Positions 1 through 64,000 of a stretch of DNA of 64,000 nucleotides are shown here, piece after piece; within the stretch, counting starts at the first letter, position 1; each line of letters opens with the position of its first letter. The DNA comes from Candidatus Binatia bacterium (GTDB lineage: Bacteria > Desulfobacterota > Binatia > UBA9968 > JAJDTQ01), in contig OY762897.2 of NCBI GenBank assembly GCA_963666515.2, forward strand, positions 2,048,001 to 2,112,000, in the 5' to 3' direction. The translations under genes were made by a program, and so were the position numbers. The notes under the pieces are model-generated. The model searched no databases. It saw nothing but the letters and a program-made list of their open reading frames with translations, and had not been told where the DNA came from.

Positions 1-132
1 ACCCCTAACGAAGACAACATCTACCACGCCGACATCTTCCTGAATTTGCCGCACGACGGCGAACGGCGAGACGCGCAGAAACAACATGCTAACGAGTTGG
101 CGGCGCGTGCGGGTTGGCGTGATGCGCCGTGA
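1..132 (+). CDS. 3' end of a hypothetical protein (partial, enters from left edge)
   Basis: Open frame 1-132 TPNEDNIYHADIFLNLPHDGERRDAQKQHANELAARAGWRDAP* ending at TGA 130-132; no start in window. Confidence 0.45.
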   Translation, partial: TPNEDNIYHADIFLNLPHDGERRDAQKQHANELAARAGWRDAP

Positions 133-272
133 GGGAACCTGCGAAGCCACCTCCGGCAGGTCTGCTTTGGCGAAATGTTTTGGCCAGAAACGATAGACAA
201 ATGCCGAGCGTTCCGATATCGTTTTTGCGTTGATGTACCCTCATGTCCCACCGGCACGTGGGGATCTTTATG

Positions 273-310
273 AACGGGGCTGTGTTTCACGCCGCCCCGT
301 TTCTGTTTTG
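273..310 (+). terminator. Possible intrinsic terminator between convergent genes
   Basis: AACGGGGC...GCCCCGTT stem followed by TCTGTTTT. Confidence 0.35.
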
Positions 311-331
311 GGGACAAATGGCGACGCCCTA

Positions 332-1474
332 TTAGCGCCGGATCACCCGGAAGCGCGCCATGAAGCGGCTGTCGAGGTAGTCCTTGAAACGCCAGCACCA
401 GCGGGCGTGGGCGGCCCATCCCTTGTAGTCCATCAGGGCCTTGCCGTCGCCGGTGTTGAGGAGCCTGAGGAAGTCATGCTGGGGTTCGTAGGGAGAGAGG
501 GACTCGCCGCGCACCAGCGCGCCGATGTTGCGCCACAGAACCGGGCCCTGGCGGACGGCGTACACGCCGGCCTTGGGGACGGAGGCATCCGCCATGGTGC
601 CGCTATCCCCTACGGCGAAGACACTATCCGAGCCGGTGGACTGGAGGGTGTCACGCGTCAGCAGAAAGCCGCGAGGGTCCTTCGGCAAGGTGGTGTTATC
701 CAGTACGGAAGGCGGCGCTGCTCCGGCGGCCAGGATCACGAGGTCCGCGGGAATGCGGCGGCCGTCGGCGCACACCGTTTCCTGTGGGTCGACGCGGGTG
801 ACACGGGTGCCCGTGATCACCTCCACGCCGCGGGTTGCCAGTAGCGCCTCCGCCCGGGGCAGAGCCCGTGGCGAAAGGCCGCTGCCGATGCGCTCTCCCG
901 CGTCGACGATGGTGACGGTGTGGCGCACTTCACCCAGCACGCGGCGCAGGTAGGAAGGCAGGCAAAAGCTGATCTCGATGCCGCCGACGCCGCCGCCGAT
1001 GACCAATATCCGCAGTTCCTGACGATCCCGCCGTTCCAGTTCCTGGAGCCGTTCGTACAAGCGCATGAGGAACGTCTGCATGGGTTTGATGGGAACCCAC
1101 GCGCCAGCTTCCGAGTCGATTCCGGCGCGGTTGGGCACCGAGCCCACGCCCACGGAGAGGATGTCGTAGGGCACGGGCTCGTGCTTCTCGAAGAGGACGG
1201 TTTGCGCCTCCACGTCCACACCCACGGCCGGCTCCACCACCAGCTCGGCCCGTGCCGCTTGGGCGAGGCTGCGAAGGTCAATCTCGAGGGTGCCGGGGGT
1301 GTACTGGCCGGACAGAGCGCCGGGCAGCATGCCGGAATAGGTGGCGACGGCGAAGCTCGACACGCACACGAGGCGGGCGCCCGGAAGGGGGGCGCGCCGC
1401 CACATGTCCAGGACGTGGGCGTTGGTGTGGCCGATGCCGAGGAGGACGATCCGCGGCTCGTCAGAGAATCGCAC
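332..1474 (-). CDS. FAD-dependent pyridine nucleotide-disulfide oxidoreductase (family usually fused N-terminal to SelD)
   Basis: N-terminal LLGIGHTNAHVL, YSGMLPG, GGGVGGIE Rossmann motif, FAVGDS, PKAGVYAVRQGP, C-terminal KDYLDSRFM. Confidence 0.8.
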   Translation of the reverse strand: MRFSDEPRIVLLGIGHTNAHVLDMWRRAPLPGARLVCVSSFAVATYSGMLPGALSGQYTPGTLEIDLRSLAQAARAELVVEPAVGVDVEAQTVLFEKHEPVPYDILSVGVGSVPNRAGIDSEAGAWVPIKPMQTFLMRLYERLQELERRDRQELRILVIGGGVGGIEISFCLPSYLRRVLGEVRHTVTIVDAGERIGSGLSPRALPRAEALLATRGVEVITGTRVTRVDPQETVCADGRRIPADLVILAAGAAPPSVLDNTTLPKDPRGFLLTRDTLQSTGSDSVFAVGDSGTMADASVPKAGVYAVRQGPVLWRNIGALVRGESLSPYEPQHDFLRLLNTGDGKALMDYKGWAAHARWCWRFKDYLDSRFMARFRVIRR

Positions 1475-2072
1475 GGACGGACGGGCGCGCCGTCATGCGC
1501 TGGTACCACGCATCGAGCAGCGGCAGGCTCGGGTCCGGCAGGATGCCCCACTGGACGTGGCGCATGACCCGCGGGAAGTGGGCCGCATCGAGGAGCGAGA
1601 AGTCGCCGGCCATATAATCGCGGCCTTCAAGCTCCTTCTCCAGCGGTTGCAGTTCCTCGATGAAGCGGGCCTTGGCCGCGGCCAGGGCGCCGGCGTCGCG
1701 CTCACCCTCGGCCTTCATCATCTCGGCGCGGATGGCCTGATGGCTGTCGTTGGTGTGGACGATGCCGTAGTCGATGAGGATGCGGATGCGCGCGCGTGTG
1801 GAGGGGTCGGCGGGCAGCAGCGACGGGTCCGGGTACCTGTCCTCCAGGTACTCGTTGATGATGCAGGACTCGTAGAGCACCGTGTCGCCGTCCACCAGCA
1901 CCGGCACCTTGCCGTAGGGATTCATGGCGAGGTACTCGGGCGCCTTCTGCTCCCGCTTGCGCAGGTCCACGGGGACGGTCTCGTAGGACAGCCCCTTCTC
2001 TTCCAGCACAACCTTCACCCGCTGGCAGTTGGGCGAGGTCGCGAAGTCGTACAGCTTGATGGCGTCGCTCAT
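1461..2072 (-). CDS. Glutathione S-transferase family protein
   Basis: Start re-assigned to MSDAIKLY (ATG 2072, GAGGAG RBS); SPNCQRV, NPYGKVPVL, LYESCIINEYLE, FSLLD motifs. Confidence 0.9.
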   Translation of the reverse strand: MSDAIKLYDFATSPNCQRVKVVLEEKGLSYETVPVDLRKREQKAPEYLAMNPYGKVPVLVDGDTVLYESCIINEYLEDRYPDPSLLPADPSTRARIRILIDYGIVHTNDSHQAIRAEMMKAEGERDAGALAAAKARFIEELQPLEKELEGRDYMAGDFSLLDAAHFPRVMRHVQWGILPDPSLPLLDAWYQRMTARPSVRAIL

Positions 2073-2089
2073 ATCGGGCTCCTCTCGGT

Positions 2090-3571
2090 CTACTTTTGCC
2101 GGTGGCCGCGCACGACCCGGTCCAGTTCGTCCTTCCACCTGCCGGACACGGCGTCGTGGGTCTCCCTGTCGATTTGGCTCACCGCGGGGAACTGGTCTTT
2201 CCACTCGAAGGGCCGGGTGGCGTCGATGATGGCGCGGGAGTTTAGGCCCTTCTTGTCACGCGGGATGATGGGGTCCAGCGGGCCGCTCCAGGTGCGGCGG
2301 ATGATGTCGATGGACTCCTCGGGGTTGGAGCGGGTGCACATGGCCCACACCACCTCGTTCAGGTTGGTGATGTCCACGTCGTCGTCCACCACCACCACGT
2401 AGCGGCCGAGATAGGCCCCGGCGTGGCACTGGGCGGCCATGAGCGCCGCCTGCTTGGCATGGCCGGGGTAGCGCTGGCGGATGGAGACGACGATCATGAA
2501 GCGCTGGGCCGGCGGCGGCACGTACACCCCGACGACGTCCGGCACCCCGCCCCTCTCGACCCCGTTCCAGATCATGGCCGAGCGCAGCATGGAACGGTAC
2601 ATGCCGTGGATGGTGGGCCGGAACGGCGGCGCGCCGGTGAGGATGGGATCGTCCCGGTGATAGAGGGCCTTCAACTGCACCACCGGCTCGGCCCGCCGTG
2701 CGCTGGCGTAGTAGCCGGTCCACTCGCCGAAGGGACCCTCGGGACGGGTGTCGCCGGGGACGATCTCCCCTTCCACCACGATCTCCGCGGCCGCCGGCAC
2801 CCGCAGCCCGGTAAGCGGCGCCTCGATGACGCTCAGCGGCTGCTCCACCAGGCCGCCGGCCCAGGCGTACTCGCTCACGCCGGGGGGCACCGCCTGGGAG
2901 GCGGCCACGAACATCAGCGGGTGCTGGCCGAAGGCCATGGCCACCTGCACCGGCTTGCCCGCCCGGAGCGTCTTCTCCATGTGCATGCGGCCGTGCTTGC
3001 CCGGCGAGATGTAGAGCGCCAGCTTGTCCGCCTCGTGCACCATGACCCGGTAGCAGCCGACGTTCTCCTCGCCGGTCTCCGGGTCCCGCGTGACCACCAG
3101 GTGGGCGGTGCCGAGATAGCGTCCGCCGTCGCCGGAGTGCCAGCGCGGCACCGGGATGTCCAGGATGTTGATGTCCTTGCCGGTCTTGCGGTTCTCCATC
3201 ACCGGACCGGTCGCCAGCACGCGCGGCTCCAGGGGCTCTAGACCCGCCAAGCGCGTGCGAAGCCGGTCGATGACCTCGATGGTGCTTAGGTCCAGGGGCA
3301 GATTCAAGGTGAGCGCGGTGCGCTCCATGGTCTCCATCATGTTTGCGAGGACGCGGCCCTTGCCCTCGTGTTCCACCACGTCCTCGAACAGCAGCGCCGG
3401 CGGAGTCGGCGTGCGCTCACAGATGATCTCGTTGAGCGCGCCCACCTCCAGGTCCCAATGGGCGCCGGAGATGCGCTCCAACTGGCCGATCTCCTCCACC
3501 TGTCCGAGCCACACGCGCAGATCGTCGAAGGCGGTCAACTCGGCGTCCTGTATACGTTGCGGTCTTGCCAT
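2090..3571 (-). CDS. UbiD-family prFMN-dependent (de)carboxylase
   Basis: PALLFE, DGGRYLGT, NVGCYR, EGPFGEWTGYY, VVVVDDDVD, VVWAMCTR, IIDATRP. Confidence 0.9.
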   Translation of the reverse strand: MARPQRIQDAELTAFDDLRVWLGQVEEIGQLERISGAHWDLEVGALNEIICERTPTPPALLFEDVVEHEGKGRVLANMMETMERTALTLNLPLDLSTIEVIDRLRTRLAGLEPLEPRVLATGPVMENRKTGKDINILDIPVPRWHSGDGGRYLGTAHLVVTRDPETGEENVGCYRVMVHEADKLALYISPGKHGRMHMEKTLRAGKPVQVAMAFGQHPLMFVAASQAVPPGVSEYAWAGGLVEQPLSVIEAPLTGLRVPAAAEIVVEGEIVPGDTRPEGPFGEWTGYYASARRAEPVVQLKALYHRDDPILTGAPPFRPTIHGMYRSMLRSAMIWNGVERGGVPDVVGVYVPPPAQRFMIVVSIRQRYPGHAKQAALMAAQCHAGAYLGRYVVVVDDDVDITNLNEVVWAMCTRSNPEESIDIIRRTWSGPLDPIIPRDKKGLNSRAIIDATRPFEWKDQFPAVSQIDRETHDAVSGRWKDELDRVVRGHRQK

Positions 3572-3591
3572 GGGTCACCTCTCGATTCGCG

Positions 3592-4599
3592 CTATTCCAG
3601 CTCCGTCAGGTCCCAGCTTGCGGGTGCGAACAGTTCCTCGGGGGAGAGGTTGCGCTCGCAGATCCCCTGGGCCTCGCAGTATTCGATGAACGTGTTGAGG
3701 ACGTCGCGGTTGGCGTCGAGGCCGTAGGGACACGGATCGCCGCCGAACACCGCGTGTTCCTGCTCCAGAGCGTGCTGCCGCCACGCCATCACGTTGCTCG
3801 GCATGTCGGCGAACCATTGTCGCGCCTGCCGCTTCGCCCGGCTGAACAGTTCGAAGAGGGCAGCAGGTACGTCCGGGTATTGCTCCACCACCGATTTCTT
3901 CACCGCCAGCACGTGCATGATCGGGAGTATCCGGGTCTTCTTGAAGTACTCCGCCTCGACGTCCCGGTAGTCCTCGAACAGGCGCTTCAGTGCCGGATCG
4001 GCCAGCAGCGGCGGAAGTTGCGTCTCCGTCACCCCCAGCATGTCCAGCCGTCCCTCGCGCAGCGCGCGCATGGCCCGCTCGGCGGCGCTCCCCTCCCCTT
4101 GCAGCACCTCGATGACGGCGCCGCCCGGAAGCGTCACCGAGGTGTCGGTAACGCCGTCGTCCCAGTGATGCAGCGACGCCGCGTGCCATTGGGAATTCTT
4201 CGGCGTCACGCCGTACTCGTCCGTGAGCATGCCCCGTATCCACACCGCGGCGGTCTGCACCCAGCGCAGGAAGCCCAGGCGCTTGCCCACGAGGTCCTGC
4301 GGCGCATCGATGCCCGCGTCGCGCCGCACCACGATGAAGCCGTGCCGGAACATGCGCGACGGGAACACCGGAATGCCGATGAAGTCGTTCTGGTTGCGCG
4401 ACGTGTAGTAGATCAGCTCGGCCAGGGACATCTCAGAGACGTCGAACTCGCCCCGGTACATGGCCGCGAACATGCCCTGCACGCTCACCTGCTCCACCGG
4501 CTCCAGCTCGATTCCGGGCGCGGTCAGGAGGCCGCGCAGAATGGCATTGGTGCCGTCGTAGTTGCGGCACGCAAGACGGAGGTGGCAGGGATCAGGCAT
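3592..4599 (-). CDS. 4,5-dihydroxyphthalate decarboxylase-like protein (solute-binding-protein fold)
   Basis: LACRNYD, FDVSEMSL, IPVFPSRMFRHG, QTAAVWIRGML, PIMHVL, PYGLDANR. Confidence 0.8.
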   Translation of the reverse strand: MPDPCHLRLACRNYDGTNAILRGLLTAPGIELEPVEQVSVQGMFAAMYRGEFDVSEMSLAELIYYTSRNQNDFIGIPVFPSRMFRHGFIVVRRDAGIDAPQDLVGKRLGFLRWVQTAAVWIRGMLTDEYGVTPKNSQWHAASLHHWDDGVTDTSVTLPGGAVIEVLQGEGSAAERAMRALREGRLDMLGVTETQLPPLLADPALKRLFEDYRDVEAEYFKKTRILPIMHVLAVKKSVVEQYPDVPAALFELFSRAKRQARQWFADMPSNVMAWRQHALEQEHAVFGGDPCPYGLDANRDVLNTFIEYCEAQGICERNLSPEELFAPASWDLTELE

Positions 4600-4604
4600 G
4601 GGAA

Positions 4605-4644
4605 CCCGTTCGTCCTGAGCGTAGCGAAGCGGAGTCGAAGGACG
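4605..4644. repeat. Intergenic palindromic REP-like element (CCGTTCGTCCTGAGC...TCGAAGGACG type)
   Basis: CCCGTTCGTCCTGAGCGTAGCGAAGCGGAGTCGAAGGACG; CGTCCT/AGGACG arms; single copy in window. Confidence 0.5.
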
Positions 4645-4662
4645 CTGTTGCGACGCGGACCA

Positions 4663-6267
4663 TCAGCCCGGTTTCACCCGGCGCTGAGCCAGCTTGGCGC
4701 CGGTCTGGAGGTAGTCGCTCTTTACCGCGAGCTGCGCCTCCTCTTCCCACTCGTCGTCCCACTGGCCCAACGAGTAGCCGTACCACGGCGCCTGGGGTTC
4801 CAGCGGCGGCAGCTCCAGCCGGTTCCACAGTTCCAGGGCGTGCTCCATGAACTCGCGCTTGGGCAGCGAGATGGGCGGGAACGGCTCCTTGAGGATGGCG
4901 TTGATGAGCATCCCCGAATCGGTGGCCGGCTGGTAGAACATCTCCTTGGCCGTGACGAGGTGGCCCTCGTCCTCGAACGGCGGCGAGTGGCCCTTGACCC
5001 GGCCCGGCAGGATCAGCACGTCCTGGTGGGGCTTGGAGCGGTAGCAGATGGCCCACCACACCGCGTCCAGGTTGTGGGGGTCGATGTCGTCGTCCACCGC
5101 GATGGCGATCTTGCCGACCCCGTGCTGGTAGTTGGCGATGCTGTTCAGGGCGCGCCAGACGTCCCCTTCCGCGGGCTTGCTCATCTGCACGATGACGAGC
5201 TTGCGCAGGTTGGTGAGGGGCTCGTGCATGGCCACCTGGGTGACGCTCTTGATGCCCACGGTGTCCCGCAGGTAGCGGCGCAGCAGCGGCTCGTAGCCTA
5301 CCTTCTTGATGACGCTGGATTCGCTGGGGGTCACCTGGCTGATGAACGAGCACAACACGGGCTTGCGCTTCATGGTGATGGCGGTCACCTCCATGAACGG
5401 CGACACCGTGCGCGGGTGCAGGTAGCCGTGGGACTCGCCGAAGGGGCCTTCGGGCTCCACGAAGTCCGTGTTGATGAGCCCCTCGATGACGATCTCGGCG
5501 TTGTCCGGCACCTCGATGTCCACGGTCTTGCAGCGCACCAGCCGCACGGGCTCCCCCGCCAGGCCGCCGGCGATGCCCATCTCGTCCACCCCGGGCGGCA
5601 CCTTCTGCACGGTGCCGTAGGAGACCACCGGCGGCGCCCCCACCACCAGCGCCGCGTGCAGCGGCTTGCCGCGCTCCCGGCACTTGTCCCAGTGCGGGAA
5701 GATGTGCTGGTGCATGCCGGCGTACATGCCCACGCGCTTCTGGCTCTTGATCTGTCCGCGGTAGTTGCCCTGGTTGCGGATGCCTGTCTCCGGGTCCTTG
5801 GTGAACCAGTGGGAGCAGGTGGTGTAGGGGGCGTTGTCGAACCCCGGCGTAGAGATGGGCACCGGAAGCTGGAGCAGCCCGCCGCCCTCGATGTCGAGGT
5901 CGGCGCCCTGCAGCACCACCTCATGCACCGGACCGGAATCGACGATGGCCGGCTCGATGGGATTGGCCAGGGCATGCGCCCAAAGCTCGGGAATCTCGTC
6001 CACCGGGCGCTGCAGCCCCACCGAGTACACTTGCGGCGAGGCCGCCAGCGCGGCCACCGCCACCGGCATGTCGTAGGCGCGCCCGTGACTGTCCACCACG
6101 TTCTCGAACAGGAACGCCTTGCGCTCCGCCTCGGGCAGCCCGCCGCGGAACTGCCAGCGCACCAGCGGGTGCATCTCCGTGTCCTTGTTGATGGGGTGGC
6201 GGATGCGCAAAAGCAGTCCGGCGGACTCCAGGTTGGAAAGGTGCTCTTGAAGGTCGGGATAGGACAT
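4663..6267 (-). CDS. UbiD-family prFMN-dependent (de)carboxylase
   Basis: YPDLQEHL...MHPLVRWQFRGG, TKDPETGIRNQGNYR, EPEGPFGESHGY, AVDDDIDP. Confidence 0.9.
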   Translation of the reverse strand: MSYPDLQEHLSNLESAGLLLRIRHPINKDTEMHPLVRWQFRGGLPEAERKAFLFENVVDSHGRAYDMPVAVAALAASPQVYSVGLQRPVDEIPELWAHALANPIEPAIVDSGPVHEVVLQGADLDIEGGGLLQLPVPISTPGFDNAPYTTCSHWFTKDPETGIRNQGNYRGQIKSQKRVGMYAGMHQHIFPHWDKCRERGKPLHAALVVGAPPVVSYGTVQKVPPGVDEMGIAGGLAGEPVRLVRCKTVDIEVPDNAEIVIEGLINTDFVEPEGPFGESHGYLHPRTVSPFMEVTAITMKRKPVLCSFISQVTPSESSVIKKVGYEPLLRRYLRDTVGIKSVTQVAMHEPLTNLRKLVIVQMSKPAEGDVWRALNSIANYQHGVGKIAIAVDDDIDPHNLDAVWWAICYRSKPHQDVLILPGRVKGHSPPFEDEGHLVTAKEMFYQPATDSGMLINAILKEPFPPISLPKREFMEHALELWNRLELPPLEPQAPWYGYSLGQWDDEWEEEAQLAVKSDYLQTGAKLAQRRVKPG

Positions 6268-6290
6268 GTTCGGTATCGCGTTCGTGATTG

Positions 6291-6337
6291 CGCCAGCGAT
6301 GAACCCCCATGTAGGGGCGACCCGCGGTCGCCCCTAG
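6291..6337. repeat. GTAG-type REP element, copy 1
   Basis: CGCCAGCGATGAACCCCCATGTAGGGGCGACCCGCGGTCGCCCCTAG; hairpin TAGGGGCGACC-CGC-GGTCGCCCCTA; near-identical copies at 19051 and 24651-24724. Confidence 0.8.
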
Positions 6338-7362
6338 GAACCGTTGCCGCCGGGACGCTGCTCTTCCCGGTAAAGCTCCAGCGCTTCCAGCACCGGCCGG
6401 TCGTTCATGGTGAAGAGCACCGCCTCCTCGTCAAACGGGTTCTCGTGCCGGTGCCACTGCCAGTTGGGGATCATGAACGAGTCGCCCTTCTCCCACTCCA
6501 GGTACCCCTCGCCCACCGCGGTCCGGCCGCGCCCGCGGAACACGTGGTACAGCGACGTGCTGGTGTGCCGGTGGGTGCCGGTGACCCAGCCGGGCTTGAG
6601 CATCTGCGCCTCGCACGACAGGGTCGCCATGGTGTAGCCGCCGGTCACCGGGTTGATGTAGCGCACCAGGTGGCCGTCGAAGAGGTCAGCCTCGGCGTCG
6701 GCGATGTTGTGGAGCGACGCGTCGGTGTCCTCCCAGCGGTAGCGGAACGGCAGCCCCCGGCCGGGCGATTCCGCGTGAGCCGGCGGGCGGGCGAAGCCGA
6801 AGCGCATCTGCGCGTCGCCGTCGGCGCGGCTCACGCCTTGGGTGTCCTTGTCGTAGTTCTCGAAGAACAGCACGTTCAGCGCGTTGATGAGCGGACCGTC
6901 CAGGCCGTCGAGCCACACGATAGGCTCGCTGGACTCGTTGTGGTGCTCGTGCCAGGTCCAGTTGGGGGTGAGGATCAGGTCGCCCTCGTGCATGGGGAAG
7001 CGCTCGCCCTCCACCAGCGTGAAGGCGCCGCTCCCCTTCACCACGAAACGGATAGCCGCCATGTTGTGGCGGTGCGGCCGCGCGACCTCGCCGGGGTTCA
7101 CCACCGAGAACGTGAACAGCAAAGTCCGGGAGGTGGCGCGGGTGGGGTTCTGGGGGTTCACCAGCCGTATGGCCCGGCGCTCCGCCAACTCCAACCCGAC
7201 CGACTCCTTGGCGTCCATCAGGCAGGGATAGACCTCCCGCCACTTCCACAGGTACGGCGCCTCGTCCTGGTGCTCGGGCGTGCGCGTGTTCCAGAAGCCC
7301 GAGAGGTCGTGCTCGGCCAGTGACTCGTTGAGGTCCTTGAGGTCCATCTTCATGGGAATCAT
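6334..7362 (-). CDS. Gentisate 1,2-dioxygenase-like bicupin ring-cleaving dioxygenase
   Basis: YLWKW, AERRAIRLVNP, PHRHNMAAIRF, GDLILTPNWTWHEH, WLDGLD, YINPVTGG, HRHTS. Confidence 0.9.
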   Translation of the reverse strand: MIPMKMDLKDLNESLAEHDLSGFWNTRTPEHQDEAPYLWKWREVYPCLMDAKESVGLELAERRAIRLVNPQNPTRATSRTLLFTFSVVNPGEVARPHRHNMAAIRFVVKGSGAFTLVEGERFPMHEGDLILTPNWTWHEHHNESSEPIVWLDGLDGPLINALNVLFFENYDKDTQGVSRADGDAQMRFGFARPPAHAESPGRGLPFRYRWEDTDASLHNIADAEADLFDGHLVRYINPVTGGYTMATLSCEAQMLKPGWVTGTHRHTSTSLYHVFRGRGRTAVGEGYLEWEKGDSFMIPNWQWHRHENPFDEEAVLFTMNDRPVLEALELYREEQRPGGNGS

Positions 7363-7398
7363 GTTCCAGAGGCTATACGGTCCGGCTCAGCCTCTTCT

Positions 7399-7432
7399 CT
7401 GGATTCCGGCTTCCGCCGGAATGACGGATTCG
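7399..7432. repeat. Palindromic repeat CTGGATTCCGGCTTCCGCCGGAATGACGGATTCG, copy 1
   Basis: 34-bp identical copy at 40377-40410; ATTCCGGC-TTCC-GCCGGAAT hairpin. Confidence 0.8.
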
Positions 7433-7472
7433 ACCGTTGTCGCTCGAAAACACCAATCGCAGGCGGCGAAAC

Positions 7473-8180
7473 CTACGGCATCCGCGCCATGGCCGTGGCC
7501 ATGCCGCCGAAGTAGGCCCGGTGGAGATCCATGGATTCCCTGGCGGTGTTCAGCACACCGTCCTCGCCGCCCTTGGGCACGTAGCGTTCCAGGATGTCCA
7601 GGAACATCTCCGAGTGCTTCTCGTCCGCGGCCCGGTGGGCGGTGAAGTTGGGCATCTGCTCGTCGGTGAACTTCAGGTCCCTGCTCCAGCTTTCGTACAG
7701 CCGGCCGCAATTGCCGCCGCCGAGGTCGCCCAGCAGGCGGTCGTCGTTGGTCCACTCCGCGATGGTGGACGCAGCCAGCGCCTCCTGCCACGGACGCGTG
7801 CGCGCGATCCAGAACCAGCCGAACACCGCCGCCCGGGTGGTGGGCAGCGGCTCGGCATCCACCACTTCCTGCTCGCTGAGGCCCACTTCCCGCGCCTGCC
7901 GGAAGATCAGGTCCAGATGGCCGTGGTCCGAGTACTCGTCCTCCACCAGCTCCTCATACTCGTGGGACATGATGCGCTGCTTCACCACGAACACGGGACA
8001 GTTGGCTGCGACCTGGGGCCAGTAGTCCCGCCGGCGCCGGACATAGATGCCCAGTTGCGACAGGTAGAGCTGCGCCCGCTCCATGGTGATGCGGGTGTCG
8101 TAGAACTGCCCCAGTTCCGGGGAGCGGAAGTAATCCCTGACGACCTCGCCCAACTCCTTGCGCCATTCTTTCGGGTTCAT
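7473..8180 (-). CDS. Heme-oxygenase-like diiron oxidase (PqqC/CADD/TenA fold, iron-containing redox enzyme)
   Basis: EEL...H (YEELVEDEYSDHGH), central E (IAEW) and HRAADEKH ligand pattern; PLPTT motif. Confidence 0.7.
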   Translation of the reverse strand: MNPKEWRKELGEVVRDYFRSPELGQFYDTRITMERAQLYLSQLGIYVRRRRDYWPQVAANCPVFVVKQRIMSHEYEELVEDEYSDHGHLDLIFRQAREVGLSEQEVVDAEPLPTTRAAVFGWFWIARTRPWQEALAASTIAEWTNDDRLLGDLGGGNCGRLYESWSRDLKFTDEQMPNFTAHRAADEKHSEMFLDILERYVPKGGEDGVLNTARESMDLHRAYFGGMATAMARMP

Positions 8181-8190
8181 GGCTTTCCTC

Positions 8191-9084
8191 CTAGTCTCGC
8201 GCCGCGGCCAGCGCGTTCCTGAGCCTGCCGACCTGCTCGCTGCTCAGGTCCTTGGTGGGCCAGCGCGGGAAATCCACCACCGGGAGGTCCCGGAGCTTGA
8301 GCGACTCGCGCAGCACCGAGCGGCCCGCGGCCCGCTGCAGGTCGCCGATGACCGCGGTGAACTCGATCACCCGCCGTTGAAGCTCCACCGCCTCCTCCAG
8401 CTTGCCCGTCGTGGTAGCGTCCCACAGGTTCACCAGCAGTTCGGGGATGGCCACGGTCAGCGGGTGGATGGAGCCCGCGAGGCCCCACAGCACCCCGGGC
8501 ATGATCAGCGTGGCAGAGCCGGAGAAGACCGCGCAGCTCGACGGCAGCGCCCGCACGAAAGCAAGCTGCTGCTCCAGCGGGATGAACGACATCTTGATGC
8601 CGCAGGCCTCGGGCACCTCCTCGCACAGCCGCTTGGTCCACGGCGCGGTCATGCGATAGCCGCTGTTCACCGCGTTGTTGTAGATGAACATGGGGTACTG
8701 GATGGCTTCGTAGACCTTGGCATAGTGCGCCAGCACCTCGTCGTCGAGATGGTCGAAGTAGTACGGCGGCACCACGCCAACCACATCCGCGCCCTTGTCC
8801 CTGGCGTCCTTCGACAGATCGATGGTGGTGGGGGTGTCCGCGGTGCCCGCGTGGATCACCACCGGGATGCGGCCGGCCACCCGGTCGATGACGATCTTGG
8901 CCGTGCGCTTGCGCTCGTCCGGCGTCAGCGCGGGACCTTGGCCGAAGGTGCCGAGCACGAACAGGCCGTGCACGCCCGCCTCCACGTAGAAGTCCGTCAG
9001 CGCCAGCACGGCGTTCTCGTCCACCGCGCCGGTATCGGTGAACGGCGTCGGCAGGGGGATGTACATTCCTTTCAGACGTTCCAT
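8191..9084 (-). CDS. Dihydrodipicolinate synthase/N-acetylneuraminate lyase family aldolase
   Basis: LKGMYIPLPTPF, GLFVLGTFGQG, VVPPYY, IYNN, GIKMS Schiff-base Lys. Confidence 0.85.
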   Translation of the reverse strand: MERLKGMYIPLPTPFTDTGAVDENAVLALTDFYVEAGVHGLFVLGTFGQGPALTPDERKRTAKIVIDRVAGRIPVVIHAGTADTPTTIDLSKDARDKGADVVGVVPPYYFDHLDDEVLAHYAKVYEAIQYPMFIYNNAVNSGYRMTAPWTKRLCEEVPEACGIKMSFIPLEQQLAFVRALPSSCAVFSGSATLIMPGVLWGLAGSIHPLTVAIPELLVNLWDATTTGKLEEAVELQRRVIEFTAVIGDLQRAAGRSVLRESLKLRDLPVVDFPRWPTKDLSSEQVGRLRNALAAARD

Positions 9085-9186
9085 GGCATGGCTCCTTGTT
9101 CCAGGTGTCCTGTCTGCTTCTCGGGGAATATGGCGCTGCCGCGCGCCGAGCCGGGACGTACCGGCAACACGGCATCAGTTAGACGG

Positions 9187-9215
9187 GTAATAGGCCCAAC
9201 GGCCCGTGCTGTCAA
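9187..9215 (-). promoter_or_regulatory. Putative sigma70 promoter for the leftward operon starting at 9084
   Basis: Minus strand TTGACA-17 bp-TATTAC. Confidence 0.35.
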
Positions 9216-9300
9216 CAGGACGGACTGATCCGCCGCGGACCCACACGGCGGAAACACGTGCCGGCGAGGCGCATGCATCTCCAGTCTTCAACGCGCGCGA

Positions 9301-10008
9301 CTATCTGCGCCGTTCCTGGGACAGGTTGAAGCTCACGATGATCCGGTCGGCGTCCTTCCCCTTGGCCCTGGATCGATTCGGATCCACGCTATGGTACAGC
9401 CAAGCGGGGAAGATCAGCATTCTTCCGGCCACGGGCTTGTACTGGACCTTGGTCCAGCAGCTTCGCGGGCGCTTGGCGTCGGGGATGTACTCGGCAGGAG
9501 TCATCAGGTTCTGGGTGCGCGGATCGATGAACTCGATCCGGCCCGCATTCCGGGGCGCCTGGACGTAGTAGACGCCGCTCCAGAGGCAGCCGGGATGGAT
9601 GTGGGCCCGGTTCGAGCTGCCCGGTGGATTGATGATCGACCACATGGTGCCGATTGTCAGTCGATAGGACGTGTGATATCCGAGCTCGCGGCACATCATG
9701 GCCGCGGCGGCGTCAACGTGTTGAACCAATCCCGCGAACGTGACGTCCTTGTGCAGCTTGACGTGGCTGTGCCAACTCCCCAGCTCCGGGAAGTTCGACT
9801 TGCGCACCCCTGTTCTGTCGCGTTCCCGTTCGGCGTAGATGGCCTCGAGCAGGTGGGCGTTCAGAATCTCGCTGTCCGGAACGTCCAGAGAGAAAACGAG
9901 CGTCGGAAAATGGTGTGCCACCTTGATCTCGTCTTCGGGCAGACGAGCCACCAAGCCGCGGTCCGGGGCTACACGGTCGGGAGTGTCGCGCGTCACTTCT
10001 TTCCCCAT
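9301..10008 (-). CDS. 2OG-Fe(II) oxygenase, TIGR02466-like
   Basis: FPTLVF, WSIINPPGSSNRAHIHP, WSGVYYV, FIDPR, LIFPAWLYHSV, RIIVSFN. Confidence 0.85.
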   Translation of the reverse strand: MGKEVTRDTPDRVAPDRGLVARLPEDEIKVAHHFPTLVFSLDVPDSEILNAHLLEAIYAERERDRTGVRKSNFPELGSWHSHVKLHKDVTFAGLVQHVDAAAAMMCRELGYHTSYRLTIGTMWSIINPPGSSNRAHIHPGCLWSGVYYVQAPRNAGRIEFIDPRTQNLMTPAEYIPDAKRPRSCWTKVQYKPVAGRMLIFPAWLYHSVDPNRSRAKGKDADRIIVSFNLSQERRR

Positions 10009-10064
10009 CGTCTTGTTGCGGGTTCGTGAAAGACTTGTCCCAAGGCCAGTGTCGTCGAAGGCCT

Positions 10065-11108
10065 TCAGGGTCCACTATGTGCGCCGAACGCACCGATCAG
10101 GCCCCGGTCATCGTTTACAGACCCGAAGGTCCCGGCGACCGACCCGGGTTTGCCATCAGATTCGGCATTCCCGTAGAATCGACCGCCCCACCGACCGGAA
10201 AGCGGCGTGCCGTCATGAAAGTTCCCGGTCGTAGTTCCCTCGAAAAACCCGCTGTTCGCCTCGCCGATGGCAGCCCTCTCCAGAGTCACCATCGTGCCGG
10301 GCCGAGGCTGTCGAGTGCTGCCGACATCGGTTTGAAACCTGAAGTTGTCAATGGACCCACTGATCGTGCCCATAGACGTGCCGTCACCGAAATCGGCCTC
10401 CAGCGTGACCCGCGCTTCAAAGGAAAAACCGCCCAAGGGCTGCTTGACGGGTTCGAAGTACATGCCGCTCGCGTTTCCTTGATAACGCGCATTGCCCATC
10501 AGGGGTAGCAGGTCTCCCTGCATGAAAGGGTCGGGTCCGGACGAGAAGGCTCCGTGCACGATTTCTTTATGGACAGAGACATTCTCCGGGACGCCCACCC
10601 AGGTTCCCCAAACGAGATAGTCCGCGTCCGTCGTGCCTTCGATGTCCGTGTACATCACAAGCGAAATGCCGTCGTCTGTCGTCGCCGCGACATCGCCCGT
10701 GCGACCGCTTGTCCCCTTGGTGGCGAGCACTCCTATGACGGTTGAGCCGGTTGCCGGCAGTTGTCCTGTCCGATTGGCTAACGTCTTTGTCTCTGGATCA
10801 TCGATATCCAGAAACCAGTCATCGCCGTTTGCGACCCGGTAGTCGACGTATCCACCTTGCCTGAAGTTCACTTGAACCGAGATGCCGTCGGTCGTCACTC
10901 CATCTGTACCGTTCGATGACTGGACGACACTTCCGCCGGCATGCGGCTGGTTTCGTGCAGCCGCTGGAATTCCGCCGGGAAAGCTGCGGATCGGCGGCGA
11001 CGGTCCACCCATCACGTTGCGGACGTTCGCACCGCCGCCGCATCCCGACGACGCGACCACGAACAGCACGGCTGCCGCGAGCGTCCATGCTTTCAGTTTG
11101 TCAGGCAT
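10065..11108 (-). CDS. Lipoprotein with transferrin-binding-protein-B-like C-terminal beta-barrel
   Basis: Start MPDKLK (ATG 11108, GGAGAGG RBS); lipobox ASSG|C followed by GGG; DYLVWGTW, GNARYQGNASGMY, VTLEADFGD, GRWGGRFYG, PGSVAGTFG, GAFGA. Confidence 0.75.
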   Translation of the reverse strand: MPDKLKAWTLAAAVLFVVASSGCGGGANVRNVMGGPSPPIRSFPGGIPAAARNQPHAGGSVVQSSNGTDGVTTDGISVQVNFRQGGYVDYRVANGDDWFLDIDDPETKTLANRTGQLPATGSTVIGVLATKGTSGRTGDVAATTDDGISLVMYTDIEGTTDADYLVWGTWVGVPENVSVHKEIVHGAFSSGPDPFMQGDLLPLMGNARYQGNASGMYFEPVKQPLGGFSFEARVTLEADFGDGTSMGTISGSIDNFRFQTDVGSTRQPRPGTMVTLERAAIGEANSGFFEGTTTGNFHDGTPLSGRWGGRFYGNAESDGKPGSVAGTFGSVNDDRGLIGAFGAHSGP

Positions 11109-11142
11109 TGTTTGTCCTCTCCAATGGTCCCGTCTGTTGCCA

Positions 11143-12195
11143 CTAGAAGCCAAGGCTCATGCCGGCACCGCTCTGCTCGCCGCTTCCGTCGTCTCCGTCG
11201 TTCTCGTCTCCCTCGTCACCCTCGTCACCCTCGTCGTTCTCGTCCCCTTCATTGTTCTCGTCGCCCTCGTCCCCCTCATTGTTCTCGTCCCCCTCATCCC
11301 CTTCATTGTTCTCGTCCCCCTCGTCCCCCTCATTGTTCTCGTCTCCCTCGTCACCCTCGTCGTTCTCGTCACCCTCATCCCCCTCATCCCCCTCGTCGTT
11401 CTCGTCACCCTCATCCCCCTCGTCGCCGTCATCGCCCGGGAGGAGAAAGCCGGCGATGCCTTCGTCGCCCTCGTCGCCCTCATCTCCCTCGTCACCCTCA
11501 TCCCCCTCGTCGTTCTCGTCACCCTCGTCGTTCTCGTCGCCCTCATCACCCTCGTCACCCTCATCGCCGTCGTTCTCGTCCCCTTCATCGCCCTCGTCAC
11601 CCTCATCACCCTCGTCCCCCTCGTCCCCCTCATCGTTCTCGTCACCCTCGTCACCCTCATCACCGTCGTTCTCGTCCCCTTCATCGCCCTCGTCGCCCTC
11701 ATCACCCTCGTCGTTCTCGTCACCCTCGTCACCCTCGTTGTTCTCGTCCCCCTCATCGCCCTCGTCGTTCTCGTCTCCCTCGTCACCCTCATCGCCGTCG
11801 TTCTCGTCCCCTTCATTGCCTTCGTCCCCCTCATCCCCCTCGTCGTTCTCGTCTCCCTCGTCACCCTCGTTGTTCTCGTCCCCCTCATCCCCCTCATCGT
11901 TCTCGTCACCCTCGTCCCCCTCGTCGTTCTCGTTTCCCTCATCGCTCTCGTCGTTCTCATCCCCCTCATCGCCATCGTCATCATCATCATCGTCGTCGTC
12001 GTCGTCATCGTCGTCCTCCTCCAGAACACCACCCGTGCTGGCGCGCGCCTCCGGGACGATATTGTACGGCAACTTTTCGTCCAGGGTACCGGTCATCACC
12101 AAGGACAGAGAGATCACAGTGCTGATCAGGACTGACGCCACCACCCGGCGCAAGATGGTCGATTCGTCCTCGAGCGGTCTGTTCTTCAAAGTCAT
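11143..12195 (-). CDS. Extremely acidic low-complexity (G/N)DE-repeat protein with N-terminal signal/TM segment
   Basis: GGGAGGA RBS upstream of ATG 12195; RR-hydrophobic N-terminus; ~14 Asp run, then ~270 aa of GDE/NDE/NNE triplets; third-position codon variation preserves the amino-acid pattern in this frame. Confidence 0.7.
   Translation of the reverse strand: MTLKNRPLEDESTILRRVVASVLISTVISLSLVMTGTLDEKLPYNIVPEARASTGGVLEEDDDDDDDDDDDDDDGDEGDENDESDEGNENDEGDEGDENDEGDEGDENNEGDEGDENDEGDEGDEGNEGDENDGDEGDEGDENDEGDEGDENNEGDEGDENDEGDEGDEGDEGDENDGDEGDEGDENDEGDEGDEGDEGDEGDEGDENDGDEGDEGDEGDENDEGDENDEGDEGDEGDEGDEGDEGIAGFLLPGDDGDEGDEGDENDEGDEGDEGDENDEGDEGDENNEGDEGDENNEGDEGDENNEGDEGDENNEGDENDEGDEGDEGDENDGDDGSGEQSGAGMSLGF
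11187..12021. repeat. Degenerate 9-nt tandem repeat (minus strand GAC GAG GGN / GAC GAG AAC)
   Basis: Directly visible CTCGTCACC/CTCGTCGTT/CTCATCCCC units; one unique interruption at ~11434-11460. Confidence 0.95.
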
Positions 12196-12437
12196 GGTCG
12201 TTCCTCCCGCAAGGGTTTCGTCTTTCGGGGGGAAGCTACACCAACCCGTTGGGGCGCCGCATCGCCGGTTTGTGATAAGAATCGCCGCTCATGGCCTCCT
12301 TGAACGTGTGATATATGCGGGGCCAGGAATGTTATATGCGCCGTGATCGCCCCTTTGAGGGGGACTCCGGTAGTGGTAGGGTGATCAGGACGGGCCCCTA
12401 TGGCTCGACCGTCTTCGGGAACGAAAGGAGACCGCTC

Positions 12438-13016
12438 TTGAACGACCTGTTCAAAGGAGTGCCCAAGCGGCGGATGCTGGCGTTGGCGATCCTGGCGTTG
12501 GCATTACTGTTCTTCGCCTACGACCTTGTCGTGGATGCGTTCTTCGCGGGCGAGTTCGGGTCACCCCATTTTGTCATCGAAGCCTTTGTTTTTGCTGCGG
12601 TTTCGTGGACCCTCGTCGTCAACCTGAGGGACCTGGTCGGCCTGCGCGCACGTCTGGAGCACGCACAGAATCGAAACAGGGTGCTCGCCGGGGAGCTCGC
12701 CACCGGCATCGAGGAGCAAATGGACGCCTGGCGGCTCACCCGTAGCGAGAAGGAAGTCGCGTGGCTGATCATCAAGGGTTTCCGCTTCGCGGAAATCGCG
12801 GATTTGCGCGGGGTCAAGGAAAACACGACGCGATTGCAGGCGAGCGCCCTCTATGCGAAAGCCGGGGTAAGCGGTCGGGCGGAATTCGTCGCGGAGATCG
12901 TCCATCAGTTGCTCATGCCCATTACCGAGGATGAACTGCGCGAGGGGACGGCGGGAATCCGCGCCTCTGCGACGGAAAGCGGGGGATTGCGCCGGACCGC
13001 TAGCGCTGCGCCGTGA
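12438..13016 (+). CDS. Membrane-anchored LuxR-type HTH transcriptional regulator
   Basis: TTG start after AAGGAG RBS; two TM segments, coiled coil, then WRLTRSEKEVAWLIIKGFRFAEIADLRGVKENTTRLQASALYAKAGVSGR. Confidence 0.85.
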   Translation: MNDLFKGVPKRRMLALAILALALLFFAYDLVVDAFFAGEFGSPHFVIEAFVFAAVSWTLVVNLRDLVGLRARLEHAQNRNRVLAGELATGIEEQMDAWRLTRSEKEVAWLIIKGFRFAEIADLRGVKENTTRLQASALYAKAGVSGRAEFVAEIVHQLLMPITEDELREGTAGIRASATESGGLRRTASAAP

Positions 13017-13671
13017 CCTCGATCTCGATGAGCTTGCCCAAGGCGGAGTAGCCTTCCACAAAAGAACACTCGGTGCTTTCCGCGGGCACCTTCGCAGCCT
13101 CGTGAAACGCCTGCCGTAGCGCCGTCGTATCTTCTTCCTGGTGGAGGAAGAACGACACCCGCACCACCTGTTCCCATGACGTCCCGGCGTGCTCCAGGGA
13201 ACCCCCGATCAGACCGCATATCTCGCTCACCTGCTGGGAAAGATTGCCGGTGGTGGACGTGACGCCGGAGAGAAAGACCCGTCCCTCCAGGTCGAGATAA
13301 CGCAACGGGACGATGGGCGGATCGTATTCCACGAGCTTCTTCTGACCGTCCGAGCGCATGGCAAGGAAATCCAGCGCCACGCTGGCGCCGGAGTCGAGGT
13401 GCCCGGGCGCGATGTAGCTGGAGCTGGACGAGCGGGCGCTCCCGCTCATGCGCCGGGAGCGGGCCTGGCTGCCCAGGTTGCGGCTCTCCCGGTCCCGCGC
13501 CCAGAGGCGCGTACGCACCGTGTCGTCGAGGGAGAGGCCCAGCCTGCCGATGGCCGCCTCGATGCGGTCGAGGATCCCGTCCACGCCCGCGTCGCCGGCA
13601 ACGCCCGCGGCGCCCTCGCAAGAGACCGCGACGCATTCGCGGCCAAGCCAGTCGAAGGATTTCATGCGCAT
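13000..13671 (-). CDS. RidA/YjgF-family protein (two-domain)
   Basis: GLSLDDTVRTRLWARDR, VFLSGVT, GTSWEQVVRVSFFL, C-terminal KLIEIEVTA. Confidence 0.75.
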   Translation of the reverse strand: MRMKSFDWLGRECVAVSCEGAAGVAGDAGVDGILDRIEAAIGRLGLSLDDTVRTRLWARDRESRNLGSQARSRRMSGSARSSSSSYIAPGHLDSGASVALDFLAMRSDGQKKLVEYDPPIVPLRYLDLEGRVFLSGVTSTTGNLSQQVSEICGLIGGSLEHAGTSWEQVVRVSFFLHQEEDTTALRQAFHEAAKVPAESTECSFVEGYSALGKLIEIEVTAQR

Positions 13672-14576
13672 GACGCGCCTCCCTTGGCATCCGCATCGAC
13701 GGGACAGGACGTGGCCGTCTCATCACAACACGCCGGAGCGTCGAAGAACGCCAGCGTCCGTATCTCGATGCTCTCCCGGCCCGGGGCGTCGGGAGGGCTC
13801 GTGGGATCGTCGAAGGAGGTGTGGGCGGTCCACCTCGCCCGTCCGTCCCTGGCGGAGTCGAAGGTCTTGAACACCACGGCCTCGTCCCGGGTCATGGCCG
13901 GGAAGTAGAACCAGCGGTGCTCCGGCCCGTACTTGATCTGGTAGGTCTCGCCGATCCGGCCCGGGTAGCTGCGCTGGGACGCGATCAACTCCTCTTTCCG
14001 CAGCGTGCGGGCATCGGCGATGGCCAGCGGGTTGGTGCGCACCGGGTCGTTGGTGGGCTGCCACACCTGGATGATGGCGAACCGCCCCTGGAGCAGCCGC
14101 TCGGCCTCGTCCGCCGGCAGGATGTCGCGCACCCGCTTGGGCCCGGACCAGTCGGTGTAGTCGTTGTGCACGGAGCGGTTGGGCTCCCGCACCTTGCGCT
14201 CGGCCCGAATGCCTTCGTCCTGAGCGCGTAGCGTGTGGTCGAAGATGACCACGCGGGAAGCGCCGCTCTCCTGCTTCACCAGCGCCTCGACCTCCGGGTA
14301 GTAGACCGAACGCAACTCGTCCTCGTCGTAGAAGTCCTTGACCCGGGTGTCGTGCCGGACGAACACGAACCCCTCGCGCTCCAGCGAGAACTCGTCCGCC
14401 GTGAGCCGCCCGTTGTGGATGGTGGCGCGGCGCGCCTCGTGCTTGCCGGTGCGCAGCACCGGCGTGCTGTTGATCTCGGCCGTGTGCGTGACCGGCTTGA
14501 CGCCCGTGTCCAACGCATAGTTGAGCACGGCTTCCACTGCATCGGGCGCGGCTTCGACCGCCTGGACTCCAGTCAT
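13662..14576 (-). CDS. CmcJ/NvfI (AsaB-like) family oxidoreductase
   Basis: Start MTGVQAV (GGGAGG RBS); FSLEREGFVF, YYPEVEALVK, VVIFDHTLR, VHNDYT, PLAIADART, HRWFYFP, AHTSFDDP, RESIEIRT. Confidence 0.85.
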   Translation of the reverse strand: MTGVQAVEAAPDAVEAVLNYALDTGVKPVTHTAEINSTPVLRTGKHEARRATIHNGRLTADEFSLEREGFVFVRHDTRVKDFYDEDELRSVYYPEVEALVKQESGASRVVIFDHTLRAQDEGIRAERKVREPNRSVHNDYTDWSGPKRVRDILPADEAERLLQGRFAIIQVWQPTNDPVRTNPLAIADARTLRKEELIASQRSYPGRIGETYQIKYGPEHRWFYFPAMTRDEAVVFKTFDSARDGRARWTAHTSFDDPTSPPDAPGRESIEIRTLAFFDAPACCDETATSCPVDADAKGGASCA

Positions 14577-14746
14577 CGTGTACCTCCCGCGAACTGCCTG
14601 TATCTGTTTAGTCTCTTCAGCACGGATGGTATCAGCCCAAGGACCGTTCAACAATATCGACCGGCGGGTCGAATGCCCGCGGCTGCTCCGTGTCATTGAC
14701 ATGGACGCGGCCCATTGGATAATTTTCAGCCAGGAAGGAGCTGACA

Positions 14747-15901
14747 ATGGGACGTGAGTACAACGTCATTTCAGCCGACGGCCACATCGACCTGAACCCC
14801 GACATATGGCGCCACCGGGTGGCCTCGTCCATGCGCGAGCGCGCGCCCAAACGGGTCAAGATGCCCAACGGCTCGGATGCGGTGGTGGTGGACAACGGCG
14901 AGCCCAACACCATCGGCGTCACCCGCAGCGTCCGCGTCAACAAGGAGGACATGGCCAAGCAGGTGCCCACCTTCGAGACCTGCGCCGGCACCGGGCCGCC
15001 AGAGCAGCGCCTCGAAGAGCAGGACAAGGACGGCATCGACGCGGAGGTGGTGTTCTCGCAGATATCCTTCGTGCTGGAGCAGGCCAGGGACCGCGAGCTA
15101 TACTGCGAGCTGGTACGGGCCTACAACGAGTTCCTGGCCGAGGAGTACATGGCGCCGGCGCCGGACCGCATCATCCCCATGGGCGTCATCCCCGTCAGCG
15201 GCCTCGACGACGCGGTGCGGGAGATGGAGCATTGCGCCCGGCTGGGCCTCAAGGGGATCAAGCTCGACAGGTTTCCCAGCGGCCGGGGCTACCCCACGGC
15301 CGAGGACGACCGCTTCTGGGCCGCGGCGCTGGAGCTGGGCGTCGCCCTCACCAACCACAACACCGGCAACATGGGCTCCGGCAAGGACGAGCCCGCGTTC
15401 ACCTACCAGCGCAGGCCCGGCCCCGACGTGCACGTGAAGGAGCCCATGAACTACTTCTTCCGTTTCACCAACCCCGCCATGGTGGGCGCGGTGCAGATGG
15501 CCTTTGCCGGGGTGTGGGACCGTTTCCCCACGCTCAAGATGTACTGGGCCGAGACCATGATCGGCTGGTTCGAGTACGGCCTGTGGCAGCTCGACGACCA
15601 CTACCAGCGCTACATGCCCATGATCCACGAGTTCTGGGGCCTTCACTACCTGGACAGGAAGCCCAGCGAGTACCTGCGGGAAAACAACTACTGGGGCTTC
15701 CTGCACGACCCCATCGGCATCAAGCGGCGCGAGTGCATCGGCTACGACAAGCTCATGTGGGGCACGGACTTCGCCCACGCCGCCAGCGAGTACCCCAACT
15801 CCATCCCGGTGATGGAGGATGACTTCAAGGACGTGCCGGCCCACGAGCGGCGGGCGATGCTGGTGGACAACTGCGTGAAGTATTTCGGATTGGACGCATG
15901 A
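14747..15901 (+). CDS. Amidohydrolase_2 family metal-dependent hydrolase/decarboxylase
   Basis: ISADGHID, QDKDGIDAEV, RAYNEFLAEEY, DRFWAAA, DRFPTLK, MWGTDFAH. Confidence 0.85.
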   Translation: MGREYNVISADGHIDLNPDIWRHRVASSMRERAPKRVKMPNGSDAVVVDNGEPNTIGVTRSVRVNKEDMAKQVPTFETCAGTGPPEQRLEEQDKDGIDAEVVFSQISFVLEQARDRELYCELVRAYNEFLAEEYMAPAPDRIIPMGVIPVSGLDDAVREMEHCARLGLKGIKLDRFPSGRGYPTAEDDRFWAAALELGVALTNHNTGNMGSGKDEPAFTYQRRPGPDVHVKEPMNYFFRFTNPAMVGAVQMAFAGVWDRFPTLKMYWAETMIGWFEYGLWQLDDHYQRYMPMIHEFWGLHYLDRKPSEYLRENNYWGFLHDPIGIKRRECIGYDKLMWGTDFAHAASEYPNSIPVMEDDFKDVPAHERRAMLVDNCVKYFGLDA

Positions 15902-16932
15902 ACGACGTCGGCACCACCCACGAGGACCTGGAAAAGTACCTTGCTGCCCACCACATGGTGGGAGCGGGGCTGCGGCGCGAAGGCATGGCGCCGCCGCGCA
16001 CGGGCGTCACCGGCGCCCACTGGCGTTGGGAGGGGATCTACAAGGGGCTCATGCGCTCCGGCGAGATCGTCACCGTGGGGCCCGACGGCATGACCGGCAT
16101 GCGCTCGGTCACCGGCATCGAGGCCACCCGCTTCCCCATCTGGATGAACGTGCAGATTCTCATGCCCGGCGAGCGCACCCAGGGGCACCGCAACACGCGG
16201 AGCGAGACGCGGCTGGTGTGCGAGGCGCCCAAGGAGGCCGCGTTCGTGTGCGAGCACGAGGCGTTCCCCATGGAGCGGGGGGACGTCATCATCAGCCCGT
16301 CGTGGACCTACCACGACCACTGGAACCAGGGCTCCACCCCGGCGCTCTACGTGGACGGCTACGACAACGGCTACAACGGCGGGGTGAACCTGAACGAGCG
16401 GCTGCCGGTGGACAACCCATACCAGGAAATACGGAAGCCCGATGGCTACGGCGTGCGCACCCGCGGCCTCGCGCGCCCCATGGCAGCGGGGCGGCCCTTT
16501 CCGCTGCCGCCCATGCGCTATCCCTGGGCCGAGACCCGCGCCGCCCTGAGCGCCATGCAGGAGGCGGGCGAGGAAGACCCCTGCGAGGGCGTGCACCTGA
16601 TGCTGGCGAGCCCGGTGGACGGCGGCCCCACGCTGCCCACCATCGCCTGGCACGCGCAGCTCCTGCGCGCCGGGCAGACCACCCTCAGCCACCGGCACAA
16701 CAGCAACACCTTCTACCACGCGTTCGAGGGCGCCGGCGCCGTGGTCATCGAGGGCGAGCGGCTGGAGTGGCGCCAAGGGGACATCTTCGCGGTGCCGGCG
16801 TGGACGTGGCACCATCACGAGAACGGCCACGAGGGAGAGTCGATCCTGTTCTCCATCGACGACTGGCCGGCGCAGACCAAGCTCGGTTTCTACACGAAGG
16901 AGACCGCGGCCGCGGACCGCCAGGACGGCTAG
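15898..16932 (+). CDS. Gentisate 1,2-dioxygenase-like bicupin (atypical first metal motif HRN)
   Basis: HWRWE, QILMPGERTQGHRN, SPSWTYHDH, RYPW, SPVDGGPTLPT, HRHNS, VPAWTWHHH. Confidence 0.8.
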   Translation: MNDVGTTHEDLEKYLAAHHMVGAGLRREGMAPPRTGVTGAHWRWEGIYKGLMRSGEIVTVGPDGMTGMRSVTGIEATRFPIWMNVQILMPGERTQGHRNTRSETRLVCEAPKEAAFVCEHEAFPMERGDVIISPSWTYHDHWNQGSTPALYVDGYDNGYNGGVNLNERLPVDNPYQEIRKPDGYGVRTRGLARPMAAGRPFPLPPMRYPWAETRAALSAMQEAGEEDPCEGVHLMLASPVDGGPTLPTIAWHAQLLRAGQTTLSHRHNSNTFYHAFEGAGAVVIEGERLEWRQGDIFAVPAWTWHHHENGHEGESILFSIDDWPAQTKLGFYTKETAAADRQDG

Positions 16933-17028
16933 CGGCCCGTACACGTTTCGGGCAAGGCGCGAAGACCCATGCGGGCAGGCTTGAAGACGATGGGGGCGCG
17001 GCGCGAGACCAGATAGGGAGACGGATCC

Positions 17029-17982
17029 ATGGCGAACCCCAAGCTCCGACTCGGTTTCAGGGAACCCGAGGTGGACACCAACCGGCCCCTGCTCGACGGC
17101 ACCGTCCAGGTGGAAGGCTTCGATCTCGAAACGAGCGACTTCCACGGCCCCGATACCATCGACGCCTGGGACGCCAGCTTCGGCGGCCTCATGCGCACCA
17201 AGGGCAAGGGCGACCACCCTTACGTCTCGATCCCGGCCTACCCCAACCGCAAGTTCCGGCTCGCCTACATCTTCGTGAACAACGCCTCGGGCATCGAGAC
17301 TCCCAAGGACCTGGAGGGGAAGCGCGTGTTCGTGAGCAGCACCGCGGGGGTGTGGGCGCGGGGAGCGCTGCAGAACCACTACGGCGTGGACCTGACGCGC
17401 GTCCGCTGGTGCATGCCCCACCCCGAGGCCGAGAGCTGGGGCGAGGGCATCCAGGTGGAGCCCTTGCCGCACATCTCCGGGCCGGAGGGCGAGCCGCTGG
17501 ACGAACTGCTGCTTTCGAACGAAGTGGACGCGGTCATCGAGCCCAACGTGCTGCCGTCCATCAGCCGCCGGGACCCGCGGGTGCGGCGCCTGTTCCGCGA
17601 TTACAAGAACGAGGAGTTGAACTACTACAAGGCCACCGGCATCTTTCCCATCAGCCACATGGTGACCCTCAAGCAGGACTTCGTGGACCGGTACCCGCAC
17701 GCGCCGGTGGCACTCCTGAAGGCGTACCGGCGGGCGCGCGACGTGGCCATGGACCGGCTCTACGGCGCCGATCCCGAAATCCTCATCACTTCGTGGGTGG
17801 CCGCGGCCATCGACGAGCAGCGGGAGGTCATGGGCGAGAACTACTGGTCCTACAACATCGCGGACAACGTCACCTCGCTGGAAGCCATGATGACGTTCGC
17901 GCACCAGTTCGGCCTGACCAAAGAGAAGCTCGACTACGAGAGCTTCTTTCACCCGGAGGCAGCGGCGCTGGAAGGCGTGTAG
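17029..17982 (+). CDS. 4,5-dihydroxyphthalate decarboxylase-like protein
   Basis: PLLDGTV, IPAYPNRKFRL, GIETPKDLEGKRV, TAGVWARG, YYKATGIFPISH. Confidence 0.75.
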   Translation: MANPKLRLGFREPEVDTNRPLLDGTVQVEGFDLETSDFHGPDTIDAWDASFGGLMRTKGKGDHPYVSIPAYPNRKFRLAYIFVNNASGIETPKDLEGKRVFVSSTAGVWARGALQNHYGVDLTRVRWCMPHPEAESWGEGIQVEPLPHISGPEGEPLDELLLSNEVDAVIEPNVLPSISRRDPRVRRLFRDYKNEELNYYKATGIFPISHMVTLKQDFVDRYPHAPVALLKAYRRARDVAMDRLYGADPEILITSWVAAAIDEQREVMGENYWSYNIADNVTSLEAMMTFAHQFGLTKEKLDYESFFHPEAAALEGV

Positions 17983-17998
17983 CCCAAAGGAGACGAAC

Positions 17999-19054
17999 AT
18001 GAGTGAAGCCGTCAACACCGACGATCCGCGGCTCGAGGAGCTGCACCGCATCATGGCCGAGAACTCTCTGGCGGGGCACTGGCAGCCGCGCCAGCCTTCA
18101 CCGGAGCTGCGGGCGCACCTGTGGCGCTGGCCGGTGATCTACTCCTGCCTCATGGAGTCGGGCGAGGTGGTGAAGCTGGGGCACATCGACGAAGCGGCCA
18201 AGCGCCGCACCGTGCAACTGGTGAACCCCGGTCTCACCGCGTTCAAGTCCACCACCCGCACCATCCAGATGTCCGTGCAACTCGTGAAGCCGGGGGAGCG
18301 CGCCGAGTGCCACCGGCACACGGCCGCGGCCCTGCGCTTCGTGGTGGAGGGCGACGGCGCCGGCTACACCACGGTGGAGGGCGAGGAGATGCACATGGAG
18401 CCCGGCGACCTGGTGCTGACGCCGAGCTGGACCTGGCACGACCACTACAACCAGGGCGAGAACAACATCGTGTGGCTGGACGTCCTGGACGTGCACCTGA
18501 TGAACCACCTGGACGCCAACTTCCACGAGAACTACGGCGAGGGACCGGCCCAACCGGTCACCAAGTCCGAGGGCTACAGCCGCCACCGCCTCGGCGCAGT
18601 GCGACCGCTCACCGAGAGCCCCGGCAACCGCGCCCTGCCCTACACCTACAAGTGGAGCGACACGCTGCCCGTGCTGGAGCAACTGGCGGAATCCGCGGAC
18701 GGTGACGCCCACGACGGCGTGCTGCTGCAATACGCCAACCCGGTCACCGGCGGCCCCACCATGCCCACCATCGACTGCCGGGTGCAGTTGCTGCGCCCCG
18801 GCGAAGAGACCCGGCCTCACCGCCACACCAGCAGCACCATCTACCACGTGATGCAGGGCGCCGGCACGACCACGGCTGACCGGGACAGGAACAACGGCAA
18901 CCCCATGGCCTGGACCGAGCAGGACTGCTTCGTGGTTCCATCGTGGCACTGGCACCACTTCCGCAACGACTCCCAAACGGAACCCGCGATCCTGTTCTCG
19001 GTCACCGACCGACCGGTGCTGGAGAGCCTGAACCTGTACAGCGAGGAGGACTAG
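17999..19054 (+). CDS. Gentisate 1,2-dioxygenase-like bicupin ring-cleaving dioxygenase
   Basis: HLWRW, RRTVQLVNPGL, CHRHTAAALRF, TPSWTWHDH, YANPVTGGPTMPT, HRHTSS. Confidence 0.9.
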   Translation: MSEAVNTDDPRLEELHRIMAENSLAGHWQPRQPSPELRAHLWRWPVIYSCLMESGEVVKLGHIDEAAKRRTVQLVNPGLTAFKSTTRTIQMSVQLVKPGERAECHRHTAAALRFVVEGDGAGYTTVEGEEMHMEPGDLVLTPSWTWHDHYNQGENNIVWLDVLDVHLMNHLDANFHENYGEGPAQPVTKSEGYSRHRLGAVRPLTESPGNRALPYTYKWSDTLPVLEQLAESADGDAHDGVLLQYANPVTGGPTMPTIDCRVQLLRPGEETRPHRHTSSTIYHVMQGAGTTTADRDRNNGNPMAWTEQDCFVVPSWHWHHFRNDSQTEPAILFSVTDRPVLESLNLYSEED

Positions 19055-19095
19055 GGCGACCGCGGGTCGCCCCTACATGGGGTTCATCGCTGGCG
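19051..19095. repeat. GTAG-type REP element, copy 2 (reverse orientation)
   Basis: CTAGGGCGACCGCGGGTCGCCCCTACATGGGGTTCATCGCTGGCG is the near reverse complement of the 6291-6337 copy. Confidence 0.8.
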
Positions 19096-19132
19096 CGTAT
19101 GACAACCCTCGGATCCGCCACGGTCACCCTCC

Positions 19133-20620
19133 ATGCTTGACGCCATAGCGCAAGCCAGCCTCCAGATCCTCGACCCGGTGCACCTCTTCATGCTGTTCGC
19201 CGGGACCTTCCTCGGGCTCATGCTCGGGGTCATCCCCGGCATCGGCGGGGTCACCGGGCTGGCGCTGCTGCTGCCCTTCACCTTCGACATGGACGCGGTC
19301 TCCGCCTTCGCCTTCATCATCGGCATGCTGGCGGTGACCACCACCTCCGACACCATCCCCTCGGTGCTGTTCGCCGTGCCCGGCACGGTGGGCTCCCAGG
19401 CCACCATCATCGACGGACACGCCATGGCCAAGCGCGGCGAGGCCGGCCGCGCCTTCGGCGCCGCGTTCACCGTGTCCGCCCTGGGCGGCATCTTCGGCGC
19501 CCTGGTGCTGACGCTCTCCATCCCCGTCCTGAGCCCGCTGGTGCTGACCTTCGGCTCGCCGGAGTTCTTCATGATGGCGGTGCTGGGGGTGTGCATGGTG
19601 GCGAGCCTCAGCGGCTCGGCGCTGATGAAGGGCGTCATCGCCGGCGGCTCCGGACTGCTGCTGGCCACCGTGGGCACCGACCCGATCCTGAGCGTCGAGC
19701 GGTGGACCTTCGACCAAGTCTACCTGTGGGACGGCTTCCACGTCGTGCCCATCTCCCTGGGCCTGTTCGGCCTGGCCGAAATCACCGACCTGCTGGTCTC
19801 CGGCAAGAGCATCGACTCCGGCGCCCTGGGCCGGCTCAAGGGGCGCTGGGAGGGCGTGCGCGACGCCTTCAGGCACTGGTGGCTGGTGATCCGCTCCGCC
19901 ACCCTGGGGGTGTGGATCGGCATCATCCCCGGCCTCGGCACCCTGGTGGTGGACTGGTTCGCCTACGGCCACGCCCTGCACACCGAGAAGAACGCCGACA
20001 ACTTCGGCAAGGGCGACGTGCGCGGCGTCATCGCCCCCGAGAGCGCCAACAACGCCAAGGACGGCGGCGGACTGATCCCGACCCTGGCGTTCGGCATCCC
20101 CGGCAGCACCAGCATGGCGCTGTTCCTGGGCGCCATGGAGATCCAGGGCCTGACCCCCGGCCCCGAGATGCTCGACCAGAACCTCGACGTGATCTTCACC
20201 ATCGCCTGGAGCCTGGCCCTGGCCAACATCATCGGCACCGGCACCTGCTTCCTGTTCACTAACCACCTGGCGCGCATCGCCACCATCCGCGCCCAGCTCC
20301 TGGCGCCGGCGCTGCTGGTGATCATGTTCCTGGGCGCGTTCATGGCGCGGCGCCACATCGCCGACATCATCCTGTTCCTGTTCTTCGGCCTGCTGGGCTG
20401 GACCATGAAGCGGCAGGGCTGGCCGCGCCCGCCCCTCATCATCGGCTTCGTGCTCGGCTCCACCGTGGAGAAGTACCTCTACATCTCGATCCTGACCTAC
20501 GGCTGGGCCTGGATGTCGCGGCCCTGGGTCATCGTGCTGGCGCTCCTGATCGTGGCCGCCCTGGCCGGGCCGGCGATCCAGCAGTACCGCAACCGGACCG
20601 CCGCGGCCGCGAACCCCTGA
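19133..20620 (+). CDS. tctA: Tripartite tricarboxylate transporter large permease TctA
   Basis: GVIPGIGG, LLLPFTF, VPGT...DGHAMAKRGEAGRA, GVIAPESANNA, IPTLAFGIPGS. Confidence 0.9.
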   Translation: MLDAIAQASLQILDPVHLFMLFAGTFLGLMLGVIPGIGGVTGLALLLPFTFDMDAVSAFAFIIGMLAVTTTSDTIPSVLFAVPGTVGSQATIIDGHAMAKRGEAGRAFGAAFTVSALGGIFGALVLTLSIPVLSPLVLTFGSPEFFMMAVLGVCMVASLSGSALMKGVIAGGSGLLLATVGTDPILSVERWTFDQVYLWDGFHVVPISLGLFGLAEITDLLVSGKSIDSGALGRLKGRWEGVRDAFRHWWLVIRSATLGVWIGIIPGLGTLVVDWFAYGHALHTEKNADNFGKGDVRGVIAPESANNAKDGGGLIPTLAFGIPGSTSMALFLGAMEIQGLTPGPEMLDQNLDVIFTIAWSLALANIIGTGTCFLFTNHLARIATIRAQLLAPALLVIMFLGAFMARRHIADIILFLFFGLLGWTMKRQGWPRPPLIIGFVLGSTVEKYLYISILTYGWAWMSRPWVIVLALLIVAALAGPAIQQYRNRTAAAANP

Positions 20621-20624
20621 CGCG

Positions 20625-21128
20625 ATGCAAAAGGCCGTCTCCCTGCTGTTCGACGCCTTCTTCCTGGTGCTGCTGGCCGCCGCGGTAGTCACGGCTTGGC
20701 AGTGGCCCTTCGCCACCAGCCTGTTTCCGCTGACTATCGCCATTCCGGTGCTGCTGGTGGCCGCCGCGCAGTTCGCCAAGGACGCGTTCTTCAGGGGTGC
20801 CGCGGACGAGGACGGCGAGCCGCGCGAACGCATCCGCGACATCGAGGTGGACCGCTCCGTGCCCGTGCACCTCGTGGTGCGAAGGGCCGGGACCTTCTAC
20901 CTGTGCGCGCTCGGTTTTCTCGCCGTCATCCTGCTCATCGGTTTCAAGCTGTCGGTGCCCTTGTTCATGCTGTTCTACTTCCGGCGCTTCAGCCGCGCGG
21001 GGTGGGCGGTGACGCTGATCCTGACGGGGTTGTTGACCGGGCTGGTGCTCGGCCTGTTCGACGCCGTCCTGCACGTAGCATGGCCGGACAACCTGCTCGA
21101 CTATCTCCTCGATCGGCGGGAGATGTAG
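20625..21128 (+). CDS. tctB: Tripartite tricarboxylate transporter small permease TctB
   Basis: 167-aa multi-TM protein between tctA and tctC; LFP motif, C-terminal FDAVLHVAWP. Confidence 0.75.
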   Translation: MQKAVSLLFDAFFLVLLAAAVVTAWQWPFATSLFPLTIAIPVLLVAAAQFAKDAFFRGAADEDGEPRERIRDIEVDRSVPVHLVVRRAGTFYLCALGFLAVILLIGFKLSVPLFMLFYFRRFSRAGWAVTLILTGLLTGLVLGLFDAVLHVAWPDNLLDYLLDRREM

Positions 21129-21237
21129 GGACCAGAGCTGACAATTGACATTGCCGGCGGCACGCGTGTACGAAAGAACGAATCGCATCACACCAGCGCC
21201 ACGGAAACCAGCGAGGTTACGATCCAGGAGGGTTCCC

Positions 21238-22227
21238 ATGAATACCGGCATGACTCGGATATCCCTGATCTTGGCGGGCGTCGTGTTGTTCGCCGCCCAG
21301 GCGAGCGCGGCGGACAACGCCGCGGACTTCTACAAGGGCAAGCGCATGACCATGCTGGTGCAGTACTCACCCGGCGGCACCTTCGACATCCGCGCGCGCT
21401 GGATGGCGCGGCACCTGCCAGGGGTCACCGGCGCCAAGGCCATCGTGCGGAACCTGCCGGGCGGCGGCGGCGTCGCCGGCTACAACCGGCTGTTCCGGCT
21501 TCGGGGGGACGGCCTGACGCTCCTCACCGCGCACACCAAGCTGGTGGCCTTCGACCTCTTCAAGCAGAAAGGGGTCAAGTACGACTTCGACAAGTTCGGC
21601 TACCTGGGACGGGTGATTCGCACCAACACCGCGTTGCTGGTGCGCAAGGACCTGCCGTCGGACATCGAAGGACTGCGCAAGCTCAAGCGCATCCGCATCG
21701 GCGCCTCATCCCCCTTCAACGAGGGAATGATCGCCGAGATGTTCGGCCTGCCCGTCACCATCGTGCCCGGCTACGGCGGCTCCTCGGAGCGGATGGCGGC
21801 CATCGCGCGCGGAGAGCTGGACGCCACCACCGCGGCGGTGTCCACCGGCCTGAGATTCAAGGACCGGGTCAACATCGCGTTCGCCTACGTCAAGGACAAG
21901 CGCGCCCCCGACGTGCCGTCGCTGGCGGAGCTGGACGCCAAGGAACCATGGCGCAGTTACGCCCTGTCGTTTACCGACATCTTCGGCACGGTGGTCACTT
22001 CCCCCGGCGTGTCCGAGGCCAAGCAGAAGTACCTGAGCGCCGCGCTCAAGAAGATCACGGGACTGGAGAAGGCGCAGAAGGAGGCCGCGAAGATGAAGCT
22101 CGTGGTGGAATGGACGGGTCCGGAGGAACTCAGGAAGACGCTGAAGCCGTTCATGGCGCTCAACGCCGAGACCACCCAGCAGCTCAAGAACGTCATCGAG
22201 CGCAAGTACGTGGGCAAGTTGAAGTAG
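21238..22227 (+). CDS. tctC: Tripartite tricarboxylate transporter substrate-binding protein TctC (Bug family)
   Basis: AGGAGG RBS, signal peptide, FYKGK...YSPGGTFDIRAR, VRNLPGGGG, GYGGS...RGELD. Confidence 0.8.
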   Translation: MNTGMTRISLILAGVVLFAAQASAADNAADFYKGKRMTMLVQYSPGGTFDIRARWMARHLPGVTGAKAIVRNLPGGGGVAGYNRLFRLRGDGLTLLTAHTKLVAFDLFKQKGVKYDFDKFGYLGRVIRTNTALLVRKDLPSDIEGLRKLKRIRIGASSPFNEGMIAEMFGLPVTIVPGYGGSSERMAAIARGELDATTAAVSTGLRFKDRVNIAFAYVKDKRAPDVPSLAELDAKEPWRSYALSFTDIFGTVVTSPGVSEAKQKYLSAALKKITGLEKAQKEAAKMKLVVEWTGPEELRKTLKPFMALNAETTQQLKNVIERKYVGKLK

Positions 22228-22256
22228 GGACGGCTTCCACAGGACGGAGCAAACCC

Positions 22257-23441
22257 ATGGAGATCAAGTTCGGACTGATCAGCGCCGACTCCCATTGCGG
22301 CTTCGACCGCGACGCCTTCACCTCGCGCATGTCCGCGGCCAGGTGGGGCGAGCGCATCCCGCAGGTGAGGGAGGTGGAGGAAGACGGCCGGAAGGTGGAC
22401 CGCTGGTGCGTCTACGGCAAGCCCCGGGGCGACAACGTGGGCAACTGCCCGGCGCTCATGGGCGACCCCTTCCCCACCTACCCGCAGCACTGGGACGAGG
22501 TGCCGGCGCTGGGCTACGACCCGGCGGAGCGGCTCAAGGCGCTGGACGCCGACGGCATCGACGCCGAGGTGCTGTTTCCCAATCCCCCGGGCGGCACCTT
22601 CTACGAGTGCGGCGACCCGACGTTCGAGCTGGACGTGGTGCGCGCCTACAACGACTCGCTGGCGGAATGGACCACGGTCAGCGACCGCTACTATCCCGTC
22701 AGCATCATCCCTTATCTCAGCGATCCCCCGACCATCCGGCGCGAGATCGAGCGCGCCACCGAGGCCGGGCACCGGGGCATCAACCTTCAGGGCGAGACGC
22801 CGGGCGAGTTGCCCCACCTCACCGATCCCTACTGGGACCCGGTGTGGGACGCGTGCCAGAGCCTGGACGTGCCGGTGCACTTCCACGGCTCCTGCGGCCT
22901 GTCCGCGGGCCGGTCCACGCGCTTCTGGAGCGGCTACTCCCCGCGGCAGGGCCACTCGGCCATGACCGCCACCTCGGCGACCACGCCGGCGCAGATCATT
23001 CCGCACCTGGTCTTCAGCGGCATCACCGAACGCTTCCCGCGCCTCAAGTTCGTGTTCGCCGAGGCGGGCATCGGCGGCCTCAACTACGTGCTGGCCGCCT
23101 GCGACCACGAGTGGGAAACGCGCCACCTCTGGACCGAGGGGCTGAGCACGCGTCCGAGCGAGGCGGTGCGGCGGCAGATGTTCACCAACTTCTGGTTCGA
23201 GAACGAAGGCATCAAGCTGCGCCACGACATCGGCATCGACAACCTCATGTGGGAATCGGACTTCCCGCACGTGACCGCCTTCTACCCGCGCTCCTGGGAG
23301 GCGGTGGAAGACGTGCTCCAGGGAGTCTCCGCGGAAGACCGCCGCAAGCTGCTCTACGAGAACGCCGTGCGCGTCTACCGCATGGACGCGGTGCTGAGCG
23401 TGGCGGAACGCGGCGCGGAACCCGCGGAAGCGCGCGCATGA
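22257..23441 (+). CDS. Amidohydrolase_2 family protein
   Basis: Start MEIKFGLISADSH; LDADGIDAEVLFPN, RAYND, VHFH, MWESDFPH. Confidence 0.85.
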   Translation: MEIKFGLISADSHCGFDRDAFTSRMSAARWGERIPQVREVEEDGRKVDRWCVYGKPRGDNVGNCPALMGDPFPTYPQHWDEVPALGYDPAERLKALDADGIDAEVLFPNPPGGTFYECGDPTFELDVVRAYNDSLAEWTTVSDRYYPVSIIPYLSDPPTIRREIERATEAGHRGINLQGETPGELPHLTDPYWDPVWDACQSLDVPVHFHGSCGLSAGRSTRFWSGYSPRQGHSAMTATSATTPAQIIPHLVFSGITERFPRLKFVFAEAGIGGLNYVLAACDHEWETRHLWTEGLSTRPSEAVRRQMFTNFWFENEGIKLRHDIGIDNLMWESDFPHVTAFYPRSWEAVEDVLQGVSAEDRRKLLYENAVRVYRMDAVLSVAERGAEPAEARA

Positions 23442-24580
23442 GCACGGACCGCGATTTCGTCAGCGTCGACGACCACGTCCAGGAGCCGCCCGACCTCTGG
23501 ACCAGCCGGCTCTCCTGGAGCCGGTTCGGCGACCGCGTCCCGCATCTCGAACGCGACGCCGACGGCGCGGAGCGCTGGGTGGTGGACGGACGGCCGCTCC
23601 TCGGCGGCAAAGTAGCGGCCGCCGGCGCGCTCATGCCCGACCGGAACCGCGAGCCCCGGTGCTGGGAAGAGGTGCCCGCCGCTGCCTACACGCCCGGAGA
23701 ACGGCTCAAGGCCATGGACGCCGCCGGCATCTCCCATTCCGTGCTCTTCCCCACCGTCGCCGGCATGGCCGGAGAAGCCTTCGGACGGCTCGACGACCCG
23801 GAACTGGAGACCGCGTGCGTCCGGGCCTACAACGACTGGCTGCTGGAGGAGTGGGCTTCCGCCAGCCCGCGGTTCATCCCCCAGTGCATCGTGCCCATCT
23901 GGCCGCCGGAGGCCGCGGCCGCGGAAATGCAGCGGGCCGTGGCCAAGGGGCACCGGGGCATCGCCTTCCCGGCCCTGCCCATGCACCTCCGGGACGTGCC
24001 CCACGTGAGCGACCCCGAGTACGATCCCGTATGGAGCGCGTGCGAGGAGATGGGGGTGCCGGTGTCGCTGCACGCCGGGGCCTCGACGGAGTTGTTGTAC
24101 CCGGCGTTCTCAGGGCTCGCACCGGCCCTGTCCGAGGCCGTGGACGCGGTGACCCGGCCCATGTCCAGCGTCTACGTGCTCTCGCTGCTGTCCTTCTCAC
24201 GGGTGCTGCTGCGTCATCCGCGCCTGCGGCTGGTGTTCGCGGAGAGCGCCCTGAGCTGGGCCATGCTGTACATGGAGTGGGCCGACCACCAGTTCGAGCA
24301 CGACGGCCTGGCGCGCGAAGGCTACGAGTTGAAGCCCTCGGAGATGTTCCAGCGCCAGTGCTACCTCACCGCCTGGTTCGACGAGATCGCGCCGTTCGTG
24401 GGCTACCTCGGCGAAGACCACATCCTGTGGTCCACCAACCTGCCCCTGACCACCTCCACCTGGCCGCGCACCCGCGAGACCGTGGAGCGCTGCTTCCGGG
24501 GCGTCACCGACGGCACGAGAGAGAAGATCCTGCGGAGCAACGCCGCCGGGCTCTACGGCATCGAGCCCGCCGCTCAGTGA
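23438..24580 (+). CDS. Amidohydrolase_2 family protein (degenerate C-terminal motif)
   Basis: ATGA overlap with upstream gene; VSVDDHVQEPPDLW, MDAAGI...LFPT, RAYNDW; WSTNLP in place of W.SDFPH. Confidence 0.85.
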   Translation: MSTDRDFVSVDDHVQEPPDLWTSRLSWSRFGDRVPHLERDADGAERWVVDGRPLLGGKVAAAGALMPDRNREPRCWEEVPAAAYTPGERLKAMDAAGISHSVLFPTVAGMAGEAFGRLDDPELETACVRAYNDWLLEEWASASPRFIPQCIVPIWPPEAAAAEMQRAVAKGHRGIAFPALPMHLRDVPHVSDPEYDPVWSACEEMGVPVSLHAGASTELLYPAFSGLAPALSEAVDAVTRPMSSVYVLSLLSFSRVLLRHPRLRLVFAESALSWAMLYMEWADHQFEHDGLAREGYELKPSEMFQRQCYLTAWFDEIAPFVGYLGEDHILWSTNLPLTTSTWPRTRETVERCFRGVTDGTREKILRSNAAGLYGIEPAAQ

Positions 24581-24650
24581 GTTTGAAGCCGATACACGGT
24601 TGGGAGTATATAGTTTGAGCATCAGGAGCCCGTCCGAGTAGTCGAATTCA

Positions 24651-24724
24651 GGGGGCGACCGCGGGTCGCCCCTACACGTGCCCCAGCGATGAATCCCATG
24701 TAGGGGCGACCCGCGGTCGCCCCC
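24651..24724. repeat. Inverted doublet of GTAG-type REP elements (REPIN-like)
   Basis: GGGGGCGACCGCGGGTCGCCCCTAC (24651-24675), 24-bp spacer, GTAGGGGCGACCCGCGGTCGCCCCC (24700-24724). Confidence 0.8.
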
Positions 24725-24751
24725 TGGCAGCTTCAGTCAAGGAGGTGTTTC

Positions 24752-25711
24752 ATGTTGACCGCAAAGGACCTGGGCGGAGTCATGGGCATGATGCCCGCTT
24801 TCGCCACCGATGACGCCACCGACATCAACGCGACCCGGACCGTCGCCGTGGACAACCTGGCCGAGGGGGTGGACCGGATCATCAAGGACGGCATCGACGT
24901 CATATCCACCACCGGCACCTACGGCGAGTGCTACAACCTGCTGTGGGAGGAATTCCAGACCATCACCACCGCGGCGGTGGACACGGTCAAGAAGCGGGTG
25001 CCGCTGTTCATCGGCGTCACCAGCCCCAACCCGCGCGAGGTGGTGCAGAAGATGAAGTTCGTCAAGGACACGGCCGCGGACGGGGTGCTGCTGGGCGTGC
25101 CCTACTACGAGACGCTGCCGGTGGACGACGCGATCCGCTTCTATCACGACGTCGCCGACCTGTTCCCCACCCTCAACATCCTGATCTACCACAACCCCGG
25201 CAACCACAAGTTCACGCTGCCGGTGGGGGCGTTCAAGGAGCTGGTGAAGAAGCCCAGCATCGTCGGCATGAAGGACAGCCACCGCACCACCACCGCGTTC
25301 ATGAACCTGCAGCGGATCACCCAGGGACGGATCAGCGTGTTCGTGAACCAGACGCAGTTCTACCCCTACTACGGCATGGGCGCGGCCGGCTGCTGGTCCA
25401 CTGAGGTGTGGATGGGACCGTGGCCGATCCTGCACCTGCGCAACCTGGTGCGGCGCGGCGAGAACGACAAGGCCGCGGAGGTCATCGCCGACATCAACAC
25501 GGCGAGCCAGGGCAAGCCCGTTCCGGGCGAGGGCTTCAAGCGGCCCGCGGAGTACGTGGACTACTGCAAGGTGGGACCCACCCGGGTGCCGTTCCTCAAC
25601 TTCCCGGACAACCAGATCGACCGCGCGAAGAAGCGCGCAGCCCACTGGCAGGAGATGAACGAGCGCTACCGCCCGCTGGTGGAAGCGGAGAACGGCCGCA
25701 GCGCGGCATAA
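24752..25711 (+). CDS. NahE/PhdJ-like hydratase-aldolase (DHDPS fold)
   Basis: LTAKDLGGV..MMPAFAT, TGTYGECYNLLWEE, NPREV, FYHDVA, IYHNP..HKF, GMKDS; pattern follows NahE. Confidence 0.75.
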   Translation: MLTAKDLGGVMGMMPAFATDDATDINATRTVAVDNLAEGVDRIIKDGIDVISTTGTYGECYNLLWEEFQTITTAAVDTVKKRVPLFIGVTSPNPREVVQKMKFVKDTAADGVLLGVPYYETLPVDDAIRFYHDVADLFPTLNILIYHNPGNHKFTLPVGAFKELVKKPSIVGMKDSHRTTTAFMNLQRITQGRISVFVNQTQFYPYYGMGAAGCWSTEVWMGPWPILHLRNLVRRGENDKAAEVIADINTASQGKPVPGEGFKRPAEYVDYCKVGPTRVPFLNFPDNQIDRAKKRAAHWQEMNERYRPLVEAENGRSAA

Positions 25712-25725
25712 CCACCCCTGTGCAC

Positions 25726-25753
25726 GCCGGGGCGGTCAACGGACCGCCCCGGC
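25726..25753 (+). terminator. Strong intergenic stem-loop (terminator or mRNA-stabilising hairpin)
   Basis: GCCGGGGCGGTC-AACG-GACCGCCCCGGC, perfect 12-bp stem, no U-tract. Confidence 0.5.
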
Positions 25754-25798
25754 AACCCTCACCACCGAAACGAAGCAGGAAACCGGAGGATCACGAGA

Positions 25799-27001
25799 CT
25801 GAAGCCATCCCTCGGCGCACTGGTCCATCGCGGCTTCCGCCTGCTGTGTCTGGCCATCCTGGCCACGTCCTTCGGTTTCTACATCCAGCGGACCGTGGAG
25901 TTGTGGCTCGTCTACCAGTTGACGGGCTCCGCCTTCCACCTGGGCCTCACCGGCTTGGTGCGCGGGATTCCGGTGTTCGTCCTCTCGCCGTTCGGCGGGG
26001 TCCTGGCCGACCGCATCGACCGCCGCCGGTTCGTGATCCTGGTGCAGACGTGCAACGGCGTCGTGAACGCCGGGCTGGCGTTGCTGGCGCTGACGGGCCT
26101 GCTGGAGGTCTGGCACATCTATTCCTCGGCCTTCATGAACGCGTCGCTGAACGCCCTCGGCGCGCCCGCCCGCAACGCCATGGCGCCGGGACTCGTGCCC
26201 CGGGAGATGCTTCTCAACGCCCTGTCGTTCACGGCCATGAGCCGGAAGGTGTCGCAGCTTACGGCGCCGTTCCTGGCCGGCCTGCTCATCGTCTGGATCG
26301 GCTCCGGCCCGACCTATGCCTTCAACGCCGCCGTCTACTTTTCAGCGGCGTTCCTGGTGACGGCGATCCACTACGTGTCGGACGTGTCCGGCGTCCGCGA
26401 GTCTCCCTTCCGCAGCCTGATGGAGGGCTTCGCGTTCGTTCGGCGGGAGGCCGTGGTATGGGTCTCTCTGGCCATGGAGCTCATCACCGTCTACCTGGGG
26501 AGCCACCGGGCCTTGCTGCCGATCTTCGTGGCCGCCCTGGGCGCCGGCGCCCAGGGCTTCGGCCTGCTGCTATCGGCGTCCGCGGGCGGCGCCATCCTCG
26601 GCGTCGCCGTGATCATGTCCGCGGGCGACCTCCGGTACAAGGGGCTTTGGATGGCGTTCGGGCTCCTGGTCTACTCCGTCTCTCTCGCCATGCTGGCGCT
26701 GTCGGAGTGGTTCCTGCTGGCGATGGCCGCGGTGTTCCTGCTGGGTTTCTTCGAAGCCGTTCAGATGGTGATCTGCAACGCCATCGTCCAGGCCATGACT
26801 CCCGACAGGCTGAGAGGGCGGGTGCTGAGCTTCCAGCGGATGATGGGCGTGGGCGGCACCAGCCTGGGGGAGGCGCAGTCGGGCTTCGTCGCCGCGCTTC
26901 TGGGCGCCCCCCTGACCCTGATCGCGGGCGCCGCCATCTGTTTCGGCACGACCCTGAGCCTCCTGACCTTCAAGAAGGAAGTCCGGAAAGCGGATTTGTG
27001 A
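25799..27001 (+). CDS. MFS transporter (MFS_3/H+ antiporter-like), probable CTG start
   Basis: Family-typical ALVHRGFRLL segment lies upstream of the first GTG (25895); GGAGG RBS just before CTG 25799; WLVYQLTGS, GGVLADRIDRRR, TPDRLRGRV. Confidence 0.85.
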   Translation: MKPSLGALVHRGFRLLCLAILATSFGFYIQRTVELWLVYQLTGSAFHLGLTGLVRGIPVFVLSPFGGVLADRIDRRRFVILVQTCNGVVNAGLALLALTGLLEVWHIYSSAFMNASLNALGAPARNAMAPGLVPREMLLNALSFTAMSRKVSQLTAPFLAGLLIVWIGSGPTYAFNAAVYFSAAFLVTAIHYVSDVSGVRESPFRSLMEGFAFVRREAVVWVSLAMELITVYLGSHRALLPIFVAALGAGAQGFGLLLSASAGGAILGVAVIMSAGDLRYKGLWMAFGLLVYSVSLAMLALSEWFLLAMAAVFLLGFFEAVQMVICNAIVQAMTPDRLRGRVLSFQRMMGVGGTSLGEAQSGFVAALLGAPLTLIAGAAICFGTTLSLLTFKKEVRKADL

Positions 27002-27044
27002 TAGTGGAGATACACCTCTCTCTTGTCGGGAAGGAGATACGGCC

Positions 27045-27887
27045 ATGATGGTTTGTCCTTACGATGACGAACGCCTGCTTCTGATCCTTCAGGTGGATCA
27101 CTCCCGGGTGACCGGGTGGCTGGCGGCCCACTGGGGCAACGACACGTTCGCGCGACCCGCGCCCTACGCAGCCATGGTGCTTGCGGCCCAGGAGCACGAT
27201 ACCGGGTGGTGGGACTGGGAGATCAAGCCGCAGCTCAGCAATGAGGGCAAGCCGCCCGACTACATCGGCAGCATCCGGCACCTGGGCATGGGGGTCTGGC
27301 TGGAGTTCTACCGGAACGGCATCACGCGGCTGGCGGAGCAGGACGCCTACGCCGGCTATATCGTCTCGCTGCACGCCGAGGCATTGCTGAGCCAGGGCAA
27401 GGGCCTGCTCTCCTACATGCCCGACTATACGGTCCACCCCGAGGTCCGGGAGTTCCTGCGCGAGCAGGAAGGCTACCGCGACAGGCTGATGACGAGGATG
27501 AAGGAAGCGCCGGAGTACCGCGACTGCGTGTCGGAGGAACGGCTCTGGACCAACTTCAAGCTGATGGAGATCTACGACCAGATGGGGCAGTTCATCTGCA
27601 ACCGCTATCCGTTCAATTCGACCCACCGCAAGAACGGTCCGAGCACCACGCTGAGCGGCATCGCGGCGCCGGTGGGTCCCGGCCGCGAGGACGCCGTGCT
27701 GACGTTCGACATCCGGGACGAGCGTAACGCCGTGGTCACCCCGTACCCGTTCGATACCGATCCGCTGCCGGTATCGTTCCAGGCGCGGCTGGTGCCGAAC
27801 CGCCGTTACGAGAGCCAGGAAGAGTTCCTGCACGAGTACTACGGCGCGGAGCGGCTGACCGTAGAATACGCGCTGCACTCGGACTGA
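27045..27887 (+). CDS. DUF3891-family protein
   Basis: LILQVDHSRVTGWLAAHWGN, EHDTGW, DAYAGYIVSLH, VTPYPF. Confidence 0.7.
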   Translation: MMVCPYDDERLLLILQVDHSRVTGWLAAHWGNDTFARPAPYAAMVLAAQEHDTGWWDWEIKPQLSNEGKPPDYIGSIRHLGMGVWLEFYRNGITRLAEQDAYAGYIVSLHAEALLSQGKGLLSYMPDYTVHPEVREFLREQEGYRDRLMTRMKEAPEYRDCVSEERLWTNFKLMEIYDQMGQFICNRYPFNSTHRKNGPSTTLSGIAAPVGPGREDAVLTFDIRDERNAVVTPYPFDTDPLPVSFQARLVPNRRYESQEEFLHEYYGAERLTVEYALHSD

Positions 27888-27933
27888 CTCTCCCGCCCCG
27901 AAAAAACGCGCATACCGAGAAGGAGGCCCAGCC

Positions 27934-28257
27934 ATGTGGTATCTCGTGCTCTCCCGTTCCTTGCCCGAGAAGGAAGAACTCAAGCAACAAAACTACGACG
28001 ACCATCGGGACTGGTTGGAGGAACAGCACCGGGCGGGACGGCTGCTCTTCTCGGGACCGACGTCGGACCGGGCCTATGGAATCTACGTCATGCTGGCCTC
28101 AAGCCTGGGTGAAGCCAGGGACCTCGCGGGCCAGGACCCGCATCACGCCCGAGGCATCCGGACCATGGAAGTTCTGGAATGGGCCCCGCACCGGGCGTTT
28201 CGGATGGACGGCGCCACCATCGCCGACGTCGAAGCCATGGCGACGGGAGCCTCGTGA
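27934..28257 (+). CDS. YciI-family protein
   Basis: DHRDWL...GRLLFSGP, A.SLGEA...QDP...GIR. Confidence 0.8.
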   Translation: MWYLVLSRSLPEKEELKQQNYDDHRDWLEEQHRAGRLLFSGPTSDRAYGIYVMLASSLGEARDLAGQDPHHARGIRTMEVLEWAPHRAFRMDGATIADVEAMATGAS

Positions 28258-28276
28258 CAAGGACCTGCGGGCAGGG

Positions 28277-29440
28277 TCAGGCGGCGTCCAGGTGGAAGAA
28301 GCGCACCGCGTTGCCGGCCAGCATCAGTCGCCGCTCGTCGTCGGGGACGCCGGCGAGCTGCTGTTCCATGACTTCCAGGGAACGGGGCCAGTGGGTGACG
28401 ATGTGGGGGAAGTCCGTGGACCACATGATCTTGTCCACGCCCACGTGGTGACGGAGCTCGACGCCGATGGGGTCGTCGAAATAGCCCCACAGCGCGTGCT
28501 CCCTGAGATACTCGCTGGGAAGCCGGTCCAGACGCTTGAGCCCCAGCAGCCTTTCGGCCCATGAGGCGCTGACTTTGTAGGCCTGGTCCATCTGCTGGTA
28601 GAAGTACGGGATCCACCCTATGTTGTTCTCCGCCCAGTAGATCCGCAGCTTCGGGAACCGGTCGAAGACGCCGTTCAGAATGAGTTGCGCGGCCTCCACC
28701 GCGCCGCAGTGATAGATGCCGTGACGAGCGATGCGCTGGAGGAAGTCCGGCGGCCGCTCCTCCCCCTGAGGCTCCTTGGGGTACTTCAGGAGATAGACCT
28801 CGCGCTCTCGCGTGCGCTGTGGAAACGACGTGTGGATGGTGAGCGGCATGTCCAGGTCCAGCGCCGCCGCCCAGAAACGGTCGTCCTCGGGCGTAGGGTA
28901 GTTCCTGCCGCTCGGATAGGTGTGCAGCCGGGCGGTCTTGAAACCCATGTCGGCGCAGCGCTTCATCTCCGCGACGTCTTCCTCCACTCCGATGTTGGGC
29001 AGCACGGCCACGCCGATGAGCCGGTCCGGGTCCACCGCGCAGAACTCCTCGATGAAGTAGTCGTTGAACGCGCGCACGATGGCCAGAAACGCGTCCTTGT
29101 CGCGGATGGCGGTGTTACGCGCCTCGGTGGCGTAGAGCACCTCGGCGTCGATGCCGTCGGCGTCCTGCTCCTTGAGACGCTCCTCGCCCGTGCCCGCGCC
29201 GCGGGCGTGGTCGAAGTCGAGAGCCACGGGACTGAACTCCTCGGGCGACTTGCCAGCGAACTGGTTGGTGCCGCTGTACTCGATGGGCTTGCCTTCCTCG
29301 ACGATGGCGTCCATGCCGTTGGACAGCTTGATGCGCCGCGGAGCCCGGTCGCGATACTTCGCAGGCACCCGGTGCGTCCACATGTCCGGGGGCGACTCGA
29401 AGTGGCTGTCCGCCGAAATGTACCGATACCGCCGGGCCAT
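28277..29440 (-). CDS. Amidohydrolase_2 family protein
   Basis: Start MARRYRYISADSH (GGAGG RBS); QDADGIDAEV, DDRFWAAA, LTIH, MWSTDFPH. Confidence 0.85.
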   Translation of the reverse strand: MARRYRYISADSHFESPPDMWTHRVPAKYRDRAPRRIKLSNGMDAIVEEGKPIEYSGTNQFAGKSPEEFSPVALDFDHARGAGTGEERLKEQDADGIDAEVLYATEARNTAIRDKDAFLAIVRAFNDYFIEEFCAVDPDRLIGVAVLPNIGVEEDVAEMKRCADMGFKTARLHTYPSGRNYPTPEDDRFWAAALDLDMPLTIHTSFPQRTREREVYLLKYPKEPQGEERPPDFLQRIARHGIYHCGAVEAAQLILNGVFDRFPKLRIYWAENNIGWIPYFYQQMDQAYKVSASWAERLLGLKRLDRLPSEYLREHALWGYFDDPIGVELRHHVGVDKIMWSTDFPHIVTHWPRSLEVMEQQLAGVPDDERRLMLAGNAVRFFHLDAA

Positions 29441-29501
29441 GGGCATCCTCCGCGTCAGATCCGGAAAAGAACGGTCCTGCGTTGCGCGCAACGCCGATGC
29501 G

Positions 29502-30683
29502 TCACCGCGGGGTCTGGAGCCACAGTTCCGGTTCCAGCCCCGGCCGGTCGGGATACTTCGCCGCGATCTCCCGCACCTTCGGGTGGTCGGCCGCGGTCAG
29601 GCGCCCGTCCTTGTAGACGTAGTTGTCCCCTACCCTGAGGCTGCCGCCGCGCATCTCGCCGGAGATGTGCATGAGGTACGGAAAGCTCTTGGTGGTGCGG
29701 CTGTTGCCCATGTGGAAGTGGAAGCTGCTCCAGTGGTGGTGCTCGACGAAGTGCCGGTACGGGGTGTTCGGGCACTGGTGCGGTTCGAGGATGGCGGACG
29801 GGTGCACGCCGCCGTGAAAACCGCGCACCTCGTAGGCGGCGTCTCCCAGGTACCTGGACATGAACTTGTAGAAGCGGGTGAAGGTCTCGGCCTCCTCGCC
29901 GCCCTCGAACTTGCGCATGTACCCGTCCTTGATGTGAACCCGGACCGGCTCCTTGAAGGGACAGGGCACGCCGATGTGCCGGCCCCAGATGACGCCGATC
30001 TCGTTGATGATGCCGATGCCCTCGGCGTCGCGCGAGCGGATCGAAGGAAAGACCCCCTCGGGGAACGGACGGTACAGGCCGACGGTACGATAGTCGGCGT
30101 AGTGCTCCGCGCCGAGGGGTTTCTCGACAATGCCCTCGATGCAGGACCCGTTGGGATGCTCCATGACCCACTTGGCGCCCGGCGTCACCAGGGCCGCGGT
30201 CTGGATGCGGATCTCCGCGACCAGCTCGTAGGGGGTGAGCCCCCAGTTGCTGGCGAGCAGCGGCGCCGTGGTGGCCATGTTGCGCGCCAGGGGGATGTCG
30301 CGCTCTTCCAGGATCTCCGGGATCTCCCGCAGCTCTTCCTCATAGGTGAAGTCGACGCCGTAGCTGATGAGCACGTCGGCTCCGAGGATGGCGTTGCGCA
30401 CCACCTTGGGCACGCGCCAGGCCTTTCCCGGATCGGCACCGTCCCCCCACAGCACGGTGGGACGCACGGGCGTGTCGGTCCAGAGCACATAGGCGTCGGC
30501 GCCGCGCTGCTGCACCGCGGCCTGCACCCACGCCACCGCGTCCTCGTCCACGAGGTTGATGCCGCCGTAGCTGCCGTCATGCACGGCGAGGATGAGCACC
30601 TGCATGCCGGGCTGAACGTTGGCGCAGTTGTCCACGAGGTCGTTCACCGCGATTGCGGCGTGTCTGGGAATCATCGAAGCCAT
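29502..30683 (-). CDS. Peptidase M29-fold protein, possibly related to 2,5-dihydroxypyridine 5,6-dioxygenase (NicX)
   Basis: Start MASMIPRH (GGGAGG RBS); CANVQPGMQVLIL, PFPEGVF, EPVRVHIKDG..KFEGGEEA, HGGVHP, HFHMG. Confidence 0.5.
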   Translation of the reverse strand: MASMIPRHAAIAVNDLVDNCANVQPGMQVLILAVHDGSYGGINLVDEDAVAWVQAAVQQRGADAYVLWTDTPVRPTVLWGDGADPGKAWRVPKVVRNAILGADVLISYGVDFTYEEELREIPEILEERDIPLARNMATTAPLLASNWGLTPYELVAEIRIQTAALVTPGAKWVMEHPNGSCIEGIVEKPLGAEHYADYRTVGLYRPFPEGVFPSIRSRDAEGIGIINEIGVIWGRHIGVPCPFKEPVRVHIKDGYMRKFEGGEEAETFTRFYKFMSRYLGDAAYEVRGFHGGVHPSAILEPHQCPNTPYRHFVEHHHWSSFHFHMGNSRTTKSFPYLMHISGEMRGGSLRVGDNYVYKDGRLTAADHPKVREIAAKYPDRPGLEPELWLQTPR

Positions 30684-30736
30684 GTGAAGAACCTCCCGGC
30701 GAGAGTGAATCGGTTCCGCGTTCGCGAACCTAAATC

Positions 30737-30836
30737 CATATACATCGACGCGAAAAACCCTGTCAACGCGGTCTCCCGTCGCCCCTCCCCCGGCCGGCGG
30801 GCTCGCATTGACAGCCCAACCGGGAGTTGTTAGTGT
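30737..30836. promoter_or_regulatory. Divergent sigma70-like promoters
   Basis: Plus strand TTGACA(30808)-17 bp-TAGTGT with extended -10 TG; minus strand TTGACA(30766)-18 bp-TATATG. Confidence 0.45.
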
Positions 30837-30910
30837 CGCGGCCAATCGGGACGGGTTGTGCCCGCGGTCCCGGCCCGCATTTCCCACCGGCCCCAAGAAG
30901 GGAGAAAACC

Positions 30911-31861
30911 ATGATCCAAGCCAGCGACATCCACGGCGTGATGGCCATGATGCCGGCCTTCACGACCGACGACGCCAATTCTCCGCGCGCGAAGAACACG
31001 GTCAACGTTCCGGAACTCGAACGCAGCGTCGACCGGGCGGTGCGCGACGGCATCGGCGTGCTCACCACCACGGGCACCTTCGGCGAGTGCCATACCCTCT
31101 TGTGGGACGAGTTCACCACCCTCGCCGACGCCACCGTCGCCACGGTGAACAAGCGCATTCCCGTGGTCATCGGCTGCACCAGTCTCAACACGCGCGAAGT
31201 GCTGCTCAAGATGGACTACGCCGCCAAGGCCGGCGCCGACGCCGTGCTGGTGGGCGTGCCCTTCTACTTCAAGTCCAGCGTGCCCAACGCCGTCCAGTTC
31301 TACTTCGACCTGGCGGACGAGCATCCCGAGCTGGGCATCTTCATCTACCACAACCCGCGCAACCACCACATTCACATTCCGGTGTCGGCGTTCAAGGAGC
31401 TGGTCACCAAGCCGAACATCGTCGGCATGAAGGACAGCCACCGCACCCCCATGCAGTTCATGCAGCTCATGGACATCGTGCGCGGCAAGATCAGCGTCAT
31501 GACCAACCAGAACCAGATGTACCCCTACATGATGATGGGGGCCGCCGGATGCTGGTCCATCAACGCCTGGATGGGCCCCTCGCCGGTGGTCCGGGCCTAC
31601 CAGGCCGGGCGCGAGGAGCGGTGGGACGAGGTCAAGGAGATCTGCATGGCCATGGCGCGGGTGGGCGGAAAGGATCCGAGCCTCACCGACCCGGTGGAGA
31701 GCAAGATCTCCATCAACGAGGCCGGCTACTGCTACGCCGGTCCCGGCAGACCGCCCTTCCGGGTGACCACGGACGAGACCCGGGCCGAGGCGAAAGCCAT
31801 CGCGCAGCGCTGGCGCAAGCTGTGCGAGACCTACCCGCTGCAAGCGGAGGCCGCGGCCTGA
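30911..31861 (+). CDS. NahE/PhdJ-like hydratase-aldolase (DHDPS fold)
   Basis: Start MIQASDIHGV (GGGAG RBS); TGTFGECHTLLWDE, SLNTREV, AVQFYFDLA, IYHNP, GMKDS. Confidence 0.75.
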   Translation: MIQASDIHGVMAMMPAFTTDDANSPRAKNTVNVPELERSVDRAVRDGIGVLTTTGTFGECHTLLWDEFTTLADATVATVNKRIPVVIGCTSLNTREVLLKMDYAAKAGADAVLVGVPFYFKSSVPNAVQFYFDLADEHPELGIFIYHNPRNHHIHIPVSAFKELVTKPNIVGMKDSHRTPMQFMQLMDIVRGKISVMTNQNQMYPYMMMGAAGCWSINAWMGPSPVVRAYQAGREERWDEVKEICMAMARVGGKDPSLTDPVESKISINEAGYCYAGPGRPPFRVTTDETRAEAKAIAQRWRKLCETYPLQAEAAA

Positions 31862-31935
31862 CGCGCGCGGGTCGGGTTCGACGGGCGTTCCGCCGGGCAC
31901 GGAGCCGGCAAAAGCGGACCGAAAGGGATACGAAA

Positions 31936-32958
31936 ATGGCCAAGGTCGCAGCCGATAACCAGAAGAGACGTGACGAGTTGCACGCGAAGTTCGCCGACCT
32001 CGGACTGATGGGCTACTGGCAGCGCCAGCGCGAGCAGCACAACGTCGAGCCCAGGCTCTGGCGCTGGGACGACGTCCATCCCGCGCTGATGCAGGCCGCC
32101 GATGTGATCAGCATCGGCGCCGAGGCCTTCCGCCGAAACGTCGGCCTGGAGACCGAGAGCCGCACCATCGTCATGGGCTACCAGATCGTCATGCCCGGCG
32201 AGGCCGCTCCGGCCCACCGGCACACCAACACGGCGCTCCGGTTCGTGGTCCAGGGCGGCGGCGCCTACACCACCTCCAACGGCGAGCCCATGACCATGCA
32301 GCCGGGCGACCTGCTGATCCAGCCCAACTGGGTGTGGCACGACCACGTGAACGACTCCAAGGAGCCCATCATCTGGATCGACGCCCTTGACGTCGGCATC
32401 GTCAATTTCCTGGGCGCCTACCGCTTCCGTGAGGAGTGGTCGGAAGGAGTCCAGCAGCCTCTGACCCGCAAGGAAGGCGCATCGCGCCGGCTCTTCGGGC
32501 CCATCCGGGAGCCGGAGATAAGCTACGAGGGGGCTGCCGGCGTGCCCTACCACTACAAGTGGGACGAAACCGTGGAGGCCTTGAACACGGTGGCGGACGC
32601 CGGCGGCGGCGACCCCTACGACGGCGTGCTCCTGGAGTACAAGAACCCCGTCACCGGCGGGCACACGTTCCTGACCATGACCTGCCACATCCAGATGCTG
32701 CTGCCCGGCCAGACCACGCGCGCGCACCGGCACACGGGCACCACCCACTACCACGCCGTCCAGGGCCAGGGCGTCACCGTCGTCGACCGCGACGAGCCCA
32801 TCGAGCTCGAATGGGAGATCAACGACGCCTTCACCCTGCCCCCGTGGCGCTGGCACCACTTCCGTAACGCGTCGGAGACCGAGCCCGCGATCCTGTTCTC
32901 GGTCACGGACCGGCCGATGCTGGAGATGACGGGACTGGACCGGGAAGAAAGAGAATAA
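31936..32958 (+). CDS. Gentisate/1-hydroxy-2-naphthoate dioxygenase-like bicupin
   Basis: Start MAKVAAD inside the long 30808 ORF; LWRW, AHRHTNTALRF, PNWVWHDH, YKNPVTGG, HRHTG. Confidence 0.9.
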   Translation: MAKVAADNQKRRDELHAKFADLGLMGYWQRQREQHNVEPRLWRWDDVHPALMQAADVISIGAEAFRRNVGLETESRTIVMGYQIVMPGEAAPAHRHTNTALRFVVQGGGAYTTSNGEPMTMQPGDLLIQPNWVWHDHVNDSKEPIIWIDALDVGIVNFLGAYRFREEWSEGVQQPLTRKEGASRRLFGPIREPEISYEGAAGVPYHYKWDETVEALNTVADAGGGDPYDGVLLEYKNPVTGGHTFLTMTCHIQMLLPGQTTRAHRHTGTTHYHAVQGQGVTVVDRDEPIELEWEINDAFTLPPWRWHHFRNASETEPAILFSVTDRPMLEMTGLDREERE

Positions 32959-32974
32959 CCTCCGACCGCTGCGG

Positions 32975-34003
32975 CTATCCGCGCACGGCGCTTCGCTGAA
33001 GCTCGGAGGCGGCACCCATCATACCGGCCACCAGCTCGAAGGACCGGAGCCGCTTGGCGTGATCATGGATGTTCGCGGTGATCATGACCTCGTCGGCGCC
33101 GGTTCGCTCGACGAAGGCGGCGATCTCGCGTTCGACCGTATCGGGCGCGCCGACCGCCGAGCAGGACAGAGCCTCCTCGATCATCGCACGCTCGTGCGGA
33201 GCCACGTGATCTTCAAAATCGGCGACCGGCGGAGGCAGCTTACCCGGCATGCCGCCGCGGCGCCGGTTGACGAAGGACTGCAGGATCGAGGTTCTGAGGA
33301 AGTGGGCTTCCTCGTCGGTATCGGCGGCGACGACGGTCATGCCTACCATGACATAGGGCTTGTCGAGTTGCGCCGACGGCTCGAAACGTTGGCGGTACAC
33401 GGCGATGGCCTGCATCAGGGCCGCCGGCGCAAAGTGCGAGGCAAAGGCATAAGGGAGCCCAAGGGCGGCGGCGAGCTGGGCGCCGTAGAGGCTGGAGCCC
33501 AGGATCCAGATCGGCACGTTCAGGCCGGCGCCCGGCACGGCGCGCACGAACTGGTTTGGCGCCGGGTCCTTGAAATAGTGTTGCAGCTCCAGCACGTCTT
33601 GCGGGAAGTCATGGATGTTGCCGGCCAGGGTGCGGCGCAGGGCACGCTCGGTGTACCGGTCGGTGCCGGGCGCGCGACCCACGCCGAGATCGATCCGGCC
33701 CGAGAACAGGGCCGCGAGGGTGCCGAACTGCTCGGCGATGACGAGCGGTGCATGGTTGGCCAGCATGACGCCGCCGGCGCCGACCCGGATGGTTGTTGTT
33801 GCCTCGGCGACCTGGCCGATCACCACCGCGGTGGCCGCACTGGCGATACCCGCCATGTTGTGATGCTCGGCCAGCCAGTAGCGCGTGTAGCCCCACGCGT
33901 CGGCATGGCGCGCCAGGTCGATGGTATTGAGCAACGCCTGGCGAGCATCGCCGCCCTCGACAATCGGCGACAGGTCAAGAACGGAGAGCGGTGTGCCGAT
34001 CAT
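32975..34003 (-). CDS. Luciferase-like (LLM class) flavin-dependent oxidoreductase
   Basis: [62 protein letters not shown]. Confidence 0.92.
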
Positions 34004-34052
34004 CAGAACACTATAGGCGATCGTCGCGGAAGGACCAACATACCGGCCCGAC

Positions 34053-35798
34053 TTACTGGGCGATGGACTGCCCGATGACCTTTCTGCCGGCGACCACGAA
34101 GATCAGGTTGAAGGTGATCAGCACCACCAGCATGGCCGCGGACTCGTTGAAGTGGCCGCCGATGAAGGCCTCGTAGACGATGTTCGCCACCAGCACGCTG
34201 CCGGCGGAGGCCAGCAGCAGCGCCACGGAGAAGTCCTTGGCGGCGTGCACCAGCACCCAGAGCCATCCGCTGAGGAACGCGGGGATCAGGAGCCGCAACG
34301 TGATCCGGACGAAGGTCTGCAGGTTGTTGGCCCCGCTGGCCTGCGACGCCTCCTCCAGCTCATGGTGGAGCTGCAGCATGGCGGAGTGCATGAGCCGGGT
34401 GCCGAAGGCCAAATAGCGGGCCACGAACGCCAAGGTCAGGAGGATCAGCGTGCCGTAGAGCGGCGTGCCCACGAACATGAGGAAGAGCGCCAGGGTCGAG
34501 ATGACGCCCGGGATGGCCAGGGGCATGAACGCCACCACGTTGATGAGGTCGGTCAGCCTGGAGGGACGCCGTACCACCAGCCAGCCGATGAAGCTTACCA
34601 GCAGCATGGTCAGGGTCGCGGCCTCCACCGCCACGATCAGGGTGTTGACGAAGTAGCTGCCGAAGAAGCGGTAATCCAGGAGCCGCGTGTAGTGGAGCAG
34701 CGTCCAGCGCATGTCCGCAGCGAACTCCAGCACCGGCGGCACGTAGAAGCGCAGGAAGCTCGCGTACAGCAGAATCGCAAACGGCAACACCACCTTCATC
34801 AGGATAAAGAGCATCACGGCGCCCAGGGCCACGTACCTCCACCGCCCCAGCGAGATGAGACGGGGGCGGTAGCCCTTGCCCGTGATCACGGCGAACTGGG
34901 AGGTCTGGCGCACCAAGCGGATGTAGATGAGGCTTCCCAGCACCCCCATGGCCAGCCCCAGCATGCCGAAGGCCGCCGGGATGCCGTAGTTCACTCCCAG
35001 GTCCGCTGAGGGCAGCAGGCTGAAGAATATCTTGGTGGACAGAAGCTCGATGCCCGCGGTAGGCCCCAGAGCCAGCGGCAGCTCCAGCGACTCCAGGCCG
35101 GTGACGAAGAAATAGATGCCCACCGCGGCCACGCCCGGGCGCATGAGCGGCGCGGTCACGGTGCGGAGCACCTGCCAGCGCGAGGCGCCGGATGCCAGCG
35201 CGGCCTCCTCCAGGGCCGGGTCCATCTGCCGCAGCACCGCGGTAAGGAAGAGCCACATGGTCGGTATGATGCCGAGCACGTGGACGAAGACGAGCCCGGT
35301 CATGCTGAAGATGTTGAACGGCCCCTCGCCCGACTCGATGCCGAAGAGCATGCGCAGATACACGTTGACGGTGCCGCCCCGTGGTCCCAGCAGCAGCACC
35401 CAGCCCAGCGCGGTGGCGAACACCGGCGTGCTCATGGGAACGAACATGAGCACGTACATGGAGTTGCGCAAAGGCATGTCCGTGCGCTCGGTGAGGAAGG
35501 CGAATCCGAACGCGATGGGCAGCGCGAACAGCACGCCCAGCCCGGAGTACAGCAGCGTGTCGCGGATGATGGGCCTGAAGTCCGCGCCGGTGAAGGCCTC
35601 GATGTAGGGAGAGACGGTGAAGGGGCCGGGCTCCAGCGGCAGCAGCCCTTCGGGACGGAAGCTCGCGAGCACCATGAAGAACAGCGGCACGATGACCAGC
35701 ACCACCAGCACCGCGAGCACGGACAGGGCGCCGGGCTGCCGGAACTGCCACAGCCGGGACAGGGCCGGCTGCGAATGCGCGCCTGGGGGGCTTCCCAT
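34053..35798 (-). CDS. ABC transporter permease (Fe3+/thiamine-type, duplicated domain)
   Basis: [39 protein letters not shown]. Confidence 0.9.
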
Positions 35799-35914
35799 GG
35801 CTGCTACACGGGGCGGGCGTGGGCCGTTGAAGAGGGACGGCTCGCGACGGGCGTTACACCCCCGGCGTCACACCCGTCAGAGCCACAGCCGCCAGCCTTC
35901 GGAGCCCTGACGCC

Positions 35915-37051
35915 CTATTCCGCGATCTTCTTCTTGCTTGCGATCCCGGCCTTCAGAGCGTTGATGGCGGTCTTGCGGTACTTGCCCGCGAGCTTCGCCT
36001 GCTCTTCCGTCTTGGGGCCGGCCACCTGAGCCGCGGACTTGATGCCGTGCTGTTGCGCCAGCTTCACCAGCGGCAGACGGTCGGCCTCCTCCTCGTACAT
36101 GCGGAACACCCCGCCGCCCGTGATGGCGGCCTCGGTGTAGTTGCCGTCGAAGTGGTTCCAGCCCCAGTAGAGCGCCGCCATGTTGGGGTCGTTGACGCCG
36201 GGCTGGATCAGGCAGGAGACCGTGAGGTTGCCGAGCACCATGCCCGCGAAGGTCATGTCCAGCGGCGCTCCCAGGGTCTTCTGCTGGACGATCTGCACCA
36301 TGGAAGCCACCGCGATGTCGCCCTCACCCTGTATGAGCGCCTGCAACACGCCCGAGGTGCCGCCGGAGACCAGCCTGACGCCGTTGGCGCCCAGGTTGTG
36401 CGCGTACACCCGCAGCTTGTCCTCGCTCCAACCGGGGGCGAACGGCAGCACGTACAGCCCCAAGGCGCGCACGTCCCAGACCACCCGGTTGCGCCACTTC
36501 TCGTCGGTCAGGTCCTCGAAGCGGATGCCCTTCAACTCTTCAGGCTTCACCCTGCGGGTGTTGTACACGATGGTCCAGGTCCCCATCTGGTGGTGCAGAC
36601 AGTGGTCCTGCAGCGATGCGCCTCCGGCGCTCTTGATGGGCGGCACCGTGGCGCGGAGCTTGCGCGCCAGGGGCCAACCCTCGTAGATGGCGTCCCACGG
36701 CGGCTGCCGCGTGTGGCCGGCCTTGAACATCCGCAGCACCAGCGGCAGCCCGCCGTCCCACATGTCCACCACGCCGCGGCCGGTCTTGGCCGCCTGCATG
36801 ATCTTCACCGGGGCCTTGCGATGATGTCCGGGCTCCGATTCCAGGCGCAGGTTGAAGCCGAAACGCTTCTCGAAGGCATTCTCCTTGGCCCGGATGATCT
36901 CCGGCGGCACCCCCTCCAGAGTCATGGTGATGGTGCCACTCGATGCCTTGGCCTTGGCCGCCAGGTCATCGAGGGGACCCGCGCCGGCCGTGCCCCACAA
37001 TGCCCAGAGGAGAAGAAAGACGGATGCTGCGACAGCAAGAATTGAACGCAT
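35915..37051 (-). CDS. ABC transporter substrate-binding protein
   Basis: Signal peptide, AFEKRFG, IVYNT..VKP, FEDLTDEKWR, QGEGDIA; upstream of permease. Confidence 0.75.
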   Translation of the reverse strand: MRSILAVAASVFLLLWALWGTAGAGPLDDLAAKAKASSGTITMTLEGVPPEIIRAKENAFEKRFGFNLRLESEPGHHRKAPVKIMQAAKTGRGVVDMWDGGLPLVLRMFKAGHTRQPPWDAIYEGWPLARKLRATVPPIKSAGGASLQDHCLHHQMGTWTIVYNTRRVKPEELKGIRFEDLTDEKWRNRVVWDVRALGLYVLPFAPGWSEDKLRVYAHNLGANGVRLVSGGTSGVLQALIQGEGDIAVASMVQIVQQKTLGAPLDMTFAGMVLGNLTVSCLIQPGVNDPNMAALYWGWNHFDGNYTEAAITGGGVFRMYEEEADRLPLVKLAQQHGIKSAAQVAGPKTEEQAKLAGKYRKTAINALKAGIASKKKIAE

Positions 37052-37114
37052 GGGATTGCCCTCCTGTTGCCGAGGCTCAGTGCTCGGCGTTCGATGCGAA
37101 GAACACCGTATACA

Positions 37115-38329
37115 CTATGCTCCGGTCCCCGTGCCCGCCAATGTAGCGCCAGGCTCGCGCTCCAGGTCGATGGCCGCATCGAGATGGAAAAACTCAATCG
37201 CGTTGCCCGCCAGCATGGCGTAGCGCTCCTCTTCGGCCACGTCGACGAAGGTCTCGTTGATGACATCCTGGGAGTGCGGCCAGTTGCCGGTGGCGTGAGC
37301 GAAGTCGCTGCCCCACAGCAGGATGTTCACGCCGATCTCTCGGCGGCACTTGACGCCCCAGGGGTCGCGCATGAAGCCCCACAGGCAGTTGTCCCGCAGG
37401 TACTCGCTGGGGCGCCGGGCGCTGGCCTTGATGCCGTAGTCGCGCTCGCCCCAGTAGCGGTTGCGCTCGTAGTTGTCGTCGATCTGGTCATAGCTGTACG
37501 GCAGCCAGCCGCACTGGCTCTCCGCCCAGTAGACCCGCAGGTCCGGCAGGCGGTCGAAGACCCCGGCCATGGCCATCTGCAGCGGCGCGATGGGCTGCTC
37601 GCCGGCGAAGCGGAACAGCAGCGTCACCGGGTCGCGCTCGGACTTGGGGCCGCCGCCGTCGGGGTAGATGAAGACCGGCCCCTTGTTGCCCAGCCGGGTG
37701 GTGCCGCCGAAGGTGTGCGAAGCGATGGGCATCTTGAGGTCCACGGCCGCCTCCCAGAAGCGGTCGTCTTCGAGGGTGACATAGGATTGGCCGCCAGGAA
37801 AGCGGTGGAGATTGACGCCCTTGAGACCGGCCTTGGCGCAGTACTCCATCTCCGCCACGGCGTCGTCCACGCCCGTGTCGGGAAGGACGCCCATGGCGAT
37901 GAGGCGGTTGGGGCTGTAGGCGCAGTACTCCTCGGCCAGCCACTCGTTGTAGGCGCGGATTACGGCCAGGTACGCTTCGTCGTCGGAGATGCCGCGCCAG
38001 AACATGGGATAGGAGCCGTGGGTGAAGAGCACCTCTGCGTCGACCCCGTCCTGGTCCTGTTCCCACAGCCGCTGCTCCGGCGCGCCCGTGCCCGGCCCCT
38101 CGAACCAGTATTTCTGCAGGCCGTGCTGCTCGTAGGGGATGCCGGTGATGGTGGTGGCGCCCGGGCTCCGGGGCGGGCGGTTCTCGACGATGATGCCCTC
38201 GTCGCCGTTGGCCAGCGTCACCGTTCTCGGCGCGCGCTCGCGCCAGCGCTCCGGCACCCGATCGCGCCAACGTTCCGGCCGGATGTCCAGGTGGGAATCG
38301 GCCGAGATGCATCGGTAATGTCGTGCCAT
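37115..38329 (-). CDS. Amidohydrolase_2 family protein
   Basis: MARHYRCISADSH, QDQDGVDAEV, RAYNEWLAEEY, DDRFWEAA, LWGSDFAH. Confidence 0.85.
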   Translation of the reverse strand: MARHYRCISADSHLDIRPERWRDRVPERWRERAPRTVTLANGDEGIIVENRPPRSPGATTITGIPYEQHGLQKYWFEGPGTGAPEQRLWEQDQDGVDAEVLFTHGSYPMFWRGISDDEAYLAVIRAYNEWLAEEYCAYSPNRLIAMGVLPDTGVDDAVAEMEYCAKAGLKGVNLHRFPGGQSYVTLEDDRFWEAAVDLKMPIASHTFGGTTRLGNKGPVFIYPDGGGPKSERDPVTLLFRFAGEQPIAPLQMAMAGVFDRLPDLRVYWAESQCGWLPYSYDQIDDNYERNRYWGERDYGIKASARRPSEYLRDNCLWGFMRDPWGVKCRREIGVNILLWGSDFAHATGNWPHSQDVINETFVDVAEEERYAMLAGNAIEFFHLDAAIDLEREPGATLAGTGTGA

Positions 38330-38519
38330 GGTTACCGTCCTTCCTCGAAGAAACCGTTGAACGTGCCCTCAATTTTCTTCGCGGTAGAGCCCGATACTCT
38401 CAAGGAGCGAGCGGCCGTGTCAAGAACGGCCGGCATCGTGGCAGACTGCCTCGGTCCGCTCCACCTCCGGGCCGGTCAGGGCTGCGAATTCACTCTTCCC
38501 GGCAGCCGCGGATCGGCTC

Positions 38520-40340
38520 CTAGCGCTGTTCCCGTATCCGGGCTCGAAGCTCTTCGGTGGCGGCAACGTCGACCCGTGGTTCCGGTTGCTCCAGGGCGAC
38601 GCCGTAGATTTCCCGGGCGGCCTCCACCGAGACGATGCCGTTGACCACGTCCCGCAGCACCGCCTCGGGGTCACGGTCCAGGGGATCGCCGTAACCGCCG
38701 CCGCTGGCCATGCGCATGTACAGCACGTCATCGGTGCGCAGGTCGAAGTCGCAGTACGGCAGCATTTCCGAGGTGCCCCCCATGGCTTCCACGTCCACCG
38801 GTTGGCGGTTTTCTCCGACCGTATCCCAGACGTGGGTGCCCTCTTTCAGCACCAGCAGGCTGGGCGCGGCGGACAGGCCGCCGAAGACTCCCTGCCCGGA
38901 GTTCCGCAAACCCGCCACTCCCAGCGCCACGCCCTTGATGCCGCCTTCCGGCGCCTCGTGCACGGTGAGCGCGGTCTCCGCCCCCGCGCCCCCGCGATAC
39001 CGCCCGGCCCCGGCTCCGTCCGTCAGGTGGCGCCGGAACAGGTAAAGGATAGGGAAGTTCTGCTCCACCCATTCGACGTTCTGGCAGGAGTGCCAGCCAC
39101 GCCCGCCGGAGTCCACCCCGTCCTTGCCGGCGCGGGCGCCGTATCCGTCGATGGCTCCTTCGGAGAGGCTCGACACGTAGTAGCGGCCGTACTGGTTGAC
39201 GCCGGCGTGGCGCGCGAAGCGGTGGCCCGCGTTGGACGCCATCACCTCGTGCCGCCAACTCTCGCTGGTGGCGAGCATCTGCATCAGCACCGCCGGGGCC
39301 AGGTAGCGGCACGTTGCCGCCCCCGAGGTGGTGTTCAGGGACACCGGAGCCGGGTATTGGGCGTTGACCACCGTGCCCGGCGGGGCCACGATCTCGATGG
39401 GGCCGAAAGCGCCGTGGTTCCGGGGTATGTCGAATCCGAGGGTCTCCACGACCGCGGCGAAGCAGGTCCCGAAGGTGGCGTGGTACGGCATGTTGATGCC
39501 GGTCGTGGCCTGGGGATCGCTGCCGGTGAAGTCGAAGATCAGGCGGTCGTCGCGCTTGCGCAGGGTGAGGTGCATCTTCCAAGCCTCGTCGCCCTGAATG
39601 AGCGCCATGTCGCTCCAGGCGCCGTCCGCGAACTCGGCGATCCGCTGCCGCAGCACCGACTCCGTGTAGCGGATGATCTCCGCCGACACCTGCTCCAGGA
39701 GCTCCGGGCCGTACTGACGGGCGATTTCCTGTATCCTGGCCTTGGCGATGTTGTTGGCGGCGATCTCGCACTTGAGGTCGAGCCCCACCATGACGGGCTG
39801 CCGCGTCATGTTCAGGATGGTGTCGAAGACGTCCCGCCGGAGCTGGCCGCGCTCCACCAGCTTGAGACCCGGCACGCGGACGCCCTCGTGACAGATATCC
39901 GTGGCCCCGGGCGAGTTGCCTCCCGGCGACATGGCGCCGATGTCCATGACATGGACGAAGGTGGCGCTCCAGGCGATGCGGCGGCCCTCGTGGTGAATCG
40001 GAGCGATGACGTAGACGTCGGACTGGTGGATGGCCGCCACGTACGGGTCGTTCAACAGGAAGACGTCGTCGGGGTCAATGCCCTCGCCGTCCTCGAACCG
40101 CTCGATGATCTTCTTGACCGCGAAGCCGGCGCAGGCCACGTGCTGGCCCAGGGACTGGCCCGCGGACAGCACGTCTCCGTCCGCGGTGTAGAGCGACGCC
40201 ATGTAGTCGTGCTGCTGGGTGGTGTTCACCGTGCCGCCGACCCGCTCGAGGGTAATCCCCATCTCCCGGGCGATCTGGTAGAGGCGGTGCGACAGGATCT
40301 CCAGGGTGATGGGATCGACGGCGGTGCCGGACACGGTCAT
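38520..40340 (-). CDS. Hydantoinase B/oxoprolinase family subunit (copy 1)
   Basis: VDPITLEIL, DVFLLNDPY..HQSD, HVMDIG, EGVRVPG, DFTGS, DGAGAGRYRGG, GGGYGDPLDR. Confidence 0.9.
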   Translation of the reverse strand: MTVSGTAVDPITLEILSHRLYQIAREMGITLERVGGTVNTTQQHDYMASLYTADGDVLSAGQSLGQHVACAGFAVKKIIERFEDGEGIDPDDVFLLNDPYVAAIHQSDVYVIAPIHHEGRRIAWSATFVHVMDIGAMSPGGNSPGATDICHEGVRVPGLKLVERGQLRRDVFDTILNMTRQPVMVGLDLKCEIAANNIAKARIQEIARQYGPELLEQVSAEIIRYTESVLRQRIAEFADGAWSDMALIQGDEAWKMHLTLRKRDDRLIFDFTGSDPQATTGINMPYHATFGTCFAAVVETLGFDIPRNHGAFGPIEIVAPPGTVVNAQYPAPVSLNTTSGAATCRYLAPAVLMQMLATSESWRHEVMASNAGHRFARHAGVNQYGRYYVSSLSEGAIDGYGARAGKDGVDSGGRGWHSCQNVEWVEQNFPILYLFRRHLTDGAGAGRYRGGAGAETALTVHEAPEGGIKGVALGVAGLRNSGQGVFGGLSAAPSLLVLKEGTHVWDTVGENRQPVDVEAMGGTSEMLPYCDFDLRTDDVLYMRMASGGGYGDPLDRDPEAVLRDVVNGIVSVEAAREIYGVALEQPEPRVDVAATEELRARIREQR

Positions 40341-40376
40341 GGTTTCCTCCTGACCGGCGTACAGAAACCGAAACTC

Positions 40377-40410
40377 CTGGATTCCGGCTTCCGCCGGAAT
40401 GACGGATTCG
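40377..40410. repeat. Palindromic repeat CTGGATTCCGGCTTCCGCCGGAATGACGGATTCG, copy 2
   Basis: Identical to 7399-7432. Confidence 0.8.
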
Positions 40411-40442
40411 GGATATCGGTGCTCATTTACTTACCGTAGCCA

Positions 40443-42539
40443 CTAGCCGATGTGGATCACGATGTTGCGGAACTCGTCCATCTCCGCGCGGTCGTTGGGG
40501 TTCACGACGATGGTGGTGACCGGAGTCTCGATGATGGCCGGGCCGGCGAGACTCGCGCCGGGAGACAGGCGGTCGAAGTCGTAGACGTCGGTGGCCACGA
40601 AGTCTCCGTGCTCCTCGAAGTGCGCCGCCCGTGTCCCCTTCCGGGCCTCCCGGGCATCGCCGGGCGCGGCCTCGCTCCTGTGGACCGCCGGCCGGGCCAG
40701 CTTGCCGATGGCCGTGACCCGCAGCGACAGCATCTCCCTGCCCGCCTCCGGATAGCCGGCCCCCTGCCCGAAGGACTGCTCGTAGAGGTCGTCGAAGCGG
40801 GCGTAGAGCCGCTCCAGATCGGCGTCCCCCAGCGGTCCCCGCCCCGGGATCGGGACGTTGATCTCGTTGACCTGGTAGCGGTAGCGCATGTCCACGCTCC
40901 GCAGCATCTCGGTATCGCGGTCCTGGAACCCGGCCCCGGCCAGATCCGCGGCGGCGCGGGTGCACAACGTCTCGAAGCCGGCGTTCAGGCGGACCGGGTC
41001 CAGCGGCGCCACCACGTGGTCGGACATGCCGTACTCGTAGGTCACGTCCGCGGAGATCAGCCCGGTGGCCGCGTGCACCGAGGCCGTCAGCGGAATGACC
41101 ACCTTGCGCATGCCGAGTTGAAGCGCGCAGCGCGAGGCGTGGGCGGGCGCGGAGCCGCCGATGGCCACCATGGTGAACTCCCGCGGGTCCTGCCCCCGCT
41201 CCACCGTGCAGCGGCGGATGAGATCGCTCATGTGTGCGTTGATGATCCGGAAGATCCCGCTGGCGGCCTCCGTCACGGTCATCCCCAGCGGCCCGGCGAT
41301 CCGCTCCTCGATGGCGGCCACGGCCGCGTCCTTCCTGAGCGCCAGGCGGCCGCCCAGGAAGTAGTCCGGGTTCAGATACCCCAGAGCCACGTCGGCGTCG
41401 CATACCGTCGGCTCGGTCCCGCCGACGCCGTAGGCCACCGGACCCGGAGCGGCGCCCGCGCCCTGCGGGCCGACCTTGAGCAGTCCCGACGCACGGTCGA
41501 TCCAGGCGATGCTGCCGCCGCCCGCGCCGATGGACGCCACCCAGATCTTGGGCGCCAGGATGCGGTAGCGCTCGAACACCGGCTGGTAGTCGCGCTCGAT
41601 GACTCCCTGCCGGACCAGGCTGACCTTGAAGGTGGTGCCGCCCATGTCCGCTGCCAGGACATTGGGCTCGCCGATCAGGTCGCCCACGAACTTGCTGCCA
41701 ACCACCCCGGCCGCGGGTCCGGATTCCAGGGCGCCGATGGCCCGTTGAGAGGCGGCTTCGATGCCGAGCATGCCGCCGTAGGCCTGCATGACCAGGGGGT
41801 CGCTCCCGAGCCCCCTGTCCACGAGGCCTTGCTGAAGGTTGCGAAGGTACGAAGCGATGCGCGGACCGATGTAGGCATTGAAGATGGTCGTGGCGGTGCG
41901 CTCGTACTCACCCAGGAACGGGGCGACGTCGCTGGAGCAGCTTACGTGGATGCCGGGATGCCTGCGGTGGATCACGTCGGCGACGGCCTTCTCGTGAACA
42001 TTGTTGGCGATGGACCACAGCAGGCACACGGCCACCGACTCGACGCCCTTGGCCGCAAGGCGCGCCGCCACCTCCTCGATCTGCCCGACATCGACGTCGA
42101 TCAACACCGATCCTCTGTAGTCGATGCGGCCCTGCACCTCCTCGGTCAGGCTTCGCGGCGCCAGCGGCTCGGGCTTCTCCAGGGCCGCCACGTGCGAGGC
42201 CTCGGCCTCCGTCAGGCCATGGGTGACATCGCCTCGCATCATCAGGAACGTGTCGGGAAAACCCCCGGTGACCACCAGCGCGGTCCGTGCCCCGGTGCGG
42301 GTGATGAGGGTGTTGTCGGCCACCGTGCACGCATGGAAGAAGAGGCGCGTCGAGCGCAGCAACTCTTCCACGCCCGCCAGCCCAAGATTGGCGGCGCCGT
42401 TCTCAAGGGAATCGACCACGCCCACGGCAAAGTCGTGGGGAGTCGACAGCGCCTTCCCGATGCTGAGCTTCCCGTTGCCGTCGAGAATGACGCAATCCGT
42501 GAAGGTGCCGCCGATATCGACGCCGATGACGTATTCCAT
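40443..42539 (-). CDS. Hydantoinase A/oxoprolinase family ATP-binding subunit (copy 1)
   Basis: MEYVIGVDIGGTFTD, GEYER, ESGPAAG, DMGGTTF, SIGAGGGS, PTVCDAD, GPAIIE. Confidence 0.9.
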   Translation of the reverse strand: MEYVIGVDIGGTFTDCVILDGNGKLSIGKALSTPHDFAVGVVDSLENGAANLGLAGVEELLRSTRLFFHACTVADNTLITRTGARTALVVTGGFPDTFLMMRGDVTHGLTEAEASHVAALEKPEPLAPRSLTEEVQGRIDYRGSVLIDVDVGQIEEVAARLAAKGVESVAVCLLWSIANNVHEKAVADVIHRRHPGIHVSCSSDVAPFLGEYERTATTIFNAYIGPRIASYLRNLQQGLVDRGLGSDPLVMQAYGGMLGIEAASQRAIGALESGPAAGVVGSKFVGDLIGEPNVLAADMGGTTFKVSLVRQGVIERDYQPVFERYRILAPKIWVASIGAGGGSIAWIDRASGLLKVGPQGAGAAPGPVAYGVGGTEPTVCDADVALGYLNPDYFLGGRLALRKDAAVAAIEERIAGPLGMTVTEAASGIFRIINAHMSDLIRRCTVERGQDPREFTMVAIGGSAPAHASRCALQLGMRKVVIPLTASVHAATGLISADVTYEYGMSDHVVAPLDPVRLNAGFETLCTRAAADLAGAGFQDRDTEMLRSVDMRYRYQVNEINVPIPGRGPLGDADLERLYARFDDLYEQSFGQGAGYPEAGREMLSLRVTAIGKLARPAVHRSEAAPGDAREARKGTRAAHFEEHGDFVATDVYDFDRLSPGASLAGPAIIETPVTTIVVNPNDRAEMDEFRNIVIHIG

Positions 42540-42553
42540 GTTCGCTCGCCCCG

Positions 42554-43672
42554 TCACGAACCGCCGACGGGCGGGAGTTCGTCCCTGGAGTGCGCCCGGA
42601 AGACGCACGCCTTGTCCCGCGGGATGCGCACGCCGACGGTGCCGCCCACGAGCACGGAAGCCAGAGTCCGCACAAGCAGCACGTGCTCTCCGACCTCGAC
42701 AGTGTAGACCCGGTGGTCCCCCAGGAACACGTTGGAAACCACGCGGCCGCGAAAGCTGTTCTCTTGCGCCGCTTTCCCCTGCCCGTCGGGGGTCAACTCC
42801 ACATCTTCCGGCCGCACGCCGACGACCACCGACTCGCCCGCGGCCCAGTTGTCCGAGGCGGGCACCGCAAGGGGACCCACGATGGTGTCCACCGCGTCGC
42901 TGCCGCGCATGCGGCCGTCGATCCAGTTGGTGGACCCGAAGAACTGCGCCACCCGCGGGTCCGCCGGGCGGCAGTAGAGGTCCTCGGGCGATCCCTGCTG
43001 CAGGATGTCGCCCTCGTGCATGACCGCAATGCGGTCGGCAAGCTCCATGGCCTCCATCTGGTCGTGGGTCACGTAGAGGATGGTGATGTCGAGCCGGGCG
43101 GCGAGGCTGCGTATCTCCTTCCGCACCTCCTCCCGCAGCCGCGCGTCGAGGTTGCTCAGGGGCTCGTCCATCAGCAGCACCACCGGCTCGGTGGCGAGGG
43201 AGCGCGCCAGCGCTACCCGCTGCTGTTGCCCCCCGCTCAGTAGCGGCGTCGGACGGCGCTCCATTCCCTCCAGTCCCACCAGGGCAAGCGCCCTGCTCAC
43301 ACGATCAGCGATCTCGGCCTTGGCGAGCCTGGGCCGTTTCTGAGCCAAGGGGAGCGCGACGTTCTCGAAGATGGTCATGTGCGGCCAGATGGCATAGGAC
43401 TGGAACACCATGCCCAGTCCGCGCCGCTCCGGCGGCACCAGCACGCGGTTCTCCCGTGAGTAGACGGTCACGCCGTCGAGCACGATTTCGCCCCGATCCG
43501 GCACCGCCAGACCCGCCACGCAACGCAGCAGCGTGGTCTTGCCCGAGCCGCTGGGTCCGAGCAGCACGAAGAACTCGCCCCGCTCCACCGTCACGTCCAC
43601 GGTGCGGAGCGCATGGACGACGGACTCGCCGGCGCGCTGAAAGTCCTTTCCCAGGCCGCGGATCTCGATCAT
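42554..43672 (-). CDS. ABC transporter ATP-binding protein
   Basis: Walker A GPSGSGKTT, LSGGQQQR signature, LLMDEPLSNLD, YVTHDQ, TOBE-like C-terminus. Confidence 0.95.
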   Translation of the reverse strand: MIEIRGLGKDFQRAGESVVHALRTVDVTVERGEFFVLLGPSGSGKTTLLRCVAGLAVPDRGEIVLDGVTVYSRENRVLVPPERRGLGMVFQSYAIWPHMTIFENVALPLAQKRPRLAKAEIADRVSRALALVGLEGMERRPTPLLSGGQQQRVALARSLATEPVVLLMDEPLSNLDARLREEVRKEIRSLAARLDITILYVTHDQMEAMELADRIAVMHEGDILQQGSPEDLYCRPADPRVAQFFGSTNWIDGRMRGSDAVDTIVGPLAVPASDNWAAGESVVVGVRPEDVELTPDGQGKAAQENSFRGRVVSNVFLGDHRVYTVEVGEHVLLVRTLASVLVGGTVGVRIPRDKACVFRAHSRDELPPVGGS

Positions 43673-43696
43673 CGGTTGCCCGTCTCCGCGCGACGC

Positions 43697-45475
43697 CTAC
43701 TGCGCCACGCCGATGTGCCTCCTGCCGAACACGTAGTACAGCACGATCAACGGCGTCATCAAGGCGACGAACACGAGAGCCGTGGCTGCCGCCTGGTTGA
43801 GCCGCCCCGCGGTCCACATGGACCAGATGATCACCGGAAGCGTGAGATTGTCCCGGCTGGCGAGAAAGGCCGCCATGGTCAATTCCCGGAACGCCAGCAG
43901 CGCCATCCACAGCCACGAATAGAGCAAGGTGGGAGACAGCAAGGGAATGAGGATCTTGCGGATGACGCCCAGGGGTCCCAACCCGGCCACGTAGCCCGCT
44001 TCGTCCAGCTCCTCGTGGATCTGCACCAGACCGCTGTTGAGCATGCGGGTGGCAAAGCTGATGCGCGTCACCACGTATACGAGGATGATGATCCCGATGC
44101 CGCGCTCGAACAGCCCCCACTGGGCCGGGAACCAGACGATCGCCAGCAGGAACGCCCCCACGGCGAAGATCAGGTTGGGAATCACGTGGGGCAGGAAGGC
44201 GAGCACGTCCAGGGTGCGGGCCACACGCCAGTTGGAGCGAATGACCAACCAGGAAATGGCCATGCCCGCCACCAGGCTCAGGGTCGGCACCGCGAGCAGC
44301 AGGATGACGCTGTTGCGCAGGCCAACGGTGAGGTTGGCCCACGGTACCGCGCGGAAGTTGTCCAGCGACACGGTCTGAAACGCCGCCGCGGAGGGGACCT
44401 GCAGGAACGGGATGAGGGACACCCAGGTGAGCGCCAGGAGCGGCAGCACCACGTTGAACACGATCACCGCGCCGACAATGAGCCATCCCAGAACGGCCCA
44501 ACCGCCCAGGTCCACGAGATTCGCGCGGTAGTCCTTGCCCCGCACCACGGCGTAGCGGTGCGATTCGCCGATGACGATCATGTAGCGCCAAGTGAGCAGC
44601 AGGCCGATGAGCAGCATCACGGCGCTGGAGGCGCCGATGAGGCCGTAGTTGGGGACTTCCTCCAGGGGTAGCGCCGTGGTGTAGACGAAGGTGCTGAAGG
44701 TGTGTATGCGGTTGGACAATCCGATGACCGCGGGAATGTCGAAGGCGGCAATGGTGATGGCCGCCACGTAGAGCACCGCCCCCAGGATTCCGGGCGTCAA
44801 GAGTGGCAGGGTGATGCGCCGCAGGCGCGTGAAAAAGGAAATGCCGTGGACCCGTGCGCTCTCTTCCAACGCCGGATCCATGGCCCGGAACGATGCGGCG
44901 ATCATGATGAAGGCCAGCGGCACCAGCGCGATTCCCTCCACCCAGCCCATGCCCACGAGGCTTATGACGTTGAAGGGCGACTGTTCGATGGGCAGGAGTT
45001 GAACCAGCGCCTTGTTGGCGATGCCGATGCGCGGATGGAACAGGATCACCCAGCCCATGGCCGTGAAGAAGCTGGGCACCAGCAGGGTCACGGTCAGGAG
45101 CGGAAAGACCAGCCCCCTGCCCGGCAGCGTGGTCCGTTCCGCCAACCAGGCGATAGGGATCGCGAACGCGAATGCCACCAGCAACGCCACTCCCGCGAAC
45201 ACGGCGGTGTTGAGGAACGCCTTGGCGGTGAAGGGGTCGGTGTAGAGCTGCCGGAAGTTCTCGACGCCGTAGACCGTGCCGGCGTCTTCCTCGACCTGGA
45301 ACGACACCTGCACGATGACCACCAGGAAGACGACCACCAGCCCCAGCGTGACGAACGCGATCAACGGGAGCGGCACGCGTTCCGCCGCCTGCACGAGCCG
45401 TGAGCGCAACGCGGCGAAGGCCTCGCCGACGTTGCCGCCCAGGCCCTCTCCGCCCCGTTCCTCCGCGTGATACAC
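43697..45475 (-). CDS. ABC transporter permease (Fe3+/thiamine-type)
   Basis: ERTTLP, MDPALEESARVHG, VRGKDYR, ELDEAGYVAG; start uncertain (GTG 45475 preferred because 45538 lies in a hairpin). Confidence 0.85.
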   Translation of the reverse strand: MYHAEERGGEGLGGNVGEAFAALRSRLVQAAERVPLPLIAFVTLGLVVVFLVVIVQVSFQVEEDAGTVYGVENFRQLYTDPFTAKAFLNTAVFAGVALLVAFAFAIPIAWLAERTTLPGRGLVFPLLTVTLLVPSFFTAMGWVILFHPRIGIANKALVQLLPIEQSPFNVISLVGMGWVEGIALVPLAFIMIAASFRAMDPALEESARVHGISFFTRLRRITLPLLTPGILGAVLYVAAITIAAFDIPAVIGLSNRIHTFSTFVYTTALPLEEVPNYGLIGASSAVMLLIGLLLTWRYMIVIGESHRYAVVRGKDYRANLVDLGGWAVLGWLIVGAVIVFNVVLPLLALTWVSLIPFLQVPSAAAFQTVSLDNFRAVPWANLTVGLRNSVILLLAVPTLSLVAGMAISWLVIRSNWRVARTLDVLAFLPHVIPNLIFAVGAFLLAIVWFPAQWGLFERGIGIIILVYVVTRISFATRMLNSGLVQIHEELDEAGYVAGLGPLGVIRKILIPLLSPTLLYSWLWMALLAFRELTMAAFLASRDNLTLPVIIWSMWTAGRLNQAAATALVFVALMTPLIVLYYVFGRRHIGVAQ

Positions 45476-45521
45476 CAGCAGACCTCGCCTGTGCTGCGCC
45501 CGGGAACCTGCGCCGCGGGAA

Positions 45522-45551
45522 GACCGGGCGGGGTTCACGACCCGCCCGGTC
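45522..45551 (-). terminator. Stem-loop downstream of the SBP gene (differential mRNA stability or terminator)
   Basis: GACCGGGCGGG-8 nt-CCCGCCCGGTC perfect 11-bp stem. Confidence 0.5.
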
Positions 45552-45557
45552 CCGCCC

Positions 45558-46718
45558 CTACCGGTTCAACAGCTTCCGGTACTTGGCGTTCTGGGTGCGG
45601 TATATCTGAGGGTTGCCCCCGATGATGTCCGCGGTCTCCAACATCAGCGGCTTGCCGGTGGCCTTGCGCTTGGCGAGGTACTCCTTCATCCCGGTGCCCC
45701 GGTAGTGCGAGTCGCGCTCGGTGTGCTTGAAGAAGATCCTCTGGCCCTCGGATGTCATCATGAACACGCTCGCCAGCAGCGCCAGGTTCGGACTCCGGCT
45801 GGCCTTGGGCACGCTCACGTAGGCCAGGAAGGCGGCATTAATCTCGCCTCCCAGGTCGGTCCACTCGATGGGCGCCCCCTTTGCCTTGAGTATCTCAACC
45901 TCCACCAAGTTCCCCTGAAACAGGTACAGGCCGAACTCCCCGGAGATGATGCGCTGCAGGTCGCCGTTGATGTTTCCGGCGAGGTTGCCGTTGGCGGCGA
46001 TGGTGGACAGCACCTTCTCCACCTTCTCCGCCCCCAGGTTCAGGGTGATCTGGGGCCAGCCGGAACCGTAGGTGGTCGCCGCGATGAGCCCCTTGAACTT
46101 CGGGTCGGTAACGTCCTCCAGCGACTTGGGCACGTCTTGCGGCTTGATGACGTTGGGGTTGTAGGCCGCCACGATCACGCCGATGCCCACCAACGCGCCG
46201 GTGCCGTCGGTGGCAATCTCGTCATCCCTGATGTCGGGAACGTACTTGCGCCAGTCCAACTCCATGAGAGCGCCCGCGGAGGCCAGCTTCAACTGGTTCC
46301 GGCCCGACGCGATCATGATGTCGGTGGAGGCGGGGGACCGGCCCTGCTTGTGCTCCTGCAGGAGCCTGGACGTCACCTGGGACATGTTGGGGCCTCCCGC
46401 CGTGCCCTGGAGATCCACCTTGATCCCGTACTTGGCGTTCATGGCCGCTTCCAGCTCGTCCCAGAACTCGGTGTCGCCGTACCTGCCGCCCTGGAGCATG
46501 GTAAGTTGCTTCTCCGCTTGGGCCGCCTTGATGAGCTTGGCCATCGCCTCCTTGGACGCTTGGGCCGCGGCCGGGGAGGCCACGAACACGACGAGTGCCA
46601 GCGCCGCCAGGAGGGCGCCGGCAGCAAGAAGTCCGCGACGATGCCCGCTCCTTTCAACGCCGGCGGCTCGGGTGCCCGCAACGCGTCCGTTACACAGTCG
46701 ATCGGTATGCTGTTCCAT
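45558..46718 (-). CDS. ABC transporter substrate-binding protein
   Basis: RRGLLA signal peptide, LIKAAQAEKQL, AYNPNVI..PKSLED..DPKFKG, SPNLALL..FMM.SEGQ. Confidence 0.8.
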   Translation of the reverse strand: MEQHTDRLCNGRVAGTRAAGVERSGHRRGLLAAGALLAALALVVFVASPAAAQASKEAMAKLIKAAQAEKQLTMLQGGRYGDTEFWDELEAAMNAKYGIKVDLQGTAGGPNMSQVTSRLLQEHKQGRSPASTDIMIASGRNQLKLASAGALMELDWRKYVPDIRDDEIATDGTGALVGIGVIVAAYNPNVIKPQDVPKSLEDVTDPKFKGLIAATTYGSGWPQITLNLGAEKVEKVLSTIAANGNLAGNINGDLQRIISGEFGLYLFQGNLVEVEILKAKGAPIEWTDLGGEINAAFLAYVSVPKASRSPNLALLASVFMMTSEGQRIFFKHTERDSHYRGTGMKEYLAKRKATGKPLMLETADIIGGNPQIYRTQNAKYRKLLNR

Positions 46719-46770
46719 GACTCGCTCCTTTCCTGTGTCCTGCGCGACACAGCGCGTCCGTAAGCATGCC

Positions 46771-47343
46771 TTACTCGAACCTGATCCGAGACAGTTCCGT
46801 GAAGTGGATGTGGCCCGCCGCCCCGGCGGGCAGGATGGTCATCTGGTGAAAGCTGTACTCCTGTTCGTAACGGGTGCGCGCCAGCACGCCGTCCATGGGC
46901 ACCACCACCTCGTAGCGGTGCACCCGGGCCGCGCTGGTGACGGTGTAGAGGACGGCGAAGGTGGTTGCCGCCCCTACCACGATGAGGTGCTCGACGCCGT
47001 GGGACCGCAGGTAGCCGTCAAGCTCGCCGCCGATGAACTTGTCGAAGCTGTCCGGGTAGATGACCGGCTCCGCCTGCGCGCGCTTCAGCGGTGCGGCGAC
47101 GCGGTCATGGGGTCCGCCCTTGGCTACCAGGGAAATCGTGTAGATGATGGGGACGCCGTTCCGGCGCGCGCGCTCCAGGAACGGCGCGACCCCCGGCAAG
47201 AGCTTGTTGGCGATGGCGCCGGGCTCTTCGGCGCGGGCGTTCATGTCGAGCACCGCGATGCCGGTGGCCGCCGGATCAAGAGCCATGTCCCGGGGGGCGG
47301 GACGGTTGGGCGCGCCCGCCTCCAGGGTGTCCACAAGGCTCAC
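46771..47343 (-). CDS. Isochorismatase-family hydrolase
   Basis: TGIAVLDM, ARRNGVPIIY, FDKFIGGELD..LR, LIVVGAATTFAVLYT. Confidence 0.75.
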   Translation of the reverse strand: MSLVDTLEAGAPNRPAPRDMALDPAATGIAVLDMNARAEEPGAIANKLLPGVAPFLERARRNGVPIIYTISLVAKGGPHDRVAAPLKRAQAEPVIYPDSFDKFIGGELDGYLRSHGVEHLIVVGAATTFAVLYTVTSAARVHRYEVVVPMDGVLARTRYEQEYSFHQMTILPAGAAGHIHFTELSRIRFE

Positions 47344-47591
47344 GATTCAACCTCCACGATCTGCGAGTCGAGCAGGGTCTTGCACTGCGGGCAGAAGAGC
47401 TGCTCCAGCAGGAACTGGCCCTCGAGGTCCTTCATCAACGGGCCGCCGGCCGTAGGAGACTGCCGCTTCACGTAGCTCCGTTCCCGCCATTCGTCTTCGC
47501 CGCCGAAGTCGAAGCCGCAACGGGTGCACAGCACGCGCGGGCTGCCGGAATCGTCGTCGAGCTCCAGGTTCTCTCTCAACGGTCGTTTCAT
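47340..47591 (-). CDS. Acetone/acetophenone carboxylase gamma-subunit-like zinc protein
   Basis: CTRC...LFCPQCKTLL; directly downstream of hydantoinase B. Confidence 0.65.
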   Translation of the reverse strand: MKRPLRENLELDDDSGSPRVLCTRCGFDFGGEDEWRERSYVKRQSPTAGGPLMKDLEGQFLLEQLFCPQCKTLLDSQIVEVES

Positions 47592-47608
47592 CCTCCGCGC
47601 CTCCTCGG

Positions 47609-49432
47609 TCAACGCTGCGCCCGAATGGCAGCGCGAAGCTCCTCCGTGGCCGCCGCGTCCACCGCCGTTTTCGAAGGGGTGAGGGCCACCCCGTATATCT
47701 CTTGCGCTACCTCCCGCGAGACGAGGCCGTTGGCCACGTCCCGGAGCACCGCTTCAGGTTCCCGGTCCAGCGGATCGCCGTAGCCGCCGCCGTTGGCCAG
47801 CCGCATGTACAGCACACTCCTGTCCTTCACGTCGAAGTCGCAGTAGGGGAGCATCTCCGACGTGCCTCCCATGGCTTCCACGTCCACCGGGTGCCGGTTC
47901 TCGCTCATCGTGTCCCAGATGTTGGTCTCTTCCTTCAGCACCAGCAGGCTGGGGGCGCCACAAAGGCCGCCGAACATTCCCTGGCCCGAGTTCCGCAGGC
48001 CCGCCACCCCCAGGGCCACGCCGCGGATCTGCCCTTCGGGGGCGTCATGAACGGTGAGGGCGGTCTCCGAGCCGGTGCCGCCCCGGAACCGCCCGGCGCC
48101 CGATCCGTCCTTCAGGTGGCGCCGGAAGAGATACAGGATGGGAAAGTTCTGCTCCACCCACTCGATGTTCTGACACGACGACCAGCCCCGGCCCCCCGAG
48201 TCCACGCCGTCCTTGTCGGCGCGGGCGCCACGTCCGTCTATCGCCCCTTCCGAGAGACTGGACACGTAGTACCGGCCGTACTGGTTGACCCCGGCGTGAC
48301 GGGCGAAACGGTGGCCAGCGTCGTGGGCCATCACCTCGTCCCGCCAGTGCTCGTTGGTGGCGAGCATCTGCATCATCACCGCGGGCGCCAGGTAGCGGGC
48401 GGTGGCTCCGCCGGAGGTGGTGTTCAACGAAACCGGACCGGGGTACTGCACGTTGGCCACGGTTCCCGGCGGAGCGACCACCTCGATGGGCGCGAAGGCG
48501 CCGTGGTTTTTCGGGATATCGTAACCGATGGTGGAGAGGACCGCGGCAAAGCAGGTGCCGTAGGTTGCATGGTACGGCAGGTTGATCCCGGTCTTGGCCT
48601 GCTTGTCGCTTCCGGTGAAGTCGAAGATCAGGCGGTCGTCCCGCTTGCTGAGGGTGACTTGCATCTTCCATGTCTCGTCGCCCTGGATGAGCCCGGTCTC
48701 GCTCCAGGAGCCGTCGGCAAACTCCCGGATGCGTTCCCGCAGCACCGATTCGGTAAAGCGGATGATCTCCCTCGACACCGCCTCCAGCATCTCGGGACCG
48801 TACTGGTCCACGACCTCGTGCACCCTGGCCTTGGCGACGTTGTTGGCGGCGATCTCGCACTTCAGGTCCAGCCCCACCATGATCGGCTGCCGGGTCATGG
48901 TCACGAAGGCGTCGAACACGTCGCTGCGGAGCTTTCCCCTTTCCACCAGCTTGATGCCCGGTATGCGCACGCCCTCATGACAGATGTCCGTTGCCGCGGG
49001 AGAGTTGCCGCCCGGGGACAGGGCGCCGATGTCCATGACGTGAACGAAGGTGGCGCTCCAGGCGATGCGGCGGCCCTCGTGATGGATGGGGGAAAGCACG
49101 TAGACGTCGGACTGGTGGATGGCCGCCTGGTAGGGGTCGTTCAGCAGGAAGACGTCGTCGGGAAAGATGCCGTCGCCGTGCTCGAAGCGCTCGATGATCT
49201 TCTTCACCGCGAAACCGGCGCAGGCGACGTGCTGGCCCAGCGACTCGCCCCCGGACAGCACGTCACCGTCCGCGGTATAGAGGGAAGCCATGTAGTCGTG
49301 CTGCTGGGTGGTGTTGACCGTCCCGCCCACCCTTTCGAGCGTAATGCCCATCTCCCGGGCGATCTGATGCAGCCGGTGCGAAAGGATCTCCATGGTGATG
49401 GGATCGACGCCGCCGTTTCGGGCTGTGGTCAT
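47609..49432 (-). CDS. Hydantoinase B/oxoprolinase family subunit (copy 2)
   Basis: Same motifs as 38520-40340, with long identical stretches. Confidence 0.9.
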   Translation of the reverse strand: MTTARNGGVDPITMEILSHRLHQIAREMGITLERVGGTVNTTQQHDYMASLYTADGDVLSGGESLGQHVACAGFAVKKIIERFEHGDGIFPDDVFLLNDPYQAAIHQSDVYVLSPIHHEGRRIAWSATFVHVMDIGALSPGGNSPAATDICHEGVRIPGIKLVERGKLRSDVFDAFVTMTRQPIMVGLDLKCEIAANNVAKARVHEVVDQYGPEMLEAVSREIIRFTESVLRERIREFADGSWSETGLIQGDETWKMQVTLSKRDDRLIFDFTGSDKQAKTGINLPYHATYGTCFAAVLSTIGYDIPKNHGAFAPIEVVAPPGTVANVQYPGPVSLNTTSGGATARYLAPAVMMQMLATNEHWRDEVMAHDAGHRFARHAGVNQYGRYYVSSLSEGAIDGRGARADKDGVDSGGRGWSSCQNIEWVEQNFPILYLFRRHLKDGSGAGRFRGGTGSETALTVHDAPEGQIRGVALGVAGLRNSGQGMFGGLCGAPSLLVLKEETNIWDTMSENRHPVDVEAMGGTSEMLPYCDFDVKDRSVLYMRLANGGGYGDPLDREPEAVLRDVANGLVSREVAQEIYGVALTPSKTAVDAAATEELRAAIRAQR

Positions 49433-49477
49433 GATGGCCTCCCAGGGCTCCTGCGCAACTCCATAACGCTGTTCGGG

Positions 49478-51574
49478 CTAGCCGACGTGGATCACGACGT
49501 TGCGGAACGCGTCCATCTCCGCGCGGTCCTTGGGGTTCACCACGATGGTGGTCACCGGGGTCTCGATGACCGCCGGTCCGGCGATGCTCATGCCCGGCGA
49601 CAGGCGTCCGAAATCATAGATGTCCGTGGCCGTGAAGCCTTCGTATTCCTCGAAGTACACGTCCCGCCGCTCCTTGCGAGCCTCCAGGACGTCACCGGGG
49701 CCGCCCGGGTGCTTGTGAACGGCCGGCTTGGCCAGCTTGCCGATGGCGGTGACTCTGAGCGACAGCATCTCCCTGCCCGCTTCCGGATACCCCGACCCCT
49801 TTCCGTACGACTGCTCGTACAGCTCGTCGAACCGGCTGCAGAGCTGCTCCAGATCGGCTTCCTGCAACGGACCCGCGCCGGGAACCGGAACATTGATCTC
49901 GTTGACTTGGTAGCGGTAGCGCATGTCGACGCTCCGCAGAATGACCGTGTCATCCTGCCTGAAACCGGCACTGGAGAGGTCTTCGGCGGCGTGGGCGCAC
50001 AGCTTGTCGAAGCCTCCGTTGAGACGCGCCGGGTCCAGCGGAACCACCGCGTGGTCGGACATGCCGTACTCGTAGGTTACGTCCGCGGAGATCAGCCCGG
50101 TCGAGGCATGCACGGAAGCCGTCAGGGGTATCACCACCTTGCGCACGCCGAGCTGCACGGCGCAACGGGCCACGTGGACCGGAGCCGATCCGCCGATGGC
50201 CACCATGGCGAAGTCCCGCGGGTCGTGCCCGCGCTCCACCGTGCAGCGGCGGATGAGGTCGCTCATGTGCGCATTGATGATGCGGAAGATCCCGCCCGCG
50301 GCCTGAACCGTCGTCATGTCCAGCGGCCCGGCGATGTGCTCGTCGATGGCGGCGGTGGCCTTTTCCTTGTCCAGGGTCATGCGCCCGCCGAGAAAGTACC
50401 CGGGGTTCAGATAGCCCAGGACCACGTCGGCGTCGCACACGGTGGGCTCGGTTCCACCCAGGCCGTACGCCACCGGGCCGGGAGCGGCGCCCGCTCCCCG
50501 GGGGCCGACCTTCAGCAGTCCCGAGTTGTCGTCGATCCAGGCAATGCTTCCGCCTCCCGCGCCGATGGACGCCACCCATATCTTCGGCGCCAGGATGCTG
50601 TAGCGTTCGAACACGGGCTGGAAGTCACGCTCGATATGTCCCCCCCGGACCAGGCTGACCTTGAAGGTGGTGCCGCCCATGTCGGTGGCCAGGACGTTCG
50701 GCTCGCCGATCATGTCGGCGATGAACTTGCTGCCCACGACTCCCGCCGCGGGCCCGGATTCCAGGGTCCCGATGGCGTTTTGGGAGGTGGCCTCGATGCT
50801 CAGCATGCCGCCGTAGGCTTGCATGACGAGGGGCGCGCTCTTGAGTCCGTTGCCGGCGAGCTTCTCCTGGAGACTCCGCATGTAGGCGACGATCTTGGGG
50901 GCGATGTAAGCGCTGAAGATGGTCGTCGTCGTGCGCTCGTATTCCCCCAGGAAAGGCGCGATGTCGCTGGAGCAGGTTACATGGACCTCGGGGTGCTTGC
51001 GGCGAATCACGTCCGCCACGGCCTTCTCGTGGGCGCTGTTGGCGATGGACCAGAGCAGACAGACGGCAACGGACTCCACCCCCTTGCCGACCAGCAGGCC
51101 GACCGCCTCCTCGATCCGCGCAGCATCGGTGTCGATGAGCACCGATCCCTTGTAGTCGATCCGGCCCGGCACCTCTTCCGTGAGCCCGCGCGGGACCAGC
51201 GGCTCGGGCTTCTTGAGCGCCGCCAGGTGAGAGGACTCGGACTCCGTCAGCCCGAGGTGCACGTTGCCGCGCATCATCAGGAAGGTGTCCGGAAAGCCCT
51301 CGGTGACCACCAGCCCGGTGACGGCCCCGGCCCGGGTGATGAGCGTGTTGTCGGCCACCGTGCAGGCGTGGAAGAAGAGGCGCGTGTGGCGCAAGAGGTC
51401 GCCTATGCCCGGCAGCCCCAGGTTCTCGGTGGCGTTGCGGAGAGAGTCGACCACGCCTACGGAGAAGTCATGAGGAGTCGAGAGCGCCTTGCCGATGGTC
51501 AGCTTGCCGTCGCTGTCCAGCACCACGCAGTCGGTGAAGGTGCCGCCGATGTCGACGCCGATGATGTATTCCAT
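49478..51574 (-). CDS. Hydantoinase A/oxoprolinase family subunit (copy 2)
   Basis: MEYIIGVDIGGTFTD; same 2097-nt length as copy 1. Confidence 0.9.
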   Translation of the reverse strand: MEYIIGVDIGGTFTDCVVLDSDGKLTIGKALSTPHDFSVGVVDSLRNATENLGLPGIGDLLRHTRLFFHACTVADNTLITRAGAVTGLVVTEGFPDTFLMMRGNVHLGLTESESSHLAALKKPEPLVPRGLTEEVPGRIDYKGSVLIDTDAARIEEAVGLLVGKGVESVAVCLLWSIANSAHEKAVADVIRRKHPEVHVTCSSDIAPFLGEYERTTTTIFSAYIAPKIVAYMRSLQEKLAGNGLKSAPLVMQAYGGMLSIEATSQNAIGTLESGPAAGVVGSKFIADMIGEPNVLATDMGGTTFKVSLVRGGHIERDFQPVFERYSILAPKIWVASIGAGGGSIAWIDDNSGLLKVGPRGAGAAPGPVAYGLGGTEPTVCDADVVLGYLNPGYFLGGRMTLDKEKATAAIDEHIAGPLDMTTVQAAGGIFRIINAHMSDLIRRCTVERGHDPRDFAMVAIGGSAPVHVARCAVQLGVRKVVIPLTASVHASTGLISADVTYEYGMSDHAVVPLDPARLNGGFDKLCAHAAEDLSSAGFRQDDTVILRSVDMRYRYQVNEINVPVPGAGPLQEADLEQLCSRFDELYEQSYGKGSGYPEAGREMLSLRVTAIGKLAKPAVHKHPGGPGDVLEARKERRDVYFEEYEGFTATDIYDFGRLSPGMSIAGPAVIETPVTTIVVNPKDRAEMDAFRNVVIHVG

Positions 51575-51617
51575 GCACGCGCTCCGCCCGTAAATTGCCA
51601 CGCGGCATCGTGACAAG

Positions 51618-51983
51618 TCAATCCACGGGCGTGAGCACCTCGCTGGGAATGACCTCAATCATGCCGTTCCGCTCCGGGTCACGCACGACGCCGCGCGGGT
51701 CGCGGCCCTGGCGCACGCCGTCGGCGACCGTCACATCGAAGTCGCTCCAGTCCTCCTTCTCGGCTGCCATGGCGCGGTAGGTTTCTTTCCAGGACAGGCT
51801 GTTCGTTTCCTTGCCGTAAAGAAACACCCCATCCTCCACCTCTTCAAGGACAAGGGAATCGCCCCAACCGTACTTCTGCAAGAGGGCCTTCGGAAGACGT
51901 ATCCCCTTGGAGTTGCCCACCGAGACCAGCTTGACATCTCTCTTGACCGCCTTGTCACCTCTCGTGACCATTCCCTCACGCAT
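51618..51983 (-). CDS. AbrB/MazE/SpoVT-family antitoxin (orphan, aberrant C-terminus)
   Basis: KLVSVGNSKGIRLPKALLQKYG, SWKETYRAMAAEKEDWSDFD; GAGGAGG RBS. Confidence 0.8.
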   Translation of the reverse strand: MREGMVTRGDKAVKRDVKLVSVGNSKGIRLPKALLQKYGWGDSLVLEEVEDGVFLYGKETNSLSWKETYRAMAAEKEDWSDFDVTVADGVRQGRDPRGVVRDPERNGMIEVIPSEVLTPVD

Positions 51984-52010
51984 CGTCGAACACCTCCTCG
52001 GGCAAGACTC

Positions 52011-52049
52011 GGTAATTACTGTAATTACCTGTGTTGCTTGACTTCAAGC
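52011..52049 (-). promoter_or_regulatory. Antitoxin operator/promoter
   Basis: Palindrome GGTAATTAC-T-GTAATTACC (52011-52029) and GCTTGA-CT-TCAAGC (52036-52049); minus strand TTGAAG-18 bp-TACAGT. Confidence 0.6.
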
Positions 52050-52176
52050 GGTATCGTGGCTCGACTAGAATCCTTGATCGACAGGATCTTGACTCAGGAA
52101 GACAAGATATTTGAACTGGACTTCGTTCGTACATGAATACTATCGTAGGCCATCGCGAGTTGTAACGCTCGGTAGT

Positions 52177-53784
52177 TTAAGCGACGAGCTTCGCCTCATC
52201 GCAAATGGCATCGAGGTTCCTGGTGATGGCGGCAAAGCGCCGATGGGTCTTGGTATTGCCGCTCACGGCGTCGGGCGCAAGATGGGCCAGGCCGGGGCGA
52301 AGGATGCGGTTGTAGACACGCGTGTAGAACATCGCCACCTTGAGGCCGTGTTCGGTCAAGTGGTAGCGGTAGGCGCCGGGGATGCGCTCGATCAGGCCGT
52401 GCAGGCGCAGGCGTCTCAGGTCGTAACTCATTCGGCCCGGGCGCATTGGACTGGGATCGAGGCCCAGGAGTGCACCGAGGTGCCCGCGCAGGTCGCGGTT
52501 GGAGAAGCCGCGGGCCGAAAGAGTGAACAAGAGCAGGGCCTGCATCAGAGCCTGCACGCGCTCATCGGCGAAGCGCAGGGCCGAGGCGCGTTGTCCGTGG
52601 AACTCCAGGCCGCGTTGATGGCGTTGGAGTTCGTCTTCACCCAGGGCACAGTCGTGGCTGATGGTTTCTATCTGCAACAGACGACGGTTGGCTGTGAAGC
52701 CGACCTGGCACAACGCCGCCAGGTTAGACAGCCGCCGGCCCAGGGCGAAGTCATAGGTGTCGTTGACGGTGGTCTCGGTGCGCAGCGCCTGCCCTTCCTT
52801 GTGGTACTGCTTGATGCGCGAGTGCTTGTAGTCCACGTGCAAGGAAGGGGTGACGCCTGCGGTGATGACCCGGGTACGGAACCGACCGGGGGTGCGCCGG
52901 GTGACCCGGCGCTGGAAGATCAACTGCACCTGGCTGGGGCGACCGAGATCGAGGTTCTCGCGGATCACGTCCTCGAAAAAGACGCGGCCCGAGGCCGGGC
53001 GGTCGAGCACCTGGGTCAGGCTGAACTCCGCTTGCAGGATGGAGATGTCGTAGCGCAGACCGGCGCGACGGTCCTGAGGCGTATACGGATGCGGCAGGCG
53101 ATCGAACCACTTGCGCGCCAGTCTGTCGATGAAAGCGGCATCGAAGCCTTCGCAGATCTGTTGCAGCGCCTCGGGGTCTCCGCAGCAGCGCACGCCGTTG
53201 TCCAAAGCCTCGAACGGGATGCCGCGCTCGCGCAACTGGCACTTGGCGTACTCGTTGCCGTTGAGGCACAGCTTGCCGTTGTACGGGAAGTAGGTGCAGA
53301 ACTTGATGAAGAACGGCCCCGCCTGTTTGTCCACGCAATAGAAATACACATGGTTGACCATCGCGGTAGACGAGACCACCCACGGATAGGTGACCCCGGT
53401 GTCCGGGTTCCGGCGCCGCTCGGTGCGCATCACACGGGCCTTCTCCTGCGCTATCCCGATGTACAAAACCCCTTCGGTTCCCTTGAACCGCCCCAGGTAC
53501 TCCTGCGTCACCTCGTCCTTGCGCTGGCCCTTCTTGAAGTGCACCACCTCGATCTGCTCCCGCTCCGCAAAGTCCTTCACCGCCTGCACGAACTCCCGAC
53601 TCTTGGGCGCCAGCGCCACCGTCGACGCAAACCGCTGGCCATGGTGCTTGTGCAGATACCCCACTACCCCGCCCACGCTCTGCAACTGCGGCACATACAG
53701 GTTCAAGTACAGGCGATCCACCGACTCGTATTCCAGCGTCACGTGATCGCGCAATACTTCCGCTACGGTTTGTGGTAGGCTCAT
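52177..53784 (-). CDS. Putative transposase/replication-initiator-like protein with C-terminal winged HTH
   Basis: Start MSLPQTVAEVL (ATG 53784, GGAG RBS); ILQAEFS, IKQYHKEG..LRTETT (Rep_trans-like YxK...RxE), GFSNRDLR...YDLRRLRLHGLIERIP..RYHLT wHTH. Confidence 0.7.
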   Translation of the reverse strand: MSLPQTVAEVLRDHVTLEYESVDRLYLNLYVPQLQSVGGVVGYLHKHHGQRFASTVALAPKSREFVQAVKDFAEREQIEVVHFKKGQRKDEVTQEYLGRFKGTEGVLYIGIAQEKARVMRTERRRNPDTGVTYPWVVSSTAMVNHVYFYCVDKQAGPFFIKFCTYFPYNGKLCLNGNEYAKCQLRERGIPFEALDNGVRCCGDPEALQQICEGFDAAFIDRLARKWFDRLPHPYTPQDRRAGLRYDISILQAEFSLTQVLDRPASGRVFFEDVIRENLDLGRPSQVQLIFQRRVTRRTPGRFRTRVITAGVTPSLHVDYKHSRIKQYHKEGQALRTETTVNDTYDFALGRRLSNLAALCQVGFTANRRLLQIETISHDCALGEDELQRHQRGLEFHGQRASALRFADERVQALMQALLLFTLSARGFSNRDLRGHLGALLGLDPSPMRPGRMSYDLRRLRLHGLIERIPGAYRYHLTEHGLKVAMFYTRVYNRILRPGLAHLAPDAVSGNTKTHRRFAAITRNLDAICDEAKLVA

Positions 53785-53788
53785 GTCC

Positions 53789-53892
53789 GGCTCCGGTTGC
53801 TTCGGGCTTTTATGCCCATTTGACCCTTTGAGGTCCGACCTTGCAAGGTCCCATGACCAGGGATTCAATCCCTGCTACAAGCGACCGGAGCC
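53789..53892 (-). ncRNA. Candidate structured 5' leader RNA (or ssDNA structure) of the putative transposase
   Basis: 14-bp outer stem 53789-53802/53879-53892 enclosing four hairpins. Confidence 0.45.
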
Positions 53893-54094
53893 AATCCCCT
53901 TACCCCCTCGTCGGTCTGAGGCGAAGCCTCGCTAGTCGTCGGCAGCGCCGCGGATTGCTTGCCCGGAAAACCGCGGCATGATTTGATCGTAGCAGGTCGA
54001 GGCGGTCGAGACGCTAGTCGCCGTGGCCGCGAAGAGGATTCCTAAAGAGTGCTGGGGAAAGGGTAGCGGCCGTGCATGAAACAGGGAGGCGGCG

Positions 54095-55342
54095 GTGAAG
54101 CTCGCCAAACTTGCGGTGATGCTGCTGGCCACGGCCCTGTCGGGGGCCGCCTTCGCCCAGACAACCCTCGTCCTCGAAAGCTGGCGGGACGACGACCGAA
54201 ACGTCTGGCGGAAGAACATCATACCGGCTTTCGAGGCCGCCCATCCCGGCATCAAGGTGCGGTTCCGGCCTTCCGCACCGGCCGACTACGATGCGGCCCT
54301 GAAGGCCCGGCTCAAGGCGGGCGCGGCCGGCGACCTGATCGCCTGCCGTCCGTTCGATGTCTCGATAGCCCTCTACGAGGCCGGACACCTCGCCGACCTC
54401 GGCAATCTCGACGGAATGGCCCGTTTCCCGGGTGTCGCGAAATCGGCTTGGCAGACCGATGACGGGGCCGTAACCTTCTGCGTTCCCGTGGCGTCCGTGA
54501 TCCACGGGTTTCTCTACAACCGGGAAGGGTTCCGTAAACTCGGACTCGATGCGCCCGAAACGGAAGATGAGTTTTTCGCGATCCTCGAAAGAATCCGCAA
54601 CGACGGCGCTTGGCTCCCGATGGCCCTGGGAGTCCGCGACCGGTGGGAAGCCGCGACCCTGGGCTACAACAACATCGGACCTGTCTACTGGAAGGGCGAG
54701 GAAGGCCGTCGAGCCCTTGTCGTCGGCCGGCAGAAATTGACCGACGAGCCGTGGGTGGCCCCCTTCCGGACCCTGTCCAGGTGGCGCCGCTATCTGGGCA
54801 AGGGGTATGAGACGCGGACCTACAAGGACAGCCAGGACCTCTTCGCCCTCGGCCGGGCGGCCGTCTATCCCGCCGGAAGCTGGGAGATCGCTGGTTTCAA
54901 CGCCCGGGCCAAGTTCACGATGGGCGCCTTCCGGCCACCCGTGCGAAAGGCCGGCGACGCCTGCTACATCTCCGACCACACCGACATGGCCATCGGCCTG
55001 AATACCGCCAGCCCGAACAAGGAGGCGGCGCGCGTCTTCCTCGACTGGGTGTCTTCGGCCGCCTTCGCTTCGCTCTACGCGCGGGTGCTGCCGGGGTTCT
55101 TTCCGCTGTCGGATCATCCGGTGGAAATAAACGACCCGCTGGCCCGGACCTTCCTTTCCTGGCGTGACGAATGCCGTTCGACCATCCGTTTCGCGTCCCG
55201 CATCCTGTCGCGCGGAACGCCGAACCTGGAACGCGAGACCTGGAATGCCTCGGTCGCCGCGATCCGTGGCACGGCGCCCGCGCAGGAACTCGGCGCCCGG
55301 CTGCAGAAACAACTGGCACGCTGGTACGCGCCGCATCAGTAG
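54095..55342 (+). CDS. ABC transporter substrate-binding protein (sugar-binding SBP_bac_1 type), orphan
   Basis: GGGAGG RBS, GTG start, signal peptide AAFA|Q, ESWRDDD..W..IIPAFEA.HPGIKV, GDLIACRPFD, VPVASVIHGF.YN, YPAGSWEI. Confidence 0.9.
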   Translation: MKLAKLAVMLLATALSGAAFAQTTLVLESWRDDDRNVWRKNIIPAFEAAHPGIKVRFRPSAPADYDAALKARLKAGAAGDLIACRPFDVSIALYEAGHLADLGNLDGMARFPGVAKSAWQTDDGAVTFCVPVASVIHGFLYNREGFRKLGLDAPETEDEFFAILERIRNDGAWLPMALGVRDRWEAATLGYNNIGPVYWKGEEGRRALVVGRQKLTDEPWVAPFRTLSRWRRYLGKGYETRTYKDSQDLFALGRAAVYPAGSWEIAGFNARAKFTMGAFRPPVRKAGDACYISDHTDMAIGLNTASPNKEAARVFLDWVSSAAFASLYARVLPGFFPLSDHPVEINDPLARTFLSWRDECRSTIRFASRILSRGTPNLERETWNASVAAIRGTAPAQELGARLQKQLARWYAPHQ

Positions 55343-55432
55343 ATGCCGGCACGCTCGTGTCCTGGGGCGTCCGTCGATCCGAGTTCTCTGCGGCCGCGGG
55401 TGGAAGGGTCCGTGCTGCGCTAGCCGCGTATC

Positions 55433-55600
55433 AAGCCAGGAACCCGCACTCTCGACGGCACCGATATACAGCATGACGAAGACCGTCTTGGCCGCGATCT
55501 CACGGGTTACGTAGTTTCGATTCGTGGTTCCGTCAGGGAAAATCGCCAGCAACCGCTCCTGAATGTCGGCAACGGGCAACAGTGGCGGGTATGGCATCAT
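55433..55600 (-). pseudogene. 5' remnant of a BsuBI/PstI-family type II restriction endonuclease
   Basis: MMPYPPLLPVADIQERLLAIFPDGTTNRNYVTREIAAKTVFVMLYIGAVE..W matches the family N-terminus; ATGA-coupled to the MTase stop; recognisable similarity ends after ~56 codons. Confidence 0.65.
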
Positions 55601-57353
55601 CCGGCCCCGTTGCCGTACAGGTGCTCCACGACCCGTTCGAGAGTCTCGCGCTTCGCCCTTTTCTTCACCAACCGCTCGACTTCCTCCATTTCCTGGGGTG
55701 ACGGCAACGGCAGTGCTTCCATCTCGTAGGCCGAGACGGCCACGCTACCGTTGATGCACCGGAATACCTGGTCGACGACGTGACTGTTCAAGAGGGCTGC
55801 CAACGCCGCCGGCGCCACCTTCGGGGTGTCGTCAAGCGGTTTGATCATGTTCAAGTGATTCTCGACGACAACCGCACCGTACTCGTCCATAAACGGCTCG
55901 GGCAGTTCCACCGCGATCAAACGCCGGCATTGCTCCTTGGCCGTCGTCCTTTGCAACAGCACGCACGGTGATCCGTCACGACCCAGGTCTCGTTTGCGTT
56001 CGGCTCAAAATAGGGTTTGTGGTTTCGCTTGTCCGCCCTGAACTCGAACACGCCATCGGACCGTACGGATTCAGCCCAGATCAAAGGATAGCGTCCCTTT
56101 CCCGGTCGGTCCCGCAGGCTCTCCTTGTGGCGGTTCCACACCAGTGGTCCCGTACTGACCGTGTAACCGTAGTCCGCCAACCGATGGGGCATCTCGTCAA
56201 CCCGCCGTACCAGCGCGTCTTGTGCTTCCTTCCTGGGCATCAGCCACGGATGGTCCACGGTCTCGGGCAAGTTGAACGAGCCTGTGGGGTTCGTCTCGAT
56301 ACAGCCGTCTGGTTCCGGTGTGACGAAATGCACCTCTCCGGCTGTTGGATCCCCTCCGTGTCGGTAGGTTGCCAAGAGCGTTTCCTGCAGCACGTTGGCG
56401 AACACGCCCTTGCGTGCTCCGATGAAATCAATCCTCACCGGCGGCGCTTCCCGTCCCAGCAATCCGCGTAGCGCCTTGAAATACTCCCCGGCCAGGAAAC
56501 TCGTCGGGGTCACGAAAGCAATGATCCCGCCCGGCCGCGAGAAACGGAGCGCCAAGTCCGTGAACACGCCGTACAGGTTCGCATGGCCGAACAGGCTACG
56601 CCGATATTTCTTGCGCAACCACGACGACAGCGTGATGCGCCCGTAGGGCGGATTCCCCACCACCAAATCGAACCCTTCTTCCCCCGGCATCTGGTCGAGA
56701 CTGTCGCACACACGCACGACGGACCGAAGCCGGATGCCTGGTTCGCCGTACAGTCCACCGAGCGTCACATCGAGAAACACCTGCGACATCCAAGCCGCAA
56801 ACGGGTCCAGCTCGAACCCGATCAAGCGACGTTGTATGTCCCTCAGAGCAGCATTGGCGCTGCGGTCCTTGAGGCATTCCGCCATGCGCCGGGCCACCGG
56901 AGACAAGAAGGCGCCCCCGCCACAAGCCGGGTCCAGCACCCGGGCCGAAAGCCAGTCGACGCCGGCGTACGTCGCCATATCCAACAGCCGCTCGCACAGT
57001 GCTGGCGGGGTGTAGTACGCGCCCAACTGCGCCCGGAACGTGCTGGGCATCATCCCGGTGTAAAGCGTTCCGATCATGTAGCCGGTGTCCGCGACATCCA
57101 ACTCGGAAGCCGCCGTCCCGATGCTTTCCGCCAACTCCGCTGCTTCCTCTGAGACCGCAGGAAGCTCTATCTCGGACGGGACGTTGCGGAGTGCCCAACC
57201 TCGACCGGACACCGCATCGACGTGCGTCCAGTAAGCGGAGATTGCGCCGAAGACGACCGCCCGCGCGAAGTCCAATCGGGCTTCGCCGGTGACCGACGAC
57301 GCCAGTGTCCGGGCGCTCGACGATAGATGCTCAACCATCGACCGGGCTGACAT
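55597..57353 (-). pseudogene. N6-adenine DNA methyltransferase (PstI/BsuBI/Eco57I-M type) with a frameshift at ~55967
   Basis: LGAYYTPP, VLDPACGGGAFL, VVGNPPYG, HANLYG, PTSFL, TGPLVWNR; C-terminal CVLLQRTTAKEQ..VENHLN..GSVAVSAYE lies in another frame; start codon uncertain. Confidence 0.8.
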
Positions 57354-57479
57354 TGCCGGATCCCTCTCTCCGTTCGCCGCCAAATTCACCACCCCCGTCG
57401 TCACGATGCCTCGGGTCCCGTATTCAACCGCCGGACCTGTCTCTCCCGGATAACACATGCACCCGACGGGTTCCTTGGG

Positions 57480-59027
57480 TCAAGGGTGGGAGTTTTCCCC
57501 GAACGCCTTGAGGTACGCGGCCTCGATCCGCACCACCTCTTCCTCGGTCAGCGCCGCGAATTCGTTCTCGCGACGACGGCGGGGCAGTGTCCCGCCGTTC
57601 TGTTGCAGGAAGCGAAACAGGAGGTCGGCCAGACGGTCCGGCAGATCGAGCATCACGTCCAGGTCGGCACGGAACGCATCGTATCGTTTCAGGAAAGCCG
57701 CTTCTACGGGCAAATCGTGCTCCACGGTCCGCTGCACGCACGCGTACAGGAACTCCGTTTGGGGCGTGGCATCGAAGAACCGATAGAAGTCCCCGGTGTC
57801 CGTGAGCACGCGGACATTGCCGTTGTCGGTCGCCTCCCAGTCCACGACCGGCAGAAGCCTCCGCGAATAGTCCTCAAGCGCCGCCCGGTAGCCCTCCATC
57901 CGGTCCAGGATCACGGCCGAGACCGGGAAGACGACGCCCGGCGGGTTGAATCCGCGTTCCGCCAGGACGTGGTGCATCAGGTAGCGATGCAACCTGCCGT
58001 TGCCGTCCTCGAAGGGATGGATGAACACGAACCCGAACGCGAGGACCGACGCGGCCACAACCGGATCGAGCTGCCGCGCGGCCTGCCTGTCGAAGGCGGT
58101 TACGCCGTCGATGAGCCGTGTCAGGTCCTCGGGCCGGGCGCTGATGTGAACCGGGATCGGCATGCGCGTGTCGCGATCGTGCTCGCCGACAAAACCGCCC
58201 TCGGTCCGCAGGCCGGGACGCAGGAAACGAAAATCGCCTACTACGATGCGCTGCAAACGCTGCAACTCTTCGAGGTCAATGGGTTGTCCGCCGGCTTGGG
58301 CGATGGCGCGGCCCCACCGTTGAACGCGGTCCTCCCGGGGACGCTCGCCCTCGATGGCGAAGCTGGACCTGGAGTCCTTCAGCAAAAGGAAAGCGGCGGT
58401 TCTTGCCAGCAGATCGCGCGGCACGGCGGCGGCCGCCTGCCGGGCGCGTACTTGCAACTCCATGCGGACAAAGCGCTCCAGCACATCCGTTCGAAACACC
58501 AGCGGACAGAAATCCGGCGTGCCGGGCAGGTTGTTCTTGACCCGATGCCGGGACGAAATCTGCGCGGGCGCTGCGTATTGCTGATCCGGATCGACCACGT
58601 GCGGGTACATGCCGCGATCGGCGTCCGGCAGACCCAGACGCTGTCCGGTCAACCATTCGTAGAGGAACCACATACGCCGCGCGTACGAGCCCGTCGGCTT
58701 TGCCCGGACGATCGCCTCGACGGGTCCGGGACCGGCCGCGGCGAAGAGGCGCTTGAGAACGGCCAGGTCGAGTCCTTCGTATTTGAGAGCGAAGGTCAGG
58801 TGATCTTCAAGTGTGGGATCCGGAGCATAGCGGGGCGGGTAGATGCGCCAGCCGCCTTCTTCGATGCGTCTGTGGCGTTCTCCCACCGCACTGAGGGTGC
58901 GGGGCAACGGCACACGCAGACCATAGGCCCCGATCAGCGCGGCATAGCCGGCCGGGGAGGCTGGAACAGGGAGGCGCCGCTCGTGAAAAACAGTAACGGG
59001 GCCTGCGAAACGATTATGACGGAGCAT
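57480..59027 (-). CDS. Fic-domain protein
   Basis: Canonical HPFEDGNGRLHR; GYAALI, LTFALKYEG, SRSSFAIEGE; start MLRHNRF chosen (ORF extends to 59144). Confidence 0.9.
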   Translation of the reverse strand: MLRHNRFAGPVTVFHERRLPVPASPAGYAALIGAYGLRVPLPRTLSAVGERHRRIEEGGWRIYPPRYAPDPTLEDHLTFALKYEGLDLAVLKRLFAAAGPGPVEAIVRAKPTGSYARRMWFLYEWLTGQRLGLPDADRGMYPHVVDPDQQYAAPAQISSRHRVKNNLPGTPDFCPLVFRTDVLERFVRMELQVRARQAAAAVPRDLLARTAAFLLLKDSRSSFAIEGERPREDRVQRWGRAIAQAGGQPIDLEELQRLQRIVVGDFRFLRPGLRTEGGFVGEHDRDTRMPIPVHISARPEDLTRLIDGVTAFDRQAARQLDPVVAASVLAFGFVFIHPFEDGNGRLHRYLMHHVLAERGFNPPGVVFPVSAVILDRMEGYRAALEDYSRRLLPVVDWEATDNGNVRVLTDTGDFYRFFDATPQTEFLYACVQRTVEHDLPVEAAFLKRYDAFRADLDVMLDLPDRLADLLFRFLQQNGGTLPRRRRENEFAALTEEEVVRIEAAYLKAFGENSHP

Positions 59028-59161
59028 GGTCTCAATATCCGATAACAGACGTTGAAGTTTGATGAAAAATAGTAACACATGGCGTGAGGTTAGAAAAGAC
59101 CGTCTGGTCGAGAACCGCCCATCCGGTTGATTTTGATTCGACAAGACTCGATATTCATGGC

Positions 59162-59848
59162 CTAATCTGCCTTCGCCTGCCTCCGCATGAACCCCTTGCC
59201 CGTTAGGCAGGTCCTCACATATCTCCAGCGATCCGAGGGAGTCGGGTCCATCAAGCCTCCCCGTCCCCCGCCAATTGCATCATACGCCGCCATCACGCAC
59301 TCCGATCTGGCTTTCTCCTGATCGCTTGGCGTCATCGTCGGATGCGCCCACAGAGCCCATGATCCCAGGTCCTCCCACTCTTCCTGGGTCATCCTCGTAA
59401 ACCCTTCGCTCATCAGACATAGGGAGTTGTTGCTGCGGATGTACGCCTCGCGATCCCTGCGCGACAACTGCAAGCTGCCCTCCTGCGCTTCCTTGGCGCA
59501 TTTCGCGTAGATTTTCATGGCTGCCTTAGAGTCCATGCCCGGAGGGGCGATGTGATAGATGGTAGGGGATGACTCGAAAAGACCGAGTTGAAACCCCGTC
59601 ACCACGGTCCCCAGGACAAGAAGGACGCCAGCGACCAGCAGCACAGGCTTCCAGGGAATGCGATACTGTCTCAACCGCCGAACAAGAAGCCATAGAATTG
59701 TGCCAAATCCGATGAGGATCAGCAGTAGTGCGGCCAATCCCACCAAAGCTGCCACGTCCCATCTCGCATCGCGAAGCGCCTCCCATGTGGCCTCGGACAT
59801 AAGCACCAAACCAAATTGTCGTATAAACTCCACAACCTTTGCGTACAT
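59162..59848 (-). CDS. Hypothetical membrane protein with two Cys-containing periplasmic repeats
   Basis: Two TM segments, then two C...C(L/M)..GF units (AKCAKEA...LCLMSEGF; SECVMAA...TCLTGKGF); GGAGAG RBS. Confidence 0.6.
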   Translation of the reverse strand: MYAKVVEFIRQFGLVLMSEATWEALRDARWDVAALVGLAALLLILIGFGTILWLLVRRLRQYRIPWKPVLLVAGVLLVLGTVVTGFQLGLFESSPTIYHIAPPGMDSKAAMKIYAKCAKEAQEGSLQLSRRDREAYIRSNNSLCLMSEGFTRMTQEEWEDLGSWALWAHPTMTPSDQEKARSECVMAAYDAIGGGRGGLMDPTPSDRWRYVRTCLTGKGFMRRQAKAD

Positions 59849-60046
59849 CAGCTCTCCGTCCCCTGTTCACGGCAGGGATTCAAGCCCACTACGGATACCT
59901 TCAGTTCTTTACCCTTCGCAAGCTGGGTCGGCTAACAGCTCGCCGTGTCGGCCCACAACCATGCGGCTAGAGTGGCCGACAGCGCGGTCCTGGACACGTT
60001 TGGACACGTAGACCTTGGCACCCGAAGGTGGTGAACGGATCGGTTG

Positions 60047-61237
60047 TCATGGACGCAAAGCGAGAGAAGCTGTTTTCGCGTCGTAGCAATACTGGGTGAT
60101 GGTTCCGTCTCGGATCTTCTCGACGGCATCGTCGATCGCGCCAAGGGGCACCAGGAACCACTCGTGCGGGACAACAGGATTGCCGAAACGATCCTTGATC
60201 TCGACCTCAAGTCGCACTGGAGCAAAGATGCGGTGGATCAGGTTCTCCAGCTTGCTGCGGTTGATGTTGTAGAGCTTGTAAGTAGCGACGACCTCAACAT
60301 CCGCCATCAGGAACGTCGGTTGAAGCCTTGCGCCTGCTATGCGCTCTTCAACACCTGCATTCGTGACGCCGATCTTGTGGACCAGTTCGCGGTTCTCCGC
60401 GATGAACGGAAAATCGGATTTGCTTCTCAGGACATAGATCGTTCCGCTGGCCTCGTCGCCGTCTGCCGTCTGGTCGGCAAACAGGGGGCCGGCCGTGGCA
60501 TCGGCAATCCTTCTGCCCGCGGCATCCTTGTGCAGCGCACGCTGAAGCGAGCGCATGAGCATGTTGTTTTCGGTGCCGTTGTCAAAAATCACGCGTAGCC
60601 GGGCGTCCGTGTCGCCATACTGTTGCGTGAACTGCTTCCCTATTTCGGCCACATAGGCCTTCTGGCCGCCGACGATGAAGAACCGGCCTGGTTGGATTTC
60701 AGCCTTGAGCTCGACCGGACAGGTCTCGCGGATGCCCATATCGAGTTCTTTCTGGACCTGCTCAAAGAGCGGTCTGAACGTCTCGAAGTCCTCGCATTTC
60801 CGGCGGGTGGCGACTTCCTCCGTCGCGCGCCTTTCGGCAGTCGATCTCACATGGCGAAGCTCGGTAATGTCTGGCGCCCTGGCCTCAACGCCGAGTTCGG
60901 CCAACAGTGCATCATCATCCATGTCGTCAGGCAACGGCGATGTCGTTGCAGCTACACCCGTCAGGAGCGCGTGACGGTCGATGGGCGCAAGCAGCGAGCG
61001 GGATTCTTCCTGTTCGCGGATACGATCCAGCCTGACCGCATGGAGTCGCTCGAAAACGTCGCGGTCCTCGCCATGCTGTGGCGCGCGGCCATGCGCCTCA
61101 ACGAACCGCTGGATTTCTTCAAAGCCTGCTATGATCCGTTCATCGCGTGGCGTGCGGCTGGCCGCCTTCACGGGTTCGACCTCGACCCCGAGGTCGGCAA
61201 GAAGGGCGTCGTCCTCTTCCGTGAAGTCCTTAGACAT
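60047..61237 (-). CDS. yeeC: T5orf172/GIY-YIG-domain protein, YeeC-like
   Basis: ERIIAGFEEIQRF, DARLRVIFDNGTE..LMRSLQRAL, GTIYVLRS, HKIGVT, PTFLMADVEVVATY, EWFLVPL. Confidence 0.75.
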   Translation of the reverse strand: MSKDFTEEDDALLADLGVEVEPVKAASRTPRDERIIAGFEEIQRFVEAHGRAPQHGEDRDVFERLHAVRLDRIREQEESRSLLAPIDRHALLTGVAATTSPLPDDMDDDALLAELGVEARAPDITELRHVRSTAERRATEEVATRRKCEDFETFRPLFEQVQKELDMGIRETCPVELKAEIQPGRFFIVGGQKAYVAEIGKQFTQQYGDTDARLRVIFDNGTENNMLMRSLQRALHKDAAGRRIADATAGPLFADQTADGDEASGTIYVLRSKSDFPFIAENRELVHKIGVTNAGVEERIAGARLQPTFLMADVEVVATYKLYNINRSKLENLIHRIFAPVRLEVEIKDRFGNPVVPHEWFLVPLGAIDDAVEKIRDGTITQYCYDAKTASLALRP

Positions 61238-63281
61238 CGGTGGCCTGGGCTTTCATCCGGGCAAGGAAGGCCACGCCTTCGGCCATGCGCTTCTCCCAAG
61301 CATCGGGCGATGTGATTGAAGGGAGCCGGCCGCGCTCCTGCTTGAACTTCAGGGCACGTCTTGCGAGGTCGCGGGCCTCCTCGGGGGTAAGCTGGATCTT
61401 CTTGGCTGAAATGACGGCGGCAACCTGCTTCAAGCTTTCCTCGCTCATCGTCTTGGCGAGGATGGCATACGCTTCGCCAAACGGATTGATCCGGTCAATG
61501 AGGTCGATATTGAGGTCGCGGACATCCATCGCGAATTTCCGCACCCCGTCGATCAACGCCGTGCCGCCATTGTACTCGGTCTCGTCGTCGCCAACCACGA
61601 ACTCTTTCGCCTTTTGGGTCAGGTTCAGGGCGGCAATGGCATGTTGGCGCACCGCCTCCTGATCCACTTCGTCGAGATCGGGGTACCGGTCCTTGATGAT
61701 TTTGCCCATCCGCACCTGGGTCAGTTCCTCGGGCACAAGCTCGTCGTCAAAAATCCCACGTTCGACGGCCGTCTTGTCCTGCACAAAGGCGGTAATCACC
61801 TCGTTCAGGTCTTCCTGACAGATACGCCCGGCTTCCTTGCTCTTCGGCTCCGCCAACCCCTTGATTTCGACCTGGAACTGGCCGGTTTCCTCGTTGAAGC
61901 CGATATTGCACTTGTCCGAGTCGTAGCCCCCGTCCCCATAGTCGAAGCCTTCGACCGGCCCGCTATCCTGCACCTTGGGCGTGAAGTTGAAGCGCGGAGT
62001 CAGCACCTGTTCCATGAGCAAGCTCGCCGCGATGGCCTTGAGCGTGTCGTTCACGGCCTCGGTGACGGCCTCTTCGGAGGCATCCGGCTCCGCAATCAAG
62101 TTGGTGAAGCGGGTACGAGTCTTGCCGGGTGCGTCGCGGGTAGCACGGCCGATGATTTGCACGATCTCGGTCAGGCTTGACCGGTAGCCGACCGTCAGCG
62201 CGTGATCGCACCAGATCCAATCGAACCCCTCCTTGGCCATGCCCAGAGCGACGATGATGTCCACATGGTCACGGTTGTTCTTCTGCGCGGGGTCCCTGAG
62301 CGCCGCGACGACCCGGTCCCGCCGGACGGGGTTGTCATCGACCAGATCGGCGATCCGGAGGACACGGCCTGCGGACGTCTTCACCAGTTGAAATCCGCTC
62401 GCTGGATCGGTCCCCTGCCACTCGCCCAGTTCCTCGATGATGTGCTCGACCTCCCGGACCTTGTCCTTGGTGCTCTCCCGTGAATTGACGCTTGGAATGT
62501 GAAGGATCGTCTTCTCGTCTGGATCCAAGACCTTCAGAATGTCGTCCGCGTAACTCCCAGTGTAGAAGAAGTAGCCGATGTCAAGTTGCTTCAAGTGCTC
62601 ATAACCGTTGAGCTGCTCGTAGTAGGTGTAGGTAACGCTCTCGAACTTCGCCTCGTCATCCGGCATCAGCACGGGTTCGGCATCCCCTCGGAAGTACGAC
62701 CCGGTCATCGCCACGATGTGGGTCTTGCCGCGTACAAGGAACTGGCCGAGGTGCAGGCCCAGCTTGTTGTCGGGATTGGCCGAGGCATGATGGAACTCAT
62801 CCACGGCCATCAACCGGTCATCGAAGGCTTCGACGCCGAACTTGTCCACTGCGAAGCGAAAGGTGGCGTGGGTGCAGATCAGCACCTGATCGCTGCTGTC
62901 GAGAAACGCCTTGACCGACCTGATTTTGCCGCCCTCGGTACCTGGCGCATTGCAAAGGTTCCATTGCGGCTCGACCGTCCAGTCGGCCCAGAAGCCGAAT
63001 TGGCTCAAGGGCTCGTCATGGAAGCTGGCGCCAATCGTCTTCTCGGGCACGACGATGATCGCTTGGCGAAGCCCCTGGTTGCGGATCTTGTCCAGCGCGA
63101 TGAACATCAGCGCCCGGCTCTTGCCGGATGCCGGCGGCGATTTGATCAGCAGATACTGCTCTCCTCGCTTCGCCCAGGCCCGCTCCTGCATCGGGCGCAT
63201 GCCCAGTTCGTTGGATCTGGTCGAGTTGCCGGTCTGCGCGTAGGTGACGGAGACGGAGGGAATGGTCCTGTCGGTAGTCAT
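61230..63281 (-). CDS. yeeB: DEAD/DEAH-box SF2 helicase, YeeB-like
   Basis: GMRPMQ, Walker A SPPASGKSRAL, DEFHH, MTGSYFRGD, ALGMAKEGFDW, QIIGRATRD. Confidence 0.8.
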   Translation of the reverse strand: MTTDRTIPSVSVTYAQTGNSTRSNELGMRPMQERAWAKRGEQYLLIKSPPASGKSRALMFIALDKIRNQGLRQAIIVVPEKTIGASFHDEPLSQFGFWADWTVEPQWNLCNAPGTEGGKIRSVKAFLDSSDQVLICTHATFRFAVDKFGVEAFDDRLMAVDEFHHASANPDNKLGLHLGQFLVRGKTHIVAMTGSYFRGDAEPVLMPDDEAKFESVTYTYYEQLNGYEHLKQLDIGYFFYTGSYADDILKVLDPDEKTILHIPSVNSRESTKDKVREVEHIIEELGEWQGTDPASGFQLVKTSAGRVLRIADLVDDNPVRRDRVVAALRDPAQKNNRDHVDIIVALGMAKEGFDWIWCDHALTVGYRSSLTEIVQIIGRATRDAPGKTRTRFTNLIAEPDASEEAVTEAVNDTLKAIAASLLMEQVLTPRFNFTPKVQDSGPVEGFDYGDGGYDSDKCNIGFNEETGQFQVEIKGLAEPKSKEAGRICQEDLNEVITAFVQDKTAVERGIFDDELVPEELTQVRMGKIIKDRYPDLDEVDQEAVRQHAIAALNLTQKAKEFVVGDDETEYNGGTALIDGVRKFAMDVRDLNIDLIDRINPFGEAYAILAKTMSEESLKQVAAVISAKKIQLTPEEARDLARRALKFKQERGRLPSITSPDAWEKRMAEGVAFLARMKAQATDV

Positions 63282-63604
63282 TGGAACAGTTCAGCATGGG
63301 TGCCGACACGAGTGAAATACACCGAGCCGCTGGGGCCGTCTGTGTCGTCGATGCGATAAATCAGCAGGAAGTCGCCGCCGACATGGCATTCCCGGTGGTC
63401 CGCCCATTCACCCTTCAGCGGGTGATCCTTCCGTTCCGGACCGAGCGGGGCATCGTTGGCGATGAGAAGCAGCATGACCGCCTTCAGCCGCTTCATGTCG
63501 AATCGGCCGGAACGCGAAAGCCGTCTCCAGTCCTTCAGGAATTCCCTGGAGTAGTCAACCCGGCGCGGCGGGTTGCTTCTCTTACTGGTCGCCGGCTTCT
63601 TCAA
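63278..63604 (-). CDS. yafQ: YafQ-family mRNA interferase toxin
   Basis: YSREFLKDW, KDHPLKGEWADHRECHVGGDFLLIY, RVGTHAELF. Confidence 0.88.
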   Translation of the reverse strand: MKKPATSKRSNPPRRVDYSREFLKDWRRLSRSGRFDMKRLKAVMLLLIANDAPLGPERKDHPLKGEWADHRECHVGGDFLLIYRIDDTDGPSGSVYFTRVGTHAELFQ

Positions 63605-63863
63605 GGTCGGTAAACATCTCGTCCGCGTTCGCGAATCGTGCCTTGCGCGTCTTCACCATCTCGTCGACCTCGGCCATCGCTCTTCGCGTTTGCGCGTTCG
63701 GAACCTTGAGTTCGAGAGGGAATGCCTGATCGACCGCGATGCGGTGGAACAGCAGGCGCACGGCATCGGAAACCGTCATCCCCATCGCCGCCAGAGTCTC
63801 GGTCGCCTTCCGCTTCAAAGCGGTGTCCATCCGGACGTGGAGCATGGAACTTTGTGTGCTCAT
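63582..63863 (-). CDS. dinJ: RelB/DinJ-family antitoxin
   Basis: LHVRMDTALKRKA..LAAMGMTVSDAVRL...FPLELKVPNAQTRRAMAE. Confidence 0.88.
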   Translation of the reverse strand: MSTQSSMLHVRMDTALKRKATETLAAMGMTVSDAVRLLFHRIAVDQAFPLELKVPNAQTRRAMAEVDEMVKTRKARFANADEMFTDLEEAGDQ

Positions 63864-63875
63864 TGAAGCCTCCCG

Positions 63876-63891
63876 TATCTCACCTGAGATA
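63876..63891. promoter_or_regulatory. Putative DinJ operator
   Basis: Inverted repeat TATCTCA-CC-TGAGATA just upstream of the dinJ RBS. Confidence 0.6.
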
Positions 63892-63926
63892 TGTCAGGTC
63901 AACGCGATCCAGTCAACCGGACGCGA

Positions 63927-63998
63927 TCAGACCGCCCTCCTGTTGCCGGCCATCTCCGTGTACATCTCGAACAGTTTCTCCAGACGCTCCGTATCGTT
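63927..63998 (-). CDS. yeeA: 3' end of an MmeI-like/YeeA DNA methyltransferase (partial, enters from right edge)
   Basis: NDTERLEKLFEMYTEMAGNRRAV* resembles the YeeA/MmeI-family C-terminus; lies upstream of yeeB/yeeC-like genes. Confidence 0.6.
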   Translation of the reverse strand, partial: NDTERLEKLFEMYTEMAGNRRAV

Positions 63999-64000
63999 CC

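Follow-up and report, generated by a model that had tools for sequence, protein, structure and literature searches.

An uncatalogued insertion sequence family with CTA junctions, putatively moved by a Rep_trans-like tyrosine nuclease

The 1,871-bp unit described here is a genuine, recently active insertion sequence (IS), and we consider it somewhat probable that it represents an IS superfamily, so far uncatalogued, whose mobility depends on a Rep_trans-like tyrosine nuclease nicking DNA 3' of the sequence CTA. The unit lies in the window, i.e. the whole 64,000-nucleotide stretch of a Candidatus Binatia genome that was analysed. Judged from its sequence, the protein encoded by its single gene is probably a member of a class of DNA-nicking proteins for which transposon movement had not been seen before.

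Results

Nine identical copies with CTAG ends

A re-reading of the sequence placed the two CTAG ends of the unit at 52065-52068 and 53932-53935, exactly as the initial annotation had them (the features are collected in Table 1). The unit is present in nine copies, 100% identical, in the 4.67-Mb genome; CTAG stands at both ends in 9/9 copies, the flanks are unrelated among copies, and comparison of the nine copies showed that flank divergence begins exactly outside the two CTAG. Since CTAG is moreover strongly depleted in the host genome (1,197 sites versus 14,762 expected from base composition), the paired CTAG bounds of these identical copies far exceed chance. The net inserted DNA amounts to 1,867 bp. 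The initial annotation had reported an absence of terminal inverted repeats (TIRs), with which our search agrees: of 157 inverted pairs, the 25 longest include none that joins the two termini. No solo ends or ORF-less derivatives were found in the host genome.

Table 1. Coordinates of the features of the element in the window
Feature	Position	Strand	Remarks
Whole repeat unit, CTAG to CTAG	52065..53935	-	1,871 bp; 9 copies at 100% identity over 1-1871
Element proper under the CTA-nick model	52066-53932	-	Model-dependent bounds
3' non-coding end	52066..52176	-	Family boxes and hairpins 52070-52087 and 52086-52108; alignment of 32 3' ends
3' terminal CTA of the element	52066-52068	-	Base 52065 is the target G
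Sole long ORF, putative transposase	52177..53784	-	535 aa from ATG; 563 aa from upstream TTG
C-terminal winged helix-turn-helix (wHTH), about residues 425-490	52315..52512	-	Weak AbiEi_4, HTH_27, HTH_12 and MarR-type PDB-chain matches
Candidate catalytic tyrosine motif, K325-x-Y327-x-K329 ... R335-x-E337	52774..52812	-	Tyr codon 52804-52806
Rep_trans-like segment, residues 165-240	53065..53292	-	Resembles motif I strand (R-L-D-L-A-I-D-N) and the helix after it
D23 codon	53716..53718	-	Invariant in 27/27 diverse homologues; candidate Rep_trans N' aspartate (metal ligand)
5' leader with conserved helices	53785..53932	-	Inverted repeat and pairing across 22 leaders
Long-range leader stem	Arms 53789-53802 and 53879-53892	-	Covers the GGAG ribosome-binding site
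5' subterminal hairpin	53918..53930	-	5-bp stem, 3-nt loop; starts 2 nt inside the junction
5' junction CTA, ORF-strand reading	53933..53935	-	Target DNA under the model; nick between CTA and base 53932

Extra copies and empty sites were both found: besides the nine copies, a same-genus relative (G008) carries a single CTAG at one of the nine insertion sites, i.e. an empty site, and the view that the unit is an IS-like mobile element is thereby borne out. The element was not found in any of the 40 relatives searched (40/40), 24 of which belong to the same genus. The flank of locus L009 has no counterpart in 27 same-genus genomes, and neither the window flank nor that of locus L007 has a usable counterpart in G008. 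A copy in Cupriavidus sits within a larger indel, where no clean empty site was obtained. In four sequencing runs, the depth of the element was 8-10x that of the flanks, and in one run a contig bridges the empty window site. The empty allele of run X2 reads CT-C-G and not CTAG, which the CTA-nick model set out below leaves unexplained. No circle junction was present among the assembled run contigs, a material that cannot by itself judge rare forms.

The ORF is co-directional with replication in six of the nine host copies, a small sample, and in another genome (contig G046:C9) two copies lie in opposite orientations within one skew domain. Replication-related orientation is thus not strict, which counts against a Rep_trans-type single-strand reading and, more specifically, against obligatory lagging-strand targeting of the IS608 style.

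The family junction is CTA

The initial annotation had proposed CTAG as the boundary of the element, a proposal that does not extend to the family, whose junction signature is CTA. Most family elements read flank-CTA/A-C-hairpin ... CTA/G-flank (strokes mark the junctions), and multi-copy relatives begin flank/CTA-A-CGAGG. In the 54 elements, out of 63 examined, that carry the terminal motif, the four bases ahead of CGRGG are CTAA (48), CCAG (4), TTAG (1) and CTAG (1, the window element), so that the 5' CTA is followed by A and not G in 48/54. CTA occurs at both junctions in multi-copy genomes from five phyla, and of 62 related loci, 56 have a CTAG at a distance of 47-64 nt past the ORF match. 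A second clade, 27% identical, shares this anatomy, starting with CTA/A and a hairpin and ending with ...CTA/A. In locus L090, 44 bp at the 3' end are duplicated in tandem, and the limits of this duplication coincide exactly with two CTA sites. Under the CTA-nick model, the apparent CTAG duplication of the window element would arise because its first base is G. The reconstructed 10-bp palindrome CGACTAGTCG proved peculiar to the window site; it is incidental and no general target. The other eight sites have nothing in common beyond CTAG, except that the left CTAG tends to be preceded by A (window orientation; 7/9 sites, against a background of about 20%).

Conserved hairpin, leader and 3' end

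The hairpins described earlier near the two ends were recovered in full, ATCCT/AGGAT (52070-74/52083-87) and ATCTTG/CAAGAT (52086-91/52103-08) on the left and GAGGC-GAA-GCCTC on the right. The latter is the 5' hairpin in ORF orientation. Across 30 elements from many phyla, all of its stem cells pair (150/150, versus 23-57% in slid controls), double compensatory changes occur in two of the five pairs, and the loop is variable. The ends of the element are asymmetric, with the conserved hairpin 2 nt from the presumed nick.

The leader upstream of the ORF is also structured: in 22 leaders, 85.9% of the cells pair, compared to 29-45% when slid, and 16 of the 30 pairs show double changes, figures that favor the structure since it was drawn from the same sequences as were used to score the pairing. 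By pairing with the ribosome-binding site, the leader probably keeps translation low. A search of Rfam gave two sub-threshold chance matches only; a sigma-70 promoter scan found no site in the linear element, and no convincing junction promoter was seen by eye.

Alignment of 32 3' ends revealed two family boxes, CTTG(A/T)C... and TCAAG, the latter followed by 4-5 nt and then CTA. The 3' region of the window element is longer than that of its relatives (112 nt). A 3' stem is doubtful, because the TCAAG box is altered without compensation in the 3' ends of L059 and L088.

A widespread protein family

The single long ORF of 535 aa on the minus strand, present as annotated, is the only gene of the element and fills 86% of it. 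Its homologues form 10,355 50%-identity clusters at E<=1e-3 and are found mostly on contigs of ~1.8-2 kb from many phyla. Joint conservation of the ORF with the sequences of both ends extends over at least eight phyla (the phylum scan scored three candidates per genome and yields no copy numbers). Databases label the family members as hypothetical proteins and some relatives as ArsR/MarR regulators.

Searches of Pfam, NCBIfam, PHROGs, PADLOC and PDB sequences gave no match beyond a weak C-terminal winged helix. No DDE, DEDD, HUH, serine or tyrosine recombinase model from Pfam or NCBIfam matches the protein, nor does any such Pfam model match its 27 homologues, which upholds the earlier statement that no DDE, HUH, serine or tyrosine recombinase motif is recognisable in it. 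The 27 homologues share no conserved His. PDB sequence searches with the whole profile or with residues 160-350 retrieved only wHTH regulators and chance matches, RepDE/RepSTK1 gave no PDB sequence match to the protein, and a tblastn search of phages gave none at E<=1. Outside the wHTH domain, some 400 residues carry invariant polar positions, and the family has the invariant acidic residues D23, E114 and E253. Literature searches on new IS or transposase families, on the terminal sequences and on Rep_trans together with transposase or IS returned no description of the family among the matches listed. ISMysh03, an unclassified mycobacterial IS according to excerpts of PMC9241763, was considered as a possible relative.

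Rep_trans similarity and candidate catalytic residues

The link with Rep_trans advanced in the initial annotation is supported in part, by one segment of the protein, residues 165-240, which is significantly similar to the motif I region. An hhalign comparison of this segment with Rep_trans gave a score of 32.1 (P 0.0041); the reversed alignment scored 14.3, and none of 40 block shuffles exceeded 21.9. When the corresponding sub-profile was run against 20,350 sequences, the top four were Rep_trans proteins (12.9-19.5 bits) and the best unrelated ORF scored 7.9. The motif I strand is present, and its aspartate is matched in the alignment by D195, a residue replaced in 4/27 homologues; the arginine of motif I is missing. 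The significant similarity to Rep_trans spans only about 55-75 of the 535 residues.

The Pfam Rep_trans model (PF02486) has no match at E<=10 in the whole genome, including the nine copies of the ORF, and none at E<=1 in any of the 27 homologues (27/27). A first comparison with a small Rep_trans profile built from five sequences was insignificant (Prob 0.4%). No Rep_trans protein was retrieved with the sub-profiles 1-60, 100-182, 240-300 and 296-350, the last of which had none in its top eight. Only in a second, colinear and non-significant hhalign match (P 0.41) does the tyrosine motif align with R-I-Y-D-K and R-x-E.

K325, Y327 and R335 are invariant in the 27 homologues, and conservation reaches 90% or more for K329 and E337. 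The QYHK...LRTE pattern matches Rep_trans motifs III and IV as given in excerpts of PMC5714925 and PMC4797284; K-x-Y327-x-K...R-x-E337 resembles the Rep_trans catalytic motifs, a likeness that is not significant by itself. The N-terminal D, motif I, K-x-Y-x-K and R-x-E of the family follow the order N', I, III, IV published for Rep_trans in the same excerpts (PMC5714925, PMC4797284), and this motif order makes D23 a candidate equivalent of the N' aspartate.

Discussion

Proposed mechanism

In the reading that we favor, the sole gene would encode a tyrosine nuclease/transferase, a distant relative of Rep_trans joined to a C-terminal winged-helix DNA-binding domain. The enzyme, possibly a dimer, would recognise the hairpin next to the 5' terminus as well as the 3'-proximal boxes, and would nick the ORF strand directly 3' of CTA in two places, the left junction and the CTA that terminates the element. 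We infer a Rep_trans-type fold and single-strand chemistry of this polarity, in which Y327 would form the transient link to the 5' phosphate and D23, D195 and/or E253, and E337 would be the acidic residues holding the metal. The nicked strand would be transferred into a target CTA/G, either through a single-strand circle or by IS91-like rolling-circle displacement, and the complementary strand would be copied afterwards; the product would read flank-CTA + element(...CTA) + G-flank. Whether a non-HUH tyrosine nuclease of the TBP fold (Rep_trans/Rep-Arvir type), cutting at CTA beside a hairpin, has been turned into the engine of an IS, which would make it a new mechanistic class of transposase, is on the sequence evidence an even call.

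Alternative explanations

The same IS could instead be moved by conservative site-specific recombination of double-stranded DNA, a circle being excised and a short core (CTA or TA) recombining with CTAG in the manner of IS110 or IS607; the fold of the enzyme would then be new or unrecognised, and its Rep_trans similarity local or misleading. Such a mechanism would account for the presence of CTA in both junctions and in the target, for the asymmetric ends without TIRs, for the lack of a strict replication-strand bias and for the confinement of the Rep_trans likeness to one short segment. We nevertheless regard it as unlikely, given that the DEDD, serine and tyrosine recombinase models are all unmatched, that the homologue alignment contains neither an invariant serine nor a C-terminal tyrosine-recombinase pattern, that no junction promoter is evident, and that the compensated hairpin, being only 2 nt away from the junction, suggests a strand-specific site read by its structure. 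An unusual DDE transposase with an RNase H fold, making staggered cuts at CTAG and duplicating 2-4 bp, seems to us quite improbable. Insertion at CTAG with a short duplication is typical of IS5 and IS630, and the three invariant acidic residues D23, E114 and E253 would suit such an enzyme, but TIRs are absent, no DDE model matches any of the 27 homologues (27/27), and the 'duplication' is asymmetric, CTA-A versus CTA-G, with a constant orientation relative to the ORF. CTAG repeats of the IS5 type are mentioned in excerpts of PMC9241763.

The two remaining explanations bear on what the ORF and its leader are for, and we give very little credence to either. If the ORF coded for a passenger protein or a winged-helix regulator, mobility would have to be supplied in trans by an enzyme of the host or of another mobile element, for instance a Xer-like recombinase acting on the hairpins. 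The ArsR/MarR annotation of relatives and the fact that standard models recognise only the wHTH domain speak for this. It is hard to reconcile with an ORF that is the sole gene, taking up 86% of the element, that is co-conserved with both ends across at least eight phyla and that has about 400 non-wHTH residues with invariant polar positions; the host genome, moreover, has no solo ends or ORF-less derivatives. Alternatively, the structured 5' leader could be a guide RNA directing the protein to donor and target. In IS110 elements, bridge RNAs occupy the leader position upstream of the ORF, the very position of the 150-250-nt conserved structured leader seen here, with its covariation. The target, however, is merely CTAG plus one base in otherwise unrelated flanks, so that programmable recognition is unneeded; the main helix covers the ribosome-binding site, as in ordinary translational control, and neither an Rfam match nor a promoter was found.

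Significance

Transposases are classed by their chemistry as DDE, DEDD, HUH, serine and tyrosine recombinase enzymes. If the Rep_trans-type reading is true, a widespread IS family would add a class to this list, both known kinds of rolling-circle initiator, and not HUH alone, would have been recruited for transposition, and a link would be provided between bacterial Rep_trans and archaeal Rep-Arvir enzymes. With over 10,000 50%-identity clusters, the family would rank among the more abundant IS groups of soil and water bacteria while being annotated everywhere as 'hypothetical' or 'ArsR regulator'. In practice, thousands of genomes harbor elements of this family without annotation or under a regulator label, so that they escape IS counts, pseudogene calls and explanations of assembly breaks. 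For DNA manipulation, a small enzyme able to cleave and rejoin DNA at a site of 3-4 bases next to a short hairpin would also be a candidate tool.

Comparison with known systems

The element shares its CTAG target and short apparent duplication with the CTAG-targeting IS5 and IS630 elements, which have TIRs and DDE transposases, neither of which was found here. Like IS110, it lacks TIRs, has a short core common to junction and target and carries a long structured leader upstream of the ORF; unlike IS110, its protein matches neither DEDD nor Transposase_20 models, and its target is 4-5 bp long with unrelated flanks.

The resemblance to IS200/IS605 elements (IS608, ISDra2) is one of working in outline and not of membership: TIRs are lacking, subterminal hairpins are present at both ends, no true duplication is needed, and the insertion point lies 3' of a fixed short motif with which the element itself also terminates. 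Those elements, however, use an HUH Y1 enzyme (Y1_Tnp) of ~150 aa, whereas the 535-aa protein described here has no HUH motif, no match to such an enzyme in Pfam or NCBIfam and no conserved His; the two hairpins of the present element are unlike each other, and the strong replication-strand bias of IS200/IS605 was not seen in our small sample (6/9 copies; the opposite pair of G046:C9). With IS91/ISCR, according to excerpts of PMC5714925, the element would share the lack of TIRs, an ori-like and a ter-like end, a short specific target beside one end and the rolling-circle logic of a Rep-related tyrosine enzyme. IS91/ISCR enzymes are HUH Y2 Reps, whereas the protein here has no HUH motif and no Y2_Tnp match; its target is CTA(G), and no read-through captures were seen.

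Close parallels also exist with Rep_trans (PF02486)/MOBT proteins (pT181 RepC/RepD, the Rep of CTX-phi and inoviruses, ICEBs1 NicK). Residues 165-240 are significantly similar to their motif I strand and helix, the invariant N-terminal Asp, K/R-x-Y-x-K and R-x-E are ordered like N', III and IV in the excerpted accounts, an HTH DNA-binding domain follows the catalytic part, and a hairpin lies beside the presumed nick. The present protein differs in being about 150-200 residues longer, with large insertions, no motif I Arg and no match to the Pfam Rep_trans model, and its gene is carried on the chromosome by a multicopy element of 1.9 kb whose two ends are defined, whereas theirs belong to plasmids, phages or ICEs; no transposon role for Rep_trans is listed in excerpts of PMC13107129 and PMC5714925. 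The Rep-Arvir enzymes of archaeal pleolipoviruses and plasmids (DUF7845, PF25227; PMC13107129), to which we liken the family from the published description, serve replicons, whereas the present family is bacterial and serves a transposable element, and Pfam shows no DUF7845 match at E<=1 for the protein and its 27 homologues. Excerpts of PMC13107129 state that the kinship of Rep-Arvir to Rep_trans is itself invisible to standard sequence models and that a nearby DNA hairpin is essential for Rep-Arvir. By the same excerpts, Rep-Arvir proteins likewise consist of an N-terminal catalytic part of ~300 aa followed by a MarR-like wHTH, and their E25/D207/Y283/E303 are similarly spaced to D23/D195 or E253/Y327/E337 in the family described here.

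Mobility of the element

The unit had been described in the initial annotation as CTAG-bounded, equipped with three hairpins and IS-like; re-reading of the sequence confirmed its extent, and the hairpins are present where they had been placed. It is flanked on one side by a small unassigned ORF and on the other by a gene for a solute-binding protein. The 4.67-Mb host genome carries it nine times (1,871 bp at 100% identity), and in 9/9 copies identity ends exactly outside both CTAG, the flanks being unrelated. CTAG is scarce in this genome (1,197 sites observed versus 14,762 expected). For the copy at 1.796 Mb, one CTAG joins both flanks in the closest relative (G008, of the same genus; flanks 96% identical), and the net gain per insertion is therefore 1,867 bp. 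Copy number, flanks and empty site thus support the IS interpretation.

Coordinates of the element and of related features
Feature	Location	Strand	Description
Repeat unit	window 52065-53935		1,871 bp, CTAG at start and end
Sole long ORF of the element	window 52177-53784	minus	535 aa counted from ATG
Eco57I-type N6-adenine DNA methylase gene	window 55917-57458	minus	513 aa
Relic (L010/L011)	host genome, C1:2645461-2645643
Duplication of last 44 bp	L090:2775-2893
150-bp duplication	L045:2700-3003
Cupriavidus copy	L092:970-1042, 2859-3446
Second-clade element	L123:1432-2949	minus
Second-clade element	L157:1423-3058

Contig depth of the element was 8-10 times flank depth in four public runs bearing the same organism label (X1-X4). 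A contig of X2 bridges the window flanks without the element and reads CT-C-G in place of the expected CTAG, which could be a strain allele that is not targetable or a footprint. The left filled junction of the window copy was recovered in X1, X3 and X4, and the right one also in X1 (X1 and X4 are other runs of the X2 study; X3 is a second run of the X2 sample).

The protein is encoded in none of the 40 related genomes searched, 24 of them from the same genus, and a phylum sample gave a match at E<=1e-30 in 15/401 genomes, the host genome included. The host genome contains no solo ends or ORF-less derivatives of the element, and its second contig (C2; 5,333 bp, 64% G+C) bears no copy. It does contain the degraded remains of a related element, in which element positions 1273-1365 and 1692-1784 stand side by side at 90-92% identity; the joint (53428 to 53756) also occurs in contigs from all four runs. 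Note that the methylase gene listed in the table lies 2 kb from the element.

Ends, junctions and target

Boundaries were set by comparing copies inside seven multi-copy genomes. Read on the ORF strand, with a slash at the boundary, the 5' end is flank/CTA-A-C-GAGGC-NNN-GCCTC-AGACCGACGAG and the 3' end is ...TCAAG-(4-5 nt)-CTA/G. The 5' motif was found in 54/63 elements examined, preceded by CTAA in 48, CCAG in four, TTAG in one and CTAG in one, the window element alone. At the other end, CTAG occurs 47-64 nt past the ORF match in 56/62 loci, and the L098 copy has CTAA at its 3' junction. These counts make CTA the constant feature at both junctions; the G with which the window element begins makes it look bounded by CTAG. 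The CTA of the proposed CTAG boundary consequently holds across the family, whereas its final G does not (CTAA on the 5' side in 48/54). As also proposed, there are no terminal inverted repeats, the two ends not being inverted repeats of each other. By contrast, the 10-bp palindromic target that had been deduced from the window copy is refuted as a general feature, the other host sites being unrelated in their flanks beyond CTAG. On the ORF strand, 7/9 host-genome sites have T as the next base after CTAG, against a background of about 20% (binomial, about 3e-4), a preference that was not apparent on inspection of the flanks of relatives.

All stem cells of the 5' hairpin pair (150/150, across 30 elements); two of its base pairs show compensatory changes, and the loop differs between elements. 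Alignment columns 7, 17 and 21 (window 53929, 53919 and 53915) show a hairpin pair, A-T or G-C, covarying with a third position 3 nt past the stem, which is A with A-T and C with G-C (4/30 elements, from Actinomycetota and Acidobacteriota). The covariation may point to recognition by a protein, to a tertiary contact or to common ancestry. The 3' end holds two near-invariant boxes able to pair, one of which is altered without compensation in two elements; the boxes may be protein sites instead of a stem.

Two loci carry tandem duplications. The final 44 bp of L090 are duplicated between a CTA inside the element, located at the stop codon, and the terminal CTA, a single case that fits an enzyme acting at CTA sites. 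In L045, 150 bp of the 3' end are duplicated and joined 2-3 nt before CTA, which is unexplained by CTA cutting.

The putative transposase and Rep_trans enzymes

Searches against Pfam, NCBIfam, PHROG, PADLOC and PDB sequences gave no match beyond weak winged-helix ones near residues 425-490, and, as judged by sequence, no known transposase model fits the protein. Across 27 diverse homologues D23, R24, Q113, E114, Y147, N175, N196, Q251, E253, K325, Y327, R335 and Y454 are invariant, and no His or Ser is conserved, which makes an HUH enzyme or a serine recombinase unlikely.

A Rep_trans-type transposase had been proposed. The Pfam Rep_trans model gave no match at E<=10 in the host genome, and by the Pfam criterion the protein is outside Rep_trans. 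An hhalign comparison with five Rep_trans proteins of the phylum (found in 4/401 genomes) was insignificant. A second one, of 40 family members with 59 Rep_trans proteins, placed residues 184-236 on the motif I strand and following helix (score 32.1, P 0.0041); with the alignment reversed the score was 14.3, and none of 40 block shuffles scored above 21.9. In a genome control the score was 15.7 bits against a best of 11.6 among 20,282 unrelated six-frame ORFs, and a sub-profile of residues 165-240 ranked Rep_trans proteins as the top four of 20,350 sequences. A second, colinear match (P 0.41) set K325-x-Y327-x-K329 on R-I-Y-D-K and R335-x-E337 on R-x-E; a sub-profile of residues 296-350, which include these motifs, had no Rep_trans protein among its eight best matches.

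PMC5714925 and PMC4797284 list as Rep_trans motifs a conserved D (N'), R-x-D (I), T/S-x-Y/E-x-G (II), Y-x-K-x-x-E (III) and W/L-x-R-x-E (IV), with three acidic metal ligands and the Tyr on a beta-strand; D23, D195, Y327-x-K329 and R335-x-E337 match this order. The archaeal Rep-Arvir initiators, whose kinship to Rep_trans was demonstrated by structure only, resemble the protein, by description, in having a catalytic part followed by a MarR-like wHTH, in the spacing of E25, D207, Y283 and E303, similar to that of our candidate residues, and in an essential hairpin nearby, the element also having one near its 5' junction (PMC13107129). One significant segment and the motif order lend the proposal partial support, and the silent Pfam model speaks against it; from these sequence comparisons we favour, with moderate confidence, membership of the wider Rep_trans/Rep-Arvir superfamily.

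The 5' leader

A leader of 150-250 nt with conserved helices separates the 5' end from the ATG, and its GGAG ribosome-binding site is base-paired within a long-range stem. In 22 leaders 85.9% of helix cells pair, compared with 29-45% in slid controls, a figure favoured by the structure having been drawn from the same 22 sequences; double changes occur at 16/30 pairs. The leader matched no Rfam family, and a scan for sigma-70-like promoters found none. We read it as a device for translational damping, which is common among IS elements, and not as a guide RNA, a role disfavoured because the target comprises 4-5 bases only.

Family size and a second clade

Homologues form at least 8,000 clusters at 90% identity, and 10,355 at 50% identity with E<=1e-3, 1,214 of these at E<=1e-30. 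Those with a name are called 'hypothetical protein', and the majority are found on contigs 1.8-2.9 kb long, a length range that marks an assembly-breaking repeat. The 80 loci fetched come from Proteobacteria, Acidobacteriota, Actinomycetota, Verrucomicrobiota, Chloroflexota, Gemmatimonadota, Planctomycetota, Armatimonadota, Spirochaetota and Myxococcota. A Cupriavidus copy (L092) lies within about 660 bp missing from two related genomes, and may have inserted into another insertion or been carried along with it.

A second clade (505 aa, 27% identical to the element's protein) is annotated as an ArsR family regulator and has thousands of relatives on contigs of about 1.6-2 kb. Two copies from different Paraburkholderia genomes have 1,639 bp in common (an element of about 1.64 kb), a stretch that starts with CTA/A directly followed by a small hairpin and terminates in ...CTA/A. 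The regulator annotation is probably a mislabelling of a sister IS family, and since the junctions of this clade also show CTA at such divergence, the CTA rule seems old.

A possible transposition mechanism

Junctions of this kind are what would be expected from a nuclease that cuts one particular strand 3' of CTA: the target would be opened as CTA/G, the 5' junction would read CTA/A or CTA/G, and the element would terminate in CTA. IS608 shows a parallel layout: cleavage on the left falls at a site that belongs to the target, and the site cleaved on the right forms the element's own end. According to PMC13107129 and PMC5714925, a Rep_trans enzyme becomes linked to the 5' phosphate and leaves a free 3'-OH. 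Such attachment could lead either to a peel-and-paste single-strand circle or to IS91-like rolling-circle transfer.

GC skew places the origin at about 3.75 Mb and the terminus at about 1.4 Mb; on this basis the ORF is co-directional with replication in 6/9 host copies, and on a contig of another genome (G046:C9) two copies 110 kb apart have opposite orientations within one skew domain. Orientation is thus not strict, so that obligatory lagging-strand targeting is unlikely; nicking of duplex DNA at an extruded hairpin appears more plausible.

Comparison with known systems

The homes of Rep_trans enzymes are given as plasmids, phages and conjugative elements in PMC5714925 and in a 2026 paper (PMC13107129), and neither this family nor a Rep_trans-type transposase was described in the portions of the literature covered by our searches. 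Like IS5 and IS630, the element targets CTAG, but it lacks their terminal inverted repeats and matches no DDE model. It works most like IS200/IS605 and IS91, from which it is set apart by their defining feature, an HUH transposase.

Follow-up and report, generated by a model that had tools for sequence, protein, structure and literature searches.

We found that the single gene of a multicopy insertion-sequence-like element is preceded by a structured leader whose closing helix contains the Shine-Dalgarno sequence of the gene. The fold is conserved with covariation across relatives from many phyla and stands in a fixed register with the Shine-Dalgarno sequence and the start codon. Judging from the sequences, we give a probability of about one half to the reading that the leader is an mRNA element repressing translation, in which the Shine-Dalgarno sequence is paired with an anti-Shine-Dalgarno arm. 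The window is the whole stretch of 64,000 nucleotides of Candidatus Binatia bacterium DNA that was analyzed, and all coordinates are positions in it.

Table 1 Features of the element and its leader in the window.
Feature	Position	Strand	Description
Whole insertion-sequence-like element	52065..53935	-	1871 bp; 9 identical copies, CTAG-bordered
Element 3' end	52065..52176	-	Conserved ...CTTG(A/T)C...GATCAAGGATTCTAG with hairpin; CTAG at 52065-52068
Only gene of the element	52177..53784	-	535 aa; ATG 53784-53782, stop 52177-52179
P1 3' arm	53802-53789	-	Sense AAGCAACCGGAGCC; holds Shine-Dalgarno GGAG (53794-53791)
Hairpin P4	53804..53817	-	GGGC-ATAAAA-GCCC; covaries
Hairpin P3b	53822..53835	-	GACC-TCAAAG-GGTC
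Hairpin P3a	53837..53850	-	GACCT-TGCA-AGGTC; extra hairpin
Hairpin P2	53858..53874	-	CAGGGAT-TGA-ATCCCTG
P1 5' arm (anti-Shine-Dalgarno)	53892-53879	-	Sense GGCTCCGGTCGCTT; covaries with the 3' arm
Purine-rich spacer, terminal hairpin to P1	53893..53917	-	Length differs among relatives
Element terminus (5' side of the gene)	53918..53935	.	Hairpin GAGGC-nnn-GCCTC; border CTAG at 53932-53935

Read along the sense (minus) strand of the gene, the leader runs through the P1 5' arm, P2, P3a, P3b, P4, the P1 3' arm and four bases to the ATG. Its overall fold is a five-way junction formed by the outer helix P1 and four hairpins. P1 has 14 pairs, one of them odd (G.T on the plus strand, C.A on the sense strand). 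The unpaired parts are apical loops of 3-6 nt and short linkers, without large internal loops. An earlier note on this DNA had described a 14-bp outer stem with one non-canonical pair, four inner hairpins, a GGAG ribosome-binding site inside the outer stem ending 4 nt before the ATG and, further out, a G-rich tract and a GCGAAGC mini-hairpin. All of these were present, the mini-hairpin at 53918-53930. The stem coordinates were right, and only the wording needed correction, in that gene and leader both lie on the minus strand.

RNAfold returned exactly this multi-branch fold for the 171 nt of 53770-53940 on the minus strand, with a minimum free energy of -70.9 kcal/mol. Shuffled sequences had a mean of -57.4 (sd 4.5; z = -2.98), and 2 of 200 folded as well, which makes the single-sequence fold only modestly unusual. 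In the window copy both strands of the 111-nt core folded equally well (sense -55.1, antisense -55.6 kcal/mol). A search of Rfam 15, which the earlier note had proposed as a check, found no family on the feature in 53000-54600 at E <= 1; the sole match there, IRES_Bip at 54024-54127, lay outside the feature and scored 19.6 bits against a gathering score of 40. The loci of six relatives, searched at E <= 0.1, gave only MIR6032 (29.9 bits against 102), which fell on the long terminal hairpin of locus L059.

For comparison, we fetched 80 loci from named genomes. The source taxa include Alpha-, Beta- and Gammaproteobacteria, Acidobacteriota, Actinomycetes, Verrucomicrobiota, Myxococcota, Armatimonadota, Anaerolineae, Tepidisphaerales and others. 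The relatives share a common upstream plan, consisting of a terminal motif, a variable spacer, and P1 around three hairpins. Four inner hairpins were found in the window copy and in two gammaproteobacterial relatives (L012 and L025), which have P3a in common; this hairpin is absent from most other clades.

The covariation among homologs that the earlier note had named as a test of its proposal was found in both types of alignment, and we regard conservation of the fold across relatives from many phyla as confirmed. RNAalifold, applied to a MAFFT alignment of 38 distinct leaders, gave 17 pairs, 13 of them with compensatory changes. When the named P1-P4 structure was imposed on the sequence-only alignment of the 38 leaders, 81.9% of 986 cells could pair, compared with 68.6% after shuffling. 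None of 500 shuffles reached the observed pairing, and sliding the partners by 1-3 columns reduced it to 26.1-50.2%. Both sides changed in 17 of 27 pairs (9 of 500 shuffles reached 17), and 146 cells carried a double change (reached by 0 of 500). These shuffle counts should not be read as probabilities, because the leaders are related to one another; the slid controls retain that relatedness, yet fall far below the observed pairing. A covariance model took in 51 of 51 loci at E <= 1e-7. In the resulting alignment, which is biased towards the structure that the model was built from, 85.6% of cells were paired (slid controls, 26.6-49.7%), and 21 of 26 pairs and 227 cells were compensatory. The earlier claim that the structure exceeds chance therefore stands, with the comparative pairing, and not the modest z of the single copy, as the decisive evidence.

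The sequences of P2-P4 vary freely while their pairing is kept, for example from G-C to A-U or C-G in 16-24 sequences per pair. In P2, 5 of 5 pairs of the model-fitted alignment were compensatory, and in P3b 4 of 5 pairs. P1 also differs in sequence between clades and keeps its pairing, as in the arm pairs GGCTCCGGTCG/CGACCGGAGCC, GGCTCCGCTTGCG/CGCAAGCGGAGCC and GGAGCCCCGGGAGC/GCTCTCCGGGAGCTCC, the last of which has, by our reading, two single-base bulges. Its 3' arm always holds GGAG or GGGAG, and its CCGG core is highly conserved. The leader covariance model, run against 60 further genomes from the same order, 27 species of the genus among them, gave no match at E <= 1e-5; such a patchy distribution is what a mobile element would be expected to show. 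One match of 23 bits (G000:C1:2746754-2746864) lies inside an unrelated coding region and was set aside as chance.

The position of the fold is tied to the start of translation. The distance from the 3' end of P1 to the start codon is 4 nt in 31 leaders, 5 nt in 3, 7 nt in 2 and 8 nt in 15, and thus 4-8 nt in all 51, and P1 includes the Shine-Dalgarno sequence in all clades. The helix of the alphaproteobacterial clade continues, by our reading, past the Shine-Dalgarno sequence into the spacer that precedes the ATG. The terminal motif and the P1 5' arm, in contrast, are separated by 45 to 220 nt in the 43 loci with the motif inside 300 nt, and by 39 nt, on our count, in the window copy. This suggested that the start of translation, and not the end of the DNA, sets the position of the fold, and it is mainly for this reason that we rank a role in mRNA first. 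The earlier note had offered three readings of the structure, namely a translational repressor leader, an element-encoded noncoding RNA and a single-stranded-DNA origin, and the first fits best, given the spacing of the P1 3' arm.

From the fold and its register we infer that the leader acts as RNA, that it represses translation, and what might relieve the repression. The transcript would pair the Shine-Dalgarno region (CCGGAGCC) with the upstream anti-Shine-Dalgarno arm (GGCUCCGG) to form P1, closing a junction of three hairpins in most relatives and four in the window (about -55 kcal/mol for 111 nt). On transcripts carrying the full leader, including those that read through from neighbouring genes, ribosome loading would be blocked, because the Shine-Dalgarno sequence would be locked in the stable P1 fold. 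Synthesis of the transposase would then be very low unless P1 were opened or kept from forming. Relief could come, for instance, from transcription that starts within the fold, from processing of the RNA, or from a junction-binding factor. An alternative hairpin, GGCTC/GAGCC, could free the Shine-Dalgarno sequence, and was dropped as a general switch since by our reading it is found in one clade only.

Control of this kind is known from other elements. In IS10 and IS50 (fold-back inhibition) and in IS200, through a stem-loop in the tnpA 5'-UTR, the transposase ribosome-binding site is occluded, and translation is thereby kept low, above all from read-through transcripts. In the fold-back inhibition of IS10 and IS50, the native promoter lies between the two arms, and only transcripts from outside fold. 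The leader described here shares with these systems a transposase ribosome-binding site that is paired to sequence further upstream, within the left end of the element. It differs in that P1 closes a conserved four- or five-way junction that covaries across phyla, and the protein and ends of the element are unrelated to theirs. In addition, unlike in IS10 and IS50, no promoter was found between the arms by a consensus scan or by our hexamer scoring. Occlusion of a transposase ribosome-binding site by a leader is thus a known kind of control, and the conserved multi-helix version is new.

The consensus promoter scan covered 51900-54100 and gave no sigma-70-like site, and our hexamer scoring of the left ends gave no promoter conserved across clades. 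In one betaproteobacterial subclade only, a weak candidate, GTGACT-N16/17-TAAGGT (7 of 12 matches), lies directly against P1. Several features sit uneasily with an mRNA role. A permanently closed, GC-rich P1 of 11-14 bp leaves no obvious route to expression, simple occlusion of the Shine-Dalgarno sequence does not need three hairpins conserved across phyla, and the left end yielded no family-wide promoter. A reading as RNA only also has to contend with the Watson-Crick covariation, which fits a fold of single-stranded DNA equally well, and with the window copy, in which the two strands are of like stability and the odd P1 pair is G.T on the antisense strand and C.A on the sense strand.

We compared the two strands with respect to stability and pairing. 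The sense strand was more stable than the antisense strand in 34 of 51 leaders with RNA parameters and in 41 of 51 with DNA parameters, and P2-P4 contain 44 G.U/U.G pairs versus 24 A.C/C.A pairs. These tests lean weakly towards the sense strand (p = 0.05 with RNA parameters, from sequences that are related to one another).

We characterized the element that carries the leader. The 4.67-Mb genome contains nine copies at 100% identity and one decayed fragment. All nine have CTAG on both sides and otherwise unrelated flanks, and CTAG is rare in the host genome (1201 sites). The two ends are not inverted repeats of each other, and no terminal inverted repeats are present. Seen from the gene, the leader makes up the complete left end of the element (151 nt). 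On the strand of the gene, the 5' terminus reads CTAA (CTAG in the window), C, the GAGGC-nnn-GCCTC hairpin and then AGACCGACGAG. This terminal motif was found in 53 related loci, representing 31 unique variants. Its stem covaries to GGGGC/GCCCC in three variants, and its loop is T-N-C on the sense strand in 25 of the 31, corresponding on the other strand to a C-GNA-G triloop, the GCGAAGC type of the earlier note. The C-GNA-G triloop is a very stable type of DNA hairpin. In an Acidobacteriota-rich clade the first 24 nt, including CTAA, recur about 35-45 nt downstream as a perfect inverted copy directly 5' of the cloverleaf, in which the loop changes are mirrored and compensated.

The 3' end has a conserved CTTGAC...GTCAAG hairpin and a terminal AAG-N3-6-CTAG block. 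The block was found in 51 of 56 loci, 45 of which also carry a CTTGAC-like arm; it is missing from L024, L054, L061, L062 and the truncated L038. In most relatives the left and right border tetranucleotides are unlike (CTAA versus CTAG), which makes a plain 4-bp target duplication unlikely. We identified a pair of contigs from another sample of the same organism that represents an empty site, in which 52066 is joined to 53935 with a single C between. This one instance shows 0 differences in the flanks and a depth of 6.4, equal to that of the flanks. The empty site reads CTCG, where CTAG is present twice in the occupied site. Provided that the contig is correct, a TA duplication is ruled out; CTCG also calls for a base change in any simple insertion model.

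Assembled (Logan) contigs showed no circle junction, and no gene-less derivatives (MITEs) retaining the fold were found in five genomes. The terminal motif occurs 1-6 times per genome (five genomes), about as often as the gene and without excess. The right flank of the window copy matches genomes of the same genus only from query base 159 (77-83% identity), which indicates that the insertion point is not conserved. An empty site was also sought in three Burkholderia plasmids that share the flank of locus L091, and all carry the element in the same place.

The earlier note had called the gene a putative transposase. The label is reasonable for the gene of a nine-copy element, but the protein belongs to no described transposase family. 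Searching the 535-aa protein against Pfam and NCBIfam at E <= 0.01 gave no family, and thus no DEDD, TnpB, IscB or HUH. Only weak winged-helix families, and no PF02486 (Rep_trans), were returned when 27 family members were scanned with Pfam at E <= 1. PF02486 found nothing in the genome itself even at E <= 10, while control genomes gave matches. A family-profile search of PDB sequences gave weak winged-helix matches only (E >= 0.1), and the ESM Atlas returned only clusters named 'hypothetical protein'. A 555-aa open reading frame on the plus strand (52111-53778) was rejected as the antisense open frame that is usual in a GC-rich gene; all homology and fold evidence belongs to the minus-strand frame.

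The family is large. At 90% clustering there are at least 8000 relatives, with 8000 of 8000 scored candidates at E <= 1e-3. Among representatives of 50% clusters, 10,355 matched at E <= 1e-3 and 1214 at E <= 1e-30. Many relatives are encoded on contigs about 1.8-2 kb long, and none has a name other than 'hypothetical protein'.

AlphaFold2, run with a 27-sequence alignment, gave a pLDDT of 84.2 for the full-length protein and 89.4 for residues 1-380. In the predicted models, a TBP-like or Rep_trans-like double lobe (about residues 15-377) is followed by a winged helix (about 380-505). Foldseek against the PDB matched four RepSTK1 4cij chains with probabilities of 0.96-0.99 and 4cwe with 0.69, all at low TM, and matched the C-terminus to MarR-type regulators. 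On re-alignment with VIA-align, TBP 1mp9_B reached Z 9.3 (rmsd 4.3, 175/189), and residues 380-505 matched PadR/MarR/ArsR winged helices at Z about 8-9. Independently of Foldseek, we searched the N-domain model against 48,161 chains. TBP 1mp9_B ranked first (Z 8.7, rmsd 3.9, 178/189 aligned), and the Rep_trans initiators 4cij_A (Z 7.4, rmsd 4.5, 185 aligned) and 4cwc_A (Z 6.9, rmsd 4.7, 179 aligned) ranked second and fifth. Ranks 3-4 and 6-7 were further TBP complexes, two and two; from rank 8 about 110 residues or fewer were aligned, many of these rows over one lobe only. The predicted fold is therefore a TBP-like double lobe with TBP and Rep_trans initiators as its nearest neighbours, at middling Z of 7-9.

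Matches in BFVD include a phycodnavirus TBP (A0A2N9QVX7) and an inovirus protein (A0A345MNV4). Both are named as matches of the archaeal Rep-Arvir family in a 2026 paper (PMC13107129), where Rep-Arvir is described as a TBP-like catalytic domain plus a winged helix and Rep_trans enzymes are said to share the TBP fold. According to the structure paper on RepDE/RepSTK1 (PMC4797284), the catalytic Tyr is flanked by Arg and Lys on one beta strand (R189-Y191-K193), the following strand carries R212-x-E214, and the three carboxylate metal ligands come from different strands, an early one among them; the paper also states that Rep_trans enzymes act on hairpin or cruciform origins. In the family described here, K325-x-Y327-x-K329 and R335-x-E337 are invariant or nearly so and lie on predicted beta strands; the same holds for D23-R24 (first strand) and for Q113-E114 and Q251-x-E253 (further strands). 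The resemblance of this pattern to the Rep_trans active site is suggestive, and was read from alignments, not from a superposition. On these models, the protein looks like a DNA-nicking enzyme of a kind not known from transposons.

This raises the serious rival that the fold works as single-stranded DNA in transposition by a Rep_trans-like tyrosine nickase. The left-end fold would then be a docking or origin-like site for the transposase, or a priming site resembling a single-strand origin, and overlapping the ribosome-binding site would be a secondary matter or an additional use. We consider this reading possible and rather unlikely as the main explanation; the DNA and mRNA roles are not mutually exclusive. 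Consistent with it, the element lacks terminal inverted repeats, and subterminal hairpins are conserved at either end. The stem of the terminal hairpin shows covariation, the bias of its loop (TNC in 25/31) points to the other strand as DNA, and in one clade the 24-nt perfect inverted copy of the terminus stands 5' of the cloverleaf with compensated changes. On the side of the protein, TBP and the Rep_trans initiators head the matches of the N-domain among the 48,161 chains. The BFVD matches overlap those that PMC13107129 gives for Rep-Arvir. K325/Y327/K329, R335/E337 and D23 resemble the R-x-Y-x-K, R-x-E and first-strand Asp of Rep_trans enzymes, whose hairpin or cruciform origins are described in PMC4797284. 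On the other hand, the register of the fold is fixed to the start codon and not to the DNA end, and the P1 arms, about 85 nt apart, cannot pair in duplex DNA. Even at E <= 10 the Pfam Rep_trans model gives no match, the Z values of the fold comparison are middling, and the likeness of motifs does not come from a superposition. The searches for gene-less derivatives that keep the fold (five genomes) and for a circle junction among assembled contigs also count against it. The single-stranded-DNA origin of the earlier note, folded during rolling-circle transposition, thus gains some support from the predicted fold, the lack of inverted repeats and the subterminal hairpins, and is disfavoured by the start-codon register.

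We compared the element with known systems. With Rep_trans proteins (RepD/RepC of pT181-type plasmids, RepSTK1) and Rep-Arvir (PMC13107129), the predicted protein shares a TBP-like double lobe followed by a winged-helix or HTH DNA-binding domain, a similar set of Tyr, Lys/Arg and carboxylate residues on the predicted beta sheet, and putative substrates that carry hairpins. It differs from Rep_trans in having no sequence-level match to PF02486, and its gene lies in a 1.9-kb multicopy chromosomal element and not in a plasmid, phage or ICE. The element resembles IS200/IS605 and IS91/ISCR in its subterminal hairpins, its short conserved border tetranucleotide, and the lack of terminal inverted repeats and of any evident target duplication beyond that tetranucleotide. 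Unlike these HUH transposons, it has no HUH/Y1/Y2 domain and its protein has another fold, and the one CTCG empty-site contig misfits simple insertion beside a host CTAG.

Tentatively, and with a good deal less than even odds, the predicted models would allow a combined reading, in which the family of the leader is the first among insertion sequences to be moved by a TBP-fold, Rep_trans-like tyrosine nickase and the junction has a dual use, as a lock on the ribosome-binding site in mRNA and as a site in single-stranded DNA. If true, this would define a transposase class outside DDE, DEDD, HUH, serine, tyrosine-recombinase and Cas1. The junction in displaced single-stranded DNA would be worked on by the enzyme or by host priming machinery, and expression of the gene would be coupled to the transposition intermediate.

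A stand-alone noncoding RNA, serving as a guide or scaffold like the IS110 bridge RNA or the IS200/605 omega RNA, is improbable. The IS110 bridge RNA holds the same position, at the 5' end of its element. Like IS110, the element has a structured, conserved region of about 100-150 nt between its 5' end and the gene, no inverted repeats and the same short core at both borders; a conserved, covarying domain of about 100 nt at the 5' end of an element without inverted repeats would suit such an RNA, as would the lack of an Rfam family for the leader. However, the element encodes no DEDD, TnpB or IscB protein, and the predicted fold of its protein is TBP-like and not RNase H-like. The apical loops of 3-6 nt and short linkers leave no internal loops of a size to bear two guide segments. 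The nine insertion sites are unrelated and have only CTAG in common, so a long guide is not needed, and the 3' arm of the fold is the Shine-Dalgarno sequence of the gene itself. The analogy to bridge and omega RNAs drawn in the earlier note thus has little support. About as improbable is that the repeats are duplex-DNA operators, palindromes for a dimeric winged-helix auto-repressor for which folding is irrelevant: the protein has a PadR/MarR/ArsR-like winged helix at its C-terminus (Z about 9), hairpin stems are palindromic by nature and the CCGG core of P1 is highly conserved, but P2-P4 change sequence and stay complementary, which is the opposite of how sequence-specific operators behave, and the P1 arms covary across about 85 nt.

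In the literature searched, which left ISfinder and subscription journals outside its scope, we found no description of the element, its ends or a TBP-fold transposase. The surrounding element may represent a new transposase class.

The leader is a widely distributed structured element outside Rfam, with clear covariation and a closing helix formed by Shine-Dalgarno and anti-Shine-Dalgarno arms. Following it exposed a very large protein family, which counts over 10,000 representatives at 50% identity, behaves like a multicopy mobile element and has the predicted fold of rolling-circle initiators and not of described transposases. If the enzyme is a Rep_trans-like nickase, annotation pipelines would currently be missing a common insertion-sequence family, and a new transposition chemistry would be open to experiment.

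The occupied site in the window is bordered on both sides by CTAG, at positions 52065-52068 and 53932-53935. The corresponding empty site was found in one contig from run X2, which derives from another sample of the same organism, and carries CTCG, while its flanks are otherwise identical to those of the occupied site. No simple insertion or duplication model fits this pair of sequences.

A decayed fragment of the element with approximately 90% identity was found elsewhere in the same genome (G000:C1:2645416-2645643). In it, a portion of the leader together with the opening codons of the transposase-like gene is fused to a segment from the gene's interior, and the joint, from 53428 to 53756 in window positions, recurs in contigs from three runs.

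Open reading frames near or overlapping the element (window positions)
Feature	Position	Strand	Remark
ORF, 554 aa	57480-59144	-	Contains HPFEDGNGR
ORF, 513 aa	55917-57458	-	Adjoins the 554-aa ORF; NPPY motif
Small ORF	51618-51983	-	Adjoins the element's 3' end; begins VKLVSVGNSKGIRLPKALL
Open frame, 555 aa	52111-53778	+	Antisense to the transposase-like gene

We take the motif of the 554-aa ORF to be that of a Fic domain and, from its own motif, the 513-aa ORF to be a putative N6-adenine DNA methyltransferase. The start of the small ORF resembles AbrB/MazE-type antitoxins. The antisense frame is very probably no true gene but an artefact of the kind commonly seen opposite GC-rich genes.

Among the relatives from other genomes, six loci of an Acidobacteriota subclade (L038, L040, L046, L049, L051, and L087) have ATC, rather than ATG, GTG, or TTG, at the start-codon position behind GGAGCC-GAA. 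This ATC may be a weak non-canonical start. The element in this subclade also seems to reach farther 5' than the usual terminal motif, CTAA with a hairpin.

In one clade, seen at L059 (1057-1150) and 15 other loci of the L060-L090 group, the element's initial 24 nt are present again as a perfect inverted copy, which includes the border CTAA and adjoins the cloverleaf leader on its upstream side. Loop changes in the 24-nt terminus are matched by mirror changes in the inverted copy. Paired with each other, the two copies would form a long terminal hairpin in this clade.
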